From: Thermoplasmata archaeon
Lineage (GTDB): Archaea > Thermoplasmatota > Thermoplasmata > RBG-16-68-12
Length of the DNA: 64,000 nucleotides
Direction of reading: 5' to 3'
Assembly (NCBI GenBank): GCA_035636595.1
Contig: DASPYU010000009.1
Location: forward strand, 31,705 to 95,704
Part shown: one piece after another, positions 1 to 64,000 of the stretch
Numbering within the stretch: the stretch's first letter is position 1
Layout of the letters: every line of letters begins with the position of its first letter
Position numbers and translations under genes: made by a program
The notes under the pieces: model-generated
The model's database searches: none
Told to the model about the DNA's origin: nothing
The model's input: only the letters and a program-made list of their open reading frames with translations

Positions 1-234
1 GACATCAACCAGGAAGGCGAGATCACGGTCATCCACGCGAAGGCGCCCGTCGCGGAGATGTTCGGCTTCGCGTCCGCGATCCGCTCCGCGACCCAGGGCC
101 GCGCCCTTTGGTCCACCGAGAACAGCGGCTTCGAGGCGGTGCCGGGCAATCTGCAGTCCGAGGTCGTGCGATCGATTCGCACGCGAAAGGGCTTGCCGCC
201 AGAGCCGTACGACGAAGCGTACTACGCGGCGTGA
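1..234 (+). CDS. fusA: Translation elongation factor aEF-2, C-terminal fragment; 5' end lies outside the window
   Basis: Frame 1 translates to the conserved EF-2/EF-G C-terminus (..[37 protein letters not shown]..), ending at TGA 232-234. It sits upstream of EF-1alpha and S10, the usual archaeal arrangement. Confidence 0.85.
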
Positions 235-284
235 ATGCAGAGGTCATAAACGCACGTCGGGCGTATGCGTTCCGAGCGTGGGCC

Positions 285-839
285 ATGACGACGGACCGAC
301 GATTCTCTCGTTTCAGTAAATCTCCCGCCACCGCGGCGTTCAGCATCACGGAGATCCCGGACGATGGCGTGTGTCTCTCCGCATTCCTCATCGTGACCGA
401 GGCCCGCGATTCCAGAAAGGTCCTCATGGGCCACATGAATCCAAAGGCCCCATGGGACCACATCGGTGCCCTCGATCCGTCGCGCGTCGAGGCGCACTCC
501 CGCGGATGGATGCTGCCGTCTTCCCATCTCATCTTCCGCGAATCGCCGGACGATGCCGCCCGACGCATTGTCCGGGAGCAACTTGAGTTGCCCGACCTCG
601 CGCTCTCCGGTCCCACGGTGGTCTCGGAGGTCTACACGCCGAAACGGTTCCCGGGTACGGCGCACCACTGGGATCTCGAATTCTTGTTCCGCGGCCAGCT
701 TGCCGCCGCCGACGTTGGCCATCCTGCGGCGTGGAAGGAATTGGCGTTCGTCGACCTGCGCCGCACAAGCAAGTCGGAGATCGCGCGGTCCCACGAAGAC
801 GTCATCGAGTCGGCGGGCCTCCGCTTCGGCGGACAGTAA
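285..839 (+). CDS. Hypothetical protein, possibly NUDIX-like hydrolase
   Basis: This is the internal-ATG part of track ORF 108..839. It has a Nudix-box-like stretch (GHMNPKAPWDH..RESPDDAARRIVREQLELP), and the region upstream of the ATG at 285 is R/G-rich. Product assignment is weak. Confidence 0.4.
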   Translation: MTTDRRFSRFSKSPATAAFSITEIPDDGVCLSAFLIVTEARDSRKVLMGHMNPKAPWDHIGALDPSRVEAHSRGWMLPSSHLIFRESPDDAARRIVREQLELPDLALSGPTVVSEVYTPKRFPGTAHHWDLEFLFRGQLAAADVGHPAAWKELAFVDLRRTSKSEIARSHEDVIESAGLRFGGQ

Positions 840-944
840 GTCGGTTCCGTCCTCCATGCGCTCGTTTCCTATGGAGAAAATCGCCCGCGTGGGATAAGCA
901 TAAATATGACAGGATGATAGGGTGCGACCTACAGGGTAGAAACC

Positions 945-2216
945 ATGCCCGCGAAGCCGCACCTCAACCTCGTGTTCATCGGCCACGTCGACCACGGAAA
1001 GTCGACGACCGTCGGCCGGATCCTCTACGACACGGGGAACATCGACCCGCACGAACTCGAGAATCTCAAGAAGCTCGCCGAGCAAATGGGCAAGGCCACG
1101 TTCGAATTCGCCTTCGTCATGGACCAGGTCAAGGAGGAGCGGGAGCGCGGCCTCACGATCGACGTCGCGCACAAGCGCTTTGACACGGACAAGTACTACT
1201 TCACGATCATCGACGCCCCCGGCCACCGGGACTTCGTCAAGAACATGATCACGGGCACGTCCCAGGCGGACGCGGCGGTCCTCGTCGTCGGCGCGGCGGA
1301 AGGCGTCCAGACGCAGACGAAGGAGCACATCTTCCTGGCCCGCACCCTCGGCGTGGAGCAGCTCATCGTCGCGATTAACAAGATGGACGCGACGAAACCG
1401 CCCTTCGCGGAGGCGCGGTACACTGAGCTGAAGACCGAGCTTTCGACCCTGCTCAAGGGCGTCGGTTACAAGGTGGACCGGATCCCGTTCATCCCGATCA
1501 GCTCGTACAAGGGCGAGAACATCACGAAGCCGAGCACGAAGATGGCGTGGTACAAGGGATCGGCCCTCGTGCCGGCGCTGAACGACCTCACGGTCCCGCC
1601 GAAGCCGACGAACCTCGCGCTCCGGCTGCCGGTCCAAGACGTGTACTCGATCACGGGAGCCGGCACCGTCCCGGTCGGCCGCGTCGAGACGGGCGTCCTA
1701 AAGGTTGGCATGAAGATCCACTTCATGCCCTCGGACAAGGTCGGCGAAGTGAAGTCGATCGAGATGCACCACGAGCAGATCCCCCAGGCGGAACCGGGGG
1801 ACAACGTCGGTTTCAACGTCCGAGGCATCGACAAGAAGGACCTCCGGCGCGGCGACGTCGCGGGTCCGACGGACCACCCGCCGACCGTCGCGAAGTCCTT
1901 CACCGCACAGATCGTCGTGCTGAATCATCCGAGCGTCATCACGGCCGGGTACACCCCGGTCTTCCACGCCCACACGGCCCAGGTCGCGTGCACCTTCGAG
2001 GAGATCATCGCGGCCCTCGACCCGAAGACGGGCGCGCCGAAGCCCGAGAAGCCCGACTTCCTCAAGACCGGCGACGCGGCCCGCGTGAAGATCCGGCCGA
2101 CGAAGCCCCTCGTCATCGAGGCCTTCAAGGCCTTCCCGCAGATGGGGCGTTTCGCCATCCGGGACATGGGGCAGACCGTCGCCGCGGGTCAGGTCATCGA
2201 CGTCGAGAAGCGGTGA
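945..2216 (+). CDS. tuf: Translation elongation factor aEF-1alpha (EF-Tu family GTPase)
   Basis: 423 aa with G1 [17 protein letters not shown] and NKMD motifs. Full-length match to EF-1alpha/EF-Tu. Confidence 0.95.
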
Positions 2217-2250
2217 CCTCCATTCCGCCTTCCCGTCCCTAGGTTGCACC

Positions 2251-2562
2251 ATGGCCCAGAAGGCGCGGATCTCGCTCAGCGGGACGGACCCGAAGAAAGT
2301 CGACAACGTGTGCCAGCAGATCAAGCTGATCAGCGAGCGCACCGGCGTCGCGATGTCCGGCCCGATCCCGTTGCCGACGAAGCGCCTCGTCGTCCCGGTC
2401 CGCAAGTCCCCCGACGGCGAGGGCAGCGAGACCTGGGACCGCTGGGAGATGCGGATTCACAAGCGGCTCATCGACCTCGACGCGGACGAGCGCGCGCTCC
2501 GGCAGCTCATGCGCATCCAGGTGCCGGACGGCGTGAACATCGAGATCGTGCTCCGATCGTAA
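2251..2562 (+). CDS. rps10: 30S ribosomal protein S10
   Basis: 103 aa ([31 protein letters not shown]..) matching uS10, 34 nt downstream of EF-1alpha. Confidence 0.95.
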
Positions 2563-2568
2563 GGGTCC

Positions 2569-3114
2569 TCACCGCGCTTGCATGTACGTTCGCGCGAGCG
2601 CGAGCAACGCCACGATGTCCACGAGGAAGAGGCCGAATCCCGCGGCGATCGTCGCCGTCGGAATCGTCACCGCGACGATCAGCACGATCGGCCCGAAGCC
2701 CGTGACGGATGCGAAGGCCACGGGCCACGCCCACACCCGGCGTCCGAGGAACCCGATGCCGGTCGCGAACGCGACGAGCGCGGCGTAGCCGCTCAGGAAC
2801 GCGTGGCCGAGTTCGTCGAACCGCGCCCACAGGATGGCGGCGAGGACCGAGATGATCCACAGACCAGCGGGTGCCATCGCGGGCCACGGCCGCGAGTCCG
2901 CCGCGATGCTCACGAGGCACAGGATCACCGCCACGACGCCGGCGATCGCGACGACCCACCACGGAGCTACGGTGACCTTGCCGTACGCGATCCCCGCCGC
3001 GAGGAGGACGATGCCTCCGGCCACGAGGCTCAAGCCGACGAACCATCGCAGCGCCCTCTCCGTGCGCGGGGTCACTTCATCCCCATCCGCATGGGACAGA
3101 AAAGCATTCGCCAT
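2569..3114 (-). CDS. Hypothetical integral membrane protein (5-6 predicted TM helices)
   Basis: 181-aa ORF with several hydrophobic helices. I do not recognise a family. Confidence 0.45.
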   Translation of the reverse strand: MANAFLSHADGDEVTPRTERALRWFVGLSLVAGGIVLLAAGIAYGKVTVAPWWVVAIAGVVAVILCLVSIAADSRPWPAMAPAGLWIISVLAAILWARFDELGHAFLSGYAALVAFATGIGFLGRRVWAWPVAFASVTGFGPIVLIVAVTIPTATIAAGFGLFLVDIVALLALARTYMQAR

Positions 3115-3134
3115 CCCGAGGGAGACGGCGGCTC

Positions 3135-4748
3135 TCAGCTGGGTCCCGACTTCCTGCGACGCCGGATCGCCAGGTACGCGGAGCCCACCGCGATTGCGCC
3201 GAGGATGAGGATCAGGATCCAGAAGTCCGTCGCGGGCGCTCCTTGGGGCGAAGGCGCGCTGCCGCCGTAGATGAACGGCACGCTGGCTTCCGCCACATTG
3301 CCCGCTTTGTCCGTCGCCCGGACGGTCACGAAGTGCGGCCCGATTGAGGGCGATGCGACCGTGTACGTCGTCGCGCCCGTCGCCACGACGGGAGGCCCGC
3401 CATCGATTTGGACCTCGACGCGGTCGAGCCCCGAGCCGCTATCGGAAGCGGTCCAGTCCACGGTCAGAGTCCCGTAGACCGTGGAGCCACTCGCCGGATT
3501 CTGCAATCCGACGGAAGGCCGCGTCGCATCGACGGTCACGGAGATCGTCGTCTGAGCGGTGTTACCCGCGCGATCGAACGCATTGATCACGACGGTCCGC
3601 GCGCCTTCGGCGACGTTCGGGAACGCGTAACCCGCTGCCTCATTGACCCGCACCGGGGTCGCGCCGTCGAGCGAGAGTTCGTAGTGATCGATGCCGGAGA
3701 CGGCATCGGAGCCGAGCCACAACAGCTGGAGCTGCTTCGTGTTCACGTACGGACCCTTCGGCGCGACCACGTTCAGGACCGGAGGCGTCGTGTCGACGCC
3801 GAACCCCAGGGTCTGCGACGCGAAGTTCCCCGCACCGTCGGTCGCGAGCAGGTTGATGACGTGGGCCCTTTCGTCGAGGTTCGTGAGCGCATAGGAGGTC
3901 GCTCCCGCCGCAAGGTCGACGGGAGAACTCGAATCGACGGTGAGGCGGAGCGAAGCGATCCCCGCTCCCAAGTCTTGAGCGGTCCACCGCACGTCGACGT
4001 CGTTCGTGCTCACGAAGGCGCCTCGCTGCGGCGACGTGATGTCGAGGGCCGGGGCGTTCGAGTCGTAGTGGAACGGGATCACGAGCTGCGCCGCGTTGCC
4101 CGCGCGGTCCGTCGCCGTGACCATGGCCGTGTGGTCCCCTTGGGTCGTCAAGGCCAGGTCCGTCTGTCCGCTCGCGTCCGTGAAGGCCATCGGCGCCGCG
4201 CCGTCGAGCGAGACATTGATCGCGTCGACGCCGGAGACCGCGTCCTGCGCGACCCACTTCAGGACCTTGCGGCTCGTCCACTCGCCGGGGACCGGCGTCG
4301 CGACGAAGAGGTCCGGCGGGCGCGTGTCGAGGGTCGTGGCCGCCTTGACGCGGTCCGGGCCCGGCTCCCGCCAGTGGCCGCGGTCCACCGCGACCGTCGA
4401 GAACGCATACACGTCCTCGCCGCCTGTGTAGTACGTGTCGAAGGGGATCGTGCCGTTGAGCTCGTCCGTGCCGAAGCCGCGTTGGCCGTACCACTCGCCG
4501 CTCGGATTCCAAGGGGGCGCGTAGAGGGTCCAGTTCGGCGAGCGCGTGCTCCGGTAGTAGAGCTCGGTCCAGAAGACGCCGCTGTTCCCTGCGCTCCCGT
4601 TGGCGGTGAAGTTGAGGGAGACGACCTGCTGGTTCGTGTACTCTCGGAGGGGCGCCAGGTCCGACTCCGGGAGGCGGTCCGCGCCGACGGTGGTCAACGG
4701 AGACGATACCGGAAAGAGTCCCACGCTCGGAAGATACGCGGCCAACAC
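3135..4748 (-). CDS. Cell-surface protein with tandem Ig-like/PKD-like beta domains and a C-terminal TM anchor
   Basis: 537 aa with an N-terminal hydrophobic signal, repeated ~90-aa T/S/V-rich beta-domain segments, and a C-terminus [25 protein letters not shown] (TM helix plus basic tail, typical archaeal surface anchor). Confidence 0.6.
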
Positions 4749-4999
4749 CAGGCCGGCGACTAGAATGGCGGCGAGTGTCGCGACCCTCCTCGACGCGATG
4801 GAACCCCTCGCGCGGCACCATGCCGGGATGGTACATAGCCCTTCCGTCGCGAGGCAGCATCGGGAGGCGGAGGACCATATGTCGGGATGAATAAAAAGGT
4901 TCGATGAACCATTTCACGGTTCGAGGGGACCCGCCTCCACTCCCATCATCGAGGGCCACGCGGAAAGCTTCATCTCTCCCGCGGCGCTGTGCGCGCGTC

Positions 5000-5071
5000 G
5001 GGCCGGTAGATCAGCGGAAGATCGCCTGCTTTGCAAGCAGGAAGTCCTGGGTTCAAATCCCAGCCGGTCCA
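5000..5071 (+). tRNA. tRNA-Ala (anticodon UGC)
   Basis: 72-nt cloverleaf: acceptor GGGCCGG/CCGGTCC with the G3:U70 alanine identity pair, anticodon stem CCTGC/GCAGG with loop TTTGCAA, T-loop TTCAAAT. CCA is not encoded. A T-rich stretch follows at ~5080-5090. Confidence 0.85.
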
Positions 5072-5260
5072 CTCCAGTTCCATACCTGCCGAGGTTCAAA
5101 TCTACTTTTAGGACCGTCCCGGACTTAGTTTTGGGATCGTCTGCTTGGCCCTGCGCGAGCCATGGAACCGGGCTCCTGTCAGGCACGGAGTGGGTTCAGC
5201 GGGAACGAGGGCGGACCACATCATAATCCGAACAGAAGGGGGCGTCCGGCGCCGCGACCT

Positions 5261-5752
5261 TTAGTCAGAAGTCCGAGAGCTTTCATTCTCGAACTTCACT
5301 GACGAGAGGATCTTGAGAACGGTGGTGAGCTCTGAGGCACCAATGGGAGTAGACGCGTCTCTCGTGGGTAGAGTATAGGTCACAATCAGAGCGATTGCTC
5401 CGCCAACGAGGTACCAGCTGTGAACGGTCGTCAAGTCATCCGTAGGTGTCAACTTGCCCGTGCTCATCGCGTAAACTGCAACTCTCCCACCCAACTGGAC
5501 GCGCTCCGACCCAGCCGTTTTCTTCAAGACGTCATCCAGCAGGCCAACGGCCGGAGCTGGGGACCCTCGCGCGTCCTTGAACTTGTATCCTCGCAGCCGC
5601 AGGTTGCCCAATCCGCCCGCCGTATTCCAGAATTGTGGAACGCCGTCCTCGTCGGGCTCTTGCTTCCAATCCTCGGGATATTCGACCGCGTACCAATTAT
5701 CCGGCGCCAGATAACGCTTCAAGGTCAACGCACGGATATCTCCGAAGCTCAC
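5261..5752 (-). CDS. Hypothetical protein (GTG start) inside a lower-GC, direct-repeat-flanked segment
   Basis: 163-aa ORF with no recognisable family. Local GC is visibly lower than the surroundings (~52% against ~65%). Confidence 0.4.
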   Translation of the reverse strand: MSFGDIRALTLKRYLAPDNWYAVEYPEDWKQEPDEDGVPQFWNTAGGLGNLRLRGYKFKDARGSPAPAVGLLDDVLKKTAGSERVQLGGRVAVYAMSTGKLTPTDDLTTVHSWYLVGGAIALIVTYTLPTRDASTPIGASELTTVLKILSSVKFENESSRTSD

Positions 5753-6100
5753 AAAAATGTAAGGCGCCCGCCCTTCAAGGGCGGGCTTGGCGGGGAACGG
5801 GGGCTACGACAACAGAATCCGAACAGAGGGGGCTTCCGTCGCTAGGGGTCTGAACCTCAACAAGTACAAGCCCCAGCCTGTCCACTCTGCCGACGCACCG
5901 CGGAGTCGTCTAGCGGCGACGATGCTTGATCCGATGCGAGGGGCCCTTGGCCTTGCCGCGGCGGGCACGACGTCGCGCGGCCCGCGTCATCCGGATTTCC
6001 TTGCGCGCCACGCGCGCGGGAGGATTCAACCGCTATTTGAACCAAAGCCTGTCAGAGACAAACGAAAAATGTGAAAGGGGCCCGCGGACCGCAGGCCGTT

Positions 6101-6622
6101 TCATCCGACCGTGACATGGCCCAGGACCGGCGTGAAGGTCCAGCCGGAGGCCGTCATCACGATGGACCTCGACAAGTCGATGTCGACGGTCAGGGTCGTC
6201 GTGCTGCCGGAACGAATCTCGAAGGGCGTCGTCGTCTTCAGCTCGCCGGACGGGACCGTGAACACGACGTTCGTGCCGTTCGTCAGGGTTCCCGTCGCGG
6301 ACGCGACGACGATCCGGATCTGCGTGTACTTCCCCGGGCCGAACCGCGCGCTCGCGAGCAGCTCGGAGACGTTCACGAAGGACGCGAGATCGATCGTCGT
6401 CCGGGCGAGCGAGACGTTGTGCCACCCGGAATCGTTCCCGGCCCCGGCCTCGTGGATCCACACGTCCGTGAACGCGATGTTCACGTGGGACCACGCGCCG
6501 GGCGCATCCTGGACGCGGACGTCCATGGCGCCCTCGTACAGGTACACGTACGCCGCGAACCCGCCGAGGACGACGAGGGCCGCCAGGACCAGTGCGAGGA
6601 TTGCGCGTCGCATTCCCTTCAT
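6101..6622 (-). CDS. Hypothetical secreted or membrane-anchored protein
   Basis: 173 aa with an N-terminal signal/TM segment (MKGMRRAILALVLAALVVLGGFAAYVYL) and a T/S-rich beta-type domain carrying NxS/T sequons. Confidence 0.5.
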   Translation of the reverse strand: MKGMRRAILALVLAALVVLGGFAAYVYLYEGAMDVRVQDAPGAWSHVNIAFTDVWIHEAGAGNDSGWHNVSLARTTIDLASFVNVSELLASARFGPGKYTQIRIVVASATGTLTNGTNVVFTVPSGELKTTTPFEIRSGSTTTLTVDIDLSRSIVMTASGWTFTPVLGHVTVG

Positions 6623-6707
6623 CCTCCGGCATTCGGCTGGTCGCGCGAGGTCAATAAGGCTTGTTGGACGGACGTCGAAACGACGCCGGATGGAATCAGA
6701 ATCGATA

Positions 6708-7406
6708 TCATACGCCCGAATAGAGGCGGTCCGCGAGCTCCGTTGGGAGTCCTCCCTTCCGGATCTCCGAGGCCACGGAATCGATGTCGTACGAGACGCG
6801 CCGCACGTCGAACGTTCGGCGGGCGAGGTCGAGCACGCCCCATGCGGCGCGCGGATCCCCGTCCCGGGGCTGTCCGACGCTTCCCGGATTCACCAGGATG
6901 CCGGACCGAAATCGGAGGACCATCGGCAGGTGCGTGTGGCCCAGGATCACGAACGGCGCGGCGGCCATCCGGACCATCGCCTCGTCGGCGGTCCACAGAA
7001 AGACGTACTCGTCGTCGTTCCGCGGGCTGCCGTGGTACATGGCGACGGGGCCCTCGGGCATCGGGACGCGGATGCGGTCCTCCAGGTCCTTGAGGTATCC
7101 GACGGAGGCGGGCGTCATGTGGATCCTCGTCCAACGGATGGCCTCGGCGGCCAGCTCGTTGAACCACGACGTGTCCCCGCCGAGCACGCCCCGGTCGTGG
7201 TTGCCGCGGATCGCGCGCACCCCCCGCGCGTGCAGCAAGTCTAGGACCTCGTTCGGCCACGGATTGTAGCCGACCAAGTCGCCAGCGACCCAGATCCCGT
7301 CCGCGCCCGTGCGGTCCACGTCCGCGAGGACGGCCTGAAGGGCCGGGAGATTGGAGTGAACGTCCGAGAGGACCGCGAGGCGCAACGGCCGGCCGAAGGC
7401 CCTCAC
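6708..7406 (-). CDS. Metallophosphoesterase (calcineurin-like, YfcE/MJ0936-type)
   Basis: LSDVHSN..GDLVGY..GNHD.. metal-binding motifs in a 232-aa protein. Confidence 0.8.
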   Translation of the reverse strand: MRAFGRPLRLAVLSDVHSNLPALQAVLADVDRTGADGIWVAGDLVGYNPWPNEVLDLLHARGVRAIRGNHDRGVLGGDTSWFNELAAEAIRWTRIHMTPASVGYLKDLEDRIRVPMPEGPVAMYHGSPRNDDEYVFLWTADEAMVRMAAAPFVILGHTHLPMVLRFRSGILVNPGSVGQPRDGDPRAAWGVLDLARRTFDVRRVSYDIDSVASEIRKGGLPTELADRLYSGV

Positions 7407-7450
7407 CCTATTTCAGGCCGTCCGGAGCATTAGCCCACACTCTCCGGAGG

Positions 7451-7470
7451 TTAACCTTGTTTAAGGTTAA
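7451..7470. promoter_or_regulatory. Palindromic motif TTAACCT-N6-AGGTTAA in a divergent promoter region
   Basis: Perfect 7-bp inverted arms with an A/T-rich 6-bp spacer, lying between the divergent genes at 7406(-) and 7650(+). The same motif recurs at 47502..47521. Confidence 0.45.
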
Positions 7471-7649
7471 CATCGCGAGGCGCCCGGGTTCGGCCGTATG
7501 GTCCCCCCGAAGTCGCCCACACCAATTTCGGCCGATGGCCCCCGCTTCGCGTCAATCTGCAGGAACCAACTCGAATGCACATCTTTAATAGCCATAGGCC
7601 CCGTAGGCCGGCCATCCGAGCCCTGAAGGGATCGGATAGTAGGTAGTGA

Positions 7650-7835
7650 ATGGACGAAGACAGAGGCGGAAGACGAGGCGGAGGCGGCGGCGGTTACGAC
7701 CGAGGCCCGCGTACAATGTACGACGCGGTGTGCTCGGACTGCGGCCAAGCCACCCAGGTCCCGTTCAAACCGGACCCGGCCCGACCCGTCTACTGCCGAG
7801 ATTGTTTCGCAAAGCGCCGGCCGCGACGGTTCTAA
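7650..7835 (+). CDS. Small zinc-ribbon protein with a Gly/Arg-rich N-terminus
   Basis: 61 aa: N-terminal RGG-like stretch, then CSDCG..x16..YCRDCF (CxxC..CxxC zinc ribbon). Confidence 0.5.
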   Translation: MDEDRGGRRGGGGGGYDRGPRTMYDAVCSDCGQATQVPFKPDPARPVYCRDCFAKRRPRRF

Positions 7836-8052
7836 ATCGATAACGGCAGCGTTCGAACCTTTTTCGTTCGAGCTCCCAACCCGCCGTGCGGCTGGCGCGG
7901 AGCTCGTTTTTCCTTATCCCGATTTGAGCAGGCGATCGCCTCAAGGCCAGGGTCCTCGCGGCGACGTTCCTCGCCGTAGTTGGACCGCCTCGCTAGATCG
8001 TGCCGGGCGATCGCGTAGCCACCGCCGGCCGATGGCAAGTCCTCGATGGGGG

Positions 8053-8229
8053 TCAGGGGCGCCGAATGGGCTTGTCCACGTAGCATCGCGCCGGATCGCC
8101 CCAGATGTACACCCGCTGGGCCCGATGCGCGCCCGTCCCTGTGATGACGAATACGCGGCCGACCTTCCGACCGACCGCGGCCAGCTTCTCCCCGGCGACG
8201 CACTCGCCGACCCCTCGAAGTTCAGCCAA
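8053..8229 (-). CDS. Hypothetical small protein immediately downstream of the RHH regulator
   Basis: ~58 aa from a TTG that overlaps the stop of the upstream regulator. No recognisable family. Confidence 0.25.
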   Translation of the reverse strand: MAELRGVGECVAGEKLAAVGRKVGRVFVITGTGAHRAQRVYIWGDPARCYVDKPIRRP

Positions 8230-8557
8230 CGACTTTCCCCTCCTTCGCCAGGGATCCCGCGATGCGGAACGCGAGGTCCAGGTCCATCCCAAGCGCTTCC
8301 GCGATATCCGTCACGTAGGTCGCGGGCCGCCCTTTCAGGTACCGCAGGACGGCGGCTCGGGCCTTCGCCTCGGTCCACTCCTTCACGACGACGATACGAG
8401 CTTCCCGGAGCTCGTCCACGTAGCTCTCCACGGCCCGCTCCACAAATTCGGTCCGCGAGCGCATTCGCGTGCGCCGAACAAGCGCATCGATCTCCTCGAG
8501 CATCTTTCGAGGCAGCCGCAGGGAAATCGTGGGTTTGCGGTTGGGTGAGGATTGCAT
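8222..8557 (-). CDS. Transcriptional regulator: ribbon-helix-helix (CopG family) N-terminus plus C-terminal winged-helix-like domain
   Basis: Start taken at the internal ATG of track ORF 8222..8671. RHH signature ISLRLPRKMLEEIDALV..RSRTEFVERAV, C-terminal part HTH-like. Tandem 9-mers overlap the start. Confidence 0.6.
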   Translation of the reverse strand: MQSSPNRKPTISLRLPRKMLEEIDALVRRTRMRSRTEFVERAVESYVDELREARIVVVKEWTEAKARAAVLRYLKGRPATYVTDIAEALGMDLDLAFRIAGSLAKEGKVVG

Positions 8558-8576
8558 GCATTGCACGCATTGCACT
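8551..8576. promoter_or_regulatory. Tandem 9-mer direct repeat (GTGCAATGC on the gene strand, ~2.8 copies) overlapping the RHH regulator start codon
   Basis: Plus strand reads ATTGCAT GCATTGCAC GCATTGCAC. RHH proteins typically bind short direct repeats, so this is a candidate autoregulatory operator. Confidence 0.4.
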
Positions 8577-8726
8577 CCCTCTACATGAAGACACGCCCTA
8601 CCGGTACGATACCCGCTTCTCCTGGGTGGATGGTCGGCCCTTTCCTCGGTTCGTTTCGCGCGGTGACGCACGGCGAGCGATGCGGGCGGTCAATCCTTAT
8701 CGTAGTCGCCTGTCTATCCGGACTCC

Positions 8727-9458
8727 GTGGACCGGATCGAAGTCGCCAAGGGCATCGAGGCGACTCGGGACTTCGCGCTCTTCCTCCGGGATGAACGAGC
8801 GCTCGTGATCTCTGACCTTCATCTCGGCTTCGAGGGCGCTCTCGCGGAGCAGGGCGTCTCAATCCCGCGATTCCAGCGGCGCGTGATCCTCGAGCGGCTG
8901 GGGAAGATGCTCGACCGCGTCAAGGCGGAGCAGGTCGTCATCGCCGGCGACTTCAAGCACGAATTCTCGAAGAACCTCGTCGACGAGTGGGTCGAAGTCA
9001 AGCAGGTGTTGCGGTTTCTGAAAGAACGCGTTACCCCGGTCCTCGTCCGGGGGAACCACGACAACTACCTCGCGACGATCCTCGGGGACCTTGGACTCAC
9101 GCTGCACGAACGTGCAGACATCGGCAACATGACCATCGTCCACGGCCATGAGGAAGTCTCGACGCTTCACCCGATCGTCATGGGCCACGAGCATCCCGCG
9201 GTCAAGTTGAAAGACGAACTCGGCGCGGTCGTGAGCGTGCCCGCCTTCCTCGTCATGGAGTCGCTGATCGTCCTCCCCGCGTTCAGTCCGCTCGCCCTCG
9301 GCGTCGATGTCTCCGCATACCCGTACCTCTCGCCCATCCTGAACCGCACGCTGATCGATGAGGCGCGCGTGATCGGCGTCGACGAGAAGGAAGGCCTCCT
9401 CGACTTCGGCCGCGTCGCGGGCCTGAAGTCAATCCGCGCGGCGCTCTTGATGAAGTGA
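8727..9458 (+). CDS. Metallophosphoesterase (ICC/SbcD-like phosphoesterase family)
   Basis: VISDLHLG..IAGDFKHEF..VRGNHDN..VHGHEE metal-ligand motifs in a 243-aa protein. Confidence 0.75.
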   Translation: MDRIEVAKGIEATRDFALFLRDERALVISDLHLGFEGALAEQGVSIPRFQRRVILERLGKMLDRVKAEQVVIAGDFKHEFSKNLVDEWVEVKQVLRFLKERVTPVLVRGNHDNYLATILGDLGLTLHERADIGNMTIVHGHEEVSTLHPIVMGHEHPAVKLKDELGAVVSVPAFLVMESLIVLPAFSPLALGVDVSAYPYLSPILNRTLIDEARVIGVDEKEGLLDFGRVAGLKSIRAALLMK

Positions 9459-9725
9459 GGGTTCGGTCTCCGCGGTCTTCGCCGCAGACGGGGGCGCCGG
9501 ACTCTCGGCGGCCCGAGCCCCAATGACGGCAGCGAATCCAAAGATCCAGATGATGATGGCGAAGAAGAACGTAAGCGCCGAATATTGCGCGTCGCTAGGC
9601 GCCGTGCCGAACAGCATCACGATCACGCCGAGAAGGCCCAGCATCAGACCGACGTGACCGAGGGCAGTCGACTCGGACATGCGGTACTCCCTCCCGATTG
9701 GCCGTGCCATCGTCGGCCGGACCAC
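9429..9725 (-). CDS. Small hypothetical membrane protein
   Basis: Two hydrophobic helices (LGHVGLMLGLLGVIVMLFG.., FFFAIIIWIFGFAAVIGA). The start may instead be the internal Met at ~9680. Confidence 0.35.
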   Translation of the reverse strand: MVRPTMARPIGREYRMSESTALGHVGLMLGLLGVIVMLFGTAPSDAQYSALTFFFAIIIWIFGFAAVIGARAAESPAPPSAAKTAETEPSLHQERRAD

Positions 9726-9809
9726 TGCCGAAACGCCGCCCCGCGGTCATAAGTCTATCGAGACCGCGCTTAGGTTTATCGGTACCTCGCCGCTCCCGGT
9801 CCAACTTCC

Positions 9810-11480
9810 ATGGTCGCCGACATCGAGATAGCGCAGAGCGCGCCCATGCGGCCGATCACCGACGTGGCCCAGGGCCTCGGGCTCGCGCGCGGCGACCTGA
9901 TCCTGAAGAGCGATTACGTGGCGAAGGTCCGCCTCGCGGCGGTCGACCGGGTCCGCAAGGCCCGCCAGGGGAAGCTCGTCCTCGTGACGGGCACGACGCC
10001 CACCCGGTACGGGGAAGGCAAGACCCTCACGACCGTCGGACTCGGCCAGGCGCTCACCCGGCTCGGGACGAAGGCGGTCGTCGCGGTCCGCGAGCCCTCC
10101 CTCGGGCCCGTCTTCGGCACGAAGGGCGGGGCCACGGGCGGTGGCCAATCGCAGGTCCTCCCGATGGAGGAGATCAACCTCCACTTCACGGGGGACATCC
10201 ACGCGGTCGGGGCGGCGAACAACCTCATCGCGGCCGTCATGGACGCGCACATCTTCCACGGGAACGAACTCGATCTCGATCCGACGCGCGTTCTGTTGCC
10301 ACGATGCTTAGACATGAACGACCGCCAGTTGCGGAACATCGTCACGGGCCTCGGCGGCCCGAAGCACGGCGTGCCGCGGGAGGACGGCTTCATCATCACC
10401 GCGGCGAGCGAGGTCATGGCGATCCTCTGCCTGACGGAAGGCATCAAGGACCTGAAGGAGCGGCTCGAGCGGATCGTCGTGGCGTACGACCGGCGGGAGC
10501 ATCCCGTCCGCGCGGGCGACCTGACCGTCCACGGCGCCGCCGCGATCCTACTCAAAGACGCCCTCATGCCGAACCTCGTCCAGACCCTCGAAGGCACGCC
10601 CGCGTTCGTCCATGGCGGGCCGTTCGCGAACATCGCTCACGGGCACAGCACGGTCCTCGCGGACCGCTTGGCCCTCGGCGTTGGCGACGTCGTCGTCACG
10701 GAAGCAGGTTTCGGATCCGACCTCGGCGGGGAGAAATTCGTAGACCTCGTGTGTCGCCAGAGCGGCCTGCGACCCGACGCGGCGGTCCTCGTCGCGAGCG
10801 TTCGCGCGCTGAAGCACCACGGCGGCGTCAAGAAGAAGGACCTCGCCTCGGAGGACCTGAAGGCCCTCACCGTGGGGTTCGCGAACCTCGACGCGCACAT
10901 CCGGATCCTGCAGACCCTCGGCATGACGCCGGTCGTCGCCGTGAACCGCTTCGCGACGGACACGGACCGCGAGGTCGATGCGATCGTCGACCACAGCCAG
11001 GACCTCGGCGTCCGCGCGGCGGTCCACACGTGCCATCGCGATGGCGGGGCGGGCGGCGAGGCCCTCGCGCGGCTCGTGCTCGACGCGACGAAGGCGTCCC
11101 TGCATTCCGTCCGATTCGTCTACAAGGACGAGGACTCGCTCGAGGAGAAGGTGGCGAAGGTCGCCACGTCAATCTACGGCGCGGCCGGCGTGAAGTTCGA
11201 TGCGGCGGCGCTCGACGACCTCGAGCGCCTCGAGGCCGCCGGCATGCAAGGCCTCCCGATCTGCATCGCGAAGACCCAGCTCTCGCTCTCCGACGACGAA
11301 CGAGCGCTCGGAGCGCCGAGAGGCTGGACCCTGCAGGTCCGCGGCATCCGGCCGTCCGCCGGCGCGGGATTCCTCGTCTTCCTCGCGGGGGACATCATGC
11401 GCATGCCCGGCCTCGGCGAAGAGCCCGCGGCGCTCGCCATGGACATCGACGAGAGCGGACACATCAAGGGCCTCTTCTGA
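9810..11480 (+). CDS. fhs: Formate--tetrahydrofolate ligase (FTHFS)
   Basis: 556 aa with the FTHFS hallmarks TPTRYGEGKTLTTVGL, GPVFGTKGGATGGG and EEINLHFTGD, matching bacterial-type Fhs over its full length. Confidence 0.9.
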   Translation: MVADIEIAQSAPMRPITDVAQGLGLARGDLILKSDYVAKVRLAAVDRVRKARQGKLVLVTGTTPTRYGEGKTLTTVGLGQALTRLGTKAVVAVREPSLGPVFGTKGGATGGGQSQVLPMEEINLHFTGDIHAVGAANNLIAAVMDAHIFHGNELDLDPTRVLLPRCLDMNDRQLRNIVTGLGGPKHGVPREDGFIITAASEVMAILCLTEGIKDLKERLERIVVAYDRREHPVRAGDLTVHGAAAILLKDALMPNLVQTLEGTPAFVHGGPFANIAHGHSTVLADRLALGVGDVVVTEAGFGSDLGGEKFVDLVCRQSGLRPDAAVLVASVRALKHHGGVKKKDLASEDLKALTVGFANLDAHIRILQTLGMTPVVAVNRFATDTDREVDAIVDHSQDLGVRAAVHTCHRDGGAGGEALARLVLDATKASLHSVRFVYKDEDSLEEKVAKVATSIYGAAGVKFDAAALDDLERLEAAGMQGLPICIAKTQLSLSDDERALGAPRGWTLQVRGIRPSAGAGFLVFLAGDIMRMPGLGEEPAALAMDIDESGHIKGLF

Positions 11481-11521
11481 TCGAGCAAAGCGACATACGC
11501 GACCGCCGCGTTCGCCGCCCG

Positions 11522-12127
11522 ATGTCCCAGCCGACGACGTGGTGGGAGGGCCTCTACGCCACCTCGGACGTCTCGAGTCTCCCGTGGTACACGCCGAACC
11601 TCGATGCCGATTTCGCAGCGGCCCTCGCGAAACACCGCCTCGGGGGTGCGCGCGTCCTCGACCTGGGGACCGGTCCCGCGACCCACGCAATCGCCCTCGC
11701 GCGCAAGGGGTTCGAGGTGGTCGCGAGCGACATTTCTCCGAGCGCCATCCGGAAGGCAAAACGCGCCGCGAGCACGGCAGGAGTGCAGATCGAATTCCAT
11801 GTCGACGACATCTTGCGGTCGAGGCTCAAGCCGGGCCTTGTCGATGTGATTCTGGATCGCGGCGTGTTCCATGTCCTCCCTCCGGAGAAGCGGCCCTCGT
11901 ACGTGGACACCGTTCGGCGCATTCTGCGGCCGAAGGGATGGCTGTTCCTCAAGTGCTTCTCCAACAAACAATGCGGAACGTTCGGACCGTATCGAATCGC
12001 CGCTCGGGAACTCCGGGAATATTTCCGGGAGAAGTTCGAGATTGAGTCGATCGTCGACACGGTCTTCGAGGGAACGCTGAAACCGAATCCGAAGGCCCTC
12101 GTGGCGACGTTCCGTCGGAACGATTGA
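11522..12127 (+). CDS. Small class I SAM-dependent methyltransferase (TPMT/TehB-like)
   Basis: Real C-terminal 202 aa of composite track ORF 9698..12127. Has the SAM motif I VLDLGTGPATHAIALARKG. It is a paralogue of 44708..45298. Confidence 0.7.
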   Translation: MSQPTTWWEGLYATSDVSSLPWYTPNLDADFAAALAKHRLGGARVLDLGTGPATHAIALARKGFEVVASDISPSAIRKAKRAASTAGVQIEFHVDDILRSRLKPGLVDVILDRGVFHVLPPEKRPSYVDTVRRILRPKGWLFLKCFSNKQCGTFGPYRIAARELREYFREKFEIESIVDTVFEGTLKPNPKALVATFRRND

Positions 12128-12134
12128 AGGGATC

Positions 12135-12893
12135 TCAGAACCGAGAGCGGAATCGCTCCACAAGGTCCCGATTGCCAACGTAGGTGGGGACCGTCTGATC
12201 GATCGTCGTGGCGGCGACATCGAGGATCCGCTCGGTCCCCGTCGTCCCCGCCCCACCCGCGGCCCCGGCGATGAAGGCGATTGGGTTGGACTCGAAGTGG
12301 AGTCGGTACTTCCCGCTGGGCTTGTCGACTTGCGCGGGATATGCGAAGAAGCCGCCGTAGTGCAAGACCTGATTGAAGTCGGCGACGAAGGAGCCGCCGT
12401 AGCGGAGATTCAGCAGCTCCCGCTCGATCTCCCCGACGAACGCCTTGACCTCGGGAATCCATTTATCGCGGTGGCCACCCAGCCCGTAGAGCTTCCCTTT
12501 CTCCGGGAGCCGAAGACCCTCTTCGATCAACAGGAACTCTTCGGACCGGCCCGATTTGCGCGCGACGAACTCGTGGACGCCATCTGCGGTTGCGTAGACG
12601 AACGTCGTGGCAGGGCCGTAGATCATGTATCCCGCGGCGAACATCTCGGACCCGCGGGCCGGAAGCGTCTTCCCATCGAAGATCCCGAAGATCGTCCCGA
12701 ACGTGTTGTTGCTCTTGACGTTCGAGGAGCCGTCGAGCGGGTCCAGGACGATCGAGAATCGCCCGCCGCCCACGCGCTGGACTTCGCCCATCTCCTCGGA
12801 GGCGACGTGCGAGACGAGCTTCGAATCCCGAAAGGCACGCACGAAGAGATCGTTCATCCATACGTCGAGTTCGAGCTGCTGCTCTCCGTACAC
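12135..12893 (-). CDS. fbp: Fructose-1,6-bisphosphatase class 1, N-terminus uncertain
   Basis: DPLDGSSN metal-binding motif and FBPase class I similarity over the whole ORF. The track start is a GTG, and in-frame homology continues upstream of it (see findings). Confidence 0.8.
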   Translation of the reverse strand: MYGEQQLELDVWMNDLFVRAFRDSKLVSHVASEEMGEVQRVGGGRFSIVLDPLDGSSNVKSNNTFGTIFGIFDGKTLPARGSEMFAAGYMIYGPATTFVYATADGVHEFVARKSGRSEEFLLIEEGLRLPEKGKLYGLGGHRDKWIPEVKAFVGEIERELLNLRYGGSFVADFNQVLHYGGFFAYPAQVDKPSGKYRLHFESNPIAFIAGAAGGAGTTGTERILDVAATTIDQTVPTYVGNRDLVERFRSRF

Positions 12894-13041
12894 GTTGCGG
12901 GTCGCCGCGGGATCCCTTCGGACCGGCAGCTCGCGTCGAATCCGCGTCGCGAGGCCCGCGAACCGCGAGAACAGGCGGCCGAGATCGCGGTCCGCCTTGC
13001 CGGCGTGCTGCGCCAGCGTGACGCCGGCCTTCGGTCCGCCG

Positions 13042-14034
13042 CTAGTAGCCGACGTACCATCCCTCGAACTGATCCAGGAGTTTCTCCTTGCCGCCGTAGA
13101 AGTCCCACCACGGTCGTGCGTGGCGATGGGCGAGGTCCGCGAGGACCTGGAAATTCTTCACGCCCTGCGATCGCACGTACGCGAGCTGCGCCTCGAGGCC
13201 TTTCTCGCGGAAGGCGTCCTTCCAGATCGCGCGACCCGCGAGGAAGCCGGACGCGCCGCCCTGGCAGGCGAGTTCCACGAGGTTCCGGAAGACCCCGAAT
13301 TCCGCTCCCGCGCTTAGGACGACCCAAGGGACTTTCGTCGCGCGGCTGAGTCGCTCGCAGTTCTTCCGGAGTTCCTCCGGGTTCGACGTCGCCTTCGGGT
13401 CCCCCGGGAATTCGGCTTTCAGGACATCGAGCCCCAGAGGAGACAGGGCTTCCGCAGTGCGGATGACGAGGTCGGCCTTGTGCTGCGCGAACGCCTCCTC
13501 GCCCTCATCCACGGGATAGGACATCGGCTCGCACACGAACGCGAGATCGAGACGCCGGCATTCGTCGGCCACGGACCGGACGACCTTCACCTGATGATCG
13601 ACGACCTCTCGAGGCGCGTCGGGATTGAAGAAGATCAGGAGCTTCGCGGCGCTGGCACCGAGCCGCTTCACCTTCTCGACATTCCAGCCGTCAAGGAGCT
13701 TCGTGAGCCGCCAGTTCCCCTTCTTCTCATAGCCCGAGGTCTCGAGAGACACCAGAAGTCCCGTCCTGCCCGGGAGCGCGAAGCGGTTGACTGACGGGCC
13801 AACGCCGAACTCTGGATCGAGGAGATAGCCGCTGGCGAATGGCGCGAGGGCTTGCGTGACGCCGAGTTTCACGGCCTCCATCTCCGCATACGTAGAGGCC
13901 TTCGGGTTCTCCGGGTGGAGCATCTTCTGCAGGCTCCCCCGCTGGTCCATCGCGATCATCGTGAAGCGGCCCGTGTCGTCCGAAATCTGCTGGAGGCCGC
14001 GGAGCTTGCCGACGGAAATCCGCACTGGAACCAC
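13042..14034 (-). CDS. Class I aldolase of the LacD (tagatose-1,6-bisphosphate aldolase) family, probably acting as FBP aldolase
   Basis: Matches LacD blocks: AMDQRGSLQKML (AFDQRGALKRMM in LacD), LLDPEFG, VLKAEFP, VLSAGAEF, GFLAGRAIW. It sits directly upstream of fbp on the same strand. Confidence 0.75.
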   Translation of the reverse strand: MVPVRISVGKLRGLQQISDDTGRFTMIAMDQRGSLQKMLHPENPKASTYAEMEAVKLGVTQALAPFASGYLLDPEFGVGPSVNRFALPGRTGLLVSLETSGYEKKGNWRLTKLLDGWNVEKVKRLGASAAKLLIFFNPDAPREVVDHQVKVVRSVADECRRLDLAFVCEPMSYPVDEGEEAFAQHKADLVIRTAEALSPLGLDVLKAEFPGDPKATSNPEELRKNCERLSRATKVPWVVLSAGAEFGVFRNLVELACQGGASGFLAGRAIWKDAFREKGLEAQLAYVRSQGVKNFQVLADLAHRHARPWWDFYGGKEKLLDQFEGWYVGY

Positions 14035-14328
14035 CCCGACGGTTCGCGAAAAGGGCGGCGCGGTATTGACCTTTGTGGCCGCGAAAAAACGCGGAATGGA
14101 CGCTCTCCGACCGTGGATTTTCTCTCGATTGAAACAATCGACCGCGTCACGAACTCCGAACGCGTTAGTGGCAAGATGGGACCGTGGACGAGCGTGATGT
14201 GGCTCTTGTGGTCCTCTCCAATCGACCTTTGATTCAGCGCACGATGGCGATACGTTCGGCGGAAGCGAGGTAATCGACCAAGGAGGTAACTATATCAGCG
14301 GACCCGCAGCTCTTGCTCTGAGGGTTAC

Positions 14329-16524
14329 TTGTCCCACGGCATCCAGGCCGCGATTCTTCTTGTTGCCCTCGCTGTCGTCGTTCACCTGTCCGTGCCGACT
14401 GCGGACGCCTGGGCGCGCCCGAAACTCAGTTCTGACTCCTGGCTTCCCCCTGAGTCGTCACCGCTCCCCAAGGTTGCGCTAGAAGACCGCCCTCGTTTCT
14501 CGAATCCGCTCGGGAAGGTAGGTCTTGTGGTCGACCCAAATCGACCTAGAGCGTACGTCACAGGCTACGACTCCGTCATCGTCTATTCGACGCTTACGTC
14601 CGAGATCGAAGCACAGATTCCCGTGCGCGCGAACCCCGTGGCTCTCGCGATAAATCCCGCGGCGACGACCCTCTATGTGGGACACGCCGGGAACCGGTCC
14701 ATTCTGGCGATCAACCTCTCGACCTTGTCCGTCACACGCGTCCTCCCAACGGCATTCCTGGTTTGGGATCTTGTCGCCCCCACCAACGAAACCCTCGTCG
14801 CAACAGCCCATGAGGAAAATTGGGTCGACCAACAGCCGTACATCCTCAACTCGACTGACGGAACGGTGCTCGGGCGTCTTTGCGACCCCTCATGGTGCAT
14901 CGTATTTGAAAACAGCTTGGCGACCGTCAGTGCCGACCGCAATTGGCTTTTCCTCGTCGAACCCGCACAGCCCAACTACTTCAGTCGGTTCAGCAAAGGA
15001 CCGGAGCCCTGGAACTGGACCTTTGTCTCCAAGAAAGGCGACCATGGTGTGACGGGCACGAATGCGCAGGATGCCGTCGTTTCCCCTGATACCCAGTATC
15101 TCTACGTCGCGACCAACGGGGACGGGCTCCTTCAGTTCGATGCGACGAATTTCACAATCACGCGGAGGTACGGCACGGCTACAGACTTCTCTGCTGTGGC
15201 TTTATCTCCTTCCGGGAATCAGGTCCTGGGGTGTGCATTCGATGCCGCCCTCCACGTGTTCGATTCGAACGGCCAACCCTTGGTCGACTATCCGCTGCCA
15301 TGGCCGGTTGCGATCGCTCGCCCCTTGCCGGGGGGATATCGATACGCGGCGAGCGCAGGATCCGTCCTCATCATCGTCGGCGGAACGACGCTTACGCCGA
15401 CAAACCCCTACCCGATCTTCGCGGATTCCCGCCCCACGCTGGAGGCTACACTCGCTACGAACCTTAGCGTGGCCGATCTAAGTTTCGAGATGGACCTGGA
15501 TGGAGCTCCAATTGCAGCAACTCTGGACGAAAGCCAGATGATGCTTCGAGGCGTCCCGAATGGTCCGCTCCCGGACGGCAACTACTCCGTCGTGGCAGTC
15601 GCCTCTCGGCAAGGAACCGTAGTGGCGTCCGCAAGCTGGACCTTCGCCGTCGACACGACTCCACCACGCATCGCCTTCGAGCCGCTCCCCGCTGTGGTTC
15701 ACGATTCAGCCATCACCGTACGCGGGACCGTTGAGGATGCGCACCTCTGGAACGTGACCGTGGCGGGCCAGCCGGTGGCGTTCACCTACTGGATGGGCAC
15801 CGTAGCTCAGTTTCAGGCGGTTGTCGGACTCTGGCCCGGAAACAACTCAATCCCCATGATCGCCTCTGATGTCGCGGGGAATCGAGCTTCGATCAACATT
15901 GCGATCGCCTTCGAGCCGCTCTTCGAGTCCTTCTCGGCCGACCTCGGCCACTTCCGCATTCTTGCTCCCATAGGATGGCAGACAAAGGAAGCCGGAGAGC
16001 CGCGCGAAGGCGGTGCCTCACTCCTCATGCCCGGAGGCACGCGCGATGGCACGGCGAACGTTCTCATTTCCTGGCAATCGGCGGTGCTGTGGGGCACTTA
16101 CTCAGAAGCTCGGTCCCTTCTCGAACAGGATTTGCGGGCTCGATCCCTGGACAACTCACCGTATGGGCATTCGATCGTCGAGACGAGCTACGACGGGCAT
16201 CCCGCTGCGCTGGCGACGTTTTCGTTTCCTCCGTCGCCGTATGCGGGCTACCTCGCCCTCGCAGTAGTTGTTGATGGCGACTGGGGTCTGTATTGGAGTC
16301 TGCAGGGGAGCGCGGTCGGGAACGCGACATCCTACGGAACGGTAGTGAGCGAATCAATGGCATCGATTGACATTCTTCAAGCGCCTCCGCCCTCGCTGTA
16401 TTATCGGTTCGCCCAAGCGCATGACGTACTGCTAGCCATCGGGCTCGCCGCAACGGCCCTGGAAGGAACAGTCATGCTGTCGTTGGTTCTCCGACAGAGG
16501 CGGCAGGCGCGGAAGGCTGCGTGA
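14329..16524 (+). CDS. Large cell-surface protein with YVTN-type beta-propeller and Ig-like domains, C-terminally membrane-anchored
   Basis: 731 aa: signal peptide, repeated YVTG../LYVG.. propeller-like blades, C-terminal TM LLAIGLAATALEGTVMLSLVL followed by RQRRQARK. Confidence 0.55.
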   Translation: MSHGIQAAILLVALAVVVHLSVPTADAWARPKLSSDSWLPPESSPLPKVALEDRPRFSNPLGKVGLVVDPNRPRAYVTGYDSVIVYSTLTSEIEAQIPVRANPVALAINPAATTLYVGHAGNRSILAINLSTLSVTRVLPTAFLVWDLVAPTNETLVATAHEENWVDQQPYILNSTDGTVLGRLCDPSWCIVFENSLATVSADRNWLFLVEPAQPNYFSRFSKGPEPWNWTFVSKKGDHGVTGTNAQDAVVSPDTQYLYVATNGDGLLQFDATNFTITRRYGTATDFSAVALSPSGNQVLGCAFDAALHVFDSNGQPLVDYPLPWPVAIARPLPGGYRYAASAGSVLIIVGGTTLTPTNPYPIFADSRPTLEATLATNLSVADLSFEMDLDGAPIAATLDESQMMLRGVPNGPLPDGNYSVVAVASRQGTVVASASWTFAVDTTPPRIAFEPLPAVVHDSAITVRGTVEDAHLWNVTVAGQPVAFTYWMGTVAQFQAVVGLWPGNNSIPMIASDVAGNRASINIAIAFEPLFESFSADLGHFRILAPIGWQTKEAGEPREGGASLLMPGGTRDGTANVLISWQSAVLWGTYSEARSLLEQDLRARSLDNSPYGHSIVETSYDGHPAALATFSFPPSPYAGYLALAVVVDGDWGLYWSLQGSAVGNATSYGTVVSESMASIDILQAPPPSLYYRFAQAHDVLLAIGLAATALEGTVMLSLVLRQRRQARKAA

Positions 16525-16596
16525 CTCGTCCCCACGGATAACTCGCTGCCTTCATCGGCAGAGTCTATTTCATCGGGGAGCGCGCTCTCCCTCTCG

Positions 16597-17268
16597 GTGC
16601 GGCTCCCAGCCATCGTACTGAACTTCAAAACGTATCCCGAGATCCTGGGCAAGAAGGGCTGGGAGCTCGCGAAGCGTTTTGCGGCCGTCGAAGACGACAC
16701 AGGTGCGTCGATCGTCCTTGCCCCACCGATGTCCGATCTCGCCCACATTGCGAAGCTCGTGCACATCCCCGTCATCGGCCAACACGTGGATGCCCTCGAG
16801 CCGGGCCAGACGACCGGATGGACGCCGCCCGAGGCGCTCCTCGAGGCGGGCGCTGCGGGGACGCTCATCAATCACAGCGAGCGCAAGGTCGCCTGGGAGG
16901 AGATGGCGAAGGTCATCCCCCGATGCCGGCAACTCGGACTCGAAGTGATCGCGTGCGCGGACGAGCCGGCGGAGGCGGAGACCCTCGCGAAGCTCTCGCC
17001 CGAGTATATCGCGATCGAGCCTCCGGAGCTAATTGGCGGCGACGTGAGCGTAACGACCGCGCGACCCGAGGTCGTCTCCGGGGCGGTCGATCGGATCCTT
17101 GCGGTGAACCCGCGTGTCCGAGTCCTGTGCGGTGCCGGCGTCAAGACAAGGAAGGATGTCGCGAAGGCCCTCGAGCTCGGCACCTCCGGTGTCCTCGTCG
17201 CGTCGGGCGTCGTGAAGGCGAAGGATCCGGAGAAGGCGTTGCGCGATCTGGTGAAAGGGCTGCGCTGA
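16597..17268 (+). CDS. tpiA: Triosephosphate isomerase, archaeal type
   Basis: 223 aa with VLNFKTY, GQHVD and INHSERK motifs characteristic of archaeal TIM. Confidence 0.9.
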   Translation: MRLPAIVLNFKTYPEILGKKGWELAKRFAAVEDDTGASIVLAPPMSDLAHIAKLVHIPVIGQHVDALEPGQTTGWTPPEALLEAGAAGTLINHSERKVAWEEMAKVIPRCRQLGLEVIACADEPAEAETLAKLSPEYIAIEPPELIGGDVSVTTARPEVVSGAVDRILAVNPRVRVLCGAGVKTRKDVAKALELGTSGVLVASGVVKAKDPEKALRDLVKGLR

Positions 17269-17333
17269 CGGACGCGCGGTTGTAGCGTGCCTGTACGCAA
17301 GCCGCTTATGCCGCCCCGCGGCCGTCGACGTGC

Positions 17334-19391
17334 GTGCGCGACCCGGGACCGGCGCTCGCGACGTTCGTCGTGGCGCTCGTCCTGGCGTCGTCCTCCCCCT
17401 GGGCGGGTGGCGGTGTCGAGACCCTTGGCACTCCCCCTCCTCGGACCGCACCCGCTCTTTTTCCACGGGGGGATGGCGGAGCGAGCCTCCTTCTGACACG
17501 CGTCTACGCGAACTCCGCGCGAGACGACGAGTTCGTCGAAATCGCGAATCTCGGGTCGGAGTCCCGCGACCTCGTGGGATGGTCGCTAACGGATGGCGAG
17601 GCGACCGCTACGTTCCCGCTCGATTCGATCATCCCGGCGGCCGGTCGGCTCTTGGTGGTACGGAACTCGACGAGCTACGCCGAGGACACGCTCGCGATCG
17701 CGGATTTCACGTGGGAGAGCGGCCTCGTTCGTCGGATGGAGGGTGGCATCCTCCGGCTCGCCGACGCGGGCGACGAGGTCCGCCTGCTCGATCAGACCCG
17801 CACCACCGTCGACGCGTACGTGTGGGGGAACTCGGACGACAACGGTCCTGGATGGACCGGCCCTCCCGCGGTAGCCATGGGGCGCGGCGAGATCGCCGTG
17901 CGCACATCGGACGGACTCGGAGGTTGGACCGATACGGATGCCGCCGAGGACTGGGCCGGGGTGCGACATCACCGCCTAGGACAATCGAGTTTCGGACTGT
18001 CCACGTTCGAGATTCGTGGTCGAATCACTCCGGTCCTGTCCCCGGACGCGGGCGATGTGCCGCTGCTTTCGTTCCTCGCCTCCGCGACGCGCTCCCTTGA
18101 TCTCGGCGTCTACACCTTGACAAGTGAGCGGATCGGCGCGGCGCTGGCAAATCTCGCGGAGCGCGGCGTCCACGTTCGAGTCCTCGTGGACGGAGCGCCC
18201 GTCGGCGGCGTCGAGGACGAAGAGAAACGGATCCTCAGCGGACTCGTTCGTGCCGGCGCGGAGGTGAGATGGCTTGCGGGAGGGACGGATGTCGTCAAGA
18301 GATACCGCTACCTGCACGCGAAGTACGCGGTCGCGGACGGCCGCGCGGCCTGGATCGGGTCCGAGAATTTCGGGGCTGCCGGGTTCCCCTCCGGCAATGG
18401 GGATGGCAATCGCGGATGGTCCGCCATCATCGATGACTCCGAGATTGCGCGCGCCCTCGCGGCCGTGTTCGATGCGGACTTCGACTCCCGTCGCCGCGAC
18501 TCGATCCCCGTGCCGCTCACCTCGTTGGACCCGCTTCCGCCACCGCCCGTCGTTTCCCCATGGAGTCCGTCTCTCGATGGGACCGTCCGACCCGCACGCC
18601 TGCTCATCGCCCCCGACAACGCGCTCGATCCCGGTGGCCTCTTGGACGCCATGGCGTCCGCGCAGGACCGCATGTGGATCGAGGCGTTCTACGTCGACGA
18701 GGCGTGGCGAGACGCACCGAACGCGTTGGTCGAGGCGGCGTTCGCGGCGGCGCGCCGCGGCGTCTCCGTGCGGATCGTACTCGATGGGAGCTGGTGGTCG
18801 GTCGGGGAAGGTTCCTCCGGGAATGATCGGATCGTCGAACGCCTCAACGGCCGAGCGCGGAACGAGAGCCTGGACTTGGAGGCTCGGCTTCTGGAACCGC
18901 GAGGCCGCATCGAGCGGCTCCACAACAAGGGCCTCGTCATCGACGGACGCACCGTCCTCGTCTCGAGCATGAACTGGGCCCTCGGGTCCGCCACGGAGAA
19001 TCGGGAGATCGGGATCCTCGTCGAGGACCCGGATCTTGCGGCGTTCTTCGAGGCCGCGTTCGCCGCGGACTGGGACGGACGCCCCACGTCCGGGGTCGAC
19101 GCGTGGCGGCTCGAGGATCCCGCGGTCCTCCTCGGACTGTACGCGTTCGTCGCGGCCGCGTCCGCGATTTCGCTGCGGAAACTGAGAGTCGGGTCCAAAG
19201 GCATAAAGCCCCGCGAGAGGCTGCGAACGCGTGCCTCCCTCGGAGCTCATCTCCGCCGCGGACCTGGAGAAGTTCGGGTACTGCCCGCTGAGCTGGTGGC
19301 TCAGCCGCGGGCTCGCGCCGGAGGAAGGCGCCGAGCTCGCGGAGGGCGAGAAGAAGCACGAGGCCGCCTCCGCGGACCTGAAGGGGATTGA
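17334..19391 (+). CDS. Secreted PLD-superfamily protein: N-terminal lamin-tail domain plus two HKD motifs, C-terminal TM anchor
   Basis: Signal peptide, an LTD-like segment (DEFVEIANLGSESRDLVGWSLTDGE), HKD motif 1 (YLHAKYAVADGRAAWIGSENF), HKD motif 2 (RLHNKGLVIDGRTVLVSSMNW), then TM LLGLYAFVAAASAISL. The ORF runs on 160 nt into the next gene in another frame. Confidence 0.7.
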   Translation: MRDPGPALATFVVALVLASSSPWAGGGVETLGTPPPRTAPALFPRGDGGASLLLTRVYANSARDDEFVEIANLGSESRDLVGWSLTDGEATATFPLDSIIPAAGRLLVVRNSTSYAEDTLAIADFTWESGLVRRMEGGILRLADAGDEVRLLDQTRTTVDAYVWGNSDDNGPGWTGPPAVAMGRGEIAVRTSDGLGGWTDTDAAEDWAGVRHHRLGQSSFGLSTFEIRGRITPVLSPDAGDVPLLSFLASATRSLDLGVYTLTSERIGAALANLAERGVHVRVLVDGAPVGGVEDEEKRILSGLVRAGAEVRWLAGGTDVVKRYRYLHAKYAVADGRAAWIGSENFGAAGFPSGNGDGNRGWSAIIDDSEIARALAAVFDADFDSRRRDSIPVPLTSLDPLPPPPVVSPWSPSLDGTVRPARLLIAPDNALDPGGLLDAMASAQDRMWIEAFYVDEAWRDAPNALVEAAFAAARRGVSVRIVLDGSWWSVGEGSSGNDRIVERLNGRARNESLDLEARLLEPRGRIERLHNKGLVIDGRTVLVSSMNWALGSATENREIGILVEDPDLAAFFEAAFAADWDGRPTSGVDAWRLEDPAVLLGLYAFVAAASAISLRKLRVGSKGIKPRERLRTRASLGAHLRRGPGEVRVLPAELVAQPRARAGGRRRARGGREEARGRLRGPEGD

Positions 19392-20229
19392 GACCCACGA
19401 GGCCCGGGCCCGCGAGGCCGAGACGGGCGTGATGTACTTCGCGATCGCGGCGTCGATCGTCGCGATCCTGGGCCTGAATTTCCTCTCCGCGTCCGCGTTG
19501 CAGGTCGCGCAGATCCTCGGGGCGATCGCCCTCATTTGGCTCCTCGCCGCCGTCTATTTCCTCTACCGCGCGGAGACGCTTGCGACGCCGGAGGAGAAGC
19601 TCCTCTCGGAACGAGTCATCCTGGGATTCGCGATGGCCGCTGCGGTCATCGCGACGGCCGCCGTCTCGTTCCCCGGGTTCGAGAACCAGGCCCTCGCCCA
19701 AGGGTTCGAGGCGATCGCGCTCGTCTGGCTCATCGGCGCGTCGTTCTTCCTGTACCGCTCGATCGGCGCGCTCGCCGTCGCGCTCGCGACCCGCCTGAAG
19801 TACCAAGTGAAAGGCGACCTTGTGTACATCGACTCGACCGCCGAGAAGCCGAAGCTCTTCGTGTCGAAGCGGCACGGCCTGTCCGGCCGGCCCGACGCGG
19901 TCGTGATGGACGGGGACCAGCACATCCCCGTGGAGATCAAGACCGGACGCGTGCCGCGCGGGCCGCTGTTCTCGCACATCCTGCAGGTCGTCGCGTACTG
20001 CTTCCTCCTCGAGGAGGAATACGGCAAGGCGCCTCCGTATGGGATCGTCCGCTACGGGGACACGAACTACGAGATCGAGTACAACGAGGATCAGAAGAAG
20101 CTCCTGATGCAGAAGCTCACGGAGATGCGCGCGGCGATCACGAAAGGCGAGGCGCACCGGAACCACAACCGGCCGGGAAAGTGCGTCCACTGCTCCCGCC
20201 GCAGCGGGTGCCCGGAGCGGCTGGCCTAA
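19231..20229 (+). CDS. Cas4-like (DUF83, RecB-family PD-(D/E)xK) nuclease with a four-TM-helix insertion
   Basis: GTG start. N-terminal ISAADLEKFGYCP (Cas4 N-terminal Cys), RecB motifs GRPDAVV and IPVEIK, QxxxY (LQVVAY), and C-terminal CVHCSRRSGC (C-x2-C-x5-C, Fe-S). An inserted ~130 aa (MYFAIAASIVAILGL.., ILGAIALIWLLAAVYFLY, VILGFAMAAAVIATAAV, FEAIALVWLIGASFFLY) predicts 4 TM helices. Confidence 0.7.
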   Translation: MPPSELISAADLEKFGYCPLSWWLSRGLAPEEGAELAEGEKKHEAASADLKGIETHEARAREAETGVMYFAIAASIVAILGLNFLSASALQVAQILGAIALIWLLAAVYFLYRAETLATPEEKLLSERVILGFAMAAAVIATAAVSFPGFENQALAQGFEAIALVWLIGASFFLYRSIGALAVALATRLKYQVKGDLVYIDSTAEKPKLFVSKRHGLSGRPDAVVMDGDQHIPVEIKTGRVPRGPLFSHILQVVAYCFLLEEEYGKAPPYGIVRYGDTNYEIEYNEDQKKLLMQKLTEMRAAITKGEAHRNHNRPGKCVHCSRRSGCPERLA

Positions 20230-20564
20230 GGCTCCTTCTTCTTGTCGCCGAGGACCACGCCGAGGCGCGCCGCGATCTGCTCGACCCGGTCCGTGAGCTC
20301 GCGGATCTCCTGGCGCATCCGCAGCATCTCCTGCTCGAACGGCGTGAAGCCTTGCGTCGAGAGGACGCGGTGCGACACGAACATCCCGAGGAAGACCGCG
20401 CCGACGATCGACAGCACGGAGATCAGCATGAGGGCGAAGACGAACGTCAGGAACGATCCGATGATGTTGCCCGGGGTGATGAAGCCCGTGACGACGCCGA
20501 TCTCGACCGCCACGAGGACCCCGACGACGAGGATCCAGAGGAGCGTCCAGCGGGAGATCCTCAC
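20226..20564 (-). CDS. Small membrane protein with a C-terminal coiled-coil tail
   Basis: GTG internal start of track ORF 20226..20786. Three TM helices, then EQEMLRMRQEIRELTDRVEQIAARL. Confidence 0.4.
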   Translation of the reverse strand: MRISRWTLLWILVVGVLVAVEIGVVTGFITPGNIIGSFLTFVFALMLISVLSIVGAVFLGMFVSHRVLSTQGFTPFEQEMLRMRQEIRELTDRVEQIAARLGVVLGDKKKEP

Positions 20565-21067
20565 GGCAGCGTCCCCCGACGCGGGATCGACCAGCGGAAG
20601 TCGTTCGGCGCGGTGACGGTGATCACCGTGTTCCGGTTGTCCGCCTCGTACGGGAACGTGAAGACCATGACGGTGCGGTTGTCCGAGTTCTTCTCCGCAT
20701 GGCCCGTGAGGTTGTATTCGAAGTAGTTCCCTTGCTGGTCGACGAAGTATGCGTGCAGGGAGAACGTCGCGTTCGACGGAATCCACGTGTGCTCCTCATA
20801 TGTGTCGAACCAGTCGTAGGCCTGGTTCGCGGCCGGCTCGGACCCGTTCGTCGTCAGGCGGATCTCATCGTACCGGTACGCCTGGACCGCCGCACCCAGG
20901 TTGATGATGAACGTCGAGTCGTTCGCGGACATCCCGACGATCAGGAGGGGCCAGGACGTGAGCTCCGTCGTCGGTCGCCCGAGGAGACTGGGCGTCGCGA
21001 GGATGAGCCCCACGAGCGCCACGATCGTCAGGGCCATCAGGCCCCGATTCCACACCGCGCGCTCCAC
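20561..21067 (-). CDS. Hypothetical secreted or anchored glycoprotein-like protein
   Basis: N-terminal signal/TM plus a domain with many NxS/T sequons (NDS, NGS, NAT, NLT, NRT). Its stop overlaps the downstream start by 4 nt, suggesting an operon. Confidence 0.45.
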   Translation of the reverse strand: MERAVWNRGLMALTIVALVGLILATPSLLGRPTTELTSWPLLIVGMSANDSTFIINLGAAVQAYRYDEIRLTTNGSEPAANQAYDWFDTYEEHTWIPSNATFSLHAYFVDQQGNYFEYNLTGHAEKNSDNRTVMVFTFPYEADNRNTVITVTAPNDFRWSIPRRGTLP

Positions 21068-21117
21068 GTTCGCTCAGAAAGAGGGGTCCGATAATAAACG
21101 TTCGGCGCGCACCGCCG

Positions 21118-21468
21118 TCACGCGGTCTCGGGCCCGAAATGCAGGAGGGAGGCGAAGCCGAACAGGCACGCGCTCACGACCGCCGCGAGGAAATTCGTCG
21201 AGGCGCCTTCGATCGTGCCGTAGGCGAGGTATCCGATGGCGGGAATCGCGAACGACGCGGCGCTGAACAAACCGCTCGAGAGCCAGAGGAACTTCCGGAT
21301 GCGGGCGGTGAAGGTGAGCTCGACTTCCTCTTCGCGCTCGACCGGGGCCGAACCGATGACGAACTTCCAGGTCTGGGCGAGGAGCTTCCAGATCCGGGCG
21401 AGGATGGAGGCGCCCGGGGTCTCGACCGGTGCCGGCGGAACCGAGACGGGTTCCGTGACCGTCGCCAT
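21118..21468 (-). CDS. Small hypothetical membrane protein
   Basis: 116 aa with two C-terminal hydrophobic helices. Confidence 0.4.
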   Translation of the reverse strand: MATVTEPVSVPPAPVETPGASILARIWKLLAQTWKFVIGSAPVEREEEVELTFTARIRKFLWLSSGLFSAASFAIPAIGYLAYGTIEGASTNFLAAVVSACLFGFASLLHFGPETA

Positions 21469-21681
21469 CCGCCGCGCGGACGTCCGGCGAGGACCATCTA
21501 CGTGCCGCGTCGATTATCGCGTCTGAGTCTCACCGGTCGAACGAACGGAGGGCGTCGATGGCCCGCTCAACACCAAAAGAAAATGGGTGGCGTTTGCGGC
21601 CACCCAGTTGGGGGGGAGGTAATCGTGACAGATCCCGACGGACCCGCTCACCCCTCTGGCGGCATCCCGTCCCTTCCAGCG

Positions 21682-21921
21682 TTATTTCTGCATGTACTCC
21701 CGCTTGAACGCCTCTGCCTCCGCGAGGGTGCGTTCCGCGTCCTGCATCTTCTTGAGCTTCTCCGTGACGAGTTCCACGCGGGCGTAGACGAAGTCGCGGA
21801 TCGCCGCGCGCACCGCCTCCGAGCGGCTCGGGAAGTCGTCGACCTGCACGAGGAAGTCGAGCGCTTTCAGATACCGCGCGGGGAGGCGCAGCGTGATCTT
21901 TTCCTTGTCCGCATCCCGCAT
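21682..21921 (-). CDS. Ribbon-helix-helix (CopG family) DNA-binding protein
   Basis: 79 aa with ITLRLPARYLKALDFLV..SRSEAVRAAIRDFV, the RHH pattern. Confidence 0.6.
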   Translation of the reverse strand: MRDADKEKITLRLPARYLKALDFLVQVDDFPSRSEAVRAAIRDFVYARVELVTEKLKKMQDAERTLAEAEAFKREYMQK

Positions 21922-22077
21922 TTCCGTCGCCCCACCGTGTATGTCAAACCGACCTCGTTTGACTGACGGTTGTCGGGCGGAAGGAGTCCACGCTATATAA
22001 TGATTCTGGGCGCGGAATCAAACGAAGCAACTGCGCTTCGTGTGGAACGCATCATCTCGTTCGTCGCCTCCTGGTGA

Positions 22078-23271
22078 TTGGTGCTCGGTGTGCGACCTGG
22101 AGCGAATCGTTTATCGGGGCTGCGCCGCTTCGTCGGGCTCGTGGTCCCGGCGCCCTCGGACATCTTCCTGCTCCCGGGTCCGGTCAAGATGGATCGCCGC
22201 GTGATCGAGGCGATGGCGGTCCCGGCGATGAACCATCGCGGGCCCGAGTTCAAGGAGGTCCTCGCGGAGATCCGGACGCTCACCCAATACGCATTCGGGA
22301 CGACCGGCCCCGTCGCGGTGCTCTCGGGGTCCGGCACCGCGGGCCTCGAGGCGCTCGTGACCGGCCTACTGCGCAAGCCGGACGCCGTCCTGAATCTCGT
22401 GAACGGGAAATTCAGCGAGCGGTTCCACGAGCTCTGCCAAGTCTTCTCGACGCCGACCGCGCTCCCGTTCGAGTGGGGGACCGCGGTCGATCCCGCGGCG
22501 GTTGCCGAGGCGATGGACGCCCGGCGATACAAGGCGGTCACGTTGTGTTGGAACGAGACGTCCACGGGCCTGACGAATCCCATCGCGGACATCGCGAAGG
22601 CCGTGAAGGAGCGGGGCGCGCTCTTCCTCGTTGACGGCATCACGGCCGTGGGCGGCCTCGAGAACCGCATGAGCGCGTGGGGCGTCGACGGACTGGTCGT
22701 CGGGTCGCAGAAGTGCCTCGCAGCCCCTGCGGGTCTCAGTGCGGTCGCCCTCTCGCCACGGGCCTACGAGTCGCTTCATGGCGACACGTCGTTCTACGCG
22801 AACCTCAAGGCGCACATCGACGCGCTGGAGAAAGAAGACACGCCATTCACTCCCGCCGTGCCGCTGTTCCTGGCGTACCGCGAGGCGCTTCGCGTCCTCC
22901 GGGAGGAAGGACTCGAGCATCGCATTGCGCGGACTCGGAAACTCGCCGCGGCGGCCCGGGCCGCGTTCGACGCGCTGGGCCTTGCCCTGTATCCGGACCG
23001 CCGGTTCGCGTCGGACACCGTGACCGCAATCCGGTATCCCGAGAGGATGGACGATTCCAAGTTCCGGAAGATCCTCCGCGAGAAGCATCGAACGATCGTC
23101 GCGGGCGGCCAGGCGCAGCTGAAGGGCAAGATCTTCCGGATCGGCCACATGGGCATCTGCTCGTTCGAGGACCTCCGAGCCGGCTTCGCCGCCATCGAGC
23201 AGACGCTCGCGGAACTGGGGCGGTCCGTCGAGACCGGGGCGGCCGTCGAGGCCATCGCGAGCCGCGCGTGA
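22078..23271 (+). CDS. Class V aminotransferase (AGXT/SGAT/PSAT family, PLP-dependent)
   Basis: LLPGPV..EAM N-terminal block and the PLP-lysine motif VVGSQKCL. The track start is TTG; a GTG at ~22141 giving MVPAPSDIFLLPGP is a plausible alternative. Confidence 0.8.
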   Translation: MVLGVRPGANRLSGLRRFVGLVVPAPSDIFLLPGPVKMDRRVIEAMAVPAMNHRGPEFKEVLAEIRTLTQYAFGTTGPVAVLSGSGTAGLEALVTGLLRKPDAVLNLVNGKFSERFHELCQVFSTPTALPFEWGTAVDPAAVAEAMDARRYKAVTLCWNETSTGLTNPIADIAKAVKERGALFLVDGITAVGGLENRMSAWGVDGLVVGSQKCLAAPAGLSAVALSPRAYESLHGDTSFYANLKAHIDALEKEDTPFTPAVPLFLAYREALRVLREEGLEHRIARTRKLAAAARAAFDALGLALYPDRRFASDTVTAIRYPERMDDSKFRKILREKHRTIVAGGQAQLKGKIFRIGHMGICSFEDLRAGFAAIEQTLAELGRSVETGAAVEAIASRA

Positions 23272-23277
23272 CGGCCG

Positions 23278-24258
<981 letters not shown>

Positions 24259-24290
24259 TCACCGCGGTAAGGGAACCCGGAGAAAAGGGT

Positions 24291-25352
24291 TTACGGCTTC
24301 TTTCGAAACCGCTGCGCCGCAAAGACGACAAGGGCTCCAGCAACGGCGCCACCGAACACGCCGAGGCCAATCCAAGTCCATGGAGTACTGGCCGAGGCCG
24401 CGGCGGCCACGGCAACGGAGAAGCGCGTTGTGGTCGCGTAGCCGCCGGAATCCGTCACGACGAGCGTGATGACATACGTCCCCGCGGACGCGTAGACGTG
24501 GGTTGGGCTCGACTCGGTGCTCGTGGTCCCGTCCCCGAAGTCCCACCGATACGTGTAGGGGGGCGATCCGCCGGAGACCGTCGACGAGAATTGAAGGGCC
24601 CCGGGTCCCACCGCGGTCACGGGCTCGACGATTGGCACGACACTGAGGTTCACGAGGGCACGCGACACGTTGACGAAGAGCACATTCGACAGCGTGTCCT
24701 GACGGTGGTCGACCCCGCCGCTGTCGTACACGATCAGCCACGCCGTGAAGTTGCCGCTCGTCAGGTAGATGTGCACCGGATTGGAATCGGGACTCTGCGC
24801 GCCGTCACCGAGGGTCCAATGGTATTCGTACGGCGGCGTCCCGCCCGTTACCTGACTCGAGAACGCCACCGTGAGGGGCAGTGTGCCGTCCATCGGCGTC
24901 GCGGCGATCGATGCCTCGAGCGTGGGAGGCGGCGGGGGAGGCGGGGTCGTGACCGTGATCGGGTACGATCGGTTGCTCGTCAGGCCCCCGGTGTCTCGCA
25001 CTTCGAGGAGGACCCAATACGTCGCGGGGGAATCGAACGTGTGCGTCGCGTTCTTCTCCGTGGACCACGGGGTGTCCCACGTGCCGTCGCCCTCCCAGTC
25101 CCAATGGACCTCGAGCGCGGTGACCGGGTCCTCCTGGTCGAAGACCTTCGCCCAGAAACTGAAGAGCGTCGTGGTGTTCCCGCCGCCGGGATAGTAGCTG
25201 TAGTTGGCATACGGCGGCGTGTTCGCGAGCGGCGATGGGGACGTACTTCGCTTCGGGAGGCGAGACGCGCTCGGGGAAGCGAACCCCGCCACGGCGATCG
25301 TCAGAAGGACCGCTAGCACGAGACCGATTCGGGCCGCGGGACGGCCGCCCAT
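24291..25352 (-). CDS. PKD-domain cell-surface protein with a C-terminal TM anchor
   Basis: Internal ATG (MGGRPAARIGLVLAVLL, signal peptide) of track ORF 24291..25967. Two PKD domains (YEYHWTLGDG, YTYRWDFGDG), a poly-Pro linker, and C-terminal TM plus RFRKKP. Confidence 0.7.
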   Translation of the reverse strand: MGGRPAARIGLVLAVLLTIAVAGFASPSASRLPKRSTSPSPLANTPPYANYSYYPGGGNTTTLFSFWAKVFDQEDPVTALEVHWDWEGDGTWDTPWSTEKNATHTFDSPATYWVLLEVRDTGGLTSNRSYPITVTTPPPPPPPTLEASIAATPMDGTLPLTVAFSSQVTGGTPPYEYHWTLGDGAQSPDSNPVHIYLTSGNFTAWLIVYDSGGVDHRQDTLSNVLFVNVSRALVNLSVVPIVEPVTAVGPGALQFSSTVSGGSPPYTYRWDFGDGTTSTESSPTHVYASAGTYVITLVVTDSGGYATTTRFSVAVAAAASASTPWTWIGLGVFGGAVAGALVVFAAQRFRKKP

Positions 25353-25445
25353 CGTTATCACCCTCCTCGGGCACCTAGGGCGGGACGGCGGAAAGCCTTT
25401 TCGCGAGGACAACAACGAAATCGGACCACCGCTTGTCTCGCTCCG

Positions 25446-26330
25446 ATGACGGCGGCCGACCGCGGGCCCCTCCTGTACGCCTATCGCCCGATCCCGGCGA
25501 ATCCGATGACGGTCGCGCTGCTGCTCCTCGTGCTCGTCGTGACGTTCCTCATCGGGCCGATCGCCGCAGGTCCGGAGGGGCTGTGGCCGCTCGGAGGATT
25601 CTGCTTCCTGCCCCTTGGCGTCCTCCTCGTCGCGATGACGGTGTACAAGCCGAGCCCCACTTTCGTATTCGAGGACGGAATCGAGATCTCGCTTCCGCTG
25701 TGGCGGCGGATCCTCGGCGAACGACGGTACTACGCCTGGTCGGAGATCCGCGACGTCTATCCGCGCAGCTACGAGGTCGCCGGCTCGTTCCTCTCGCCGT
25801 TCGCGTCGTCCGCAGGGACTCTCGTCCAGACGGGAATCGGACTGGAGACGACCGCCGGCCGCCCACTCCTGATCCGCTTCACGCCCGGCTCGATCCAGGC
25901 GTTCCGCGCCGAGACCCAAGGCTTCGTCGACGCGATGACCGTGATCCGGGATCGATTCGCGCGGCACGGCGCGCGGATGGTCACGACGGCGCGGGCGTTC
26001 AGCGACGCGGAGGTGCTCGCGATGCAGGCGCGTGCTCGGGAGCCGCTCGTCTCAATCGTCGGCGTGTTCCTCGCGTTCTTCCTTCCGCCATCGATCGTGG
26101 CGGCGATCTTGCTCGTCGCAACGGCGGTCCACGCCGAGCTCACGACGCCGCTCATCGGCATCGCTCTGGCCATCGCTCTCTTTCCCCCCGCCGCGTCGAT
26201 GGCGCGCACCCTCCGTCAGAGCGAGCGACGGAACGCGCTGCTCTCCGAACTCGCGAAGTACCAGGAACATCTCCGAGAGGATGCGGGGGCCACCTTCGCC
26301 GAATCCCGAGCCGGACAAAGTTACCCTTGA
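25446..26330 (+). CDS. Hypothetical membrane protein
   Basis: 294 aa with N- and C-terminal TM helix pairs flanking a soluble domain. No recognisable family. Confidence 0.45.
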   Translation: MTAADRGPLLYAYRPIPANPMTVALLLLVLVVTFLIGPIAAGPEGLWPLGGFCFLPLGVLLVAMTVYKPSPTFVFEDGIEISLPLWRRILGERRYYAWSEIRDVYPRSYEVAGSFLSPFASSAGTLVQTGIGLETTAGRPLLIRFTPGSIQAFRAETQGFVDAMTVIRDRFARHGARMVTTARAFSDAEVLAMQARAREPLVSIVGVFLAFFLPPSIVAAILLVATAVHAELTTPLIGIALAIALFPPAASMARTLRQSERRNALLSELAKYQEHLREDAGATFAESRAGQSYP

Positions 26331-26377
26331 ACAAGGGTAACCTGCGCGTCCCACCACGGAGCGGAGGCTGGTCTCCG

Positions 26378-27586
26378 CTAGGATTCAACCAGGCGTACCT
26401 TGTTAGGATTGCTGACGTCGTAGACGCGGCCCCGCCACCGGAGGATCCGCGGTCTTCGCGTCCGAATCAGTCCCCACGCCATGACCCACGGGACGGCTAG
26501 CGAGGCGATTGCGCTTCGCCACCCGGGAACCTTCCACGCCGCCGCGATCTCCGGGTTACCGGAGAAGAGGGCCGATCGACGGAGGATCGCCTTCGCGATC
26601 GCGAACGGCGGCGGCATGAGAAACAGGACCGCCGGGACGAGATAGATCGGACCGAGGGCGACCGAGAGCAGGAGCGACCCGATCCCGAACAGGACGGCGC
26701 CGTCCAAGACCGCGAACGACGCGACGGCGTAGCGGCGAACGATGGGCAGGTAGAGGGTCGCCATCGTCATTTGGCGCACGCACCACTCCAGGCACGTCTC
26801 GCGGGTCGCTCCCTCGAAGGTCCCAACGAGAGCCGCCGGCGCGTAGGCGATCTTGAGGCCGGCCTCGCGGACGGCTTGCGTCAACACGAGATCATCGCTG
26901 AGGACATTCTGCCACCGATCCGCCAAGTGCAAGGATCGAACCGCATCCCGACGCACCGCGCACGAACCTCCCCATGCGAACGCGCGCTTCGGGTCGAACA
27001 AGACGTTCGCGCTGACGGCGTTCCATTCCGCGCGGACGAGGGACCAGAACGTCGGCCGCGGCGGCAGATACCATCGGAACCCGGTCGCCACGCCGACGCT
27101 CGAGTCCGCGAGCGGCTGCACGAGCTGCCGCAACCAATCGTTCGTGGGTCGGATGTCGGAATCGGCGAATACGACGAGCTCGTCCTCGTCCGCCAAATGC
27201 GTGAGGGCCGATCGAAGCGCGTTCACTTTGCCTCGGAGCGGGCCCGCATCGGACACGCAGACATCGACGCGGATGCGCGGAAATTCGGCGGCGATTTCGC
27301 GCACGCGGACCGCGGCCGGATCGCCCGCCTCGTCCGCGACGACGAGCACCCGGAACCCGGGATACCGCTGCGACAGGATCGCGCATACGTTCTCATCGAA
27401 TCCCTCATCGAGGCCGCGAACCGGGAGGAGGATGACCGCTCGCGGGAGGAACGCACCGAAGCCCGAACGCATCGCGCGGCGCACGGCGGCCCGGAGCCGA
27501 ATCCCCAGGACGATGGACACGACGTTCGGAATCAGGGCCAGGAACGCGAGGACTGTCAGGGCGATCCACAGCGGATCCGAGGACAC
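26378..27586 (-). CDS. Family 2 glycosyltransferase (ceramide-glucosyltransferase/HpnI-like, membrane-bound)
   Basis: GTG internal start of track ORF 26378..28429 (the N-terminal 281 aa of the track ORF are R-rich artefact). N-terminal TM, GT2 DxD region (VVFADSDI), C-terminal TM helices. Confidence 0.7.
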   Translation of the reverse strand: MSSDPLWIALTVLAFLALIPNVVSIVLGIRLRAAVRRAMRSGFGAFLPRAVILLPVRGLDEGFDENVCAILSQRYPGFRVLVVADEAGDPAAVRVREIAAEFPRIRVDVCVSDAGPLRGKVNALRSALTHLADEDELVVFADSDIRPTNDWLRQLVQPLADSSVGVATGFRWYLPPRPTFWSLVRAEWNAVSANVLFDPKRAFAWGGSCAVRRDAVRSLHLADRWQNVLSDDLVLTQAVREAGLKIAYAPAALVGTFEGATRETCLEWCVRQMTMATLYLPIVRRYAVASFAVLDGAVLFGIGSLLLSVALGPIYLVPAVLFLMPPPFAIAKAILRRSALFSGNPEIAAAWKVPGWRSAIASLAVPWVMAWGLIRTRRPRILRWRGRVYDVSNPNKVRLVES

Positions 27587-27636
27587 GCGGGCCGAGGTAC
27601 GGGGGCACCGGTTAAAGCTTTGACCGCCCGACCGCC

Positions 27637-28146
27637 CTAGCGGGGGAGTTGGGCGACCGCGTGTCCGCAATACGGGCAATGGGCGAACTCGATCGACATG
27701 AGCATGCCGCACGAGGTGCAAGCCCGCTGCCGGATCGGCTCGCGCACGATCCCGGGCTCCGACGCCCCGACGACGATCGCGATCGCGCCGCCGGTGATGG
27801 AGAGCGCCATCCCGACGAGGAACCCGCCGAGGGAGAAGATGCTCAGGGCGCCGAACACCACGGTCACGATCCCCCACACGACCCCGAACCGCGGTTGCAC
27901 GAACCCCATCACGGCCCCGACGATTACGAGGATGCCGGAGACGATGCCCAGGAAGAGGCCGTACACGCCGAAGAGGAACGGGCCTCCGCCTACGCCATAA
28001 TAAGGCGAGAAGATGTACGGAATGTAGATCGCGATCACGGTCTCGATGAGAATCCCCCCAACCAGGCCGAAGACGAACGACACCGCTATACGGCTGTCCC
28101 GGATCATGGCACCCCTCGATCCGGCATCGGCGGTAGGGGATATCAT
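27637..28146 (-). CDS. Gly-rich polytopic membrane protein with a C-terminal CxxC..CxxC zinc ribbon
   Basis: Internal ATG of track ORF 27637..28350. Four TM helices, then RACTSCGMLMSIEFAHCPYCGH. Confidence 0.5.
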   Translation of the reverse strand: MISPTADAGSRGAMIRDSRIAVSFVFGLVGGILIETVIAIYIPYIFSPYYGVGGGPFLFGVYGLFLGIVSGILVIVGAVMGFVQPRFGVVWGIVTVVFGALSIFSLGGFLVGMALSITGGAIAIVVGASEPGIVREPIRQRACTSCGMLMSIEFAHCPYCGHAVAQLPR

Positions 28147-28172
28147 GGTTCGGGAATCGGTCGGGCCTAGCC

Positions 28173-28505
28173 TCACGCGCCGACCCACACATCGTCGCCT
28201 TCGACCCGCACCTCGAACGTCCGCAGCCGGGCCGCCGGGTTGATCGTGTTCGCGCCGGTGCGCACGTCGTACTCCCATCCGTGCATCGGGCACGTGACGA
28301 TCGGGCCGTCGAGCTCGCCCTCGCCGACGGGCCCGCCGCGATGGAGGCACACGTTCGAGACGGCGAAGAATCGGCCGTCGACGTTGAACAGGGCGACCGG
28401 ATGGCCTTGCACGACGACCACGCAGCCACGGCCCGGCGGGACGTCCGCCGTCCGCGCGACGCGCACGAACGAGACCATCGACCTCACGAGCGGCCTCTCC
28501 CCCAT
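28173..28505 (-). CDS. Rieske [2Fe-2S] domain protein (NirD/small ferredoxin-like)
   Basis: CLHRGG..x17..CPMHGWEY, the Rieske CxH..CxxH ligands. An alternative start is the ATG at 28478. Confidence 0.7.
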   Translation of the reverse strand: MGERPLVRSMVSFVRVARTADVPPGRGCVVVVQGHPVALFNVDGRFFAVSNVCLHRGGPVGEGELDGPIVTCPMHGWEYDVRTGANTINPAARLRTFEVRVEGDDVWVGA

Positions 28506-28559
28506 GAAGCTTGCGAACCTTTATGGCGCCCGCCCCGGATGGATGGGCGGGTCTTCCTC

Positions 28560-28835
28560 ATGACGCGCGAGGAGCACGCGAAGTTCATGGCGCAATGCAA
28601 GGAGTTCGTCCTCAACATGAACCGGCTCGAGCAGCGGATCGGCAAGCTCGACGAAGGCATGACGAAGGACGAGCAACGCGCCGCGTTCAAGGAGATCTTC
28701 GAGTGGCTCGGGACCACGACCGAGATCCCGCCGAATTCGTACACCCGCGAATGGGCCCGCGAGTTGCTCGCCGCGGTCGGCGCCATGGCCCAGTACGACA
28801 AGTACGAAGGATCGGCGGACGCCTACATCGCGTAG
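28560..28835 (+). CDS. Hypothetical small protein
   Basis: 91-aa real part (MTREEHAKFMAQCKEF..) of track ORF 28281..28835. No recognisable family. Confidence 0.35.
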   Translation: MTREEHAKFMAQCKEFVLNMNRLEQRIGKLDEGMTKDEQRAAFKEIFEWLGTTTEIPPNSYTREWARELLAAVGAMAQYDKYEGSADAYIA

Positions 28836-28935
28836 GTCACTCGGAATTCCGCTCAATTGGGCAGAAGGCGTGTCGAGTTCGGGTCGACGCGATCCCTTGG
28901 AACGTACGAGGCGAAACCTTATTCTCGCCACGGAC

Positions 28936-30525
28936 ATGCGTGAGCCTCGAGGGCGTGGGATCGTGGAATTCCGGAACGAACGGACGTGGCAGAACGCGGT
29001 CGAGATGGGGAAGACGGAGGAGTTCCACGCGAAATACGAAGCCGCGGTCGACAAGGTCCGCGCGGGATTCGGGGCCAAGCACCCGATGGTCATCGACGGC
29101 AACGAAGTCTGGGCCATCGCGACGTTCAAGGACCTGAGTCCGGCGGACACGCAGCTCGTCCTCGGGCTCTTCCAGAAAGGCACGCGCACGCACGCGAAGC
29201 AGGCGATCAAGGCGGCGAAGGCCGCGTTCCCGGCGTGGTCCGCGACCCCGTACACGGAGCGCGTGCGGACGTTGCAGCGCGCGGCCGACCTCATCAGCGA
29301 ACGGAAGTTCGAGTACGCGGCAGTCATGTCCTTCGAGAACGGAAAGAACCGCTACGAGGCGATGGCGGACGTCGACGAGGCCGCGGACCTGATCCGCTGG
29401 TACGCTGCGGAGATGCTCCGAAACCAGGGATACGAGCATGCGATGGGGCAGTTCCTCCCCGGCGAGGCGACGAGGAGCGTGCTCAAGCCCTACGGCGTCT
29501 GGGCCGTCATCGCGCCGTTCAATTTCCCGCTCGCAATCGCCGCAGGCATGACCACGGGCGCACTCGTCACGGGAAACGCGGTCGTCTTCAAGCCCGCGAG
29601 CGACACGCCCTTCATGGGCCTGAAGCTCACAGAGGTCCTCCGCGAGGCCGGCGTGCCTCCCGGAGCTTTCAACTACGTGACCGGCCCCGGCAACACGGTC
29701 GGACAGGAACTCGTCGACAACCCGGACATCGACGGCTTCGTGTTCACCGGATCTCGCGCGGTGGGCCTGAAGGCGTTCCGGGCGTTCACGGATACGAGAC
29801 CGAAGCCGATCATCACGGAAATGGGCGGGAAGAATCCGGCGATCGTCACGGCCAGCGCGGATCTCGAGAAGGCCGCGCTCGGAGTCATGCGGGCGGCCTT
29901 CGGGTACGGTGGCCAGAAGTGCTCCGCCTGCTCCCGCGTCCTCGTCGACCGACGGGTGAAGGACGCGTTCCTCGAGCGGCTCGTCGCGGAGACGCAGAAG
30001 ATCAAGATCGGGGACCCGACGGTCCGCGACGTGTACCTCGGGCCCGTCATCAACGATGCCGCGGTCAAGACCTACGAGGCCGCCATCGCCGAGATCAAGC
30101 GGTCGAAGGGCAAGATCCTCGCGGGCGGGAAGGCACTCAAGGGAAGCGGGCGCTTCGTCGAGCCGACGATCGTCGACGACCTGCCGCGGGAGCACCGGAT
30201 TAACAAGGAAGAGTTGTTCGTGCCGATCCTGTCGATCCTCGAGGTGGACGGCCTCGAGGATGCGGTCCACGTGGCGAACGACGTGGAGTACGGCCTGACG
30301 GCGGGCATCTTCACGCGCGAACCGTCGGAGCTGCGGCGCTTCTTTGCCGAAGTCCAGGCGGGCGTCCTCTATGCGAACCGCGCGGCGGGCGCGACGACCG
30401 GGGCGGTCGTCGGCGTGCAACCGTTCGGCGGGTGGAAGATGTCTGGGATCTCGGGCAAAGCAGCCGGCGGGCACCACTACCTGCCGCAATTCCTGCGGGA
30501 GCAGAGCCAGTCGGAGTACGTCTGA
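28936..30525 (+). CDS. rocA: L-glutamate gamma-semialdehyde (1-pyrroline-5-carboxylate) dehydrogenase, ALDH superfamily
   Basis: Internal ATG (MREPRGRGIVEFRNE..), matching the P5CDH N-terminus. ALDH motifs ITEMGGKNP and the catalytic Cys QKCSACS, plus a P5CDH-type C-terminus (QPFGGWKMSG). Confidence 0.8.
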   Translation: MREPRGRGIVEFRNERTWQNAVEMGKTEEFHAKYEAAVDKVRAGFGAKHPMVIDGNEVWAIATFKDLSPADTQLVLGLFQKGTRTHAKQAIKAAKAAFPAWSATPYTERVRTLQRAADLISERKFEYAAVMSFENGKNRYEAMADVDEAADLIRWYAAEMLRNQGYEHAMGQFLPGEATRSVLKPYGVWAVIAPFNFPLAIAAGMTTGALVTGNAVVFKPASDTPFMGLKLTEVLREAGVPPGAFNYVTGPGNTVGQELVDNPDIDGFVFTGSRAVGLKAFRAFTDTRPKPIITEMGGKNPAIVTASADLEKAALGVMRAAFGYGGQKCSACSRVLVDRRVKDAFLERLVAETQKIKIGDPTVRDVYLGPVINDAAVKTYEAAIAEIKRSKGKILAGGKALKGSGRFVEPTIVDDLPREHRINKEELFVPILSILEVDGLEDAVHVANDVEYGLTAGIFTREPSELRRFFAEVQAGVLYANRAAGATTGAVVGVQPFGGWKMSGISGKAAGGHHYLPQFLREQSQSEYV

Positions 30526-30717
30526 TTCCAACCGTCCGAGACCCGATTCACGCCGGCAAATCGCTCCATATCGATTCGCGATTTCCCCCGTGATCGCCCA
30601 AGATTTTCGAGGGCTGTCCTAAGATGTGCGGTGAATCTATTTATAGCGTCCGCCGAATCCCTGTCAGGTTGTAGCACGTGCGGGGGTATTGGGGCCCCTC
30701 GCCATGCTGGTGGGGTT

Positions 30718-33351
30718 ATGCCAGGGGAGGAGAAGCACTCGAGTTGGCGGCGCAGTGAACGAAGAGTCGTTGCGGCGATCGTGACCGCCGTCCTCATCTC
30801 GACGGTCTTGCTTTCGGCGTTCCTCGCCGTCGCGTATCCCGCGGCCGCGTCCGCCGCTCGGGGCGTCAACCCCGCCCAGGCATCTCGCACGCTGCGAATC
30901 GGCGTTTCCGGCCTGACCGCCGTAACGTTGAACCCGAACGCGATCACTCTTGTCCTCGAGTTCATCCCCGTGTACAACGTCTACAGCACGCTCGTCACCC
31001 GCGACGCCTCGCTCAGCATTGTCCCGGACCTCGCGTACCGATGGGAACCTCCCTCCGACGGCGTCACGTGGACGTTCCACCTCGTGTCGAACGCGTACTT
31101 CACGGACCCCATGAATCCCGCGGACCGCAGTCATCCGGTCACCGCGGATGACGTGGTCTTCTCCTATTACCTCGTCAAGAACAACACGGGCAGCATCCTG
31201 AATTCCTACACGTCCCAGATCGACCGGATTGAGAAGGTCGATACGTACACCGTGCGCATCGTCACCAAGGCGCCGTTCGCGGCGATGGACTCGACCCTGA
31301 CCGCCGTCCCGATCTTCCCCATGTATCTGTGGCAATCGATCCGGAACCCCGTCACGCAGGAACCGTTCCCGTACCCGGTCGGGTCCGGTGCGATGTACTA
31401 CGATCCGAACAGCGACCTGTCCGCAGTGATCATCCTGCACCGCAACCCGAACTACTTCGGCGACGCGATGTACTGCCAGCTTTCCCGGCCGGAAGAGGTG
31501 CGGTTCATCCTGTACACCTCCTCGGGCACGATGATCGACGAATTCGGGTCCGGGTCGAACAAGCTCGATGCGATCTTCAACATCCCGGCGTCGAGCTTCC
31601 TGAACGCGCCGGCCCTCCAGCAATCGACCGTGAGCCGAATCCAGGTCTCCGGCGGATTCGTTGGCGAAGTCGCGGCGAACGCGATGACGGACACGCTCCG
31701 CGCCCAGTACCAGCAGTTCCACACGGGACACAACAGCCAGATCCTCGCGACGAACCAGGTCGTCCGGCAGGCGGTCGCGATGAGCATCGACCGGGCCGCG
31801 ATCGTCCGGTATGCCTACCAGGGCCTCGCGACGCTCGGCGACAGCTTGGTGCCGTCGAGCAACCCATGGCACTACCCGATCCCGCCGGCGAATCAGTACG
31901 ATTTCGATCCCGCCGCCGCGCGCGCGATGCTGAACGCCGCGGGATGGGCCTACGATTCCGCGGGCAACCCCGCGACCGCGACGACGACCCCGCTCTACAA
32001 AGCGGGCGGCACACAGGGCCTCGTCTTCCGCTTCTACACGCCGGACAACCACCCGGAGTTCGAGCCCGCGGTGGCGAACATCACCGCGTGGTTGGGCCAG
32101 GCGGGCATCCAGACGACCGACTCGCGGGGCAACTACGTCCCCGGATACGAACTCAAGCCCGTGAACCAGATGAACAGCATCTGGAAAGCGCTCGATTACG
32201 ACATCTGGCTGTGGGACTGGGTCTTCAGCCGGGTCTCGGACCCGTCGCTCGACATCCTCGAGGTGCAGACGACCGACGCGATCGGGCCCACGAGCGACAA
32301 CGGATACTCGAACGCGACGTTCGACGCACTGTACAACGAGTCCTTGGTCACCGTCAACCCGTCCGACCGCCGCAACATCACGAACACGATGCAGCAGATG
32401 CTCTACGACTACGCGTCGTACATCATCCCCTACTACGCGGACGACCTGTACGCGGTCACGAGCGACCCCGGACTCGGCAACGGCTGGCAGAACTGGGGCG
32501 ATTGGACGAAGCGTCCCGGCCTCACCGTGGACAGCTCGCTCCCGGCGCTGTACTTCAACCTGTATCCCGCGGACAACCCGCCACCGGTGATCAGCGCGTT
32601 CCCCGCCGTCGACTTCGTCTCGGGGGCCCCGGCCTCCGTGAGCGTCGTGGCGTCCGATCCGAACGACGTGACGCTGTCGTACACCTGGGACTTCGGGGAC
32701 GGGACCGCTCCGGAGACGACGTCCACCGCCAGCACGACGCACACGTACGCGAGCCCGGGCACGTACGCGCTCAAGGTGCGCGTGACGGACACGGAATGGC
32801 CGACGTGCGCGACCTCTACCGCGACGATCAGTCCCGGCACGGCGAACGGACCTCCGAGTGCGACCTTGGGCTTCCAGTTCCCCGCGTCGGGCCACGGCTG
32901 GGAGCACCAAGCGGTGAACTTCAGCGTGACCGTCTCCGACCCGGAGGGCGACCCGCTCTACATCACCTGGGCGTTCGGGGACCAGGCGACCGCGACGAAC
33001 TACGTCACCTCGACGTCGTCGCCGACGACCGTCACGCAGAGCCACGTGTACGCGTCGCCCGGAAACTACAGCTTCGCCGTCAACGTCACGGACAACCAAA
33101 CGGGCGCCGGGCACATCCAGTCGAAGCCCGCGAACATCCCGATCTGGACGACTCCGACAGGTGGCGGTGGAGGCGGCGGTCCAGGCCCCGGCGTGAATCC
33201 GCTCATCAACTACGGCGTGCCCCTCGGCATCGTGGCCGTCATCCTGATCGCGGCGGCGGTCGTCCTGATCCGTCGGAGCCGGGCGCGAACGAAGGAGGAA
33301 CGGGAGGAGGAACCTCCGAGGCAGCCACCGCCTCCGCCCCCGCCATCCTGA
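30718..33351 (+). CDS. ABC transporter substrate-binding protein (family 5, Opp/Dpp type) fused to two PKD domains and a C-terminal TM anchor
   Basis: Internal ATG (MPGEEK.., signal anchor). SBP_bac_5-like region, PKD motifs (SYTWDFGDG, ITWAFGD), and C-terminal TM (LGIVAVILIAAAVVLI) followed by RRSRARTKEEREEEPPRQPPPPPPPS. Confidence 0.8.
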   Translation: MPGEEKHSSWRRSERRVVAAIVTAVLISTVLLSAFLAVAYPAAASAARGVNPAQASRTLRIGVSGLTAVTLNPNAITLVLEFIPVYNVYSTLVTRDASLSIVPDLAYRWEPPSDGVTWTFHLVSNAYFTDPMNPADRSHPVTADDVVFSYYLVKNNTGSILNSYTSQIDRIEKVDTYTVRIVTKAPFAAMDSTLTAVPIFPMYLWQSIRNPVTQEPFPYPVGSGAMYYDPNSDLSAVIILHRNPNYFGDAMYCQLSRPEEVRFILYTSSGTMIDEFGSGSNKLDAIFNIPASSFLNAPALQQSTVSRIQVSGGFVGEVAANAMTDTLRAQYQQFHTGHNSQILATNQVVRQAVAMSIDRAAIVRYAYQGLATLGDSLVPSSNPWHYPIPPANQYDFDPAAARAMLNAAGWAYDSAGNPATATTTPLYKAGGTQGLVFRFYTPDNHPEFEPAVANITAWLGQAGIQTTDSRGNYVPGYELKPVNQMNSIWKALDYDIWLWDWVFSRVSDPSLDILEVQTTDAIGPTSDNGYSNATFDALYNESLVTVNPSDRRNITNTMQQMLYDYASYIIPYYADDLYAVTSDPGLGNGWQNWGDWTKRPGLTVDSSLPALYFNLYPADNPPPVISAFPAVDFVSGAPASVSVVASDPNDVTLSYTWDFGDGTAPETTSTASTTHTYASPGTYALKVRVTDTEWPTCATSTATISPGTANGPPSATLGFQFPASGHGWEHQAVNFSVTVSDPEGDPLYITWAFGDQATATNYVTSTSSPTTVTQSHVYASPGNYSFAVNVTDNQTGAGHIQSKPANIPIWTTPTGGGGGGGPGPGVNPLINYGVPLGIVAVILIAAAVVLIRRSRARTKEEREEEPPRQPPPPPPPS

Positions 33352-33435
33352 TTACCCCGGAGCGGCTGAGCATTGCTCGAGTCGGAGAGGTGAGAAAGCA
33401 CGAGCAGCCTCCTCAGGGTCGTCGCTCGGCGCGTC

Positions 33436-34407
33436 GTGAATGCCGCCATCACGATGTTCGGGATCATCTGCCTCAACTACGTCCTCATCCGGCTGATGCC
33501 CGGGAGCGCGGACCTCGCGATCGTGCCCCGTGACCCGAAGTACGCGGGCTTCCGCGAGTACCAGATCGCGCTGTTCGGACTCGACAAGACCCCGCTCGAG
33601 CAGTTCGTCATCTACCTGCAGAAGCTCTTCACCCTCGACTGGGGCGTATCGTACTTCTACAAGCGGCCCGTGGTCCAGATCCTCGCGGTCGACCTGTCGT
33701 GGACCCTCCTGCTCGTGGGCACCGCGACCGTCTTCACGATCTTGATCGGCATGGCGATGGGGGCCTACGCCGCGGTGCGGAGAGGCAAGCCGTTCGACTA
33801 CCTCTCGACGGGATTCGCGATCTTCTTCTACGGGATGCCCATCTTCTGGCTCGGGCTCGTCCTCCAGGCGGCCTTCCGGAAGAACTCGCCCGTCACGGAC
33901 TACTTCTCGTGGTGGCCCTCGCTGCCGGTCCAAGGATACTACGACGACAACTTGGTCCCATGGCGGTGGGACTGGATCCACATCGGCGACGCGACGGTCC
34001 ACCTCATCCTCCCCGCGGCGACGCTCGCCCTCGGGACGCTCGCGGGGATCTCGCTCGTCATGAAGAGCTCCCTCATCGACGTGATGACGGAGGACTTCGT
34101 CACGACGGCGCGGGCGAAAGGGCTGAATGAGCGGGTCATCCTGCGGCGGCACATCTTCCCGAACGGGCTCCCGCCGATGGTCTCCCTCATCGCGCTCGAC
34201 ATCGCGTTCATCCTCGGCGGCGCGTACCAGGTCGAGTACGTCTTCAACTACAAGGGGATCGGCTACCGGACGATCGAGGCGATCGAGAACCTCGACTACC
34301 CGCTGCTTCAATTCATCATCGTGATTGGAGGCGCCGCCGTCGTGCTCGCGAACCTCGTCTCCGATTTTGTCCTGCTCCTGCTCGACCCGCGAATCAAGAT
34401 TACCTGA
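33436..34407 (+). CDS. ABC transporter permease (DppB/OppB type)
   Basis: GTG start. BPD_transp_1 signature region (..LIDVMTEDFVTTARAKGL..) and six TM helices. Confidence 0.85.
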   Translation: MNAAITMFGIICLNYVLIRLMPGSADLAIVPRDPKYAGFREYQIALFGLDKTPLEQFVIYLQKLFTLDWGVSYFYKRPVVQILAVDLSWTLLLVGTATVFTILIGMAMGAYAAVRRGKPFDYLSTGFAIFFYGMPIFWLGLVLQAAFRKNSPVTDYFSWWPSLPVQGYYDDNLVPWRWDWIHIGDATVHLILPAATLALGTLAGISLVMKSSLIDVMTEDFVTTARAKGLNERVILRRHIFPNGLPPMVSLIALDIAFILGGAYQVEYVFNYKGIGYRTIEAIENLDYPLLQFIIVIGGAAVVLANLVSDFVLLLLDPRIKIT

Positions 34408-34415
34408 GGTGATGG

Positions 34416-35333
34416 ATGGCCGAAGTCGTCGAAGGCATCCGGATCGTCTCCCCGTTCCGCGCGCGCGCGACGGTCATGTACCGCCGCCTCCACGACGTCT
34501 GGAGCCAGATCGCGCACAACCGCTCCGCCATGCTGGGACTCGCCATCCTCGTGTTCTTCGTCGTCCTCGCGATCGCGGCCCCTTGGCTCGCGCCCTACGG
34601 GCCGTTGCAGGCGGTCCCCGACGCGCTGCCCCTGACGCGGGCGACGTCGGCGCATCCGCTCGGCGTGAATCAACTCGGATACGACATCTTCTCCCAAGTC
34701 ATCTGGGGCACGCGCGTCTCGCTCATCGTCGGCATCCTCTCCGCGCTCGTCGCGAGCGTCATCGGCACCGCGGTCGGCCTCATCTCGGGCTTCGTCGGCG
34801 GCTGGCTCGACGAGGTCATCATGCGCTTCAACGACGTCGTCCTCTCGATCCCGTGGCTCGTCCTGATGATCGTCATCGCCGCGCGCATCGGGAACCTCGA
34901 CCTGTGGGGCATCATCTTCGTGATCGGCTTCACGGGATGGTCCATCACGGCGCGCGTCATCCGAGGCCAGGTCCTCAGCCTCAAAGAGCGCATGTTCGTC
35001 GAACGCGGCAAGATGATCGGCTCGTCGAACGCGCACATCGTAATCCGGCACATTTTCCCGAACGCCTTCCCGATCGTCTTCGCGAACACGATCCTGACGG
35101 TCGCGGTGTCGATCATCTCGGAGAGCGTCCTCGCGTTCCTCAACCTGTCCGTCCGGAACACGGTGAGCTGGGGCCGGGTCATCGCGGAGGCGTTCAAGTA
35201 CAACGCGATCACGATCGGGATGCCAGGATGGATCATCGTCCCCGGCCTCTGCCTCGTCTTCCTCGTCTTCGGCTTCTACCTCTTCGGGTACGCGCTCGAT
35301 GAGATCCTGAATCCGCGCCTTCGGAGGCGCTAG
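34416..35333 (+). CDS. ABC transporter permease (DppC/OppC type)
   Basis: Typical OppC architecture with EAA-like loop (..ITARVIRGQVLSLKERMFVERGKMIG..). Confidence 0.85.
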   Translation: MAEVVEGIRIVSPFRARATVMYRRLHDVWSQIAHNRSAMLGLAILVFFVVLAIAAPWLAPYGPLQAVPDALPLTRATSAHPLGVNQLGYDIFSQVIWGTRVSLIVGILSALVASVIGTAVGLISGFVGGWLDEVIMRFNDVVLSIPWLVLMIVIAARIGNLDLWGIIFVIGFTGWSITARVIRGQVLSLKERMFVERGKMIGSSNAHIVIRHIFPNAFPIVFANTILTVAVSIISESVLAFLNLSVRNTVSWGRVIAEAFKYNAITIGMPGWIIVPGLCLVFLVFGFYLFGYALDEILNPRLRRR

Positions 35334-35350
35334 AAACGACCCTCCTTGAG

Positions 35351-36334
35351 GTGCGCGACCTCAGCGTCGAATTCGACACGCGCGCCGGGAAAGTGCACGC
35401 GGTCGAGGGCGCCTCGTTCGACGTGGCGGAAGGGGAGGCGCTCGGCCTCGCGGGCGAGTCGGGTTGTGGGAAGACGACGACGGCCCTCTCCCTGATGCGC
35501 CTCCTCCCGGCGAACGGCCACATCGTCGAAGGGACCGTGCGGCTGGACGGCCGCAACCTGGTCCGCTCCTCCGAGGCGGCGTTGCAGAAAATCCGGTGGA
35601 AGAAAATCTCGATCATCTTCCAGGGAGCGATGAATTCCCTGAACCCGGTCCAGCGGATCGGGAAGCAGATCGCCGAACCGATCATCCTGCATGAAGGGGC
35701 GACCAAGGAAGCGGCGACCGCTCGCGCCGGACAGCTCTTGGAGCTCGTCGGGATTTCCCGGGAGCGGCTCAGCGACTATCCCCACGAATTCTCCGGAGGG
35801 ATGCGGCAGCGGGTGATGATCGCGATGGCCCTCGCGTGCAACCCGAACCTCGTGATCGCGGACGAACCCGTGACGGCCCTCGACGTGATGATCCAGGCGC
35901 AGATCCTGGAGCTCCTCGAGCGGCTTCGCCGGGAGTTGGGCCTCTCCATGATCCTCATCTCCCACGATCTCTCCGTCCTTGCGGAGACGTGCGACCGGGT
36001 CGCGATCATGTACGCGGGGAAGATCGTCGAGACGGGCCCGGTCGTCGACGTGTTCTCGGACCCCAAGCATCCGTACACGCAGGGGCTCGTCGCCGCGTTC
36101 CCGGACGTCCGCGGGCCCCGGATCATGCCGGAGGCGATCCCCGGCGATGTGCCGAGTCTCATTTCCCCGCCGTCGGGCTGCGTGTTCCATCCGCGGTGCA
36201 AGTTCTCCTTCGACCGATGCACGACCGCCGAGCCCGCCCTCTCGGAACTGAGCCCCGGACGTCGGGCGGCCTGCTTCCTGTTTCCCGAAGTCACGGAGGT
36301 GCCGGCACGGCCAGCTCGCGCAGCCGAGACATGA
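35351..36334 (+). CDS. ABC transporter ATP-binding protein (DppD/OppD type)
   Basis: Walker A GESGCGKTT, signature FSGGMRQRV, Walker B LVIADEPVTALD, and a C-terminal Opp-type extension with CxxC. Confidence 0.85.
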   Translation: MRDLSVEFDTRAGKVHAVEGASFDVAEGEALGLAGESGCGKTTTALSLMRLLPANGHIVEGTVRLDGRNLVRSSEAALQKIRWKKISIIFQGAMNSLNPVQRIGKQIAEPIILHEGATKEAATARAGQLLELVGISRERLSDYPHEFSGGMRQRVMIAMALACNPNLVIADEPVTALDVMIQAQILELLERLRRELGLSMILISHDLSVLAETCDRVAIMYAGKIVETGPVVDVFSDPKHPYTQGLVAAFPDVRGPRIMPEAIPGDVPSLISPPSGCVFHPRCKFSFDRCTTAEPALSELSPGRRAACFLFPEVTEVPARPARAAET

Positions 36335-38133
36335 TCCGCGTTCGGGACCTCCGGGTCTGGTACCCGCTCCGAAAAGGGCTGTTCGGTGAACTGCTCGGCC
36401 GGCAACCCGAGTGGGTGCGCGCCGTCGACGAAATCTCGTTCGACGTGCGCACGGGCGAGGTCCTGTGCCTCGTCGGCGAGAGCGGATGCGGGAAGACCTC
36501 TACGGGCAAGGCGATCTTGCAACTCGCTGACGCGACGGGCGGGGACGTCTTCATCGAGATCCCCGACGCGGAGTTTGACCGGTTCCGCGCCGCCTCCAAG
36601 AAGAAAGACGAACCGGAATCCGCGAAGCTCGTGGACGAAACCCGCCGCAAGTACTCCGTCTCCTGGAAGGAAAAGTTCCGGTGGACCCGATTCGACATCA
36701 TGAGCCTCGCGACGATGATCGAGGCCGCGGTCCTCCTGGCATTCGTGGTCCCGGCCGCGATCCTCGGACTCTTCTCGGACCCGTTCACGAACTCGTGGAA
36801 CACGCTGGGCTTTGCCGTCGCGGTCGGTGCCATCGTGGGTGCGGTCGCGAGTTTGCCGCCGGCCCGCGCATGGCGTCGCCTCCCCATCGTCGTCGCGGTC
36901 CTGTCGATCGTCCTCGTGGTCCTCGGCGGCATCCCGACGTTCTACTTCCGGGACCTGGTGGCTCCGGGTACCGGCGGGTTCGGATCGACCGCGCTATCGA
37001 TGGCGTGGGAGCGCGATCTGTTCGGGCTCTTGATTGCCACCGCCTTCGCACCGATCGTCGCGGCGGCGATGTCGGCTTTGATCGTCGACGTGAGGCAACG
37101 GACCGGAGGCCTCGGCGGAATGCGCATGCGCGGAATGCGCCGGCGCCTTCAAATGATCTTCCAGGATCCGTACGAGTCCCTCAATCCGAAGCAGTCGGTA
37201 TACGAGATCGTCTCCGAGCCGCTCGTCGTGAACCGGATCACGCGGAATCCCGAGGAAATCACCGAGCTGGTCCAGAGCGCGCTCCGCGACGCCGGACTGC
37301 GTCCCCCGGAGGAGTTCATGTTCCGCTTCCCGCACGAACTCAGCGGCGGACAGCGGCAACGCGTCTCCATCGCAGCGGCCCTCGTCCTGCAACCGGACTT
37401 CATCGTCGCGGACGAGCCGGTGTCGATGCTGGACGTCTCCATCCGGACGGGGATCCTGCAGCTCATGATGGACCTGCGGAAATCCCGCGGCCTCACGTAC
37501 CTGTTCATCACCCACGACCTCTCGCTCGCCTGGGTGATCGCGGACCGCATCGCCGTCATGTACTTGGGCAAAATCGTGGAACTCGGCACCGCGGAACAGG
37601 TGATCGGCCAGCCGAAGCACCCGTACACCCAAGCTCTCATCTCCGTGGTTCCGAGCCCGGATCCGCGCAAGCGGGTCCAGCGGATGATCCTGAAAGGCGA
37701 ACGGCCCGATCCCGTCAACATTCCGACGGGTTGCCGCTTCCATCCAAGGTGCCCAATGGCGTTCGAGCCGTGCGGTTGGAACTCCGAGGAGGTCGTCGCC
37801 GAGCTCACGGCCCTGCAAGCCGACGGCCGATTACCCGGCGTCGCCGCGATCTCCGTCCAGGGCTTGCACAACGTCACGATGACGGTGGCTCCGGGCGCCT
37901 CGGCGGAAAGCACGGTCGCGGCGGTCCGGGCCGCGGTCGCGGCGGGACGCAACGCACGGCTTGGACTGAAAGGCGTCTCGAGGGTTGAGGCGAAGGGCGG
38001 GTCCATCGAGATCTCTTTGAACGCCTGGTTCGTGCCCGAACTCGTCGAGCTCGCGCCGGAGAATTCCGTGGCTTGCCATCTCATCACGCCGCCGTCGACG
38101 GAGGCCGCGGCCGTCACGGCCGGAGCCGACTGA
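36331..38133 (+). CDS. ABC transporter ATP-binding protein (OppF/DppF type) with a ~220-aa four-TM insertion in the nucleotide-binding domain
   Basis: ATG overlaps the previous stop (ATGA). Walker A GESGCGKTST, then an inserted segment with 4 hydrophobic helices (LATMIEAAVLLAFVVPAAILGLF, FAVAVGAIVGAVASL, LPIVVAVLSIVLVVLGGIP, LLIATAFAPIVAAAMSALIV). After it come the Q-loop IFQDPYESLNP, signature LSGGQRQRV, Walker B IVADEPVSMLD and an Opp C-terminal domain. Confidence 0.75.
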   Translation: MIRVRDLRVWYPLRKGLFGELLGRQPEWVRAVDEISFDVRTGEVLCLVGESGCGKTSTGKAILQLADATGGDVFIEIPDAEFDRFRAASKKKDEPESAKLVDETRRKYSVSWKEKFRWTRFDIMSLATMIEAAVLLAFVVPAAILGLFSDPFTNSWNTLGFAVAVGAIVGAVASLPPARAWRRLPIVVAVLSIVLVVLGGIPTFYFRDLVAPGTGGFGSTALSMAWERDLFGLLIATAFAPIVAAAMSALIVDVRQRTGGLGGMRMRGMRRRLQMIFQDPYESLNPKQSVYEIVSEPLVVNRITRNPEEITELVQSALRDAGLRPPEEFMFRFPHELSGGQRQRVSIAAALVLQPDFIVADEPVSMLDVSIRTGILQLMMDLRKSRGLTYLFITHDLSLAWVIADRIAVMYLGKIVELGTAEQVIGQPKHPYTQALISVVPSPDPRKRVQRMILKGERPDPVNIPTGCRFHPRCPMAFEPCGWNSEEVVAELTALQADGRLPGVAAISVQGLHNVTMTVAPGASAESTVAAVRAAVAAGRNARLGLKGVSRVEAKGGSIEISLNAWFVPELVELAPENSVACHLITPPSTEAAAVTAGAD

Positions 38134-39250
38134 GGCGCTCGAACAGCCGATGGAACCGCGAGACGTGCGATCCGGGCACAAGCCGCGATGGGACCGGCGT
38201 CAGAGCGGGCCATGGCGCGACGGTCGTGCGCCATCGAGCGAGGATGTACGCACACGGGACGAACGTGGCGGCCCCGAGCAGGAGGCCGAGGTTCAGGATG
38301 CCCGTCGTCGTGGTGAGGAGCCCCGCGAGCGGCTCGATGATCACGAGACCGAGCGTGTACGCGAACGCGCCCATCGAGAGGACCGTCGCCCGCTGCCCCG
38401 GCTCGAGCCTCCGATTCAGGAACGCGGTCGTGAGCGCGGGCTGCAGGCTCCACACGACGTAAATCGGAATCTGGAAGAGGATCGCTCCCGGATACTGACC
38501 GACGCCGAACATCGCGAAGAACGAAGCCGATGCGAGGAGGACGAGCAACGCGATCGTCCCGAACTCCCCGAGGAAGCGGGAGATCTCGCCCGCGAAGCCG
38601 GACCATAACGCCGCGACCAAGAGGAACGCGGAGATCGAGACCGCGATCTCGGGATCGGAGAGGCCGAGGAACCGCAAGTAGAGGGGACGGAAGATCGACA
38701 TCGCATACAGGGTGATCCCGAGGAACACTCCGATGCCGATGAGCAGCGCGACGCCTTCCCGCCGACGCACGACGCGCAGTCCCTGGACCAACTGTTGCGC
38801 GTACGTGGGCTCCGTGATTCGCTCGACCGACGGTTCGAGGAAGGTCCACGCGACGCCGACCGCCACGAGGTTCCACGCGGCTCCGACGAACAGGGTCACG
38901 CGGAGATCGTGGACGACTTGAACGAGGGCGCCGCCCGCGAACGCACCCGCGGAGTTCGCGAGGAGTTGGATCATCGTGTTGCGGCCGATGTACCGCGGGA
39001 ACTCCGACTCGTGTCCCGCCTCGAGGAGCGTCTCGTACAGGTACGCGGACGTCCCGATCGAGAAAGCGGCACCGAGCGACCAGACCACGTTGGCGCCGAC
39101 GTATCCGACGAACGTCGTCCCAAGGCCGTAGCCGAGGATCCCGGCGGACCGGATCACCTCGCTCACGATAATCGTCTTCTTGCGGCCGACGCGATCCGCC
39201 ATGACGCCAACCGGGAGCTGGAAGACGAGGAGTCCGACCCAGAACGCCAC
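38114..39250 (-). CDS. MFS transporter, N-terminus uncertain
   Basis: 11 TM helices in 378 aa with the MFS motif A region (GVMADRVGRKK). An in-frame TM1-like sequence lies upstream of the GTG start without a canonical start codon. Confidence 0.7.
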   Translation of the reverse strand: MAFWVGLLVFQLPVGVMADRVGRKKTIIVSEVIRSAGILGYGLGTTFVGYVGANVVWSLGAAFSIGTSAYLYETLLEAGHESEFPRYIGRNTMIQLLANSAGAFAGGALVQVVHDLRVTLFVGAAWNLVAVGVAWTFLEPSVERITEPTYAQQLVQGLRVVRRREGVALLIGIGVFLGITLYAMSIFRPLYLRFLGLSDPEIAVSISAFLLVAALWSGFAGEISRFLGEFGTIALLVLLASASFFAMFGVGQYPGAILFQIPIYVVWSLQPALTTAFLNRRLEPGQRATVLSMGAFAYTLGLVIIEPLAGLLTTTTGILNLGLLLGAATFVPCAYILARWRTTVAPWPALTPVPSRLVPGSHVSRFHRLFERLSRLRP

Positions 39251-39549
39251 GTCGACCAGGGTGAAGTCGAAGTCGGACGCGAGGTTGCCGCGAATCCAGA
39301 GTGCCCAGAACGGAATCCAGAGCGCGAAGGCGGACGCCGCTTGGTACGCGTAGAAACGACGGACGCGTCGGCGGAGCTCGGGCAGAATGTATCACCGCGT
39401 CTGAAACGCACGATTCTGAACCTTCTATTTAGACGATGACGCTCGCGCACATCCGCGATGCGTTCCGCGAAACGCTAACAAAATCCGAGGCCCCATCCCA
39501 TGCGAACGGACCCATCCAGGGAATCTATAAGACCCCTTGGGCAATCGTT

Positions 39550-39623
39550 ATGGTGGTGTTGGGTTTCACTAACTCGGATACGCGTTGGACGAGATCTTCA
39601 ATCCGCGGCTGAGGAAGCGGTGA
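39550..39623 (+). pseudogene. Remnant of the 3' end of an OppC-type permease gene, marking a duplication boundary
   Basis: It translates to ..LGYALDEIFNPRLRKR*, matching the C-terminus of the permease at 34416..35333 (..FGYALDEILNPRLRRR*). Homology breaks just upstream, and there is no upstream ORF body. Confidence 0.45.
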
Positions 39624-39624
39624 C

Positions 39625-40605
39625 ATGCCCCTGCTGACCGTCAAGGGGCTGAAGACGTACTTCGAAACGCAGGAGGGCGACGTGAAGGCCGTGGACGGCG
39701 TCGACTTCACGCTCGGCGAGGGGGAGAGCCTCGGCCTCGCGGGCGAGAGCGGCTGCGGCAAGACGACCGCCGCCTTGTCGATCATGCGGCTCCTCCCTTC
39801 GAACGGCCGGATCGTCGACGGCACGATCGACTACATGGGCTACGACCTCGCGCGCATCCGGGAGAACCAGCTCCGCGGCATCCGATGGAAGCACATCTCG
39901 ATCATCTTCCAGGGCGCGATGAACGCGCTGAACCCGGTGAAGCGGATCGGCGACCAGATCGCGGAGCCGATCATCCTCCACGACAAGGTGGACAAGGAGG
40001 CCGCCATGAAACGCGTCGGGGAGCTCCTCGAACTCGTCGGAATCTCCCGCGAGCGGGGGAGCGAGTACCCGCACGAGTTCTCCGGCGGGATGCGCCAGCG
40101 CGTCATGATCGCGATGGCCCTGGCTTGCAACCCGCGCATCGTGATCGCGGACGAGCCGGTGACCGCACTGGATGTCATGATTCAGGCGCAGATCCTGGAA
40201 CTCCTCGAGCGACTGAAACGCGAACTGGACCTCTCGATGATCCTCATTTCCCACGACCTCTCCGTCATGGCGGAGACGTGCGACTCGATGGCGATCATGT
40301 ACGCGGGGAAGATCGTCGAGACGGGGAGCGTGCGGGACGTGTTCAAGAACGCGAAGCATCCGTACACGAAGGATCTCATCGGCGCGTTCCCGGACATCGA
40401 GGGACCTCAGACGCTGCCGGCGTACATCCCCGGCCTGCTGCCGAGCCTGATCCATCCGCCGCTCGGATGCCGCTTCCATCCGCGATGTAAGTACGCATGG
40501 CAGCTGTGCATCGACCAGGAGCCGCCCCTCGATCCGGTGGGCGAAGGACACCTCGCCGCGTGCCACCTGAATACGACGACGCCGCCCGCGAAGGGAGGCG
40601 CGTGA
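39625..40605 (+). CDS. ABC transporter ATP-binding protein (DppD/OppD type), paralogue of 35351..36334
   Basis: About 70% amino-acid identity to the first DppD-like ATPase, with the same motifs. Confidence 0.85.
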   Translation: MPLLTVKGLKTYFETQEGDVKAVDGVDFTLGEGESLGLAGESGCGKTTAALSIMRLLPSNGRIVDGTIDYMGYDLARIRENQLRGIRWKHISIIFQGAMNALNPVKRIGDQIAEPIILHDKVDKEAAMKRVGELLELVGISRERGSEYPHEFSGGMRQRVMIAMALACNPRIVIADEPVTALDVMIQAQILELLERLKRELDLSMILISHDLSVMAETCDSMAIMYAGKIVETGSVRDVFKNAKHPYTKDLIGAFPDIEGPQTLPAYIPGLLPSLIHPPLGCRFHPRCKYAWQLCIDQEPPLDPVGEGHLAACHLNTTTPPAKGGA

Positions 40606-40606
40606 C

Positions 40607-42349
40607 ATGGCGCGCGAACCGTACCTCGTCCTGCGGAACTTTCGCGTCTGGTTCGAGAAGCGACGCGGCTTCTTCGAGGCCCTCCGCAAGGCCGAGCCCG
40701 AATACGTGCGCGCGGTCGACGGCGTCGATCTCGACGTTGGGCGAGGCGAGGTGTTCTGCCTCGTCGGGGAGAGCGGCTGCGGCAAGACGACGACGGGCAA
40801 GGGGATCCTGAAGCTCGTCGAGCCGACCGGTGGCGACGTGTTCGTCGGCGTGCCGCCGGCCACGCTCTCGCGGTATGAGGCCGCCAACGCGGGCGGAGAC
40901 GAACGCACGCTCGAGGATATCCGCCAGCGGTACTCGCTCTCTTGGAAGGAGCACCGCCCGTGGTCGATCCCGGATCTGCTGATCCTCGCCGTCGTCATCG
41001 TGGGCGCCGCCGTCCTCGCGACGATCCTGCCCGCACTCGTCGCCGCCTCGTTCTTCCACATGCCCTTCACCAACGGCGGGAGCGTCGTCGCGGAGGCGAT
41101 CGTCGCGGGGCTCCTCCTCGCGTTCTTCGGAAGCCTGCCACCGACGCGACCCACGCCGCGCGTCGCGGCGGTCCTCGGGCTGGTCAGTCTCGTCGTCTTC
41201 AACGTCGGGGCGTTCGTCAGCCTCGTGTTCTCGGGCTACCTGGATTCCGGCGCGGTCTACGGGGCGACGTACTGGGGCGTCGGGGCGATCTCGATGCTCG
41301 GCGGGTCGCTGTTCGCGTTCATCACCGCCACCGTGACGGCTCGGATCATCATCCGCATGCGTCTGCACGAAGAGGGACTCGAGGGCGTGAAGATCCGGAG
41401 CCTCCGAAGGAAGCTACAGATCATTTTCCAGGATCCGTACGAATCCCTGAACCCGAAGCACTCCGTGTACGACATCGTCTCGGAGCCGCTCATCGTGAAT
41501 CGGGTCAGCCGCAACCGCGCCGAGACGGAGGCGCGGGTCGAGCAGGCCCTCTACGATGCGGGCCTCCGGCCACCGCGAGACTTCCTGTTCCGGTTCCCGC
41601 ACGAACTCAGCGGCGGACAGCGGCAGCGCGTTTCGATCGCCGGGGCCCTCGTCCTCGATCCGGAATTCCTCGTCGCCGACGAGCCGGTCTCCATGCTCGA
41701 CGTGTCGATCCGCACGGAGATCATCGAGTTGCTGCTCGAGCTCCGCGAGAAGAAGGGACTCACGTACCTGTTCATCACGCACGACCTCTCCCTCGCCTGG
41801 GTCCTCGCCGACCGGATCGGGGTCATGTATCTGGGGAAGATCGTCGAGCAAGGCCCGACGCGCGAGCTGATCAAGAATCCGCGGCATCCGTACACGAAGG
41901 CGCTTGTCTCCGTCGTGCCGGTCCCGGACCCGGACCGCCGGCGCGAGCGGATCATCCTGAAGGGTGAGCGGCCGGATCCCTCGGCCATCCCGGCCGGGTG
42001 CCGGTTCCATCCCCGATGCCCGGTCGCCTTCGAGCGATGCGGGTGGACCGCGGAGGAGGTCGTCGCGGACCTCAAAGGCCTCGTCGCGGGACAGCCGACG
42101 GAGAGCCTGTTCGCCGGCGCGAGACCGGACGGCCCGCTCGCGTTCGTCTTGCCCGGTGCCCCGACCGGCGTCGAGTCGACCCTCCGGGATCTCGTCGCGC
42201 ATCGAGCCGAGGAGATCCGCGCCCTCAAGGCGATCACCACGATCGAGCGGTCGGATGGCGGCGTTCGCGTCTCGTTGCACGACTTCACCGAGCCAGACCT
42301 GAAGTCGATCACGGCGGACACCCAGGTGTCGTGCCACCTATTCGCCTGA
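40607..42349 (+). CDS. ABC transporter ATP-binding protein (OppF/DppF type) with a four-TM insertion, paralogue of 36331..38133
   Basis: Same architecture: Walker A, ~200-aa insertion with 4 TM helices (LLILAVVIVGAAVLATILPALV, VVAEAIVAGLLLAFFGSL, VAAVLGLVSLVVFNVGAFVSLVF, GVGAISMLGGSLFAFITATV), then IFQDPYESLNP, LSGGQRQRV and LVADEPVSMLD. Confidence 0.75.
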   Translation: MAREPYLVLRNFRVWFEKRRGFFEALRKAEPEYVRAVDGVDLDVGRGEVFCLVGESGCGKTTTGKGILKLVEPTGGDVFVGVPPATLSRYEAANAGGDERTLEDIRQRYSLSWKEHRPWSIPDLLILAVVIVGAAVLATILPALVAASFFHMPFTNGGSVVAEAIVAGLLLAFFGSLPPTRPTPRVAAVLGLVSLVVFNVGAFVSLVFSGYLDSGAVYGATYWGVGAISMLGGSLFAFITATVTARIIIRMRLHEEGLEGVKIRSLRRKLQIIFQDPYESLNPKHSVYDIVSEPLIVNRVSRNRAETEARVEQALYDAGLRPPRDFLFRFPHELSGGQRQRVSIAGALVLDPEFLVADEPVSMLDVSIRTEIIELLLELREKKGLTYLFITHDLSLAWVLADRIGVMYLGKIVEQGPTRELIKNPRHPYTKALVSVVPVPDPDRRRERIILKGERPDPSAIPAGCRFHPRCPVAFERCGWTAEEVVADLKGLVAGQPTESLFAGARPDGPLAFVLPGAPTGVESTLRDLVAHRAEEIRALKAITTIERSDGGVRVSLHDFTEPDLKSITADTQVSCHLFA

Positions 42350-42456
42350 GGTCGGATGCGGCCCCGCCCCGGCGAGCTGACGCGGGACCAACCCGCGTGA
42401 GCCGTGTCGCATAAAGGCTTACAAGGCAACCCGTTCTTCCGGGCCTTGGAGAAGCC

Positions 42457-43287
42457 ATGGAGAAGCTCGTCATCACGATCGCGCCGACGGGCTCGGTCCC
42501 GACGAAGAAGGACACGCCGCACGTGCCCGTGACGCCGGACGAGATCGCCGAGACCGCCTATCGATGCGAGCAGGAAGGCGCGTCGATCATCCACGTCCAT
42601 TGTCGCGACGAGGTCGAGCGGCCCACCTCGAAGTTCGAGATCTTCAAGGAGACCGTCGACAAGATCCGCAAGCGCACGAAACTCATCGTGATGACGTCGA
42701 CGAGCGGGATCGCGGCCGCGACCGACGCGGATCGGGCGGCGCCGCTGAAGACGAAACCGGAGATGGGCAGCCTCACGACGGGCTCGCTGAACTTCGCAGG
42801 CCGCAAGCCCTCCGTCGTCTACGTGAACACGATCAAGACGGTGCAGTTCCTCGCGAAGACGATGCTCGACTCGGGCATCAAACCGGAGATCGAGGCGTTC
42901 GACGTCGGCTTCATCCAGCAGGGGAACCGACTCGTCGAGGCGGGGCTCGTCAAGGAGCCCGCGCACTTCCAGCTCGTCATGGGCGTGGACGGCGGCATCC
43001 CCGCGACGCCGGACAACCTCATGCACATGCGGAATCAGCTCCCGCCCACCGCGACGTACGTCGTGGCGGGGATGTCGCGGATGCAGCTGCCCATGACGAC
43101 GATGGCCATCGTGCTCGGCGGCCACGTCCGCGTCGGATTGGAGGACAACCTCTACCTGAAGAAGGGCGTGCTGGCGCGGAACGAAGAGCTGGTCGCCCGG
43201 GCGCGGCACCTCGCCGAAGACCTGCAGCGGGAAGTCGCCAGGCCGGACGAAGCGCGCACAATCATGGGGCTCGCCCCGCGTGCGTGA
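42457..43287 (+). CDS. kce: Beta-keto acid cleavage enzyme (BKACE/DUF849; 3-keto-5-aminohexanoate cleavage enzyme Kce-like)
   Basis: 276 aa: MEKLVITIAPTG.., HVH..RD, and TIM-barrel BKACE similarity over the full length. Confidence 0.8.
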   Translation: MEKLVITIAPTGSVPTKKDTPHVPVTPDEIAETAYRCEQEGASIIHVHCRDEVERPTSKFEIFKETVDKIRKRTKLIVMTSTSGIAAATDADRAAPLKTKPEMGSLTTGSLNFAGRKPSVVYVNTIKTVQFLAKTMLDSGIKPEIEAFDVGFIQQGNRLVEAGLVKEPAHFQLVMGVDGGIPATPDNLMHMRNQLPPTATYVVAGMSRMQLPMTTMAIVLGGHVRVGLEDNLYLKKGVLARNEELVARARHLAEDLQREVARPDEARTIMGLAPRA

Positions 43288-44598
43288 TCACGCCGCGACA
43301 CTCTCTTCGACCGCACGGAGCGTCTGGCGAACGGCGGCGTCGTCGTGAACCGTCGAGAGGTAGAAAGGCTTCTCCGGTTTCACGAAGACGCTCCTCTCGA
43401 GCAACGAGACGTCCAGATTCTTTCTCCGTCGACTGTCCGCGCGCAACATGTCTCGATAGTTACGTAGGGGGCCTTCCATGAAAAGGATCGAGAAGACCGC
43501 GCCGACTTGCGGTACGTTTGCGCGGATGTCTTCCTCTCGGAGGATGCGCTCGATTCCCGACGCCAAGGTCCGGGTTTTCGCGAGCAGATCGTCGAACACG
43601 CCATCTACCTCGAGTTCGTCGAGCGTGGCCATCCCGGCCGCGAGTGCGGGCGGATACCCGGCGAACGTGCTGCTGTGGAAGAACTCGTCCCGGTCGGGGT
43701 CCGCGAGGTCCAAAATGTCCGACCGGCCGAGGAATGCGCCGCACGGGAGTCCGCCGCCGATGATTTTCCCGAGGCACGTCAGGTCCGGCGTAACCCCGTA
43801 CGCCTGTTGCGCGCCGCCGAACGTGAGACGGAAGCCGCTCATCACTTCGTCGAAGATGAGCGGGATGTCGAAGTGAGTCGTGATTTCTCGAAGTCCTTTG
43901 AGGAATTCCGGATCGGGCGCAATGATCGATCGCTCGACGGGCTCGAGGATTACGCAGGCCAGGAGCTCCGCATGTCCGCGGATCCTGGCTTCGGTCTCGG
44001 GCAGATCGTTGAAGGGAAGGACGAGCGTGTTTTTGAGGACCGAGTCGGGCGTGCCGCGCGAACCGGACACGGGGACCAGATGCTCCGACTCCGCGGGCGA
44101 ATGACTGACGAGGAATTCGTCGACGCCTCCGTGGTAGTGGCCCTCGAACTTCGCAATCACCGGACGGCGGCGATACGCCCGTGCGATGCGCACCGCGTGG
44201 ATCGTGGCCTCCGTGCCGGACACCGTGAAGCGCAACTTGCCGTCCGGCCGGAAGATCCGCAAGAGCCGCTCCGCATACGTCGCCTCGAGCTCGTGCGGCG
44301 TCCCGAACATCGTCGTCCCGGCCGAGTCGAGGGCGTCGCGGATCGCCTTCATCACGCGCGGATGGCCGTGGCCCAGGATCAGTGGACCGAAGGACAGGCA
44401 GTAGTCGATGTACTCGTTCCCGTCCAGATCCCAGAGGCGGCAGCCGGAGGCCCTGCGCATCGCGATCGGGTACGGATCGAAGTACTTGACATTCGCCGTC
44501 ACGCCCCCGGGCATCGACTTCCGAGCGCGCTCCGCGTACGACTTCGAAGCCTTCGTGCGATCGACGAGTTTCGCGGGCTTCGTTGTGGCCTTCGCCAT
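43288..44598 (-). CDS. Class III aminotransferase (glutamate-1-semialdehyde 2,1-aminomutase/HemL-like family)
   Basis: Internal ATG (MAKATTKPAKLVDRTKASKSYAERARKSMPGGV..) of track ORF 43288..44709. Class III PLP-fold similarity throughout. Confidence 0.8.
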   Translation of the reverse strand: MAKATTKPAKLVDRTKASKSYAERARKSMPGGVTANVKYFDPYPIAMRRASGCRLWDLDGNEYIDYCLSFGPLILGHGHPRVMKAIRDALDSAGTTMFGTPHELEATYAERLLRIFRPDGKLRFTVSGTEATIHAVRIARAYRRRPVIAKFEGHYHGGVDEFLVSHSPAESEHLVPVSGSRGTPDSVLKNTLVLPFNDLPETEARIRGHAELLACVILEPVERSIIAPDPEFLKGLREITTHFDIPLIFDEVMSGFRLTFGGAQQAYGVTPDLTCLGKIIGGGLPCGAFLGRSDILDLADPDRDEFFHSSTFAGYPPALAAGMATLDELEVDGVFDDLLAKTRTLASGIERILREEDIRANVPQVGAVFSILFMEGPLRNYRDMLRADSRRRKNLDVSLLERSVFVKPEKPFYLSTVHDDAAVRQTLRAVEESVAA

Positions 44599-44707
44599 GG
44601 AGACGAATCGCGATGACCGGACGGCCGATATAGTCTTCGCAGACGGCCATCGAGACCTCTTATACCGCGTCGGCGATGCGCGGTTTGGACGAGGAGGTCG
44701 AATCGAC

Positions 44708-45298
44708 ATGGGAGGTCGTGGAGACTTCGAAAAATCCTACGCAACCGGGGACACGCCGTGGGACTCCGGGGTCCCGAGCGCGGAACTGATGCGCGTGCTC
44801 GACGCCGGCTTGTTGCCCGGAAAGACCGCGCTCGAGATCGGATGCGGCACCGGGACGAATGCCATCGCGCTCGCACGTCGAGGATATCGGGTGACCGCGG
44901 TCGATCTCGTCGACCTCGCGGTCCGGCGGGCGCGGGAGAAGGCGAAGAAGGCGGGCGTCGAGATCGACTTTCGCGTGGGAGACGCAACTCGAATGGATCT
45001 CGGCGGACCGTACGATGTCGTGTTCGACCGGGGCGTCTATCACGGCGTTCGCGTCCGGGCTCTCCCCGCGTTCCTGAAATTGCTCCAGCGGGTGACGCAC
45101 AAGGGCTCCCGCTGGCTGTGCCTCGCAGGGAACGCGAAGGAACCCACGGAAGAGGGCCCGCCCGTCGTGAGCGAACAGGAGTTCAGATCCGAGCTCGGAC
45201 CGTTGTTCAACTTCCTCGAGGTGCGCGAGTTCCGGTTCACACTCAACCGCGAGGGCTTCCGGCCCCTCGGCTGGTCCATCCTCATGGAACGCCGCTAG
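44708..45298 (+). CDS. Small class I SAM-dependent methyltransferase (TPMT/TehB-like), paralogue of 11522..12127
   Basis: Internal ATG of track ORF 44408..45298. Motif I ALEIGCGTGTNAIALARRG. Confidence 0.6.
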   Translation: MGGRGDFEKSYATGDTPWDSGVPSAELMRVLDAGLLPGKTALEIGCGTGTNAIALARRGYRVTAVDLVDLAVRRAREKAKKAGVEIDFRVGDATRMDLGGPYDVVFDRGVYHGVRVRALPAFLKLLQRVTHKGSRWLCLAGNAKEPTEEGPPVVSEQEFRSELGPLFNFLEVREFRFTLNREGFRPLGWSILMERR

Positions 45299-45358
45299 GT
45301 CGGCATCGGATCGCGGCGACGAAACACATTCAATTGCGTCGCTCTCATCGGGGGACGG

Positions 45359-45901
45359 ATGCGCCTGCTCACGGGCCCCGGCCGACCGAAGCGGTTCTTC
45401 GACCGGCTCGCGAGTCGATACGATCGGATCAATGCGCGGCTCTACAAGCGCGAGTGGCTCGACCGGGTCCGCGACGCGATCCGGGGAGAACGCGTCTTGG
45501 ATGTGGGCGTCGGCACGGGGTTCACCACGAACCACCTCGACGGGGCCGTCGGAATCGATCTGTCGAGGGAGATGCTCCGCCGTGCCCGGTATCGCGGCCA
45601 TCTCGTCCAAGCGGACTTCACGCGTCCTCCGTTCCGCGGCCCGACGTTCGACTCCGTTGTCTTCGCAGGATCCCTGTACTATCTGGCGAGCGCGGCGGAA
45701 GGGCTTCGGATTGCCGAAGGGTTGCTCCGCCATGGAGGGCGGGTCGTCATCCTCTCGCCGGCGACTCCCCTGCTCTCGCCCTTCGTCCCGATCTTCACGG
45801 AATCCGACTACACCGCGTTCTTCCAGTGGGCGGGCCTGCGCCCCTTGTCGTACGAACGGTTGAACTGGGCCGCGTGCCTCGTCATCGCGGAGAAGCCGTA
45901 G
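45359..45901 (+). CDS. Class I SAM-dependent methyltransferase (Methyltransf_11/UbiE-like)
   Basis: VLDVGVGTGF motif I in a 180-aa protein. Confidence 0.6.
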   Translation: MRLLTGPGRPKRFFDRLASRYDRINARLYKREWLDRVRDAIRGERVLDVGVGTGFTTNHLDGAVGIDLSREMLRRARYRGHLVQADFTRPPFRGPTFDSVVFAGSLYYLASAAEGLRIAEGLLRHGGRVVILSPATPLLSPFVPIFTESDYTAFFQWAGLRPLSYERLNWAACLVIAEKP

Positions 45902-46014
45902 TCTCGGGCTTGTGGATCGGACACGGCCGGCCCGCCTTGCAGAAGCGGCACTTCTCCGGCTTCGTCACGGGGAGCGGCTTGATCATCCGGCCATACTTGC
46001 GGCGCGGCATGGCC

Positions 46015-47379
46015 TCAGACGGCCTCGACGAGCGCCATCTCCGTCTGGCCATGCTTCAGCGTCTCGGCGACTTCCTCGAACGCGTCGAGGTGCGCTTGCA
46101 CATCGGCCTTCGTGTGCGCGACGGACATCGTCCACTGCTCGTCGGGCCCCGTGGCCATCGGGATGACCCCGCGGTTCATCATCGCCGTGTTGTAGCCCCA
46201 CCACCGGCCCACGTCGACGTCCTGGAAGGACCGCCAATCCGTCACCTCGTGGCGGGTGAAGTGCACGGTGCCGCTGATTCCGCCGGCCTGGATCCGCATC
46301 GTGAGCCGATGGTCCCGGACGATGTCCGTGTAGCCTTTCGCGAGCGCGTTCCCCATCCGTTGCGCGTACTGCATCCCGGACCGCGTGAGGATCTTCGTCA
46401 TCGTGACGAGTCCCGCGGACATGCTGAGCGGATTCGCGTTGAAGGTCCCCGCGTGGGCGATCTGGCCGGGGATGACCTGGTCCATGATCGAGGCTTTCCC
46501 GCCGACCGCCGCCACGGGGAAGCCGCCGCCGATCGCCTTGCCGAAGACCTTTACGTCCGGGGTGACGCCGAACGCCTCCTCCGCGCCGCCGTACCACTTG
46601 CCGCACGTCTTGACCTCGTCGAAGATCAGGACCGCGCCGATCTCGTCCGCGAGGGCCCGCAACCCTTCGAGGAACCCTGGCTTCGGCTGCACGTATCCCA
46701 TGTTCATCGGGACCGGTTCGAGGATGATTCCCGCGATGTCGTCGGCGTGTTCGGTCGCGAGAGCCTCGGTCGACGCGAGGTCGTTGAAGGGCGCGATCAC
46801 CGCAGTCTCGACGAGTTCCTTCAGGAGGCCCTTCGAGGACGGCACGGGGTTCGGACGCTTCGGGTCGCCCGAGACCTCTTTCCGCGGCTTGATGGAGACC
46901 ATGAGCGCGTCGTGCGAGCCGTGGTAGCAGCCTTCAAACTTCAGGATCCGCTTGCGGCCCGTGACGGCCCGCGCGAGGCGCACAGAGAACAGGGTCGCGT
47001 CCAAGCCGGACATCGAGAACTTGAGGCGGTCGACCGCGAAGCGCTTGCAGATGTGCTCCGCGAGCGGCCCGGCATCGGCGGACTCGTATCCGAAGATCGT
47101 GCCGTTCGAGACGCGCTCCCGCATTGCCTTCGCGAGGATGGGATGGCTGTGGCCCGCGACGAGCGCGCCGAAGGCCATGTTGAAGTCGATGTACTCGTTG
47201 CCGTCGACGTCCCAGACGCGCGATCCTTTGGCCTTGCGGACGAACAGCGGATGCGGGTCCACGAGGCGGTAGTTGCTATTCACCCCGGAAGGAATGTGCC
47301 GCTTCGCGGCCTCCCAGGCGCGCGCGGACTTCCTCGTCCGCCGCTGAAACGTCTGGAGCTCTTCCTCCCACATTTGCAT
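46015..47379 (-). CDS. Class III aminotransferase (HemL-like family), second copy
   Basis: 454 aa: IPSGVNS.., GSR.WDVDGNEYIDF, class III PLP fold. Paralogous to 43288..44598. Confidence 0.8.
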   Translation of the reverse strand: MQMWEEELQTFQRRTRKSARAWEAAKRHIPSGVNSNYRLVDPHPLFVRKAKGSRVWDVDGNEYIDFNMAFGALVAGHSHPILAKAMRERVSNGTIFGYESADAGPLAEHICKRFAVDRLKFSMSGLDATLFSVRLARAVTGRKRILKFEGCYHGSHDALMVSIKPRKEVSGDPKRPNPVPSSKGLLKELVETAVIAPFNDLASTEALATEHADDIAGIILEPVPMNMGYVQPKPGFLEGLRALADEIGAVLIFDEVKTCGKWYGGAEEAFGVTPDVKVFGKAIGGGFPVAAVGGKASIMDQVIPGQIAHAGTFNANPLSMSAGLVTMTKILTRSGMQYAQRMGNALAKGYTDIVRDHRLTMRIQAGGISGTVHFTRHEVTDWRSFQDVDVGRWWGYNTAMMNRGVIPMATGPDEQWTMSVAHTKADVQAHLDAFEEVAETLKHGQTEMALVEAV

Positions 47380-47501
47380 GATATCGATGGGTCTGCGCGT
47401 CGGAAGGCGCGCATACTATAAACCGTTTCGCGAGAAATTCGAATCACGTTGCGAGTTACTCCATTGGAGGCCGTTCGGAGACCATCGGCACGATGAATGA
47501 A

Positions 47502-47521
47502 TTAACCTTAAACGAGGTTAA
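47502..47521. promoter_or_regulatory. Second copy of the palindromic motif TTAACCT-N6-AGGTTAA in a divergent promoter region
   Basis: Arms identical to the site at 7451..7470, with an A/T-rich spacer. It lies between the divergent aminotransferase (-) and D-aminoacylase (+) genes. Confidence 0.45.
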
Positions 47522-47596
47522 CTTCACGCTGCGTCCCGATCGCTTCCGACGGCCCGAGCGAATGACGTTATACACTCCGCTCCTCTTTGGGCGGCC

Positions 47597-49234
47597 GTGG
47601 CCTTCGACATCGTGATCCGAGATGGCCGCGTCCTCGACGGGACGGGCGCGACATGGAGGGCCGCGGACATCGGCGTTCGTCGTGGCGTGATCGCCCGCGT
47701 GGGACGCTTCGGAAAATCGAAGGCCGGTCGCACGATCGACGCGAAGGGCCTCTACGTCGCGCCGGGCTTCATCGACATCCACACGCACAGCGACGTCGGG
47801 ATCCTCGTCGAGCCGACCGCCGACTGCGCCGTGCGGCAAGGCGTGACGACCCATGTGATCGGGAACTGCGGCGATTCGCCCGCGCCGATCGGGGAGGCGT
47901 ACCGCGACCTCGCGGTACGGCGGTTCGAGTACTACGCGCTGGCGAGGGATTGGACCTGGTCGACGTACCGCGAGTACCTCGCATACATGGAGCGGACCGG
48001 CGTCGGCATCAACATCGCCGGCCTCGTCGGGCATGGGAGCGCGCGGCTCGCGGTGATGGGGTTCGAGGAGCGGCCTCCGACGCGGGACGAGCTGCGGGCC
48101 ATGAAGGCCCACGTGGACGAGGCGATGCGCGCCGGCGCGTTCGGGATGAGCACGGGGCTCGTGTACCCGCCGGGGTGCTTCGCCGACACGGAGGAGGTCG
48201 TCGAGCTCGCGCGGGTCGTCGCGCGGCGCAGCGGCTTCTACGCCTCGCACATCCGCGGGGAGCGGGAGACGATCGTCGACGCGGTCCGGGAATGCATCGA
48301 GATCGGCGAGATGGCGGGATGCCCGGTCCAGATCAGCCACAACAACCCGAAGTACGGCGGCCTCGGGAAGTCGGACGAGATCCAGGCCCTCTGGGAAGCG
48401 GCACGGGCGCGCGGCATCGACGTCCTCGCAGACAACGATGCGCACACGGACTTCGGGCCGCCGCTCAGCCATGCGTTGCCGCAATGGACGCAGAAGCTGA
48501 CGACGGACGAACGCATCGCGATGCTGCGGGACCCCGCGAAGCGAGAGGACCTGAAGTCCGAGATCAAGGCCGACAAGCGCCCCGGTGCCGGATACGTCGG
48601 CTTGCTCGTCCATGAACGGTTCGACCGAATCTGGATCCTGCGGTGTCTGGGTGATCCCGCCAAGGAAGGGCTCACGTTCGCGCAGCTCGCGGAGCGTCGC
48701 GGCGTTGATCCGTGGACCGCGTTCTTCGACGTGATCGTCGACGAACGGGACGCGGCCGTCGGCCTATTCGACTACATGGACCCGGAGGAGATCAAGCGGA
48801 CGTTGCGGCACCCGCTCGTCATGATCTGCTCCGACGGGTGGGTCGCGCCGAAGGACGCCCGCACCTCGCCGACGGCGCCGTACCAACCGTGCACCTACGG
48901 CGAATTCCCGGGGATCCTGGAGCGGTTCGTCGTGAAGGAACACGTGCTCCGCCTGGAGGATGCGATCCACAAGATGACGGGGATGCCCGCCGCGCGACTC
49001 GGCCTCGGGGACCGGGGCCTCCTCCGGCCCGGATTCGCCGCAGATGTCGTCGTCTTCGACTTGCCGCGCGTCCGCGATCGCGCGACGAACCTGTGGCCTC
49101 ACACGCATCCGTTCGAGAATTATCCCCATGGCCACCCGGAGGGGATCGACTGGGTCCTCGTGAACGGGACCGTGGCGGTCGAGCAAGGAGAGCCGACCGG
49201 GGCGCTCGCGGGACGGGTCTTGCGGCACCCCTAA
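47597..49234 (+). CDS. N-acyl-D-amino-acid deacylase (D-aminoacylase), amidohydrolase superfamily
   Basis: 545 aa with the metal-binding HTHSD motif (GFIDIHTHSD). Full-length similarity to D-aminoacylases. Confidence 0.8.
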   Translation: MAFDIVIRDGRVLDGTGATWRAADIGVRRGVIARVGRFGKSKAGRTIDAKGLYVAPGFIDIHTHSDVGILVEPTADCAVRQGVTTHVIGNCGDSPAPIGEAYRDLAVRRFEYYALARDWTWSTYREYLAYMERTGVGINIAGLVGHGSARLAVMGFEERPPTRDELRAMKAHVDEAMRAGAFGMSTGLVYPPGCFADTEEVVELARVVARRSGFYASHIRGERETIVDAVRECIEIGEMAGCPVQISHNNPKYGGLGKSDEIQALWEAARARGIDVLADNDAHTDFGPPLSHALPQWTQKLTTDERIAMLRDPAKREDLKSEIKADKRPGAGYVGLLVHERFDRIWILRCLGDPAKEGLTFAQLAERRGVDPWTAFFDVIVDERDAAVGLFDYMDPEEIKRTLRHPLVMICSDGWVAPKDARTSPTAPYQPCTYGEFPGILERFVVKEHVLRLEDAIHKMTGMPAARLGLGDRGLLRPGFAADVVVFDLPRVRDRATNLWPHTHPFENYPHGHPEGIDWVLVNGTVAVEQGEPTGALAGRVLRHP

Positions 49235-49305
49235 GTCGACGGGCTGTCTCAACCGCGATAACGGCGGCGCAGTGTTGATATTTCCCGCAGACGAGTCTTC
49301 GTCGC

Positions 49306-49872
49306 TTGGAGCTAACGGGCGTTCTCAAGGCCAAGATCTGCATGATCGGCGAGGCCGCCGTCGGCAAGACTTCGCTGATCCGGCGGTACGTCGAGGACGC
49401 GTTCGAGGATCGGTACATCTCGACGCTCGGAAGCAAGGTCAGCCTCAAACGGATCTGGCTCACGCCGAAGAGCGATCCGGGCAAGCAACTCGAGGTCCAG
49501 CTTTCGATCTGGGACCTCATCGGAGAGCGTTCGTACCTGGAGTCGCTTCACCAGGAATACCTGCGCGGCTCGCAAGGCATCATCGCCGTGTGCGATGTGA
49601 CTCGCTACTCCTCGTTCGAGGCGCTGGATCAATGGATCCCGGCGGCCCTTCGCATATCGGGCGAAGTACCCATCGCGATCATCGTCAACAAGACGGACCT
49701 GAAAGACCAGGTCATGGTCCTCTACGACGAGAACGAGCCGCAGCAGAAGGCGGAGAAGTATGGCGGCTTCGCGGCGTGGACAAGCGCGAAGTCGGGTGAG
49801 AACGTGAATCCCGTCTTCGGCCGTCTTGTCCTCGGAATCGTGAGGCGGATCGCGACCGCTGACGCGGATTAG
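49306..49872 (+). CDS. Small Ras-superfamily GTPase (Rab/Ras-like)
   Basis: TTG start. G1 GEAAVGKTS, switch-I Thr (YISTLG), G3 WDLIGE (DxxG with Glu where Ras has Gln61), G4 NKTD, G5 SAK. Confidence 0.7.
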   Translation: MELTGVLKAKICMIGEAAVGKTSLIRRYVEDAFEDRYISTLGSKVSLKRIWLTPKSDPGKQLEVQLSIWDLIGERSYLESLHQEYLRGSQGIIAVCDVTRYSSFEALDQWIPAALRISGEVPIAIIVNKTDLKDQVMVLYDENEPQQKAEKYGGFAAWTSAKSGENVNPVFGRLVLGIVRRIATADAD

Positions 49873-49884
49873 GACCTCCGCCAC

Positions 49885-51342
49885 CTAACGCTCCGCCCGT
49901 CGACGGAGGAGCTCGCGGAGTTCCACCAACGGAAAGGCGAGGAATCGTCGGCTCTGGCGGTGCGCCCGGGCTGAGATGGCCTCGGCGGACAGGAACGCAG
50001 CCTTGAGGTCCTCGAGTTCTTTTCGCGGAGAGAAGAACGCATAGATAGGGATCCCGACCCCGAGCAGGACCACCGCGATCGCAATGACGGTCGGACTCAC
50101 CAGGGCCATGAGGACAATCGAAAACGCCGCGCCTGCGAGGGGGATGGCGCGCTTGAACCGGAGTTCTCCGGAGAGCCGCGGGTGCTTTCGTTCCAGAAGG
50201 ATCGTCGAGATGCAGGTGGCGAAGTACGCGAAACCCAGTAGGAACACCGCGCTGCTGATGAGGTCTGTCAGCCCGCCGAGCAGGCTGGCGACATACGCGG
50301 CCACGCACAGGATCACGAGTCCGAGGAACGGCGTCTTGAACGTCTTGTGCTTCCGACTGAACACCGCCGGGAGGAGACCGTCGGTCGACATCGCATAGGC
50401 GAGCCGCGAGGTCCCAACGGTCCCGGACTCGTCCGCGCCGGTGATCGAGAGCAGGGCCCCGACCCCCACGATCAGGACAATTGCGCTCGTCAAGGCGGCC
50501 GGGGCGCTGAACATCGCTCGCGCCGCATCAATCAACGGACTGCTGGAGGAGGACAACGCCGGTCCGCCGACGGACCCGACGACGACGAAGTTCGTGAGGA
50601 AGTAGAACCCGATCACGATCATCATGCCCGTGACGATCGCCTTGGGGATCGTCTTCCGCGGCGTGACGATCTCGTCCGTGGGGAGAGTCGATAGCTCGAA
50701 CCCCGCATAAGCCCAGAAGATGAGCACGAGCGCGCGGCCGAACGCAGAGGCATCTCCGGTGAAGAACGGGACGAGGTTCGCCTGGAAGTCGCCCGGCCGC
50801 CAGACGATGAATGCGATGCCGCCGAGGATGATCAGCACCAGCGGACTCAACTTCGCAACGGTTAGCGCGTCGTTCACGCGGCCGGCGACCTTGACGCCGA
50901 CGATGTTCGTGCCCAAGATGATCGCGATGAACACGGCCTTCAGGATCGCCTGGCCGAGCGCGTCAACCCCTGGGACCAGCGAGACGAAGTACTGCGTGAA
51001 CGCGACGGGGAACACCGCGAGCGAGAACCACTCCGCTAGAAGGAGGCCCCAGCCCACGATGAATCCGGCGAAAGGCCCGACCGCCTCCTTGACGTATGCG
51101 TACGGCCCGCCGACTTTCGGCAGGATCATGACGCAATAGGCGAAGGTGAGTGCGATCACCATCGCGATCACGCCCGCGAGGACCCAGACCAGAAGAGATG
51201 CGGGGCCGATGAGTCGTGCGCCGATCGCCGTCGCGACGTAGACGTCCGCGCCGATGATCGACCCGACGACCAGACTCGTCACGTCGAAGGAATCGAGCTT
51301 GCCCTTCGATCCGGTCGTCCGTTGCTCGCCGCCGCGCGCCAC
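49885..51342 (-). CDS. Amino acid permease (APC superfamily)
   Basis: 485 aa with 12 TM helices and APC-family N-terminal motifs. Confidence 0.8.
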   Translation of the reverse strand: MARGGEQRTTGSKGKLDSFDVTSLVVGSIIGADVYVATAIGARLIGPASLLVWVLAGVIAMVIALTFAYCVMILPKVGGPYAYVKEAVGPFAGFIVGWGLLLAEWFSLAVFPVAFTQYFVSLVPGVDALGQAILKAVFIAIILGTNIVGVKVAGRVNDALTVAKLSPLVLIILGGIAFIVWRPGDFQANLVPFFTGDASAFGRALVLIFWAYAGFELSTLPTDEIVTPRKTIPKAIVTGMMIVIGFYFLTNFVVVGSVGGPALSSSSSPLIDAARAMFSAPAALTSAIVLIVGVGALLSITGADESGTVGTSRLAYAMSTDGLLPAVFSRKHKTFKTPFLGLVILCVAAYVASLLGGLTDLISSAVFLLGFAYFATCISTILLERKHPRLSGELRFKRAIPLAGAAFSIVLMALVSPTVIAIAVVLLGVGIPIYAFFSPRKELEDLKAAFLSAEAISARAHRQSRRFLAFPLVELRELLRRRAER

Positions 51343-51399
51343 GGCGGGCGAAGGAACCGAGGGATTAAAGGAGTGGCTTTGCCGGCGGGCCGGCGAAGG

Positions 51400-52520
51400 T
51401 CACTCCCAACGGAACAGCTTGGTCGCGAGACCGAAGGTGACCGCGGCGAACGCCGCGAGGACACCGAGATCCACCGCGATGTCGGCGAGTCCCGCTCCGC
51501 GGATCATGACCGCGCGGAGGGCGTCGGAAAAGTACGTGAGCGGCATCATGTACGCGAGGATCTGGACCGCCTGCGGCAGTCGTTCGATCGGGATGAAGAC
51601 GCCGCCGAGGAAGAACATCGGGAACGTCACCAGGCCCGTGAGGTTTTCCGCGCTGTCGGCGCTCCGTGAGACCGAGGAGACGAAGAACCCGAGGGAGATG
51701 AAGACGAGCGCGCCGAACAACGCGGCGACGATCAAGGTGAGGAAGTTGCCGACGATGTGCACGCCGAACGCGAACACCGCCAGGGCCAACAACAGTCCCG
51801 TCTGCACCAAGCTGATGAGCAGGGCGGGCACGATTCGACCGGCGAGAATGTACGCGGCGCCCGCAGGCGTGGCGTGGAGCCGCTTCAGGATTCGCTTCTC
51901 GCGGGACGACACGATGAACAGGGCCAGCCCATACACCCCGCTCTGCATGATCGCCATGGCGACGATGCCGGGCGCGAGGAAGTCGATGTAATCGAGGGAC
52001 TGCGCGGTGACCGCTTCCGGGGCCACGGCCAGCGTCGTCGATCGGTTCGTCGCGGTGCGGAAGAATGCGTCCGAGACCTCGCGCACCGTCTGCAGTGCGA
52101 CCTGGCCTGAACCCTGCTCGTCGATGCCCCAATAGGCGAGGAGGGCGAGCGTCGCGTTCTTGTCTCCGGTCGGCGAGGTCTGGTTGTCCATGAACCCGCC
52201 GAAACCGCGCGGCACGATCACGAGGATGTCCAGGGTCCCGCCCTTGACCGCCGCGAGGCCCGCGTCCCGATCCGTGTAGTTCGCAAGCTGGAACGGAAGC
52301 GACTCGTTCGCGAACGTGGTCCACAGGGCCGTCGACCACGTGGTGCCGTCTTGATCCATCATTCCGACGTGGAACGAGACGGGGTCCGCGCGCCCGAAGC
52401 CCAAGCCGAGGAGACCCATGAAGATGACCGGGAACAGGATCGCCCAAACCAGGGTGGCGCGGTCCCGAAAGAACATCTTCAGGTTCGCCACGACCCACCG
52501 CGGGAAGCCGGTCGGCATCT

Positions 52521-52524
<4 letters not shown>
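51400..52524 (-). CDS. ABC-2 family transporter permease
   Basis: 374 aa: N-terminal TM, large extracytoplasmic loop, C-terminal 5-TM ABC-2 domain. Confidence 0.75.
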
Positions 52525-53432
<908 letters not shown>

Positions 53433-53589
53433 GGCGCCGTGCGAACTCGAACGTCCCGCATAAAGCTGTGGCGCGGTACGGGGCAATCCCCGATTGCTCG
53501 AGCGAAATGGTTTCGCCGACGCGGAACGAAAGAAGGAAGGGCGGAGACGCGGGACTCGCTTCGGGTCCGTCGGTCTCCGCGGTTGCGGA

Positions 53590-54012
53590 TCACTCGAATT
53601 CTCGTAGGTTGCGGCTGTCCTCGTCGAACACCTGGGCGAGGTTGGACAAAGCTCCCTTGCGGATCGTTTCGTCGTCCGCTCCAGCGGCCTTGTAGTCGCC
53701 GACGACGATGACCTTCGTCTTGTCCTTGCCCATCGGGATGTAGACGTGCGCTTGCTTCGTACCCTTCGTCGTTCCTTCGAGCACCTCGAGCTCGTGGCCG
53801 AACGGCGGATCCATCGTCATCCGCCAGATCTGCTCTTCCTTGCCGCCGCGCGGGCTCTTGGTCTCCACGCGCAGCTTCATCGTGTTGCCCTTCTGCTCGA
53901 GGACCTTCTGGCTGAGAATCGACTCGTGCACGTGATTCTCCGGGTCCTGGATGTATTTCCAGATTTTTTCCACTGGTTCGTTGAACACGCCATCGTCTTT
54001 GACGTAGACCAT
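53590..54012 (-). CDS. Hypothetical protein, possibly SRPBCC (START/Bet v1-like) fold
   Basis: 140-aa soluble protein. The family call is weak. Confidence 0.4.
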   Translation of the reverse strand: MVYVKDDGVFNEPVEKIWKYIQDPENHVHESILSQKVLEQKGNTMKLRVETKSPRGGKEEQIWRMTMDPPFGHELEVLEGTTKGTKQAHVYIPMGKDKTKVIVVGDYKAAGADDETIRKGALSNLAQVFDEDSRNLREFE

Positions 54013-54124
54013 CTCGTTTCCTCCGGATCGAACGACCGACCCAGCGGTCCTACCCCGCTCGGGTATTTCAAGGGCGTGCGAAACGGGTCAATCCCGGCCT
54101 TCATGAATGAACAGTTCGGTCGAA

Positions 54125-55006
54125 TCACGATCTCACTGGCATGGCCAAGGCGGATTTCGAAATCTCTGCGCGCACGAGGCCGTGGGCGAAGTCCGTCCCG
54201 ATGAACATCTCGCGATTCAGGGTGATGCGGAAGGACTCAACCCCCGGGAGTTTCCCGAGGGCGTGGGTCTTTGTCGTGACCTCACCGAGATTGCTCGCGC
54301 GGCAGAGGAGGTACTTCGCCGGCGGCTCCTGCGCCTCGTGCACGACAAACGCGTCTCCGAGAACGCCTCGCAACGCCGCCGAGGGAGCCGCGCCGAAGAC
54401 CGCGATGTGATAGACGAGTTCTCCGGCATCCGCGAGTGCGCCGAGGAGGGGCACGATCGAAACCGTCTCCGTCCGTAGCATCCGGTCGAGATGCTTTCGC
54501 ACCGTCTTTGGACTCAGGCCGGTTGAGGCCGCAAGATCCTCGATCGAGAGAACGGGTCCGTCGATTACCGCTTCGATAATCCGCCAGTCGAGTCGCGACA
54601 ACGGATCACGAGGGGTTCCGTGGGCGATCGCGTGGCCCGCGGGGGTCTGTCGCAACACCTTCGCCAGAGTGGCGAGGCTCTGATCCACGTTTCGGGACCA
54701 CGTTTCAATCGTGATCCCTCCGTCGAGCTTCCATGCGACCCACGCGACGTCCGGCGCGTCCAGGGCGGCGGCCTGGGCCTCCTCTCGGGACCAGTCCCCA
54801 TCGAAGAAGACGAGGAGATCTTCGCGGCCGAAGACGACCGGATCGATGGAAGTCCAGAATCCTTTGAGGATCCCGCGTCGCTCGAGCCGCCGCAGCCGAC
54901 CGCGGACGGCGGGTGCCGAGAGCGAGACCCCGCGGCCCAGGGATTGGAGACTCTGCCTCGAGTTCTCGTAGAGGGCGACCAGCAGCCGGAAGTCCTTCGA
55001 ATCCAC
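54125..55006 (-). CDS. Transcriptional regulator with two tandem Lrp/AsnC-type HTH domains
   Basis: DFRLLVALYENSRQSLQSLGRGVSLSAPAVRGRLRRLERRGIL and DWRIIEAVIDGPVLSIEDLAASTGLSPKTVRKHLDRM, both HTH_AsnC-like. Confidence 0.6.
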   Translation of the reverse strand: MDSKDFRLLVALYENSRQSLQSLGRGVSLSAPAVRGRLRRLERRGILKGFWTSIDPVVFGREDLLVFFDGDWSREEAQAAALDAPDVAWVAWKLDGGITIETWSRNVDQSLATLAKVLRQTPAGHAIAHGTPRDPLSRLDWRIIEAVIDGPVLSIEDLAASTGLSPKTVRKHLDRMLRTETVSIVPLLGALADAGELVYHIAVFGAAPSAALRGVLGDAFVVHEAQEPPAKYLLCRASNLGEVTTKTHALGKLPGVESFRITLNREMFIGTDFAHGLVRAEISKSALAMPVRS

Positions 55007-55135
55007 CTTTCGACCGGTCCGAAGTCAGCAGGGTCCGCGTATAAAGCTCCATCAATCACCGAGGGCTCCGCGAGCGTGGACGCCGACCGCCACACGGCGA
55101 CAAGCGATTTAGGCGCGACGCACAATCGCCGAGCG

Positions 55136-55387
55136 ATGCAAGGAAGGACCTGGAAGGCATCGGCTCCCGATGGGCCCGAGAAGGTCCGCGCGATGCTCGT
55201 GCGGAGAGGAGCGATCGAAGACCGGGACCTCAAGAATCCCCACGAGCTCTGGCGCGTCCGAATCGACAAGGTCGTGTTCACGGCCTACAAGACGGGATCC
55301 ATCTATTGCAACGGCGGGGTCCTTCCCGAACTCGCGTTCCTCTACAAATCAATCGAGCAGATCCTCGGGGCGACCGGGGTTTCGTAG
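55136..55387 (+). CDS. Hypothetical small protein
   Basis: 83-aa real part of track ORF 54620..55387. No recognisable family. Confidence 0.3.
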   Translation: MQGRTWKASAPDGPEKVRAMLVRRGAIEDRDLKNPHELWRVRIDKVVFTAYKTGSIYCNGGVLPELAFLYKSIEQILGATGVS

Positions 55388-55396
55388 ACGGATCGG

Positions 55397-56002
55397 TCAG
55401 ACCACTGGTTTCGTCGGGCTTCTGCGACCGAACGCGATCTCCCACAAGACCAGGATGGCGCCGGCGGCCGCGACGGGGACCCCGACCTCGAATAGGTCGA
55501 AGGCAAAGAAGATCGCCGAGAACACGATCAAGAAAATCCCGAACTGCGCTAGCCGCTCGTGCCTCCCGACTCGGAGGACATCCTTGACTTGGGTCCAGTA
55601 CCGAGTCATCAAAATCACCAGAATGACGCCCGCCATGGCGGCGACGAAGAAGTCGAGCGTCAGTCCCGAGTAGTAATCCTCGAACGTCAGGAGCAACCCT
55701 ACCTCGTCGCCGATGAACCCGGCCCCGACGCCGAACACGACCGCGTAGATGCGCTCGAGGTTAGGGTCGTCGTAGGCGATGCCCAACCACCCGGCAACGA
55801 TCACCATCGCCAATCCATACCAGAAATGATGGAAATGGATGCCGCTCTGCGTGATGATCATCAGGTTCGGGAAGGCGAGGTGGAATATCCGGGCCCCGAA
55901 GAATCCCGCGGTGAAGGCGATGCTGGCCAGGAACGACAGCCCATGCTTGTAGGGAGTTGTCCTCATCTCGGAGAACATGCCGCGGCAATGGCGCGGCCTC
56001 AA
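55397..56002 (-). CDS. Hypothetical membrane protein
   Basis: About 6 TM helices. The start may be the internal Met at ~55978. Confidence 0.45.
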   Translation of the reverse strand: MRPRHCRGMFSEMRTTPYKHGLSFLASIAFTAGFFGARIFHLAFPNLMIITQSGIHFHHFWYGLAMVIVAGWLGIAYDDPNLERIYAVVFGVGAGFIGDEVGLLLTFEDYYSGLTLDFFVAAMAGVILVILMTRYWTQVKDVLRVGRHERLAQFGIFLIVFSAIFFAFDLFEVGVPVAAAGAILVLWEIAFGRRSPTKPVV

Positions 56003-56093
56003 ATAAAGAGCGGCCGGCGTGCCGCCCGATTCGCGAAAAGAATATACCTAGAACCGGTTCCCCTCGCGATCAAGAATCTCCTGCGATGAAGGC

Positions 56094-57320
56094 ATGTTGA
56101 ACTCCGGAGATGTCGCGTGGGTCATCGCCGCCACGGCGCTAGTCATGATCATGACCCCAGCGCTCGGGTTCTTTTACGGGGGCCTGGTTCGGCGGAAAAA
56201 CCTCGTATCGACGATCTTCCAGTGTCTCGCGATCTTCGCCGTCGTCAGCCTCGTGTGGGCGCTCTGGGGATACAGCTTCGCGCTCGGACCCAGCGTACTC
56301 GGAGGATTCATCGGAGACTGGTCCAAGGTCGGCCTCAACAACGTCGGGGCCGCGCCGAACGACGGCTACTCGTCGACGATCCCGGAGCTCCTCTACTTCG
56401 CGTTCCAACTGAAATTCGCGGCGATCACCCCCGCGCTGATCATCGGCGCCTTCGCGGAACGAATCCGCTTCAAGTCCATGCTGATCTTCATGGTCCTCTG
56501 GACCACGTTCATCTACCTGCCCATCGCGCACTGGAACTGGGCCGTTGGCGGGTGGCTCCGTACGTTGGGCGTGATCGATTTCGCGGGTGGACTGGTCGTC
56601 CACACCGCCGCGGGAGTGTCTGCCCTATCGGCCGCCCTCGTGCTTGGACGACGCAAGGACGTCGCACCGAACACGGAGATCCGGCCGAACAACATTCCCT
56701 ACGTCATGCTCGGCGCGGCGTTCCTGTGGTTCGGCTGGTTCGGATTCAACGCAGGGAGCGCGCTCGCGGCGGATGCCGTGGCCGTCAACGCGCTCGTCGT
56801 GACGAACCTGGCCGCAGCCGGCGCGGGCGTGAGCTGGATGATGACCGACTGGATTCGTAAGGGCAAGCCGTCCGCGGTTGGACTGTCGGTCGGAGCGGTG
56901 TGCGGTCTCGTCGCGATCACGCCGGCATCGGGGTACGTCGGCCCGATGGCCTCCATCGTCATCGGGTTGGTCGCCGGTGTGCTCTGCAACCTCGTCGCCG
57001 GATGGAGGGCTCGGACGAGGCTGGACGACTCCCTCGACGTCTTCGCGTGTCACGGGGTCGGAGGCATCTGGGGGACGATCGCCACCGGGATGTTCGCCAC
57101 GACCCTCGTCAACCCGGCGGGTCGGGACGGGTTGTTCTTCGGGAATCCGGGTCAGGTTGTCTCGCAGGTCGTGGGCGTGATCGTGGTCGTCGCGTTCGCT
57201 TTCTTCGGATCGTACGCGCTGTTGCGAATCATCGATCGATTCAGTCCAATCCGGGTGAGCGAGGCGGACGAGGTTGCGGGCCTCGACATGACGCAGCATG
57301 GAGAAGAAGCATACACCTGA
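56094..57320 (+). CDS. amt: Ammonium transporter (Amt/MEP family)
   Basis: 408 aa with 11 TM helices and Amt signature regions (DFAGG.VVH, GWFGFN). Confidence 0.9.
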   Translation: MLNSGDVAWVIAATALVMIMTPALGFFYGGLVRRKNLVSTIFQCLAIFAVVSLVWALWGYSFALGPSVLGGFIGDWSKVGLNNVGAAPNDGYSSTIPELLYFAFQLKFAAITPALIIGAFAERIRFKSMLIFMVLWTTFIYLPIAHWNWAVGGWLRTLGVIDFAGGLVVHTAAGVSALSAALVLGRRKDVAPNTEIRPNNIPYVMLGAAFLWFGWFGFNAGSALAADAVAVNALVVTNLAAAGAGVSWMMTDWIRKGKPSAVGLSVGAVCGLVAITPASGYVGPMASIVIGLVAGVLCNLVAGWRARTRLDDSLDVFACHGVGGIWGTIATGMFATTLVNPAGRDGLFFGNPGQVVSQVVGVIVVVAFAFFGSYALLRIIDRFSPIRVSEADEVAGLDMTQHGEEAYT

Positions 57321-57341
57321 GTCCTTCGACGGATGATGGGA

Positions 57342-57414
57342 TGGGCTCGACCGGATTCGAACCGGTGACCTTCGCCATGTCAAGGCGATGTCATAGCCAC
57401 TAGACCACGAGCCC
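57342..57414 (-). tRNA. tRNA-Val (anticodon GAC)
   Basis: 73-nt cloverleaf on the minus strand: acceptor GGGCTCG/CGAGCCC, anticodon stem TCGCC/GGCGA with loop TTGACAT, T-arm ACCGG-TTCGAAT-CCGGT. CCA is not encoded. Confidence 0.85.
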
Positions 57415-57538
57415 GCGGCGCCGCCTAACCTCGCGGCCCGCTTAAGGCTTTCTCCGGCGTTGCTCGATGAACGCAGCGGCACCAAAAACCGTATGAGGCT
57501 TGATGACCTCGCACGGCCGATCACGAGGCTCTCAGGCC

Positions 57539-58636
57539 ATGACGTCGAGGGACAACTTCGAGTTCGCGCACCAGCACCGCAACGAGGTCGCATGGATGTC
57601 CCAGAACACGAACACGCTCCCCGTGCACCCACCGATCCTCGATGCGATCCGGACGAGCGTGGATGAGCAGGAGTTCCACCTGTATCCGCGGAGGGCCGGT
57701 GTCCTTGGCCTCTCCGAAGCCATCCAGGAGGATCTCGGCCTCGACGACGTCGACATGATCCTCACCAATGGCGGGATCGAGGGGGAATACATCGCGACCC
57801 GCGCGCTCCTGAAGGCCGGCGACGAGGTCCTGTCGACGGACCCAGCCTTCCTACCGATCCACGACCAGGTCGCCATGACGGGCGGCCGTGCCCTCGAGGT
57901 CGACATCTACCGCAAGCCGTACGTCCTCACGCCGGAACTCGCCGCCGAGGCGCTCACCCCGACAACGAAGATGCTCCTCGTGATCGATCCGAACAATCCT
58001 CTCGGATCCGGGTACGACCGGTCCCAAGTGAAAGGGCTCGCGGAGATCGCCCGGGACCACGGGCTCTGGCTCATCGACGACATTACCTACCGCGATTTCA
58101 GCGCGAACCACGTGCTCGCGACCGACTTCTATCCCGAGAAAACGCTCCTGTCCTACTCGTTCAGCAAGGCTCCCGGCCTCGCGGGGATGCGGATTGGCGC
58201 GATCCTAGGGCCTCCGGACACGATCAAGTCCCTCCGCAAGTACGATACGAATGTCCTTGGAGTGAACGTCCTCGCGCAGCGCGCGGCTCTCGCAGCCTTG
58301 CGGACGAAGAACGAGTGGCTGCCCGGAGTGCGGCGCATCTGCGAGAAGAATCAGGAAACGATCCGGCGCGCGGTCTCCAAGGTGGACGGGGCGACGCTCC
58401 CTGTATATCCCTCGAGAGCGAACATGTTTGTGATTGACCTCGCGCAGACTCGTGCGAACCCGGAGGTGGTCGAGGAACGTCTCCTCTTCAATCATCTGGT
58501 GCACACGCGAGCCGGTTCGTATCTTTCGAAGAAACATGGGCGTGAATTCCTCCGCGTTTCGTTCACCGTCTCCGAGGCGGACTGCACACGCTTCGCGACG
58601 GCATTCCCGGCTGTCATGGAGAAGCTCGCGGCGTGA
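57539..58636 (+). CDS. Class I/II PLP-dependent aminotransferase (aspartate/aromatic aminotransferase family)
   Basis: Internal ATG (MTSRDNFEF..). SFSKAPGLAGMRIG PLP-lysine motif and DPNNPLG. Confidence 0.8.
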   Translation: MTSRDNFEFAHQHRNEVAWMSQNTNTLPVHPPILDAIRTSVDEQEFHLYPRRAGVLGLSEAIQEDLGLDDVDMILTNGGIEGEYIATRALLKAGDEVLSTDPAFLPIHDQVAMTGGRALEVDIYRKPYVLTPELAAEALTPTTKMLLVIDPNNPLGSGYDRSQVKGLAEIARDHGLWLIDDITYRDFSANHVLATDFYPEKTLLSYSFSKAPGLAGMRIGAILGPPDTIKSLRKYDTNVLGVNVLAQRAALAALRTKNEWLPGVRRICEKNQETIRRAVSKVDGATLPVYPSRANMFVIDLAQTRANPEVVEERLLFNHLVHTRAGSYLSKKHGREFLRVSFTVSEADCTRFATAFPAVMEKLAA

Positions 58637-58680
58637 CGCGACAGGCTCATAGCCGATGACGTCACTCCCGGAACGGGACC

Positions 58681-58887
58681 ATGGGATTCCTCCAGGAGCT
58701 CGCAGGCCGCGTCGAGGAGGTTGCCGAAGCCGGTGGCAAGTTTGCGGACGCCTTCGTGCGCACCGCAGGCGCGACGCTCTCCGGTGCCCTCGTTTTCGTG
58801 GACCGGGAACTCGGCTACGCCCAGCGGGCGGCGAAGAAGGCGACGGCCGGGAAACGGGAAGATCGCAAGGAGCGCGCGCCCAAGTAA
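58681..58887 (+). CDS. Hypothetical small protein
   Basis: 68-aa ORF in a lower-GC intergenic stretch, A/K-rich. It may not be coding. Confidence 0.2.
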   Translation: MGFLQELAGRVEEVAEAGGKFADAFVRTAGATLSGALVFVDRELGYAQRAAKKATAGKREDRKERAPK

Positions 58888-58944
58888 CGGTTCGTCTGGG
58901 TCACGCTGTTCCTTCGGATCGAGTCGGGCCTCGGCGGGTCCGCC

Positions 58945-59157
58945 CTACGGACCGGTCTCCGGCATCTCCGGCTCGCTCAGCGCCACCATCGCGGGCTCCC
59001 TACGCCGGGCTGCCCGCTTCTTTGGCTTCGAGACCTTGATTTTTTCCTGCGGGGGACGCCGAAGATGCGCCTCCGCCTTCATGATGTCCTCGAATTCCGC
59101 ATCGCACGTGCATTTGTAAACGGTTTTTTGTTCGACGTAGATGCTATGTCCTTTCAC
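58945..59157 (-). CDS. Hypothetical small basic protein with a C-x-C..H motif
   Basis: 70 aa, K/R-rich (..YKCTCDAEFEDIMKAEAHLRR..KIKVSKPKKRAARRR..), in an AT-richer region. Uncertain. Confidence 0.3.
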   Translation of the reverse strand: MKGHSIYVEQKTVYKCTCDAEFEDIMKAEAHLRRPPQEKIKVSKPKKRAARRREPAMVALSEPEMPETGP

Positions 59158-59309
59158 CGCACGTCACCGGAATTCGCAACCTACCTGTCCCCCACTTATA
59201 GTATTGCGAGAGGGTATCGCGTTTGGAAAAAAGGGATATCCAGAGTCCACTCGCGAAAGCTACTTAGCAGGCCGCGGCGCTAACGATTCACCGCCACGGG
59301 GAGGATTCG

Positions 59310-60815
59310 ATGGGCAAGTCCGAGTATCTCAACTACGTCAACGGCGAATGGGTCGCGTCCCACAAGGAAGCCACGTACACGGTGGTCAATCCCGCGACGG
59401 GCGGGAAGATCGCATCCGTGCCGCAATCGGACCTCGAAGACACGCGCGCGGCCATCGACGCGGCCCGCCAGGCGTTCGACAAAGGCAAGTGGCCCCGCAT
59501 GACGCCGGGCGACCGGTCCGCGGCGTTGTTCAAACTCGCGAACCTGATCGAGGCGGACATGGACCGACTCGCGCCGCTCGAGTCGATGAACCAGGGGAAG
59601 ACGATCAAACAGGCGCGGGACGGCGACATCCCGTTCTCCGTCGACAACTTGCGCTTCATGGCCGGAGCGGCCCGCACCCTCACCGGCCAGGCGTCGATGG
59701 AGTATGCGTACGGCGCGACGAGCATCATCCGACGCGAACCTGTTGGGGTCATTGGTCAGATCACCCCGTGGAACTATCCGTTCATGATGGCCATCTGGAA
59801 GCTCGCGCCCGCGTTGGCGGCCGGCAACACCGCGGTCCTGAAACCCGCCTCCCTCACGCCGCTCACGACGCTCGAACTCGGCAAACTGGTCGAGAAGGCG
59901 GGCCTTCCCCGGGGGACCGTGAACCTCATCACGGGACCGGGCTCCGTCGTCGGCGAAGAACTCGCGGCGAGCACGAAGGTCGACATGGTCTCCCTGACCG
60001 GCGACACCGCGACGGGCAAAGAGATCATGAACGCCGCGAAGTCGAACGTGAAGCGCCTCCATCTCGAGCTCGGCGGCAAGGCGCCGTTCATCGTCTTCGA
60101 TGACGCAAACCTCGCGGCTGCCGCGGAGGGCGCCGTCGCCGCATCGATGGTCAACGGAGGCCAGGACTGCACGCAGGCCGCCCGATTCCTCGTCCACGAG
60201 AAGCTGTACAAGAAGTTCCAGGACAAGTTCCTCGAACGCCTCAAGACGATCCGCCTCGGGGACCCGCTTCAGCGGTCCACGGACCTCGGACCCCTCGTGT
60301 CGCAGAAGCAACGGGAGAGGGTCGAGCAGTACGTCGAGATCGGCGAGGACGAGGGCGCGAAGCTCGCCCTGGGCGGGAAGCGGCCGAAAGGCAAGGCATT
60401 CTACAAGGGTTGGTACTACGAGCCGACCGCCTTCGTCGACACGGACCCCACGATGCGCATCGCGAAGGAGGAGGTCTTCGGGCCCGTCGTCAACGTGCAG
60501 CGGTTCTCGAACGAGGACGATGCGATCGAGGCGGCGAACGACGTCGTGTACGGCCTCTACTCCTCCGTCTGGACGAAGGACGTGCAGCGCGCGCACCGAG
60601 TCGCGAACGCGTTGCGGTTCGGCGCCGTCGAGATCAACGACCACCTGCCGCTCGTGAGCGAGATGCCGCACGGCGGGTACAAGCAAAGCGGCTTCGGGAA
60701 GGACCTGAGCGTGTACAGCCTCGAGGATTACACGGAGGTCAAGCACGTGTTCGTCGACCTGACGGATCAGGTCCGGAAGCCGTGGCATTACATGACGTTC
60801 GGCGATCCGACCTAG
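59310..60815 (+). CDS. NAD(P)-dependent aldehyde dehydrogenase (aminoaldehyde/betaine-aldehyde dehydrogenase-like)
   Basis: 501 aa: ITPWNYP, ELGGKAP, catalytic Cys in GQDCTQAAR. Full-length ALDH similarity. Confidence 0.9.
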   Translation: MGKSEYLNYVNGEWVASHKEATYTVVNPATGGKIASVPQSDLEDTRAAIDAARQAFDKGKWPRMTPGDRSAALFKLANLIEADMDRLAPLESMNQGKTIKQARDGDIPFSVDNLRFMAGAARTLTGQASMEYAYGATSIIRREPVGVIGQITPWNYPFMMAIWKLAPALAAGNTAVLKPASLTPLTTLELGKLVEKAGLPRGTVNLITGPGSVVGEELAASTKVDMVSLTGDTATGKEIMNAAKSNVKRLHLELGGKAPFIVFDDANLAAAAEGAVAASMVNGGQDCTQAARFLVHEKLYKKFQDKFLERLKTIRLGDPLQRSTDLGPLVSQKQRERVEQYVEIGEDEGAKLALGGKRPKGKAFYKGWYYEPTAFVDTDPTMRIAKEEVFGPVVNVQRFSNEDDAIEAANDVVYGLYSSVWTKDVQRAHRVANALRFGAVEINDHLPLVSEMPHGGYKQSGFGKDLSVYSLEDYTEVKHVFVDLTDQVRKPWHYMTFGDPT

Positions 60816-60847
60816 GCGGGTGCACGGGCGCCGTCCTCGCGCGGCGC

Positions 60848-62041
60848 TCAGGTGTCGAGGGAACGCTCCGACCACGCGAGCGGCAGTTCACGAGCGGCCC
60901 ACTCCTTGAAGACCCGCGCGGGATCCAGGGCCTCCGGCGGATGGACGCCGGGACCGGGCGCCGCCTTCTCGTCACCCATTAGGCCCACCCCGATCGCCGC
61001 ACCCACGGCGCTGAGGTAGTACGTCGCGATCGTCGATCGACGGCGGTTCGCTTCTTGATGGGTCATCGTGACGTCCCCCCGACGCACGAGCCGTTCGGAT
61101 CCTCGGGCCCCTTCGACCTCCGTCGACAGCGACGTCGCGCCGTGTAGCGGCAGCATGAGCGCGGACGGCTCCGGGAACGCGGACAACATCGCGCGTCGGA
61201 ACGCGACCATCTGATTCCCGACGCGGATGAGACGGGAGTCCGCGAGGAGTCCGAGACGGTCGAGCGAGATCAGCGCGCGCACGAGGTTCGGATCGAGCGC
61301 GTACTTGTAGTCGACCCGCCCCACGGGCTTGCCGAGGTATCGGGGCAGCGTCTTGACCTCCTCGTGGGACACGAGGTAGGTGCGCCGCACCCCGACGGGG
61401 GAGGGGAACGCGAACTCCTCCGCCTCGCTCAGCGGCTCGCGGTCCTCCAGTTTGCCATCGAGCCACACGGTCGGCCGCACGAGGATGTCCGACAGGAACG
61501 CCTCGCGCGAATAGGGCGGGAAGTGGTCCGAGCCGGAGAGGCTGACGATGTCGCCGCAGCGGATGCGGATCGCATCGACCCGATCGAAGCCGCTCGCCGC
61601 ATCGCGCGCCATGACGTTCGAAATCCCGGGATCGAGGCCGAATGAGATGAGGGCGGTGACCCCCTGCGCCTTGAATTGTTCGTCCATCTCGAGCTGCTCG
61701 AAAATCCCCGGCGGCCCTCCGGGCTCCCGCGGCCCCGTGGCAGCGACATCGAGGTAGTTCGCGCGCACCTGGAGGGCGGCTTGCATGAGCTCGAGGTTGT
61801 ACCGCGGGAGCGTCGCGTTGATGACGATGTCCGCGCCCTGGATCGCACGTACGATCCCCGCGTGGTTCTCGATGTTCAGCTGCATCGCCTCGATCGGGAC
61901 CCGGCCACGGATGCCGGTGAGGACGCGCGCCCGTTCCCCGTGCTGGTCGATCAGCAAGATCGACGTCATGTGCGGATCGACGCGGAGCTCCGACGCGAGG
62001 GTCCGGCCCAAGCCGCCGACGCCCAGGATGACGACCCGCAT
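60848..62041 (-). CDS. Saccharopine dehydrogenase family protein (NAD(P)-binding Rossmann domain plus C-terminal domain)
   Basis: MRVVILGVGGLGRTLASEL (GxGxxG) with similarity to the Sacchrp_dh_NADP family (saccharopine or carboxynorspermidine dehydrogenase-like). Confidence 0.7.
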   Translation of the reverse strand: MRVVILGVGGLGRTLASELRVDPHMTSILLIDQHGERARVLTGIRGRVPIEAMQLNIENHAGIVRAIQGADIVINATLPRYNLELMQAALQVRANYLDVAATGPREPGGPPGIFEQLEMDEQFKAQGVTALISFGLDPGISNVMARDAASGFDRVDAIRIRCGDIVSLSGSDHFPPYSREAFLSDILVRPTVWLDGKLEDREPLSEAEEFAFPSPVGVRRTYLVSHEEVKTLPRYLGKPVGRVDYKYALDPNLVRALISLDRLGLLADSRLIRVGNQMVAFRRAMLSAFPEPSALMLPLHGATSLSTEVEGARGSERLVRRGDVTMTHQEANRRRSTIATYYLSAVGAAIGVGLMGDEKAAPGPGVHPPEALDPARVFKEWAARELPLAWSERSLDT

Positions 62042-62102
62042 CGAGCGACCCAGGGAGTGTCGGAGGGTTTAGTCTTTTCGCGGCGGGAAGCGCGTCGCGT
62101 TC

Positions 62103-62909
62103 TCAGGTGCGGACGGCTTTCGCCCACCCGACGATCGCGTTCGCGGTCGCTTCGGGGGATTCCCACATGGGCATGTGTCCGATGTCGGGGAGGATGGCCC
62201 GCATCGGTGCGGACGCAGCTTCGGACACGGGGATGAGGGCGTCGGCCGTCCCGTGGACGACCAGTCGCGGACCCGATAACGAAGCGAACGCGGCCGTACG
62301 ATCCGGTCGGGCCGCCATCGCCGCGAGGGCCGCGATCACGCCGTCGGGGCGCGCGCGTTCGATGATCTGAGCGGCTCGAGGCCGCCACGCTGCCGCTCCG
62401 GTCGGGCCGACGAGTTTTTCCGCGAGTCCTGGAAGGAGGGCCTTCGCGCCTCCTGCGCGCACCTTCTCGATCGTCTCGAAACGGCCCTTTCGAGCCGCCT
62501 CGCTGTCGGCCGCCGTCCGCGATGAGACAAGACCCAACGCCGCGAGACCGGGTCGACGTTCGGCAAGCGCCAGCGCAACGTAGCCGCCGAAACTGTGACC
62601 CGCGACGGCAACGCGGTGTGACCCGAAGGCGTCCAGGAACTTCGCCACTTCGATCGCATAGTTCTCCACCGTCGCTTGTTCGAATTCCATCGGTGGACTG
62701 TCTCCGAATCCGGTGAGATCCGGCGAGAGCACGCGGAACCCTGCGCCCGCGATTCCGCTCATCACCGGCTGCCAAATCGAGCGGTTCAAGGGCCATCCGT
62801 GGAGGAGGACGACAATCGGATCCGGACCGTGTCCGGTGGCGTCGAACGCGAGCGTAGGCAATCTCCTTCGGCTCCTCTCAACCTCCGATCGTGAACCAGC
62901 AGCCGCCAC
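62103..62909 (-). CDS. Alpha/beta hydrolase fold protein
   Basis: HGWP oxyanion region, nucleophile elbow GHSFGG, C-terminal His. The track start is GTG; a TTG at ~62861 (..LPTLAFDATG) is an alternative. Confidence 0.7.
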   Translation of the reverse strand: MAAAGSRSEVERSRRRLPTLAFDATGHGPDPIVVLLHGWPLNRSIWQPVMSGIAGAGFRVLSPDLTGFGDSPPMEFEQATVENYAIEVAKFLDAFGSHRVAVAGHSFGGYVALALAERRPGLAALGLVSSRTAADSEAARKGRFETIEKVRAGGAKALLPGLAEKLVGPTGAAAWRPRAAQIIERARPDGVIAALAAMAARPDRTAAFASLSGPRLVVHGTADALIPVSEAASAPMRAILPDIGHMPMWESPEATANAIVGWAKAVRT

Positions 62910-63993
62910 CGGAGCCGCGTCCGGTGCCTTCGCCCCAGATCACGAAGTTCGTTCCGCGCGAGTCCGCCGCGATCCCGAAGTAATCGCCGTACGGGAACAC
63001 GTATCCGCTCGCGCTCTTGTACGACGCACCGCTCCCCAGATCCGACAACTGCACTTCGGTCGACCAGTGCGCGCCCGCATCCGTGGTGCGCCGGAAGAAC
63101 GTGTTCCACGCGGTCGGTCCGTTCCGGTTGTCCTGCCAGGCGACGCGGAAATCTCCGGAGGCGGGGCCGTGCGTGATGACGGGGAATCCGCTGTCTCCCG
63201 CGTCGTTCACGAGGCTCGGTTCGCTCCACGAGGCGCCGCCATCCGAGGACGTCCGCGCGAAGAGCGTCTTCGGCGCATCCGCCTGCGCGTTCTTCGAATA
63301 GACGACCATGATCGTTCCCGAGGAATCCATGTCCATCGCGATCTGGGCCTGGAACTCGTCCGTGATGCACACGGGGACGACGCATCCGGACGATTCCTCG
63401 CTGTGCTCGACCGGGAGAATCGTCCATGTCGCGCCGCCGTCCGTCGATTTCACGAGGACGAGATCGACGGGCCCGGTCCCCTTCGCGGTCTCGACGCTCA
63501 TCGAGAAAAAGGCGGTCCCGTCGGCCGCGACAACGCCGCTCTCCGGATAGTAGAACAGCGAGTTCGTTGAGGGCGTGAGCCGCACGGGCTTGCCGAAGGT
63601 GGCTCCCGCGTCATGCGACGCTGCGACGTAGGGATCTCCGTGATTCCATGCAATGTACACGCTCTCTCCGTCCGGGGATATCGCGAGCCACGGTTTGTCA
63701 CCCCATCCGGATCCGGAGCTGCCCGCGTTCACCGGCCGAGTCCACGTGGCCCCATGATCCGAGGATTTCGAGAGGGCCATGCCAGGATTCCAGTTGTCGA
63801 GCCACGCGACGAAGACGATACCATCGTTCGCGACCCGGATGATCGGGTCGGCCTGCCAAGGTCCCGCGATGTTGTTGCTGCGGCAATCGATCCCGCAGAT
63901 GAACTGCGGCGGTCCCCAAGACGCGCCGCTGTCCGGCGAGACGCGGATGAGGATCGACGGCTCGGGGCATTGGCGGCACTCCTTCGCATCCAT
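62878..63993 (-). CDS. BNR/Asp-box repeat protein (sialidase-like / Ycf48-like beta-propeller)
   Basis: Five Asp-box repeats (SSDHGATWT, STDGGATWT, SSDGGASWS, TTDAGAHWS, PDSGASWG). The N-terminus is at the window edge and may be incomplete. Confidence 0.7.
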   Translation of the reverse strand: MDAKECRQCPEPSILIRVSPDSGASWGPPQFICGIDCRSNNIAGPWQADPIIRVANDGIVFVAWLDNWNPGMALSKSSDHGATWTRPVNAGSSGSGWGDKPWLAISPDGESVYIAWNHGDPYVAASHDAGATFGKPVRLTPSTNSLFYYPESGVVAADGTAFFSMSVETAKGTGPVDLVLVKSTDGGATWTILPVEHSEESSGCVVPVCITDEFQAQIAMDMDSSGTIMVVYSKNAQADAPKTLFARTSSDGGASWSEPSLVNDAGDSGFPVITHGPASGDFRVAWQDNRNGPTAWNTFFRRTTDAGAHWSTEVQLSDLGSGASYKSASGYVFPYGDYFGIAADSRGTNFVIWGEGTGRGSGGGCWFTIGG

Positions 63994-64000
63994 CCCGGTC

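Follow-up and report, generated by a model that had tools for sequence, protein, structure and literature searches.

A single-gene DUF3805 cassette beside tRNA-Ala in a Thermoplasmata archaeon, and the RNase P RNA-like repeats that flank it

The segment beside tRNA-Ala

The window considered here (the whole 64-kb stretch of Thermoplasmata DNA that was analysed) contains a tRNA-Ala(TGC) gene and, beginning 152 nt further on, a segment flanked by direct repeats and occupied by a single gene (Table 1). The repeats, AATCCGAACAGAAGGGGGCGTCCG at 5225-5248 and AATCCGAACAGAGGGGGCTTCCG at 5816-5838, differ by one indel and one mismatch when the sequence is read directly, and their similarity reaches about 50 nt at 72% identity (5192-5241 against 5783-5832). 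Searches of the 64 kb with an 18-mer of the repeat, allowing up to three mismatches, found just these two sites (0.09 matches in shuffled sequence). The GC content of the mobile unit defined below is 58.2%, against 65.4% for the window, placing it in the lowest 0.4% of 612-bp windows, and the GC3 of its open reading frame (ORF) is 0.66, compared with 0.73-0.93 in neighbouring genes. In its repeats, hairpin, low GC and position beside tRNA-Ala the segment was thus as described in the original prediction. The same structure, at 99.2-99.8% identity, is present on six contigs from six metagenome assemblies (two from NCBI and four from ENA), and is therefore no assembly artefact. There are no terminal inverted repeats at the cassette, and an Rfam scan of 4700-6200 at a permissive threshold detected the tRNA alone, with no RNA family over the conserved module that is described in the next section.

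Table 1. Features of the tRNA-Ala region of the window
Feature	Position	Strand	Evidence or remarks
tRNA-Ala(TGC)	5000..5072	+	ARAGORN; Rfam RF00005, 69 bits
Proximal copy of tRNA-derived direct repeat (tRNA-Ala 3' end)	5051-5074	+	Repeat family D2
Remnant arm of downstream (resident) module	5197..5221	-	C-box GCCCTCGTTCCC at 5201-5212, hairpin absent; nhmmer match 5197-5245 (profile positions 3-51); alignments
Core copy 1	5222..5245	-	Overlaps repeat 5225-5248; L007/L008 homology stops at 5222
Conserved 3' end of cassette ('pre-core')	5245..5259	-	GGTCGCGGCGCCGGA; alignments
Cargo gene, 163-aa DUF3805-family protein, GTG start	5261..5752	-	Pfam; PDB 3HLZ
Full module travelling with cassette	5744..5835	-	nhmmer score 70 (profile positions 4-95); alignments; hairpin statistics; fold
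Module core	5813-5835		rnpB-like part 5821-5833 (+ strand); joined by linker to C-box
Module C-box	5792-5804
Module hairpin	5766-5786		GCCCGCCC-TTCAA-GGGCGGGC
Module tail, pyrimidine/T-rich, touching ORF start	5744-5765	-
Mobile unit (612-bp cassette between two cores)	5222..5833	-	BLASTN against L007/L008
Degenerate direct copy of tRNA-Ala 3' end	5864..5887	+	20/24; repeat search, none such in 20 shuffles

The 163-aa ORF, which had been called unannotatable, is assigned by Pfam to DUF3805 (E 7e-13, a score that clears the gathering threshold) and also matches PDB 3HLZ in its N-terminal domain (E 3.5e-7). Just 30 representative clusters among 1.84 billion matched it, with matches beginning at residues 9-13, and translation may in fact begin at a TTG, either codon 9 or codon 11. 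Comparison with the copy in locus L007 gave a dN/dS of 0.33, so that the gene is under purifying selection. As to viral or plasmid relatives, PHROGs and PADLOC returned nothing for the ORF, tblastn against phage records gave no match, and a 20-mer scan had 0 matches in IMG/VR viral contigs. Against plasmids, tblastn yielded one match, a 26%-identical Bacteroides DUF3805 gene; this lies in a housekeeping neighbourhood, and so provides neither a functional lead nor a link between DUF3805 and immunity.

The module family and the RNase P RNA gene

Each of the two repeats corresponds to the 23-nt core of a conserved non-coding module of about 90 nt, in which the core is followed by a linker, a C-rich box and a GC hairpin. 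A profile of this module recovered 271 copies, 177 of them distinct, in 129 loci from soil metagenomes or Thermoplasmata metagenome-assembled genomes (MAGs). Modules are 70-90% alike over the ~90 nt, with the core conserved as primary sequence and the hairpin as a conserved, not an incidental, part with GNRA/UUCG-like loops on one strand. RNAalifold, applied to nine modules on both strands, found no long-range structure: the sole conserved pairing is the local 8-bp hairpin, and nothing pairs with the core. Within a locus the copies are always co-oriented, never lying on both strands. They form arrays of up to six, with a median spacing (equivalent to cassette length) of 665 bp, and separate 78 distinct cassettes, mostly of one ORF each, the ORFs being of mixed orientation (23 with the module, 29 opposite). 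At the pre-core position other cassettes share the pattern TCGCGG-n3-4-GGAC. Among 61 cargo ORFs, Pfam recognized members of the toxin-immunity families WapI, Barstar, Imm26, DUF4926 and RraB, most ORFs having no Pfam match. The segment in the window is best regarded as an intact member of this large, integrase-less, mostly single-gene family, and not, as had been supposed, as what is left of an integrated element whose integrase has gone. A literature search found no description of such a cassette family. Three bacterial 20-mer matches (L013, L015 and L016), at which the module was absent or a weak partial, were set aside as due to chance.

The core matches the 3' end (CR-V region) of RNase P RNA, Rfam RF00373. 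In core copy 1 the plus-strand sequence at 5230-5245, GAACAGAAGGGGGCGT, agrees with the RNase P RNA 3' region at 16/16 positions, and the entire 33-nt rnpB 3' end is present in more than 20 modules. The core is thus shown to derive from the 3'-terminal part of archaeal rnpB. In the module arm, no homology to the portion of RNase P RNA that precedes CR-V could be detected (by inspection, and with no RF00373 match in the Rfam scan of 4700-6200), nor did the core bear any convincing similarity to the 3' end of tRNA-Ala. The suggestion that this is a small insertion with att-like repeats is right in part: the segment is horizontally mobile, has att-like bounds and has no integrase of its own, but the repeats are related to rnpB instead of to the neighbouring tRNA.

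In several loci (L085, L043, L091, L045/L057 and L102/L127), arrays lie directly 3' of rnpB and are co-oriented with it, and such arrays are best read as the outcome of site-specific integration, in tandem, at the gene for a stable RNA. Among integration targets, a review of archaeal recombinases (PMC8371274) does not mention the RNase P RNA gene, and literature searches did not find it in that role.

The repeat is, then, literally a common intergenic motif, with hundreds of copies in the lineage. The original prediction had taken such abundance to tell against an insertion. However, its many copies seem to reflect a role as the site at which mobile cassettes recombine, so that its abundance supports mobility instead of refuting it.

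Cassette mobility and its possible agent

The clearest indication of movement comes from two loci, L007 and L008, which in BLASTN comparisons are 89% identical to the window over exactly 5222-5833, in flanks that are unrelated; at their downstream boundary just the 23-nt core is kept. The 612-bp unit, both repeats intact, is found in other soil contigs away from any tRNA, and the DUF3805 cassette is also present in L049, L066 and L072. As judged from these homology breaks, the unit 5222-5833 is shown to be mobile, with boundaries that fall in the core. Four further cassettes were likewise seen in different contexts, making five mobile cassettes in all, and in these four homology begins, on the left, 11-28 nt ahead of TTCGG, the 5' edge of the core.

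Occupied and unoccupied states could also be compared. One chromosomal site has a single module in L010, L059, L079 and L124, and two cassettes inserted in L023/L090 and in L029/L062/L120; flank identity is 86-92%, and the alignments have just 12-25 bp of core in common, showing the site to be polymorphic. In the window's own slot, the closest syntenic relative is shown by alignment to have a different cassette: L136-138 have orthologous sequence in the flanks, in the upstream module and on the tRNA side (window 5232-4981 is 95.7% identical to L136), but carry as cargo an unrelated 156-aa ORF. The related genomes thus yielded a different gene in this slot and no exactly empty version of it. 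A reading of the window's upstream module as a mosaic of resident and incoming sequence was considered and dropped, its resemblance to L136 arising because both are near the family consensus.

A candidate for the enzyme is provided by an Xer-like tyrosine recombinase, the gene for which abuts the first core of the array in two loci. In L044 the integrase stop codon is followed by an 8-nt junction, CCGCCGTA, and then by the first core; in L154, a locus found independently through its 58%-identical integrase, the gene ends 41 nt before a three-module array. Phage_integrase was, moreover, the most recurrent Pfam family among proteins flanking arrays. We infer that this recombinase may be the agent of cassette movement. 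Its closest homologues with usable flanks had modules nearby in two cases out of three; locus L155 encodes a 59%-identical integrase, with just 146 nt of flank and no module within it. No modules were found beside five more distant homologues (51-57% identity), and the contexts of homologues in this range (L146-L153) resemble ordinary integrated elements, so the association with modules is restricted to the closest integrase clade.

From these observations, it seems probable that 5222-5833 is a non-autonomous single-gene integrative cassette, inserted by a tyrosine integrase acting in trans at a core derived from rnpB. Its circular form would consist of the DUF3805 gene and one recombination site, the latter made up of the 3' pre-core, the ~23-nt rnpB-derived core and an arm of about 70 nt that includes the C-rich box and GC hairpin (which might be arm binding sites or RNA signals), and the circle junction would read ...GGTCGCGGCGCCGGACGCCCCC(T)TCTGTTCGGATTCTGTTGTCGTAG.... 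A crossover made by the integrase between this core and that of a module resident beside tRNA-Ala, and expected inside CCCCCTTCTGTTC, would have left one core at each end, giving the two direct repeats. For the family at large, the primary target would be the 3' end of the RNase P RNA gene, where repeated integration would stack cassettes into co-oriented arrays, and modules carried elsewhere, such as that in the tRNA-Ala island, would act as secondary landing sites.

Several points count against this explanation. The window has no rnpB within its 64 kb, the cassette being located 3' of tRNA-Ala in the same relative orientation, and tblastn with the candidate integrase found no match in the window. 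The link between integrase and modules is incomplete even among the close homologues and fails among the five distant ones. The dyad symmetry that is typical of core sites of tyrosine recombinases was not obvious on inspection of this core. Neither a circular or excised form of the cassette nor an exactly empty version of the window's slot was seen, and the right-hand homology boundaries are blurred, the arms of all modules being alike.

A rather unlikely alternative dispenses with a dedicated recombinase altogether: the module might be a conserved repeat in scattered copies, such as a promoter/terminator or a small-RNA unit, and genes lying between two copies might be swapped or deleted by ordinary homologous recombination or gene conversion. 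The likeness of modules over ~90 nt would suffice for homologous exchange, and the window and L136 differ solely in the cargo between two conserved modules, a replacement that a double homologous crossover in the flanking modules could equally well have produced; the hairpin loops and the pyrimidine/T-rich tail are suggestive of a role at the RNA level, and most arrays have no integrase nearby. On the other hand, the core that alone remains at the downstream boundary in L007/L008 is too short for homologous exchange, and the left boundaries of independent cassettes coincide at the core edge. Strict co-orientation, an origin from the 3' end of a stable RNA and stacking directly 3' of rnpB are all characteristic of tandem integration by an integrase, and in two loci the first core is abutted by an integrase gene.

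It is distinctly unlikely that the segment is instead the decayed remnant of a larger element once integrated at tRNA-Ala, with the 23-nt repeats as its attL and attR and its integrase deleted. The region does adjoin a tRNA gene and is bracketed by the tRNA-Ala 3'-end fragment at 5864-5887, relatives have analogous fragments around other single ORFs, and integrase is absent in cis. The repeats, however, derive from rnpB and not from the tRNA; the same 612-bp unit occurs with both of them intact away from any tRNA, and is one among 78 cassettes that are of similar size and have this module in common; the cargo gene is under purifying selection; and the tRNA-derived repeat forms a separate outer layer. 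As an account of the two repeats, the idea of a remnant is largely refuted.

A canonical integron cassette, with attC and IntI, or a CALIN of the sort reported in archaeal MAGs, is most improbable. The short single-ORF cassettes between repeats, the individual movement of cassettes and the many arrays without integrase are all reminiscent of integrons, and the homology break CTG|TTCGG recalls G|TTRRRY. Yet GTTCGGA does not fit GTTRRRY, the module has no R''/L''-L'/R' inverted-repeat architecture (its pairing being confined to the local hairpin, and its core being kept as primary sequence that copies rnpB), and cargo orientation is mixed. With the IntI model TIGR02249 the associated integrases scored 51.7 bits (L044) and 37.6 bits (L154) against a cutoff of 265, the C-terminal box alone being matched. 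Least plausible of all is a transposon or MITE-like element with target-site duplications, which would agree with the small size and the direct repeats on both sides and is already refuted because the repeats are identical at unrelated sites, and so are not a duplicated target (there are also no terminal inverted repeats, no associated transposase, no PHROGs hits and no phage matches).

Relation to other cassette systems

The cassette may be one product of a self-contained gene-capture platform of soil Thermoplasmata, analogous to integrons and independent of them in origin, in which a dedicated Xer-like integrase, an rnpB-derived site and a pool of more than 78 single-gene cassettes, some for toxin immunity or defence, are combined, with stacking at rnpB and at secondary module sites. 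We put this forward as possible, though short of probable. Such a platform would be an archaeal counterpart of integrons and of the rAID-1 clusters discussed below, and after these would constitute a third independently evolved design of a recombinase plus a repeat-separated cassette array, with a recombination site whose origin, from the RNase P RNA 3' end, is unusually transparent. The known integration targets would come to include the RNase P RNA gene, and some of the variation in gene content among strains of abundant soil Thermoplasmata would be accounted for. The short, well-defined att site and candidate integrase might also offer a genetic tool for a lineage that has no genetic system. 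The cassette pool is itself a catalogue of small, quickly exchanged archaeal genes, for most of which no function is known; a minority point to interference competition between microbes.

Integrons, Bacteroidales rAID-1 arrays and tycheposon islands come closest to the present system, which is neither a canonical integron nor a decayed prophage. Xer-dependent modules (IMEX elements, and the pdif modules of Acinetobacter plasmids) are also small, have short recombination sites and use an Xer-type recombinase in trans. They share with the present cassettes the small gene modules, the short bounding sites and, on the model proposed here, the supply of recombinase in trans. The repeats here are direct and not inverted, however, and do not contain a dif-like site of 28 bp in which two 11-bp arms are inverted; with the XerA equivalog model the associated recombinase scored 108 bits, under the cutoff of 220.

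Integrons have been described in archaea (Ghaly et al., 2022; PMC9668308). Like the arrays considered here, integrons and CALINs have mobile, mostly single-gene cassettes of about 0.4-1.4 kb, divided by a repeated recombination site, with diverse cargo of mostly unknown function; most arrays have no adjacent integrase, and the occasional integrase is an Xer-related tyrosine recombinase. In contrast to attC, the site here is conserved as a sequence and not as a structure, does not form the R/L inverted-repeat fold, and derives from rnpB; the candidate integrase is of a type other than IntI, with a gene that points at the array from its 3' end; cargo orientation is mixed; and cassettes would be located primarily at the rnpB 3' end, not at attI.

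The recombinase-associated acquired interbacterial defence (rAID-1) clusters of Bacteroidales (Ross et al., bioRxiv 10.1101/471110), for which the criterion is a recombinase at least 44% identical to that of Bacteroides rAID-1 (10.1101/471110), and polyimmunity loci (Zhang et al., 2012; PMC3482391) resemble some of the present arrays in having a gene for an XerD-like recombinase followed on its 3' side by an array of small, low-GC genes with repetitive intergenic sequences, and in the presence of toxin-immunity families in some of the cargo. The layout with the recombinase at the head is seen here in L044 and L154, not in the window or in most arrays (many of which are on short contigs). Differences are that the present arrays are archaeal and from soil, not from gut Bacteroidales, that their genes are not co-directional, that most cargo (and specifically the DUF3805 gene of the window) has no annotated link to immunity, and that the origin of the att site, in rnpB, is known.

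Cis-mobilizable elements (CIMEs) offer another analogue of tandem integration. In integrative elements arranged in tandem at stable-RNA genes, such as tycheposon islands (bioRxiv 10.1101/2020.12.28.424599) and archaeal elements in tRNA genes (PMC8371274), the att core is, as here, the 3' part of the RNA gene, later integrations push older ones outward, co-oriented partial copies of the gene are left between cargo, and some att-flanked units have no integrase. The present units differ in having the RNase P RNA gene as target, in their far smaller size (typically one gene, and in the window a single DUF3805 ORF with no integrase of its own), in the long conserved arm common to the units and in the secondary sites away from the RNA gene.

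A tRNA-linked layer that had previously been missed can be added to this picture. Copies of the tRNA-Ala 3' end, the distal one degenerate (5864-5887), bracket the whole 0.8-kb region, and form a layer separate from and outside the 23-nt repeats; the distal copy has an orthologue in L136 and analogues in L141 and L139. This distal copy is the outer limit of an older insertion that was targeted to tRNA-Ala and now encloses the cassette, and as a repeated tRNA fragment it is of exactly the kind produced by tandem integration at stable-RNA genes.

The DUF3805 cassette and its flanking modules

The segment beside tRNA-Ala had been picked out, in the original prediction, as a low-GC insertion between direct repeats, and the repeats, the hairpin and tRNA-Ala(TGC) lie where they had been placed. 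Its GC content is indeed low (58.2%, against 65.4% for the window; in the lowest 0.4% among 612-bp windows), as is its GC3 (0.66, against 0.73–0.93 in adjoining genes), and by composition it is foreign. The repeat is beyond chance, since an 18-mer taken from it, with up to three mismatches, occurs at only two sites in 64 kb (0.09 in shuffles); the two copies stay similar, at 72% identity, over some 50 nt. The same arrangement recurs in six metagenome assemblies, on six contigs in all (99.2–99.8% identity), and the window is archaeal, because aEF-2, EF-1alpha and ribosomal protein S10 are encoded close by in the same contig family.

We aligned the copies in the window and in the soil contig L007 with those of five archaeal MAG loci, which were located by scanning the 20-mer CCCCYTCTGTTCGGATTMTG across 185,579 genomes. 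A module of about 90 nt emerged which, on the ORF163 strand, comprises a core (CGCCCCCTTCTGTTCGGATTATG), a linker (GTCGTCGAAG), a C-box (GCCCTCGTTCCCC), a spacer of about 8 nt, a GC-rich hairpin and a CCTT/T-rich tail. The hairpin is the sole conserved secondary structure: among 135 distinct copies the modal stem is 8 bp, stability exceeds that of the copy's own shuffles in 94%, and there are two compensatory stem types (CCCGCCC/GGGCGGG and CCGGGCC/GGCCCGG), the loops on the ORF163 strand often being GNRA- or UUCG-like. Some modules have an extra hairpin of about 21 nt (ACCGCGGCTTACGCCGTGGT) between linker and C-box, a position at which the arm tolerates insertion. In the window, the pyrimidine/T-rich tail (CCTTACATTTTTG) lies 25–35 nt upstream of in-frame TTGs at residues 9 and 11 of ORF163, and homologue alignments begin at residues 9–13; the tail might serve a leaderless transcript in the manner of a TATA element, and the GTG annotated as the start may not be the true one.

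Two copies of the repeat are present in the 64 kb; there are many across soil metagenomes and Thermoplasmata MAGs. The 20-mer matches at least 119 soil-metagenome contigs, but none of the IMG/VR viral contigs. Among the matches listed, nhmmer with a module profile finds 271 copies (177 distinct) in 129 loci, with up to six per locus at a median spacing of 665 bp, and never on both strands within one locus; the 143 intervals between modules, again among the matches listed, reduce to 78 distinct cassettes. Typically these hold one ORF of 50–330 aa, in mixed orientation relative to the module (23 the same, 29 opposite). All genome matches bearing a module are soil MAGs, of Thermoplasmata or 'Methanobacteriota'.

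Coordinates of features in the window and in related loci
Feature	Sequence	Position	Strand	Remark
tRNA-Ala(TGC)	window	5000-5072
Inverted pair	window	5083-5098 / 5851-5866		81% complementary; contains GAGGTTCA(A)ATC
Truncated module	window	5197-5245		downstream of ORF163; core and C-box, without hairpin
Cassette, repeat to repeat	window	5222-5833
Direct repeats	window	5225-5248; 5816-5838
rnpB 3'-end match	window	5230-5245	+	16/16 (GAACAGAAGGGGGCGT)
rnpB 3'-end match	window	5821-5833	+	one deletion
ORF163	window	5261-5752	minus	163 aa
In-frame TTGs	window	5722-5728
Full module	window	5744-5835		upstream of ORF163
Module tail	window	5744-5765
Hairpin	window	5766-5786
tRNA-Ala 3'-end copy	window	5864-5887		20/24
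RGG/zinc-finger protein	window	7650-7835		61 aa
tRNA-Ala 3'-end copies (degenerate, direct)	L136	3528-3551		orthologous
	L141	3164-3187
	L139	5751-5774; 6487-6510
tRNA 3' half with CCA	L139	5778-5806		GAGGTTCAAATCCTCTGGGCTTCACCA
95.7%-identical stretch	window / L136	5232-4981 / 4205-4458
Extra stretch of about 930 bp	L136	2600-3531		window about 5907/5884
Extra-hairpin modules	L012	7599-7640
	L023	about 820-860
	L034	about 110-150
DUF3805 cassette and recombinase	L066 (oriented)	3254-4657
HEPN_AbiV gene	L154	3001-3735

ORF163 had been thought unannotatable, but it is a member of Pfam DUF3805 (E 7e-13), and the N-terminal domain of PDB 3HLZ also matches it. Just 30 representative clusters among 1.84 billion match it, the nearest at 34–37% identity. 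Between the two cassette lineages dN/dS is 0.33, so the gene is functional. Phage records gave no match; the sole plasmid relative comes from Bacteroides, where its neighbours are housekeeping genes. Most of 61 cassette ORFs lack a Pfam match; the others include toxin-immunity families (WapI, Barstar, Imm26, DUF4926, RraB, DUF695), HEPN_AbiV, Band_7/NfeD and a trypsin-like peptidase, and PADLOC returned essentially nothing for cassette ORFs. An immunity role for DUF3805 would be guilt by association and no more. Toxin–antitoxin and defence-type cargo is associated with these arrays, given a PIN (VapC-like) and AbrB/MazE-like gene pair between the last module and rnpB in L043 and L091, and a HEPN_AbiV gene after the L154 array.

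Exchange of cassettes at the core

The predicted mobility stands, as the unit is found in unrelated contexts. Two soil contigs (L007 and L008) encode an ORF163 homologue (88% amino-acid identity) in DNA that is 89% identical to the window from repeat to repeat only, so that the DUF3805 cassette is known in two unrelated contexts; the flanks of L007 and L008 are unrelated to those of the window and contain no tRNA. Four further cassettes occur in differing contexts, and each time homology starts 11–28 nt before TTCGG, at the core's 5' edge. A site on the chromosome, upstream of an SRPBCC-like gene, exists in three states: a single module (L010/L059/L079/L124), two inserted cassettes (L023/L090) or two other inserted cassettes (L029/L062/L120). 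Its flanks are 86–92% identical, and the left and right alignments share only 12–25 bp of core.

At the window's own slot, the closest syntenic relatives (L136–138, located through the adjoining DUF4382 gene) are occupied by an unrelated 156-aa ORF. Their flanking genes are about 80% identical to those of the window, and the upstream flank with its module is 86.7% identical; on the tRNA side homology starts again at ...CTG|TTCGG. Shared cassettes, three-state site and slot comparison, taken together, show that cassette gain, loss and replacement occur at the core. Between window and L136, identity is 95.7% across the truncated module, the spacer and tRNA-Ala, against about 80% in neighbouring protein genes, which suggests constraint or recent exchange. 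In these relatives some 930 bp (ORFs of 114 and 56 aa) absent from the window separate the DUF4382 gene from the tRNA fragment, a further insertion/deletion polymorphism at the locus. Also kept in syntenic relatives, and without relation to the cassettes, is a protein whose N-terminus is rich in RGG and which has a treble-clef zinc finger (PF23477, E 6e-20).

RNase P RNA and a candidate recombinase

Many modules have the extension GGCCAGGTGGCCGCCGTA directly upstream of the core, and in four loci the extended core runs into TGACGGCATTGG... instead of the module arm. This continuation is the archaeal RNase P RNA gene (Rfam RF00373; 169.9 bits in L085, 122.6 in L045), which ends ...CCAAUGCCGUCA-GAACAGAAGGGGGCGUACGGCGGCCACCU. 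The extended core is the exact reverse complement of the last 33 nt of the RNA, a stretch that includes the universally conserved element CR-V; its consensus is visible in the Rfam match. Similarity between gene and module ends at ...TTCTGTTC, after which the module arm (GGATTATG...) replaces the gene body. The att-like repeats are thus rnpB-derived, and the tRNA-derived copy is a separate, outer layer. In L085, L043, L091, L045/L057 and L102/L127, a genuine rnpB is followed directly on its 3' side by an array co-oriented with the gene's 3' end. This is the classical sign that an integrase has inserted elements repeatedly at the 3' end of a stable RNA gene, displacing older ones outward. The 64-kb window lacks rnpB, and therefore the window copy is at a secondary site.

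What enzyme might be responsible? In a Pfam scan of 105 array-flanking protein clusters, Phage_integrase was the most recurrent family (four members). In L044, a gene for a 365-aa tyrosine recombinase runs up to a two-module array: the 8-nt junction CCGCCGTA follows its stop codon directly, and the first core comes next; a 58%-identical protein (P0125, contig L154) is encoded by a gene ending 41 nt before a three-module array. The other neighbour of the L044 gene is an ordinary chromosomal gene, and a chromosomal gene lies 5' of that in L154. Homologues at 51–57% identity, in five contexts that look like ordinary integrated elements, had no modules, nor had a 59%-identical homologue within its 146 nt of flank. 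The best NCBIfam match is the archaeal XerA model (108 bits, cutoff 220), IntI scores 52 bits (cutoff 265), and the closest PDB chains are XerA/XerC-like. On the two loci, then, a Xer-like tyrosine recombinase is the candidate enzyme. Because a family HMM for its clade finds a close member beside the array in one of 129 module loci (L044), and the window contains no gene of the family, the cassettes would need an enzyme supplied in trans, like those of integron CALINs. In L066, a 467-aa tyrosine recombinase of another, more distant type is encoded 2.3 kb from an L007-type DUF3805 cassette, the interval containing an HTH gene and one that is nuclease-like; this copy of the cassette may be inside a larger mobile element.

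Proposed mechanism, parallels and the tRNA-Ala layer

All the evidence is comparative, from short metagenome contigs, with the integrase link from two loci. At that level it shows a unit bounded by cores, a core from rnpB, stacking at rnpB, insertion polymorphism and cassette replacement. A cassette would circularise as arm, gene, pre-core and core, and the Xer-like integrase, in trans, would recombine its core with a resident core, duplicating the core. The C-box, because it resembles the core in direct orientation (CTCGTTCC vs CTGTTCGG), may be another binding site, and the hairpin a putative arm-binding or RNA-level signal; by inspection, the core has no obvious dyad symmetry.

The system works like integrons and CALINs, but attC architecture, IntI and co-oriented cargo, which define them, are missing, and the paper on archaeal integrons does not mention Thermoplasmata (Ghaly et al., 2022; PMC9668308). 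A close parallel is provided by the rAID-1 clusters of Bacteroidales, with their XerD-like recombinase, repetitive intergenic sequences and low-GC orphan immunity genes (10.1101/471110); extended polyimmunity loci were described in four bacterial phyla only (Zhang et al., 2012; PMC3482391). The integration logic is shared with tycheposon islands (10.1101/2020.12.28.424599) and with elements that insert at tRNA or tmRNA genes, but the target here is RNase P RNA, which is not mentioned in a 2021 review of archaeal tyrosine recombinases (PMC8371274) and was not found as a target by our literature searches, whose coverage is incomplete.

Just outside the upstream module is a copy of the tRNA-Ala 3' end (none in 20 shuffles). 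In every syntenic relative, a single-ORF segment beside tRNA-Ala is bracketed by such fragments, and the ORF is different each time, so tRNA-Ala is an independent integration hot spot; in L141, fragment and tRNA bracket another single ORF with no module, and L139 has two fragments. Probably the rnpB-type module came inside a tRNA-Ala-targeted insertion and later became the landing pad for the DUF3805 cassette, an order that we infer. The window also has an inverted pair that resembles the T-arm of another tRNA and may be an att remnant of a further element family; the homologous stretch in L139 reads as a tRNA 3' half.

Follow-up and report, generated by a model that had tools for sequence, protein, structure and literature searches.

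The question raised by this locus is why one short inverted repeat should stand between two separate pairs of divergently transcribed genes, and which protein, if any, would read it. In this study, we have followed up the initial annotation of a 64,000-nucleotide stretch of Thermoplasmata DNA (hereafter the window), which had described the pattern TTAACCT-N6-AGGTTAA at two intergenic positions as a possible regulator binding site. Inspection of the sequence found both 20-mers exactly as claimed, and the reverse complement of site 1 is identical to site 2 at 19/20 positions, spacer included. The count of two was incomplete, as a third perfect palindrome of the same family had been missed. Both 20-mers are parts of a 22-bp palindrome, GTTA[A/C]CCTT-RWWY-AAGG[T/G]TAAC, which in half-site form reads GTTAACCTT-RWWY-AAGGTTAAC (Table 1). 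Recurrence by chance had been judged improbable and this judgement was upheld: with two mismatches tolerated, TTAACCT-N6-AGGTTAA did not occur once in 100 dinucleotide-preserving shuffles, against three sites in the 64 kb, and the repeat is thus non-random at several promoters of one genome. The window has a GC content of 0.60-0.68, and the hexamer TTAACC occurs in it at sites 1 and 2 only. Scans of the window for Rfam families and tRNAs returned two tRNAs, both away from the sites, and GTTAAC showed no depletion of the kind that would hint at restriction-modification (3 copies in the window vs 2.7 expected under a first-order Markov model). When the flanks of sites 1 and 2 were aligned in both orientations, the only similarity beyond the palindrome was a 13-mer, AGGCCGTYCGGAG (7415-7427 and 47468-47480), which, on the plus strand, lies 20-23 bp to the left of either site and has no further copy in the window. 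Orthologous regions do not retain it and, as the estimated chance of such a match is about 4% (p ~0.04), it is probably a coincidence.

Table 1. Positions of the palindromes, neighbouring genes and promoter elements in the window, and of related elements at other loci (locus:position).
Feature	Position	Strand	Sequence or remark
Metallophosphoesterase gene	6708..7385	-	Pfam Metallophos_2; start revised to TTG 7385 (MRLAVLSDVH...)
TATA-like box of metallophosphoesterase	7408..7415	-	TGAAATAG; 22 nt before start codon, 34 nt from site 1
Site 1	7450..7471		GTTAACCTTGTTTAAGGTTAAC; perfect 22-bp palindrome, 9-bp arms, ACC class
20-mer of site 1	7451-7470		TTAACCTTGTTTAAGGTTAA; located by sequence
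TATA-like box of zinc-ribbon gene	7585-7592		TTTAATAG; 113 nt from site 1
Zinc-ribbon gene	7650..7835	+	Pfam zf_Tbcl_2
Conserved membrane protein gene	25446..26330	+	Function without assignment; stop codon inside site 3
Site 3	26320..26341		GTTACCCTTGAACAAGGGTAAC; perfect palindrome of the same family, CCC class
Class III aminotransferase gene	46015..47379	-	Pfam Aminotran_3
TATA box of aminotransferase	47415-47422	-	TTTATAGT; 78 nt from site 2; conserved in L007, L008, L010
Site 2	47501..47522		ATTAACCTTAAACGAGGTTAAC; ACC class, 2 deviations from consensus
20-mer of site 2	47502-47521		TTAACCTTAAACGAGGTTAA; located by sequence
TATA-like box of D-aminoacylase-like gene	47567-47574		GTTATACA; 22 nt before GTG start, 44 nt from site 2
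D-aminoacylase-like gene	47597..49234	+	Pfam Amidohydro_3; GTG start
Site 3 orthologs	L249:2374-2395; L251:2372-2393
Palindrome arrays	L061:620-814; L132:984-1125; L080:1998-2517; L077:6095-6539; L099:6095-6174
Fibrillarin loci with winged-helix partner	L051, L072, L076, L104, L151
Longer hairpins of candidate-phyla-radiation bacteria	L054:5832; L067:2415; L078:6376; L090:4343; L155:4060

The gene context given in the initial annotation was confirmed by Pfam, with the metallophosphoesterase and zinc-ribbon genes diverging around site 1 and site 2 lying between the divergent aminotransferase and D-aminoacylase-like genes; exact-protein look-ups for the D-aminoacylase and zinc-ribbon proteins gave no match. 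For the metallophosphoesterase, the longest open reading frame (6708-7406) over-extends the gene, as the tblastn alignment of six orthologs begins at TTG 7385 and all six promoters keep a TATA-like box (cTGAAATAG, cTGATATAG or AGATATAG) 22 nt before the start codon that aligns with this TTG. From the corrected start, site 1 occupies -65 to -86. The palindrome had also been suspected of overlapping TATA-like elements, which is not the case at sites 1 and 2, since the four flanking genes have TATA-like boxes of their own 34-113 bp away. The zinc-ribbon gene, whose box is the most remote, is probably not controlled from site 1, judging from this distance. Directly downstream of the D-aminoacylase-like gene lies a gene for a Ras/Roc-family small GTPase (49306-49872), which is kept at the orthologous loci L007, L008 and L010 and is present in two tandem copies in L008.

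We compared orthologous aminotransferase/amidohydrolase loci with 72-82% protein identity. The site 2 palindrome is kept in L008 (GTTAACCTTAAACAAGGTTAAC) and in L007 (GTTACCCTTATCAAAGGGTAAC, with the A-to-C / T-to-G variant also seen at site 3 of the window), where the flanks have diverged (79-82% protein identity), and it is absent in L010, the most distant of the aligned loci. In the metallophosphoesterase orthologs, a palindrome starting 87-115 bp upstream is found in three of the six (L052, L100 and L126), the corresponding distance in the window being 86 bp. Together with the orthologs of site 3 described below, the aminotransferase spacer and the metallophosphoesterase promoters show conservation at orthologous positions while the flanks diverge. 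As far as sequence comparison can tell, the palindrome is a conserved cis-element, neither a chance repeat nor a mobile element, and at the window sites it is not a TATA box.

How far this element extends was seen by scanning one genome per species (185,579 species) with the pattern GTTAMCCTTNNNNAAGGKTAAC. At least 115 blocks were returned and, among the matches listed, about 89 come from Thermoplasmata, "Methanobacteriota" or "Euryarchaeota" MAGs with a GC content of 0.48-0.72, Methanomassiliicoccales-like genomes included; a single MAG holds at least 13 strict sites. The remaining matches are in scattered bacteria and are mostly longer hairpins without relation to the motif, and a control scan of viral contigs gave 39 matches, all of them AT-rich longer hairpins and none related. 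Candidate-phyla-radiation bacteria (Nomurabacteria, Saccharibacteria) carry several copies per genome of a longer hairpin, (g)aaggGTTACCCTT-N4-AAGGGTAACcctt(c), distinct from the archaeal sites, that may be a REP-like or terminator element. Among the archaeal matches listed, the borders of the motif are sharp at 22 bp with no information in the flanks, and the spacer is limited to RWWY (AAAC/GTTT at 42 sites, GAAC/GTTC at 20 and AAGT/ACTT at 14). At positions 5 and 18 of the strict sites listed, we counted 83 A..T and 12 C..G pairs and no hybrids, against the roughly 21 hybrids that independent variation of the halves should give. With respect to the downstream gene, the asymmetric spacer showed no more than a weak bias in orientation, in sites that are non-independent.

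These sites favour promoter regions. Of 95 listed sites, 70 lie outside called open reading frames against 12.9% of non-genic sequence (P ~1e-41, a figure that overstates independence since many sites are orthologous, and that uses approximate calls from a crude GC3-based caller), and most of those scored inside an open reading frame fall in the 5' ends of over-extended ones. Among the matches listed, 32 sites are in divergent, 26 in tandem and 4 in convergent contexts, and the facing start codon is most often 40-100 bp away (56/92). Conventional TATA boxes are found 20-28 nt before the start codons, between site and gene, so that the transcripts, with start sites read from these TATA-like boxes, look mostly leaderless and the site usually appears to stand just upstream of the core promoter. 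Three sites in the 64-kb window and some 20 further ones in 493 kb of partly redundant metagenome flanks correspond to about one per 20-25 kb, from which one would expect a genome to hold between some tens and about a hundred sites. In low-GC Thermoplasmata or Methanomassiliicoccales-like MAGs, the palindrome also forms arrays of 3-5 same-orientation copies 57-62 bp apart; in one of them (L061) a two-site unit is duplicated in tandem (115 bp) and no small gene of the type described below was detected beside the array. Genome-wide occurrence in the lineage, enrichment in promoter-containing intergenic regions and conservation at orthologous promoters support the regulator-site behaviour proposed initially. 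Literature searches for the sequence and for Thermoplasmata motifs returned nothing relevant.

The genes that face the sites encode an HflX-type GTPase, a KaiC-like ATPase, fibrillarin, ThiS/MoaD, MoeA, diphthamide synthase, creatininase, a GT2 glycosyltransferase, pterin-4a-carbinolamine dehydratase and enoyl-CoA hydratase and, judged from their sequences, ribosomal protein L3, RpiA and Ku. Such diverse targets, GTPase, cofactor and translation-related genes among them, indicate a broad regulon rather than the amino-acid-specific one that had been considered. The initial annotation had also pointed to Lrp/AsnC or ribbon-helix-helix (RHH) regulators as binders, and an AsnC-type gene (54125-55006) and an RHH gene (8222-8671) do lie within several kb of the sites. 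Known Lrp boxes are AT-rich and 13-15 bp long; the palindrome resembles them in being AT-rich, imperfectly palindromic and placed in promoter regions of amino-acid metabolism genes, but it is longer, has GC-containing arms and diverse targets, and is not accompanied by a recurrent Lrp gene. Neither gene type recurs beside the sites in about 170 related loci, where the recurrent neighbour is a protein of 75-80 aa, and none is present within 3 kb at L007, L008 and L010. An Lrp/AsnC regulon site is not supported, the nearest Lrp/AsnC gene of the window being about 6.6 kb away and the consensus being a 22-bp GTTAACCTT inverted repeat. The several copies per genome could instead recall a small repetitive mobile element, and bacterial REP elements and archaeal MITEs are likewise short palindromes with several intergenic copies. 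Unlike them, our element has no extended flanks (similarity ends at 22 bp), is found at conserved orthologous positions, has a low copy number and is biased to the promoter sides of genes. A REP or MITE origin is not supported either, in view of the absence of flank information, the orthologous positions and the failure of the flanks of sites 1 and 2 to align. A mobile element, or a binding site for an Lrp/AsnC or RHH regulator encoded nearby, can practically be discounted as an explanation of the palindrome.

Site 3 raises a different issue. It stands between the membrane protein gene and a convergent GT2 glycosyltransferase open reading frame that ends at 26378, a placement which is unexpected for a promoter operator and is shared with 4 of 95 related sites among the matches listed. 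A further inverted repeat, AGCGGAG-N6-CTCCGCT (26364-26383), follows directly after it and overlaps the stop codon of the GT2 gene. A palindrome is present at the position of site 3 in the orthologs L251/L252 (ATTAACCTTAAACAAGGTTAAC) and L249/L250 (GTTAACCCCGAACCGGGTTAAC), and its class switches between them, being CCC in the window, ACC in L251 and GTTAACCCC...GGGTTAAC in L249. The substitutions are symmetric, as they would also be if hairpin pairing had to survive, and this brings in the reading of the element as a nucleic-acid hairpin, that is an RNA stem-loop acting on stability or termination in untranslated regions, or a DNA cruciform. Its arms are indeed perfect 9-10-bp inverted repeats, the changes at positions 5 and 18 of strict sites are always symmetric, and site 3, at convergent 3' ends and over a stop codon, keeps its palindromy while its sequence changes. 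Against a hairpin, most sites lie between divergent promoters and upstream of TATA boxes, where transcription is unlikely, and the primary sequence is conserved beyond mere pairing over genomes of GC 0.48-0.72. Furthermore, one-sided changes at the promoter sites of the small gene described below break the pairing (ATTAACC...GGTTGAC; ...GGTTAAA), and the site is not followed by a T-tract and has no Rfam match. We regard the hairpin as very unlikely.

The argument for an operator becomes more specific with the gene most often found beside it. Clustering of the genes facing the sites gave, as the commonest (22 of 89 blocks among the matches listed), one for a protein of 75-80 aa with the pattern MQ(V/I)GCG..K.I.G..Y.YFW.YE..GGR..Q.Y.Y.G followed by a helix. 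In these blocks, which were ascertained through the motif, the site lies a fixed distance ahead of the start codon (14-15 bp in the high-GC clade, 38 bp in the low-GC clade), and the low-GC arrays usually end at the same 38 bp. In a reverse test, class-A genes (the class of the ACC palindrome) were sought in metagenomes by protein homology, independently of the motif, and of the 66 genes that could be evaluated, 65 have the palindrome (at most 3 mismatches) 13-15 bp ahead of the start codon. The assembly GCA_009772795.1, reported as that of the window (locus tags VEO20_), encodes one of them (P0135 / VEO20_06020, contig WNGH01000001.1), with GTTAACCTTAAGTAAGGTTGAC 13 bp before its GTG start, a divergent HflX-type GTPase gene and ThiS/MoaD and MoaE genes downstream; a ribonucleotide reductase that carries an intein and a LAGLIDADG domain is encoded on the same contig (L245:1-734). 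In the window itself, tblastn for the small protein returned only a 13-residue match containing a stop codon (59149-59187), which is not a homolog.

The small protein is very basic (pI 9.2-10.6) and belongs to no Pfam or NCBIfam family, and the PDB holds no sequence relative. Its database copies are all named "hypothetical protein" and all come from Thermoplasmata-type MAGs, and a profile search of 1.84 billion cluster representatives found only 104 relatives, nearly all of them stand-alone proteins of 70-115 aa. The predicted fold is a three-stranded beta-sheet with one long helix. We set it beside the beta-sheet DNA-binding domains of the AP2/ERF and integrase arm types and the part of the PI-SceI homing endonuclease that recognises DNA; Foldseek with the predicted fold gave nothing significant, the best matches being COMM and Sub1/PC4 domains (E ~0.08). 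Given the lack of a significant match, we leave the model without family assignment and would call it "beta3-alpha, AP2-like at best".

The palindrome varies together with this protein. The letters at positions 5-7 of the palindrome are ACC in 47 of 63 non-redundant class-A genes (ACC/ACC), CCC in all five of class C (CCC/CCC) and TAG or TGG (GTTATAGTTAAATAACTATAAC) in all nine of class III, and the low-GC clade has ACC, at 38 bp, in six genes of six. The class III paralog (GCGVYEH.VRG...) thus has a different palindrome, GTTAT(A/G)GTTAAATAAC(T/C)ATAAC, in the same position and within an identical outer frame. Members of classes A and C are found together in single MAGs (e.g. EA_10 and EA_11), which would account for the presence of ACC as well as CCC sites in the window and for the lack of hybrids among strict sites. 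The residues that differ between the protein classes are in strands 1 and 3, and strand 2 (YLYFWHYE) is invariant, a distribution that would fit operator recognition by the beta-sheet. The small gene has the site at its own promoter, and protein and operator co-vary; this is only a correlation, as the identity of the regulator is inferred.

A competing reading is that the palindrome is the operator of one or more different regulators, with the small protein as no more than the best conserved of their targets, its gene heading, for example, a small-protein/ThiS(MoaD)/MoaE operon. The small gene does lie directly upstream of ThiS and MoaE genes, so that a metabolic role of its product is possible, and no known DNA-binding domain matches the predicted fold significantly. 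A winged-helix protein of 161 aa also recurs beside the sites, divergent from fibrillarin (6 blocks among the matches listed). On the other side, the small protein is very basic, no other DNA-binding gene is near the sites as often among the matches listed, and three paralog classes each have a distinct palindrome in the same 13-15 bp geometry, so that three further unseen regulators would have had to diversify together with their targets. Based on this, we hold another regulator to be rather unlikely. As to the protein divergent from fibrillarin, it has a coiled coil and a winged helix in 161-170 aa (with weak Penicillinase_R / HTH_5 matches) and the palindrome lies between the two genes in at least five MAGs; this protein is possibly another regulator that belongs to the regulon.

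Our preferred reading, which we consider probable on these comparative grounds, is that the palindrome is the operator of an autoregulated, lineage-specific Thermoplasmata regulator with a large regulon, the small basic protein being the most likely candidate binder. DNA binding by this protein, its dimerisation and the sign of regulation are what we infer from the comparative genomics of uncultured organisms. In the proposed mechanism, the 22-bp palindrome would be read as two half-sites of 9-10 bp by a homodimer, most likely of the basic 75-80 aa protein of an undescribed family, for which the expected motif would be GTTAACCTTRWWYAAGGTTAAC. At the small gene, where the site is 13-15 bp before the start codon and the transcript is probably leaderless, the palindrome would cover about -15 to -36 from the probable start. 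That promoter has no TATA-like sequence other than the centre of the palindrome, TTAAGTAA or TTAAATAA; as the AT-rich centre TTAAGTAA occupies the TATA position, a bound dimer would be expected to block TBP/TFB and to produce negative autoregulation. Sites 1 and 2 stand 34-78 nt upstream of separate TATA boxes, from where the regulator might activate or modulate the recruitment of basal factors, and archaeal regulators that bind upstream of BRE/TATA (SurR, TrmBL1, Ptr2) usually activate. The paralogs would read the variant palindromes, and the CCC site 3 of the window may belong to a second paralog.

The same position at the small gene could also be taken to mean that the palindrome is no regulator site at all but a symmetric core promoter (BRE-TATA-BRE) used by TBP/TFB for bidirectional transcription. 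At this gene the site lies at about -15 to -36, has a TATA-like centre and is accompanied by no other TATA box, and GTTAAC presumably bears a loose resemblance to a BRE. Nevertheless, at the four flanking genes of the window, as at most other targets, a separate and conserved TATA box precedes the start by 20-28 nt (35 nt for the aminotransferase), and the common spacers AAAC and GAAC make poor TATA boxes. In addition, the variants of the palindrome track the class of the adjacent protein, which basal factors would not require. The notion of a common TATA/BRE arrangement, also raised by the initial annotation, thus fails at the window sites and is left standing only at the small protein's own gene; as a general explanation, we find it highly improbable.

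An autoregulated operator of this kind would have close parallels in archaea. The SurR operator is GTT-N3-AAC, that of TrmB/TrmBL1 TATCAC-N5-GTGATA, and that of Phr has a TAAC-N5-GTTA core. Our palindrome resembles them as a dimer-type inverted repeat that stands ahead of BRE/TATA at most targets and covers the core promoter of the candidate regulator's own gene, an arrangement that would imply autoregulation and a multi-gene regulon. Its sequence is unrelated to theirs and the site is longer, 22 bp with 9-10 conserved bp per half-site, and the candidate binder, which falls in no Pfam or NCBIfam family, is neither a winged-helix nor another HTH protein. The kind of system is therefore familiar, with a palindromic operator, autoregulation and position-dependent action, while the candidate regulator is in no described family.

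The Thermoplasmata of soils and sediments, abundant and uncultured, are essentially undescribed in their gene regulation. Our results offer for these organisms a defined cis-element with a regulon of translation-related, cofactor and metabolic genes, and a candidate regulator that is easily expressed and comes from a family without annotation. The motif also helps annotation, in the placement of promoters and in the correction of start codons such as that of the metallophosphoesterase (7385). We lean, if only slightly, toward the wider view that a family of very small (75-80 aa) beta-sheet DNA-binding regulators, overlooked so far and restricted to Thermoplasmata and their relatives, acts through the 22-bp palindrome on a large regulon, with tens to about a hundred sites per genome, its paralogs having split into at least three protein/operator pairs (ACC, CCC and TAG/TGG at positions 5-7). 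If this is true, these pairs would represent a naturally occurring recognition code for a new fold of archaeal transcription factors. The operator variants, three in number and each specific to a paralog class, provide a built-in test of specificity and, if binding is confirmed, they would open a route to the DNA-recognition code of a new small DNA-binding fold.

What the first reader, a model, noticed from the sequence alone, without database searches (positions are those of the whole stretch)
19231..20229. Cas4-like Fe-S nuclease with an inserted four-helix transmembrane module, away from any CRISPR-cas context
The protein carries every Cas4/DUF83 hallmark in canonical order: the N-terminal YCP cysteine, RecB motifs D and E-x-K (GRPDAVV, IPVEIK), Q-x3-Y, and C-terminal C-x2-C-x5-C. 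About 130 extra residues are inserted between the N-terminal Cys and motif II, forming four strongly hydrophobic helices that predict a membrane-embedded nuclease. I know of no described membrane-integrated Cas4 family. No cas genes or CRISPR repeats occur in the window. The gene's 5' end is overlapped by the secreted LTD/two-HKD PLD gene, and three small membrane or secreted genes converge on its 3' end. One reading is an envelope-associated DNA-processing unit (DNA uptake or scavenging, or a membrane-coupled defence), with an extracellular PLD nuclease handing substrate to a membrane-anchored 5'-3' exonuclease.
Basis: partly seen in the sequence, partly recalled or inferred. Interest (0 to 1): 0.8.

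Follow-up and report, generated by a model that had tools for sequence, protein, structure and literature searches.

The report
Membrane-anchored Cas4 nuclease of Thermoplasmatota
This archaeal gene encodes a Cas4-type iron-sulfur DNA nuclease split by four membrane-spanning helices that should hold it on the inner face of the cell membrane; the design is conserved across a whole archaeal phylum, lies away from CRISPR, and I found no paper describing it.

Summary
ORF 19231-20229(+) encodes a 332-aa protein that passes the curated Cas4 thresholds. It has every catalytic and cysteine motif and a Cas4 fold. A 2 x 2-helix hydrophobic module is inserted between the N-terminal Cys/His helix and the nuclease core. 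It is not an artefact. GC3 is uniform along the ORF. More than 160 full-length homologues share the layout, and 421 GTDB species genomes, the best 80 all Thermoplasmatota MAGs, encode a relative.

Removing the insert in silico restores one contiguous Cas4 alignment. The two hairpins are an internal duplication, and relatives carry 2, 4 or 8 helices. Loop charges place both nuclease halves in the cytoplasm.

The gene behaves as a vertically inherited, solo chromosomal gene. No cas genes, CRISPR array or viral copies were found. The LTD-PLD neighbour stays adjacent in one large clade, with a conserved ~160-nt overlap. It is absent from other clades of the family, so the "PLD hands DNA to Cas4" reading is only weakly supported.

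Best reading: a CRISPR-independent, membrane-tethered nuclease acting on DNA at the inner membrane face. It is a new variant of a known kind. Its biological role is not established.

The parts
19231..20229 (+). Cas4TM gene: 332-aa Cas4-family nuclease with an inserted 4-helix membrane module
   Evidence: ORF. TIGR00372 80.9 bits, PF01930 and PF12705 above cutoffs. GC3 0.92-0.95 throughout. 100% identical protein present in public assemblies.
19231..19428 (+). N-terminal cytoplasmic module (residues 1-66): Fe-S ligand C18 (19282-19284) and the EGxxxH helix with H43 (19357-19359), running into TM1
   Evidence: Aligns to the N-terminus of type I-C Cas4 8d3l, C and EG..H included (weak stretch, 2.4 bits). 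In the deletion construct it joins the core in one stretch on the Cas4g/Cas1g model (NF049935), positions 2-189.
19429..19566 (+). TM hairpin 1 (residues 67-112; TM1 67-85, TM2 92-112, ending in the ALIWLLAAVYFLYR motif)
   Evidence: Hydropathy. Helices in the AF2 model. Invariant Y69, A71, L101, I102, W103.
19567..19614 (+). Cytoplasmic loop between the hairpins (residues 113-128, RAETLATPEEKLLSER)
   Evidence: Mean K+R of 3.5 across 35 homologues, against 0.2-0.7 in the short odd-numbered loops.
19615..19770 (+). TM hairpin 2 (residues 129-180; TM3 129-147, TM4 160-180, with the ALVWLIGASFFLYR motif), a duplicate of hairpin 1
   Evidence: hhalign of hairpin 1 against hairpin 2 profiles: probability 98%, E 1.2e-13, 53 aligned columns.
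19798..20226 (+). RecB-like nuclease core and C-terminal Cys cluster (residues 190-332): D222, E235, K237, Q252, Y256, extra conserved C257, C318, C321, C327
   Evidence: HMM matches. Foldseek top PDB hit is Cas4 8d3q_J, E 2.9e-5, followed by Dna2, ACE1 and MGME1. Invariant columns.
17334..19391 (+). Upstream neighbour: 685-aa surface protein with an N-terminal hydrophobic segment, LTD, two HKD/PLD domains (H328xK, H530xK), a C-terminal TM anchor (596-614) and an Arg-rich tail
   Evidence: Pfam LTD, PLDc_2 x2 and PLDc. DrmC-, NucT- and cardiolipin-synthase-like hits, all below cutoff. HKD motifs and TM anchor. Adjacent to Cas4TM in about 55 related loci.
19231..19391 (+). 161-nt overlap of the PLD 3' end with the Cas4TM 5' end; the PLD stop TGA (19389-19391) is formed by ATT(Ile53)+GAG
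   Evidence: An overlap of 158-170 nt is kept in 26 of the 27 overlapping loci examined (119 nt in L013), always ending in TGA. In 25 of these the TGA is built from a T-ending ATT or CAT codon (CGT in L037). Codon-position GC follows the Cas4 frame.
20226..20564 (-). Convergent small membrane protein (112 aa, two strong TM helices plus a C-terminal helix); its stop overlaps the Cas4TM stop in CTAA (20226-20229)
   Evidence: Called in L002. TM helices. The 4-nt convergent overlap is kept in about 50 loci. A 37% homologue also follows the 8-TM variant. No Pfam family.
20561..21067 (-). Convergent small secreted or anchored protein (~164-168 aa, N-terminal hydrophobic segment)
   Evidence: Conserved only in the closer part of the clade. 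No Pfam family above threshold.
21118..21468 (-). Convergent small protein (116 aa, C-terminal TM helix)
   Evidence: Conserved only in closer relatives. No Pfam family.

Best explanation
This is a stand-alone, CRISPR-independent Cas4-family PD-(D/E)XK nuclease that is an integral membrane protein.

Architecture. A tandem pair of two-helix hairpins was inserted into an otherwise canonical Cas4, between the N-terminal helix (which carries the first Fe-S cysteine and the metal-binding histidine) and the first strands of the RecB-like core. The number of helices is even and the short uncharged loops face outward. Both halves of the nuclease therefore lie on the cytoplasmic side. There they can re-associate, bind the Fe-S cluster through C18 plus C318/C321/C327, and form a normal active site (H43, D222, E235, K237, Q252, Y256). 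These steps rest on the sequence and on comparative data.

Inferred role. The helices act as a tether and packing scaffold, rich in small residues and with an aromatic/Arg belt, rather than as a channel. They confine a Cas4-type end-processing nuclease to the inner face of the membrane. There it would meet DNA ends that appear at the membrane, most plausibly DNA entering the cell (viral genomes or imported environmental DNA), while being kept away from the bulk chromosome.

Evolution. The gene is inherited vertically as a slowly evolving chromosomal gene across Thermoplasmatota. In the clade of this window it is packed tail-to-head with a surface-anchored LTD-PLD hydrolase and probably co-transcribed with it. 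That pairing may be a lineage-specific functional link, such as processing of extracellular DNA, or may be only retained synteny.
For: Cas4 identity:
- TIGR00372 scores 80.9 against a cutoff of 65, and the Pfam models are above cutoff.
- PADLOC Cas4 models score E 2.5e-23.
- Foldseek's best PDB hit is type I-C Cas4 8d3q_J.
- A profile search of the PDB finds only Cas4, including a weak alignment of the N-terminal C / EG..H stretch (2.4 bits).

Insertion into a canonical Cas4:
- A construct of residues 1-66 plus 190-332 aligns in one stretch to positions 2-189 of the Cas4g/Cas1g model (NF049935).
- It raises TIGR00372 to 88.8 bits.

Reality and conservation:
- GC3 is uniform along the ORF.
- 166 full-length archaeal homologues have 3-4 helices detected by a crude threshold. 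159 have the N-terminal Cys motif and all 166 have Cx2Cx5C.
- The TM columns are about as conserved as the N-terminal module.
- 421 GTDB species genomes encode a relative.

Hairpin duplication and modularity:
- hhalign gives 98% probability, E 1e-13.
- Relatives carry 2, 4 or 8 helices.

Topology:
- Outward loops are 7-14 residues with mean K+R of 0.2-0.7.
- Inward loops have mean K+R of 3.5-4.8.
- The 8-TM and 2-TM forms examined (P0122, P0146, P0176) show the same pattern; it is weaker in P0181 and P0182.

Solo, vertical, non-mobile:
- No array or cas genes were found in the window.
- Contexts in 90 related loci are housekeeping.
- Identity tracks Kae1 (Spearman 0.95) and TIM (0.90), at about TIM's rate.
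- IMG/VR holds no relative.

Precedent for the inferred logic: SNIPE, a membrane-bound cytoplasm-facing nuclease, cuts phage DNA at injection, and its tether prevents self-cleavage (PMC13190303).
Against: - No biochemical or genetic data exist for any member. All relatives found come from uncultured MAGs.
- A phylum-wide, vertically inherited gene with TIM-like conservation and no defence-island context is not the usual signature of an antiviral gene. A housekeeping role (repair, or chromosome/membrane transactions) or a non-DNA substrate is not excluded.
- Topology rests on the positive-inside rule and hydropathy only. No dedicated TM predictor was available.
- The AF2 model is of moderate confidence (mean pLDDT 71; the C-terminal Cys region scores 39-51). 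Re-association of the two halves and cluster binding are therefore inferred.
- A fifth conserved cysteine, C257 in Q...YC, is present in 164 of 166 archaeal forms and 116 of 117 bacterial 1-TM forms. Its role is unexplained and it could change which residues bind the cluster.
Confidence: 0.6

Rival explanations
1. DNA uptake or scavenging unit. The surface-anchored LTD-PLD enzyme nicks or degrades extracellular DNA. The hairpin bundle of Cas4TM, possibly as an oligomer, helps pass DNA through the membrane. The cytoplasmic Cas4 domain then trims or degrades the incoming strand 5'-3'.
For: - PLD and Cas4TM are adjacent on the same strand in about 55 loci, spaced by a 158-170-nt overlap or a 4-24-nt gap.
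- The PLD stop inside Cas4TM is maintained by rare T-ending codons.
- A divergent 8-TM lineage also has an LTD-domain gene directly upstream with a 4-nt overlap.
- The PLD has the same layout (signal, LTD, hydrolase, C-terminal anchor, Arg tail) as the membrane-bound extracellular nuclease ExeM (PMC6085458).
- Its best defence-library and NCBIfam matches are the nuclease-type PLDs DrmC and NucT.
Against: - The pairing lies inside a longer conserved housekeeping block, so it may be synteny inertia.
- About 23 loci of the same 4-TM family, plus the 8-TM (L008, L092), 2-TM (L010) and 1-TM (L011) relatives, lack any PLD or LTD neighbour.
- The helices have no conserved charged or polar pore residues, and their number varies between 2, 4 and 8.
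- All nuclease-type PLD hits are below curated cutoffs. The nearest solved relatives are a phospholipase and a cardiolipin hydrolase.
- The PLD evolves much faster than Cas4TM (48% against 66% mean identity).
Confidence: 0.15
2. Housekeeping genome-maintenance nuclease. A solo-Cas4 used for end resection, flap or branched-DNA processing, tethered to the membrane because replication, segregation or division-site DNA transactions in these archaea take place there.
For: - It is distributed across the phylum, appeared once in each locus examined, and co-diverges vertically with Kae1 and TIM at a TIM-like rate.
- Neighbours are housekeeping genes (TIM, Kae1, L15e, L7Ae, GlmS, Nop5-like, POR).
- No viral or MGE copies were found.
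- Solo-Cas4 enzymes are discussed in the literature as having roles outside CRISPR adaptation (PMC5704561, PMC12501428).
Against: - Nothing in the sequence explains why a repair nuclease would need an integral-membrane tether.
- No DNA repair or replication gene is a conserved neighbour.
- No conserved partner was found across clades.
Confidence: 0.2
3. Artefact or mis-annotation. The hydrophobic stretch would belong to a separate ORF or a frameshifted assembly, or the Cas4 motifs would be chance matches.
For: - The automatic gene call on the identical ENA contig mis-called the neighbouring PLD region (L002: a 227-aa out-of-frame ORF). This shows that calls in this GC-rich region can be wrong.
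Against: - GC3 is uniformly 0.92-0.95 across all three parts of the ORF.
- HMM scores are above curated cutoffs.
- More than 160 independent full-length homologues from many assemblies share the architecture.
- Residues in the helices are invariant.
- Hairpin-to-hairpin homology is significant.
Confidence: 0.01

Closest known systems
Canonical Cas4 (TIGR00372 / PF01930; e.g. SSO0001, Pcal_0546, type I-C Cas4 in PDB 8d3q)
   Same: Same fold and all catalytic motifs: the EG..H histidine, D, ExK and Qx3Y. It also has the 1+3 cysteine pattern of the Fe-S 'staple'. Scores are above the curated family cutoffs.
   Different: - About 125 residues forming four membrane helices split the domain between the His helix and the core.
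- An extra conserved Cys follows Qx3Y, and an HRNH motif precedes the Cys cluster.
- It is not next to cas1/cas2 or an array.
- The published Cas4 phylogenomic survey does not mention transmembrane forms (PMC5704561).
Solo-Cas4 (Hudaiberdiev et al. 2017; Methanosarcina mazei Solo-Cas4, PMC12501428)
   Same: A Cas4-family gene encoded outside CRISPR-cas loci on the chromosome, with its biological role unresolved.
   Different: Described solo-Cas4 proteins are soluble. 'Membrane' and 'transmembrane' do not occur in either paper in connection with Cas4.
SNIPE, a membrane-bound anti-phage nuclease (PMC13190303)
   Same: A nuclease domain held on the cytoplasmic face by a transmembrane anchor. The tether gives spatial self/non-self discrimination and targets DNA as it crosses the membrane. 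This is the model for how Cas4TM may work.
   Different: - SNIPE has one N-terminal TM helix, DUF4041 and a GIY-YIG nuclease. It is bacterial and was characterised as an anti-phage defence system.
- Cas4TM has a PD-(D/E)XK Fe-S nuclease with an internal 4-TM insert. It is archaeal and inherited vertically in housekeeping contexts.
- There is no sequence relationship between the two.
Bacterial one-TM 'Cas4' of Anaerolineae/Chloroflexi (e.g. MGQ9627715.1; P0230, P0210)
   Same: - In the profile search, these are the closest relatives of the Cas4TM core that lack a TM insertion.
- Shared family motifs: GKPD, PVEVK, HxLQLAxYCLLxEE, Cx2Cx5C.
- Their N-terminal helix aligns with TM4.
   Different: They are only about 175 aa, with a single N-terminal anchor. 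They lack the N-terminal Cys/His module and TM1-3. All are annotated simply as Cas4.
ExeM-type membrane-anchored extracellular nucleases (for the PLD neighbour; PMC6085458)
   Same: Layout of signal sequence, LTD, hydrolase domains, C-terminal TM anchor and a basic tail.
   Different: The catalytic domains here are two HKD/PLD modules, not YhcR/EEP. Nuclease activity is not established: DrmC and NucT hits are below cutoff, and the nearest structures are a phospholipase and MitoPLD.

Membership tests
Cas4 (TIGR00372 / PF01930) | Profile score above the curated family cutoff | tested here: met
   TIGR00372 scores 80.9 bits (cutoff 65), rising to 88.8 with the insert removed. PF01930 scores 31.2 (cutoff 22.7).
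Cas4 (TIGR00372 / PF01930) | RecB-type catalytic motifs: His helix, D, ExK, Qx3Y | tested here: met
   H43, D222, E235, K237, Q252 and Y256 are present. All except H43 are invariant in 35 homologues; H43 is nearly invariant (at least 90%).
Cas4 (TIGR00372 / PF01930) | Four cysteines for an Fe-S cluster (one N-terminal, plus Cx2Cx5C at the C-terminus) | tested here: met
   C18, C318, C321 and C327 are present. 159 of 166 homologues have the N-terminal motif and all 166 have Cx2Cx5C. Cluster binding itself was not tested.
Cas4 (TIGR00372 / PF01930) | RecB-like alpha/beta fold | tested here: met
   Foldseek's top PDB hits are Cas4 8d3q_J (E 2.9e-5) and 8d3l, followed by Dna2, ACE1 and MGME1. Core pLDDT is 83-94.
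Cas4 (TIGR00372 / PF01930) | Single contiguous soluble domain of about 170-220 aa | tested here: not met
   A four-helix hydrophobic insert of about 125 residues lies between model positions ~51 and ~52.
Cas4 (TIGR00372 / PF01930) | Metal-dependent DNA nuclease activity | not testable with these tools
   Needs purified protein.
CRISPR-associated adaptation module (CAS-Cas4) | Encoded next to cas1/cas2 or other cas genes, or a CRISPR array | tested here: not met
   No array was found. No other cas model was hit among 53 window proteins. No cas genes were seen in the 90 related loci inspected. The rest of the genome could not be examined.
Solo-Cas4 (sensu Hudaiberdiev 2017) | Cas4-family gene located outside CRISPR-cas loci and outside mobile elements | tested here: met
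   Housekeeping neighbours. No IMG/VR relatives.
SNIPE | DUF4041 plus a GIY-YIG nuclease behind an N-terminal TM helix | tested here: not met
   Pfam finds only PDDEXK_1 and Cas_Cas4. The resemblance is functional and topological only.
AddB / RecB / Dna2 iron-staple nucleases | Nuclease domain fused to SF1 helicase or helicase-like domains | tested here: not met
   The protein is 332 aa with no helicase domain. The Dna2 Foldseek hit covers only the nuclease domain.
DUF2339 (PF10101) multi-hairpin membrane proteins | Profile score above the gathering threshold over the TM array | tested here: inconclusive
   One 8-TM relative, P0142, scores 29.7 bits against a GA of 33.6. The window protein and the other relatives scanned (P0122, P0132, P0159, P0187) give no hit.

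The most novel reading that the evidence does not exclude
Cas4TM is the cytoplasmic end of an archaeal machine that deals with DNA crossing the membrane.

One version is a constitutive, phylum-wide SNIPE-like guard that destroys viral DNA as it enters. That would be the first such spatial self/non-self nuclease in Archaea, and one derived from the CRISPR adaptation nuclease.

The other version, together with the surface LTD-PLD enzyme, is a previously unknown DNA-import and scavenging pathway. In it the duplicated hairpins oligomerise into the conduit.
Probability: 0.2. Interest if true: 0.85.

Novelty: new variant of a known kind. Interest (0 to 1): 0.6.

Why it matters
Cas4 is known as a soluble nuclease that trims prespacers for CRISPR adaptation. 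The roles of the many solo-Cas4 genes remain open.

Here an entire archaeal phylum carries a Cas4 rebuilt as an integral membrane protein, with a sister family of single-anchor forms in Chloroflexi. All of these are currently annotated simply as "CRISPR-associated protein Cas4". This points to a CRISPR-independent job for this nuclease fold at the membrane.

It matters in three ways:
- It gives a concrete, testable candidate for how archaea handle DNA at the cell boundary (virus entry, DNA uptake, or membrane-linked genome maintenance).
- It warns against counting these genes as evidence of CRISPR adaptation modules in metagenomic surveys.
- The split-domain design, in which a catalytic fold is reassembled across an inserted hairpin array whose copy number varies between 2, 4 and 8, is an unusual case of protein evolution.

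Tried and rejected
- **Frameshift or assembly artefact.** Rejected on uniform GC3, more than 160 full-length homologues and hairpin homology.
- **Chance Cas4 motifs.** Rejected by curated-cutoff HMM scores and the fold search.
- **Hidden CRISPR context.** The tandem-repeat, Rfam and PADLOC scans of the window were negative.
- **Family-wide PLD partnership.** Tested over 90 loci. It holds in one clade only.
- **A universal partner gene in other clades.** None was found. The neighbours are lineage-specific: an Rce1-like protease, a TPD-motif protein, GlmS, L15e, POR and a NosD surface protein.
- **Viral or MGE carriage.** The IMG/VR scan found no relative.
- **Prior description in the literature.** I ran five full-text searches and read the Cas4 phylogenomics, Solo-Cas4, JCVI-syn3.0 and SNIPE papers. 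None describes a transmembrane Cas4. The library is incomplete, so absence is not proof.
- **Cultured hosts.** Two homologue searches returned only MAG-derived proteins.
- **AFDB fold search.** The library was unavailable.
- **Taxon names for the bacterial 1-TM representatives via cluster look-up.** Mostly uninformative. Names came later.
- **Occurrence of the TM module in other protein contexts.** Not searched, because the listing cap would have been filled by this family itself.

Full report
**1. What is in the sequence**

A GAGAGG lies about 10 nt upstream of the start.

The protein passes curated family thresholds for Cas4:
- NCBIfam TIGR00372 scores 80.9 bits against a cutoff of 65.
- Pfam Cas_Cas4 scores 31.2 against 22.7.
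- PDDEXK_1 scores 49.4 against 22.
- Several PADLOC Cas4 models reach E 2.5e-23.

These matches cover only residues ~201-328, which correspond to model positions ~52-180.

The motifs can be read directly from the sequence: C18 (YCP), EGEKKH43, GRPD222, VE235-I-K237, Q252-x3-Y256 and C318-x2-C321-x5-C327.

Between H43 and the core lie four strongly hydrophobic segments at residues 67-85, 92-112, 129-147 and 160-180. Their 19-residue Kyte-Doolittle means reach 2.2-2.3 for the first three and 1.7 for the fourth. AlphaFold2, run with a 35-sequence alignment, models four long helices followed by an alpha/beta core. Mean pLDDT is 71, with the core at 83-94 and the C-terminal Cys region at only 39-51. 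Foldseek of that model against the PDB returns type I-C Cas4 (8d3q_J, E 2.9e-5; 8d3l) first, then Dna2, the Argonaute-associated Cas4-family protein ACE1, and MGME1.

**2. It is an insertion into a canonical Cas4, not an artefact**

I joined residues 1-66 to residues 190-332 in silico. The 209-aa product aligns in one stretch to positions 2-189 of the NCBIfam Cas4g/Cas1g model (NF049935). Its TIGR00372 score rises to 88.8 bits.

A family profile searched against PDB sequences finds only Cas4. The hit includes a weak second stretch (2.4 bits) aligning the N-terminal "GYCPLSWW...EGxxxH" to the equivalent Cys and His of the I-C enzyme.

GC at third codon positions is 0.95, 0.92 and 0.93 in the N-terminal, TM and core thirds. 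That is one coding frame throughout.

The two hairpins (TM1-2 and TM3-4) are homologous to each other. Profile-profile comparison gives 98% probability and E 1.2e-13 over 53 columns. Both share the ...AL(I/V)WL(L/I)(A/G)A.(Y/F)FLYR... motif.

**3. Conservation and distribution**

- The first homologue search gave 976 proteins at E <= 0.001. The top 120 are 59-100% identical over the full length.
- A second search from a ~50%-identical member gave another 909.
- Of 166 full-length archaeal sequences, all have Cx2Cx5C, 159 have the N-terminal Cys motif and 164 have Q...YC. A crude threshold finds 3-4 helices in 165 of them.
- In the 35-sequence alignment the TM columns are about as conserved as the N-terminal module (0.67-0.76 against 0.72 majority fraction). 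Residues inside the helices are invariant: Y69, A71, L101, I102, W103, W166, L167 and A170.
- A scan of one genome per GTDB species found 421 genomes encoding a relative. The best 80 are all Thermoplasmata, Methanomassiliicoccales or Thermoplasmatota MAGs.
- A profile search of 1.84 billion cluster representatives found 1,859 hits. Among the best 150 are forms with 2 helices (~260-300 aa), 4 helices (~320-365 aa; also ~400-480 aa in marine forms, one named Candidatus Poseidoniaceae) and 8 helices (~500-645 aa). The count is even in nearly all apparently complete proteins; odd counts occur mostly in fragments or where the crude threshold misses a helix.
- Public annotations are only "CRISPR-associated protein Cas4", "Dna2/Cas4 domain-containing protein" or "PD-(D/E)XK nuclease family protein".

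**4. Topology**

Across 35 homologues the loops TM1-2 and TM3-4 are short (7 and 14 residues) and nearly free of Lys and Arg (means 0.17 and 0.66). The pre-TM1 segment, the TM2-3 loop and the post-TM4 segment carry 2.8, 3.5 and 4.8 K+R on average.

The 8-TM protein P0122 and the 2-TM proteins P0146 and P0176 repeat the pattern loop by loop; it is less clear in P0181 and P0182. By the positive-inside rule the protein is N-in/C-in.

This places the N-terminal Cys/His module and the nuclease core together in the cytoplasm, as a shared Fe-S cluster and active site require. It is an inference from sequence statistics, since no dedicated predictor was available.

The helices are rich in Ala, Gly and Ser. 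They have an aromatic/Arg belt at the cytoplasmic boundary and no conserved buried charges. This looks like a tightly packed anchor or oligomerisation scaffold rather than a transporter.

**5. Genomic context**

The window has no CRISPR-like array and only two tRNAs by Rfam. Among 53 window proteins scanned against PADLOC, only the focal gene hit Cas models. The one-member DrmC hits are attributed to the LTD-PLD protein, which matches the NCBIfam DrmC model. The families matched by 3-4 members (mad3, mad8, AriA, ATPase-Toprim) I take to be cross-hits of the window's ABC-type ATPases. Pfam shows housekeeping content, including EF-1alpha, ribosomal protein S10, FTHFS, TIM and Kae1/TsaD, along with transporters.

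In about 55 related loci the order is TIM - LTD/PLD - Cas4TM - small TM gene (convergent) - ... - RHH - aminotransferase - Kae1. This order is kept down to 49% Cas4TM identity. Within that block Cas4TM identity tracks Kae1 (Spearman 0.95) and TIM (0.90). Its mean identity is like TIM's (67 against 68%), whereas the PLD diverges faster (48%). That is the behaviour of a vertically inherited, strongly constrained gene.

About 23 loci at ~50% identity have entirely different, again housekeeping, contexts:
- One group has a Nop5-like and an eIF2B-like gene upstream and an Rce1-like membrane protease downstream.
- Another group has a TPD-motif protein upstream and GlmS downstream.

The more distant relatives examined also lack PLD, LTD and cas neighbours:
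- 8-TM form: L008, next to L15e.
- 8-TM form: L092, next to AFOR and a NosD/CARDB surface protein.
- 2-TM form: L010, between POR and SIR2.
- Bacterial 1-TM form: L011.

IMG/VR holds no relative.

**6. The PLD neighbour and the overlap**

The 685-aa upstream protein has an N-terminal hydrophobic segment, an LTD, two HKD motifs (H328xK, H530xK), a C-terminal TM helix (596-614) and an Arg-rich tail. This is the same layout as the membrane-bound extracellular nuclease ExeM (PMC6085458).

Its best named matches are nuclease-type PLDs (DrmC, NucT), but all fall below curated cutoffs. The closest solved relatives are a phospholipase (7e0m) and MitoPLD. Its substrate is therefore open.

Its last 161 nt overlap Cas4TM. 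This is not an assembly error. An overlap of 158-170 nt recurs in 26 of the 27 overlapping loci examined (119 nt in L013), always ending in TGA. In 25 of these the TGA is built from a T-ending Ile (ATT) or His (CAT) codon of Cas4TM followed by GAG (CGT in L037), in a gene whose GC3 is 0.93. In the overlap the codon-position GC follows the Cas4 frame (0.95) and not the PLD frame (0.49). The PLD tail is therefore a passive extension whose stop is nevertheless maintained. More distant loci have 4-24-nt gaps or small overlaps.

A divergent 8-TM lineage (L006) also has an LTD-domain gene directly upstream with a 4-nt overlap, and the same trio of small convergent genes downstream. The Cas4TM stop and the stop of the convergent 112-aa membrane protein share CTAA in about 50 loci.

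**7. Interpretation**

Shown by the data:
- This is a bona fide Cas4-family nuclease domain with intact catalytic and cluster residues.
- It is interrupted by a duplicated two-helix hairpin module.
- The architecture is conserved and modular across Thermoplasmatota.
- The gene is solo, chromosomal and vertically inherited.

Inferred:
- The N-in/C-in topology.
- Reconstitution of the nuclease on the cytoplasmic face.
- The helices act as tether and scaffold.
- The substrate is DNA that appears at the membrane.

The best functional precedent is SNIPE, a membrane-bound, cytoplasm-facing GIY-YIG nuclease. It cuts phage DNA during injection, and its tether prevents cleavage of host DNA (PMC13190303).

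Against a classical defence role stand the phylum-wide vertical inheritance and the housekeeping contexts. A genome-maintenance role at the membrane is a serious rival.

I put the architectural statement at high confidence. Of the biological roles, "acts on DNA entering or contacting the membrane" is the most likely but remains unproven.

**8. Comparison and novelty**

The protein meets every sequence and fold criterion of Cas4 except being a contiguous soluble domain. It fails the CRISPR-association criterion, so it is best filed as a solo-Cas4 with a transmembrane insertion.

The published Cas4 phylogenomic survey, the Methanosarcina Solo-Cas4 study and five full-text searches gave no description of a transmembrane Cas4. 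The library is incomplete, so this supports but does not prove novelty.

In the profile search, the closest relatives of the core that lack a TM insertion are about 175-aa "Cas4" proteins of Anaerolineae/Chloroflexi. They have one N-terminal helix homologous to TM4 and no N-terminal Cys (1,822 clusters at E <= 1e-10). Membrane anchoring therefore characterises a whole, unrecognised branch of the Cas4 family.

Verdict: a real feature and a new variant of a known kind, of moderate to high interest.

Noticed in passing
window 19231-19391 (and L001, L012-L037, L061, L080): The LTD-PLD gene ends 158-170 nt inside Cas4TM in 26 of the 27 overlapping loci examined (119 nt in L013). In 25 of them its TGA stop is formed by a rare T-ending codon of Cas4TM (ATT Ile53 or CAT His) followed by GAG, although GC3 of Cas4TM is 0.93. 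This suggests selection to keep that stop.
   Followed up: partly
window 20226-20229 (CTAA): The Cas4TM stop (TAA) and the stop of the convergent 112-aa membrane-protein gene (TAG on the minus strand) overlap by 4 nt. This arrangement is kept in about 50 related loci, including next to an 8-TM variant.
   Followed up: partly
P0230, P0210, P0244 and P0397-P0515; locus L011: A large bacterial family (1,822 clusters; the named members are Anaerolineae or Chloroflexi) of ~175-aa 'Cas4' proteins. They have one N-terminal hydrophobic helix aligning with TM4 of the archaeal protein. They lack the N-terminal Cys/His module but keep Q...YC and Cx2Cx5C. This looks like a membrane-anchored sister group that is annotated simply as Cas4.
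   Followed up: partly
window 19999-20001 (C257): A fifth cysteine directly after the Qx3Y tyrosine is present in 164 of 166 archaeal and 116 of 117 bacterial members of this branch. It is absent in some 8-TM and Poseidoniales forms. In the bacterial forms, which lack the N-terminal Cys, it could be the fourth cluster ligand. Its role is unexplained.
   Followed up: no
P0142 residues 101-329: The TM hairpin array of one 8-TM relative gives a sub-threshold match to Pfam DUF2339, a 'predicted membrane protein' family (29.7 bits against a GA of 33.6, E 3.8e-7). This may be remote homology or shared composition.
   Followed up: no
P0187 (Candidatus Poseidoniaceae) loop between TM1 and TM2: The marine Poseidoniales-type variant carries an acidic insert of about 108 residues in the first outward-facing loop (21 D+E, 7 K+R). 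This would be an extracellular domain added to the anchor.
   Followed up: no
L002 9059-9742 (= window 18289-18972): The automatic gene call on the identical ENA contig missed the 685-aa LTD-PLD gene. It called a 227-aa out-of-frame ORF with no Pfam hit instead. This is a typical high-GC mis-call.
   Followed up: yes
L059, L063, L065, L066, L068-L070, L073, L076: In one Methanomassiliicoccales-like group Cas4TM is followed on the same strand by a ~450-500-aa membrane protein with an Rce1-like CAAX-protease domain. This neighbour is conserved in 9 loci.
   Followed up: partly
window 14329-16524 and 24294-25967: Other large surface proteins flank the region. One is a 731-aa protein with N- and C-terminal hydrophobic segments and a Glucodextran_B domain. 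The window also holds PKD-repeat proteins, one of them probably the minus-strand ORF at 24294-25967. Together with the PLD they make this stretch rich in envelope proteins.
   Followed up: no
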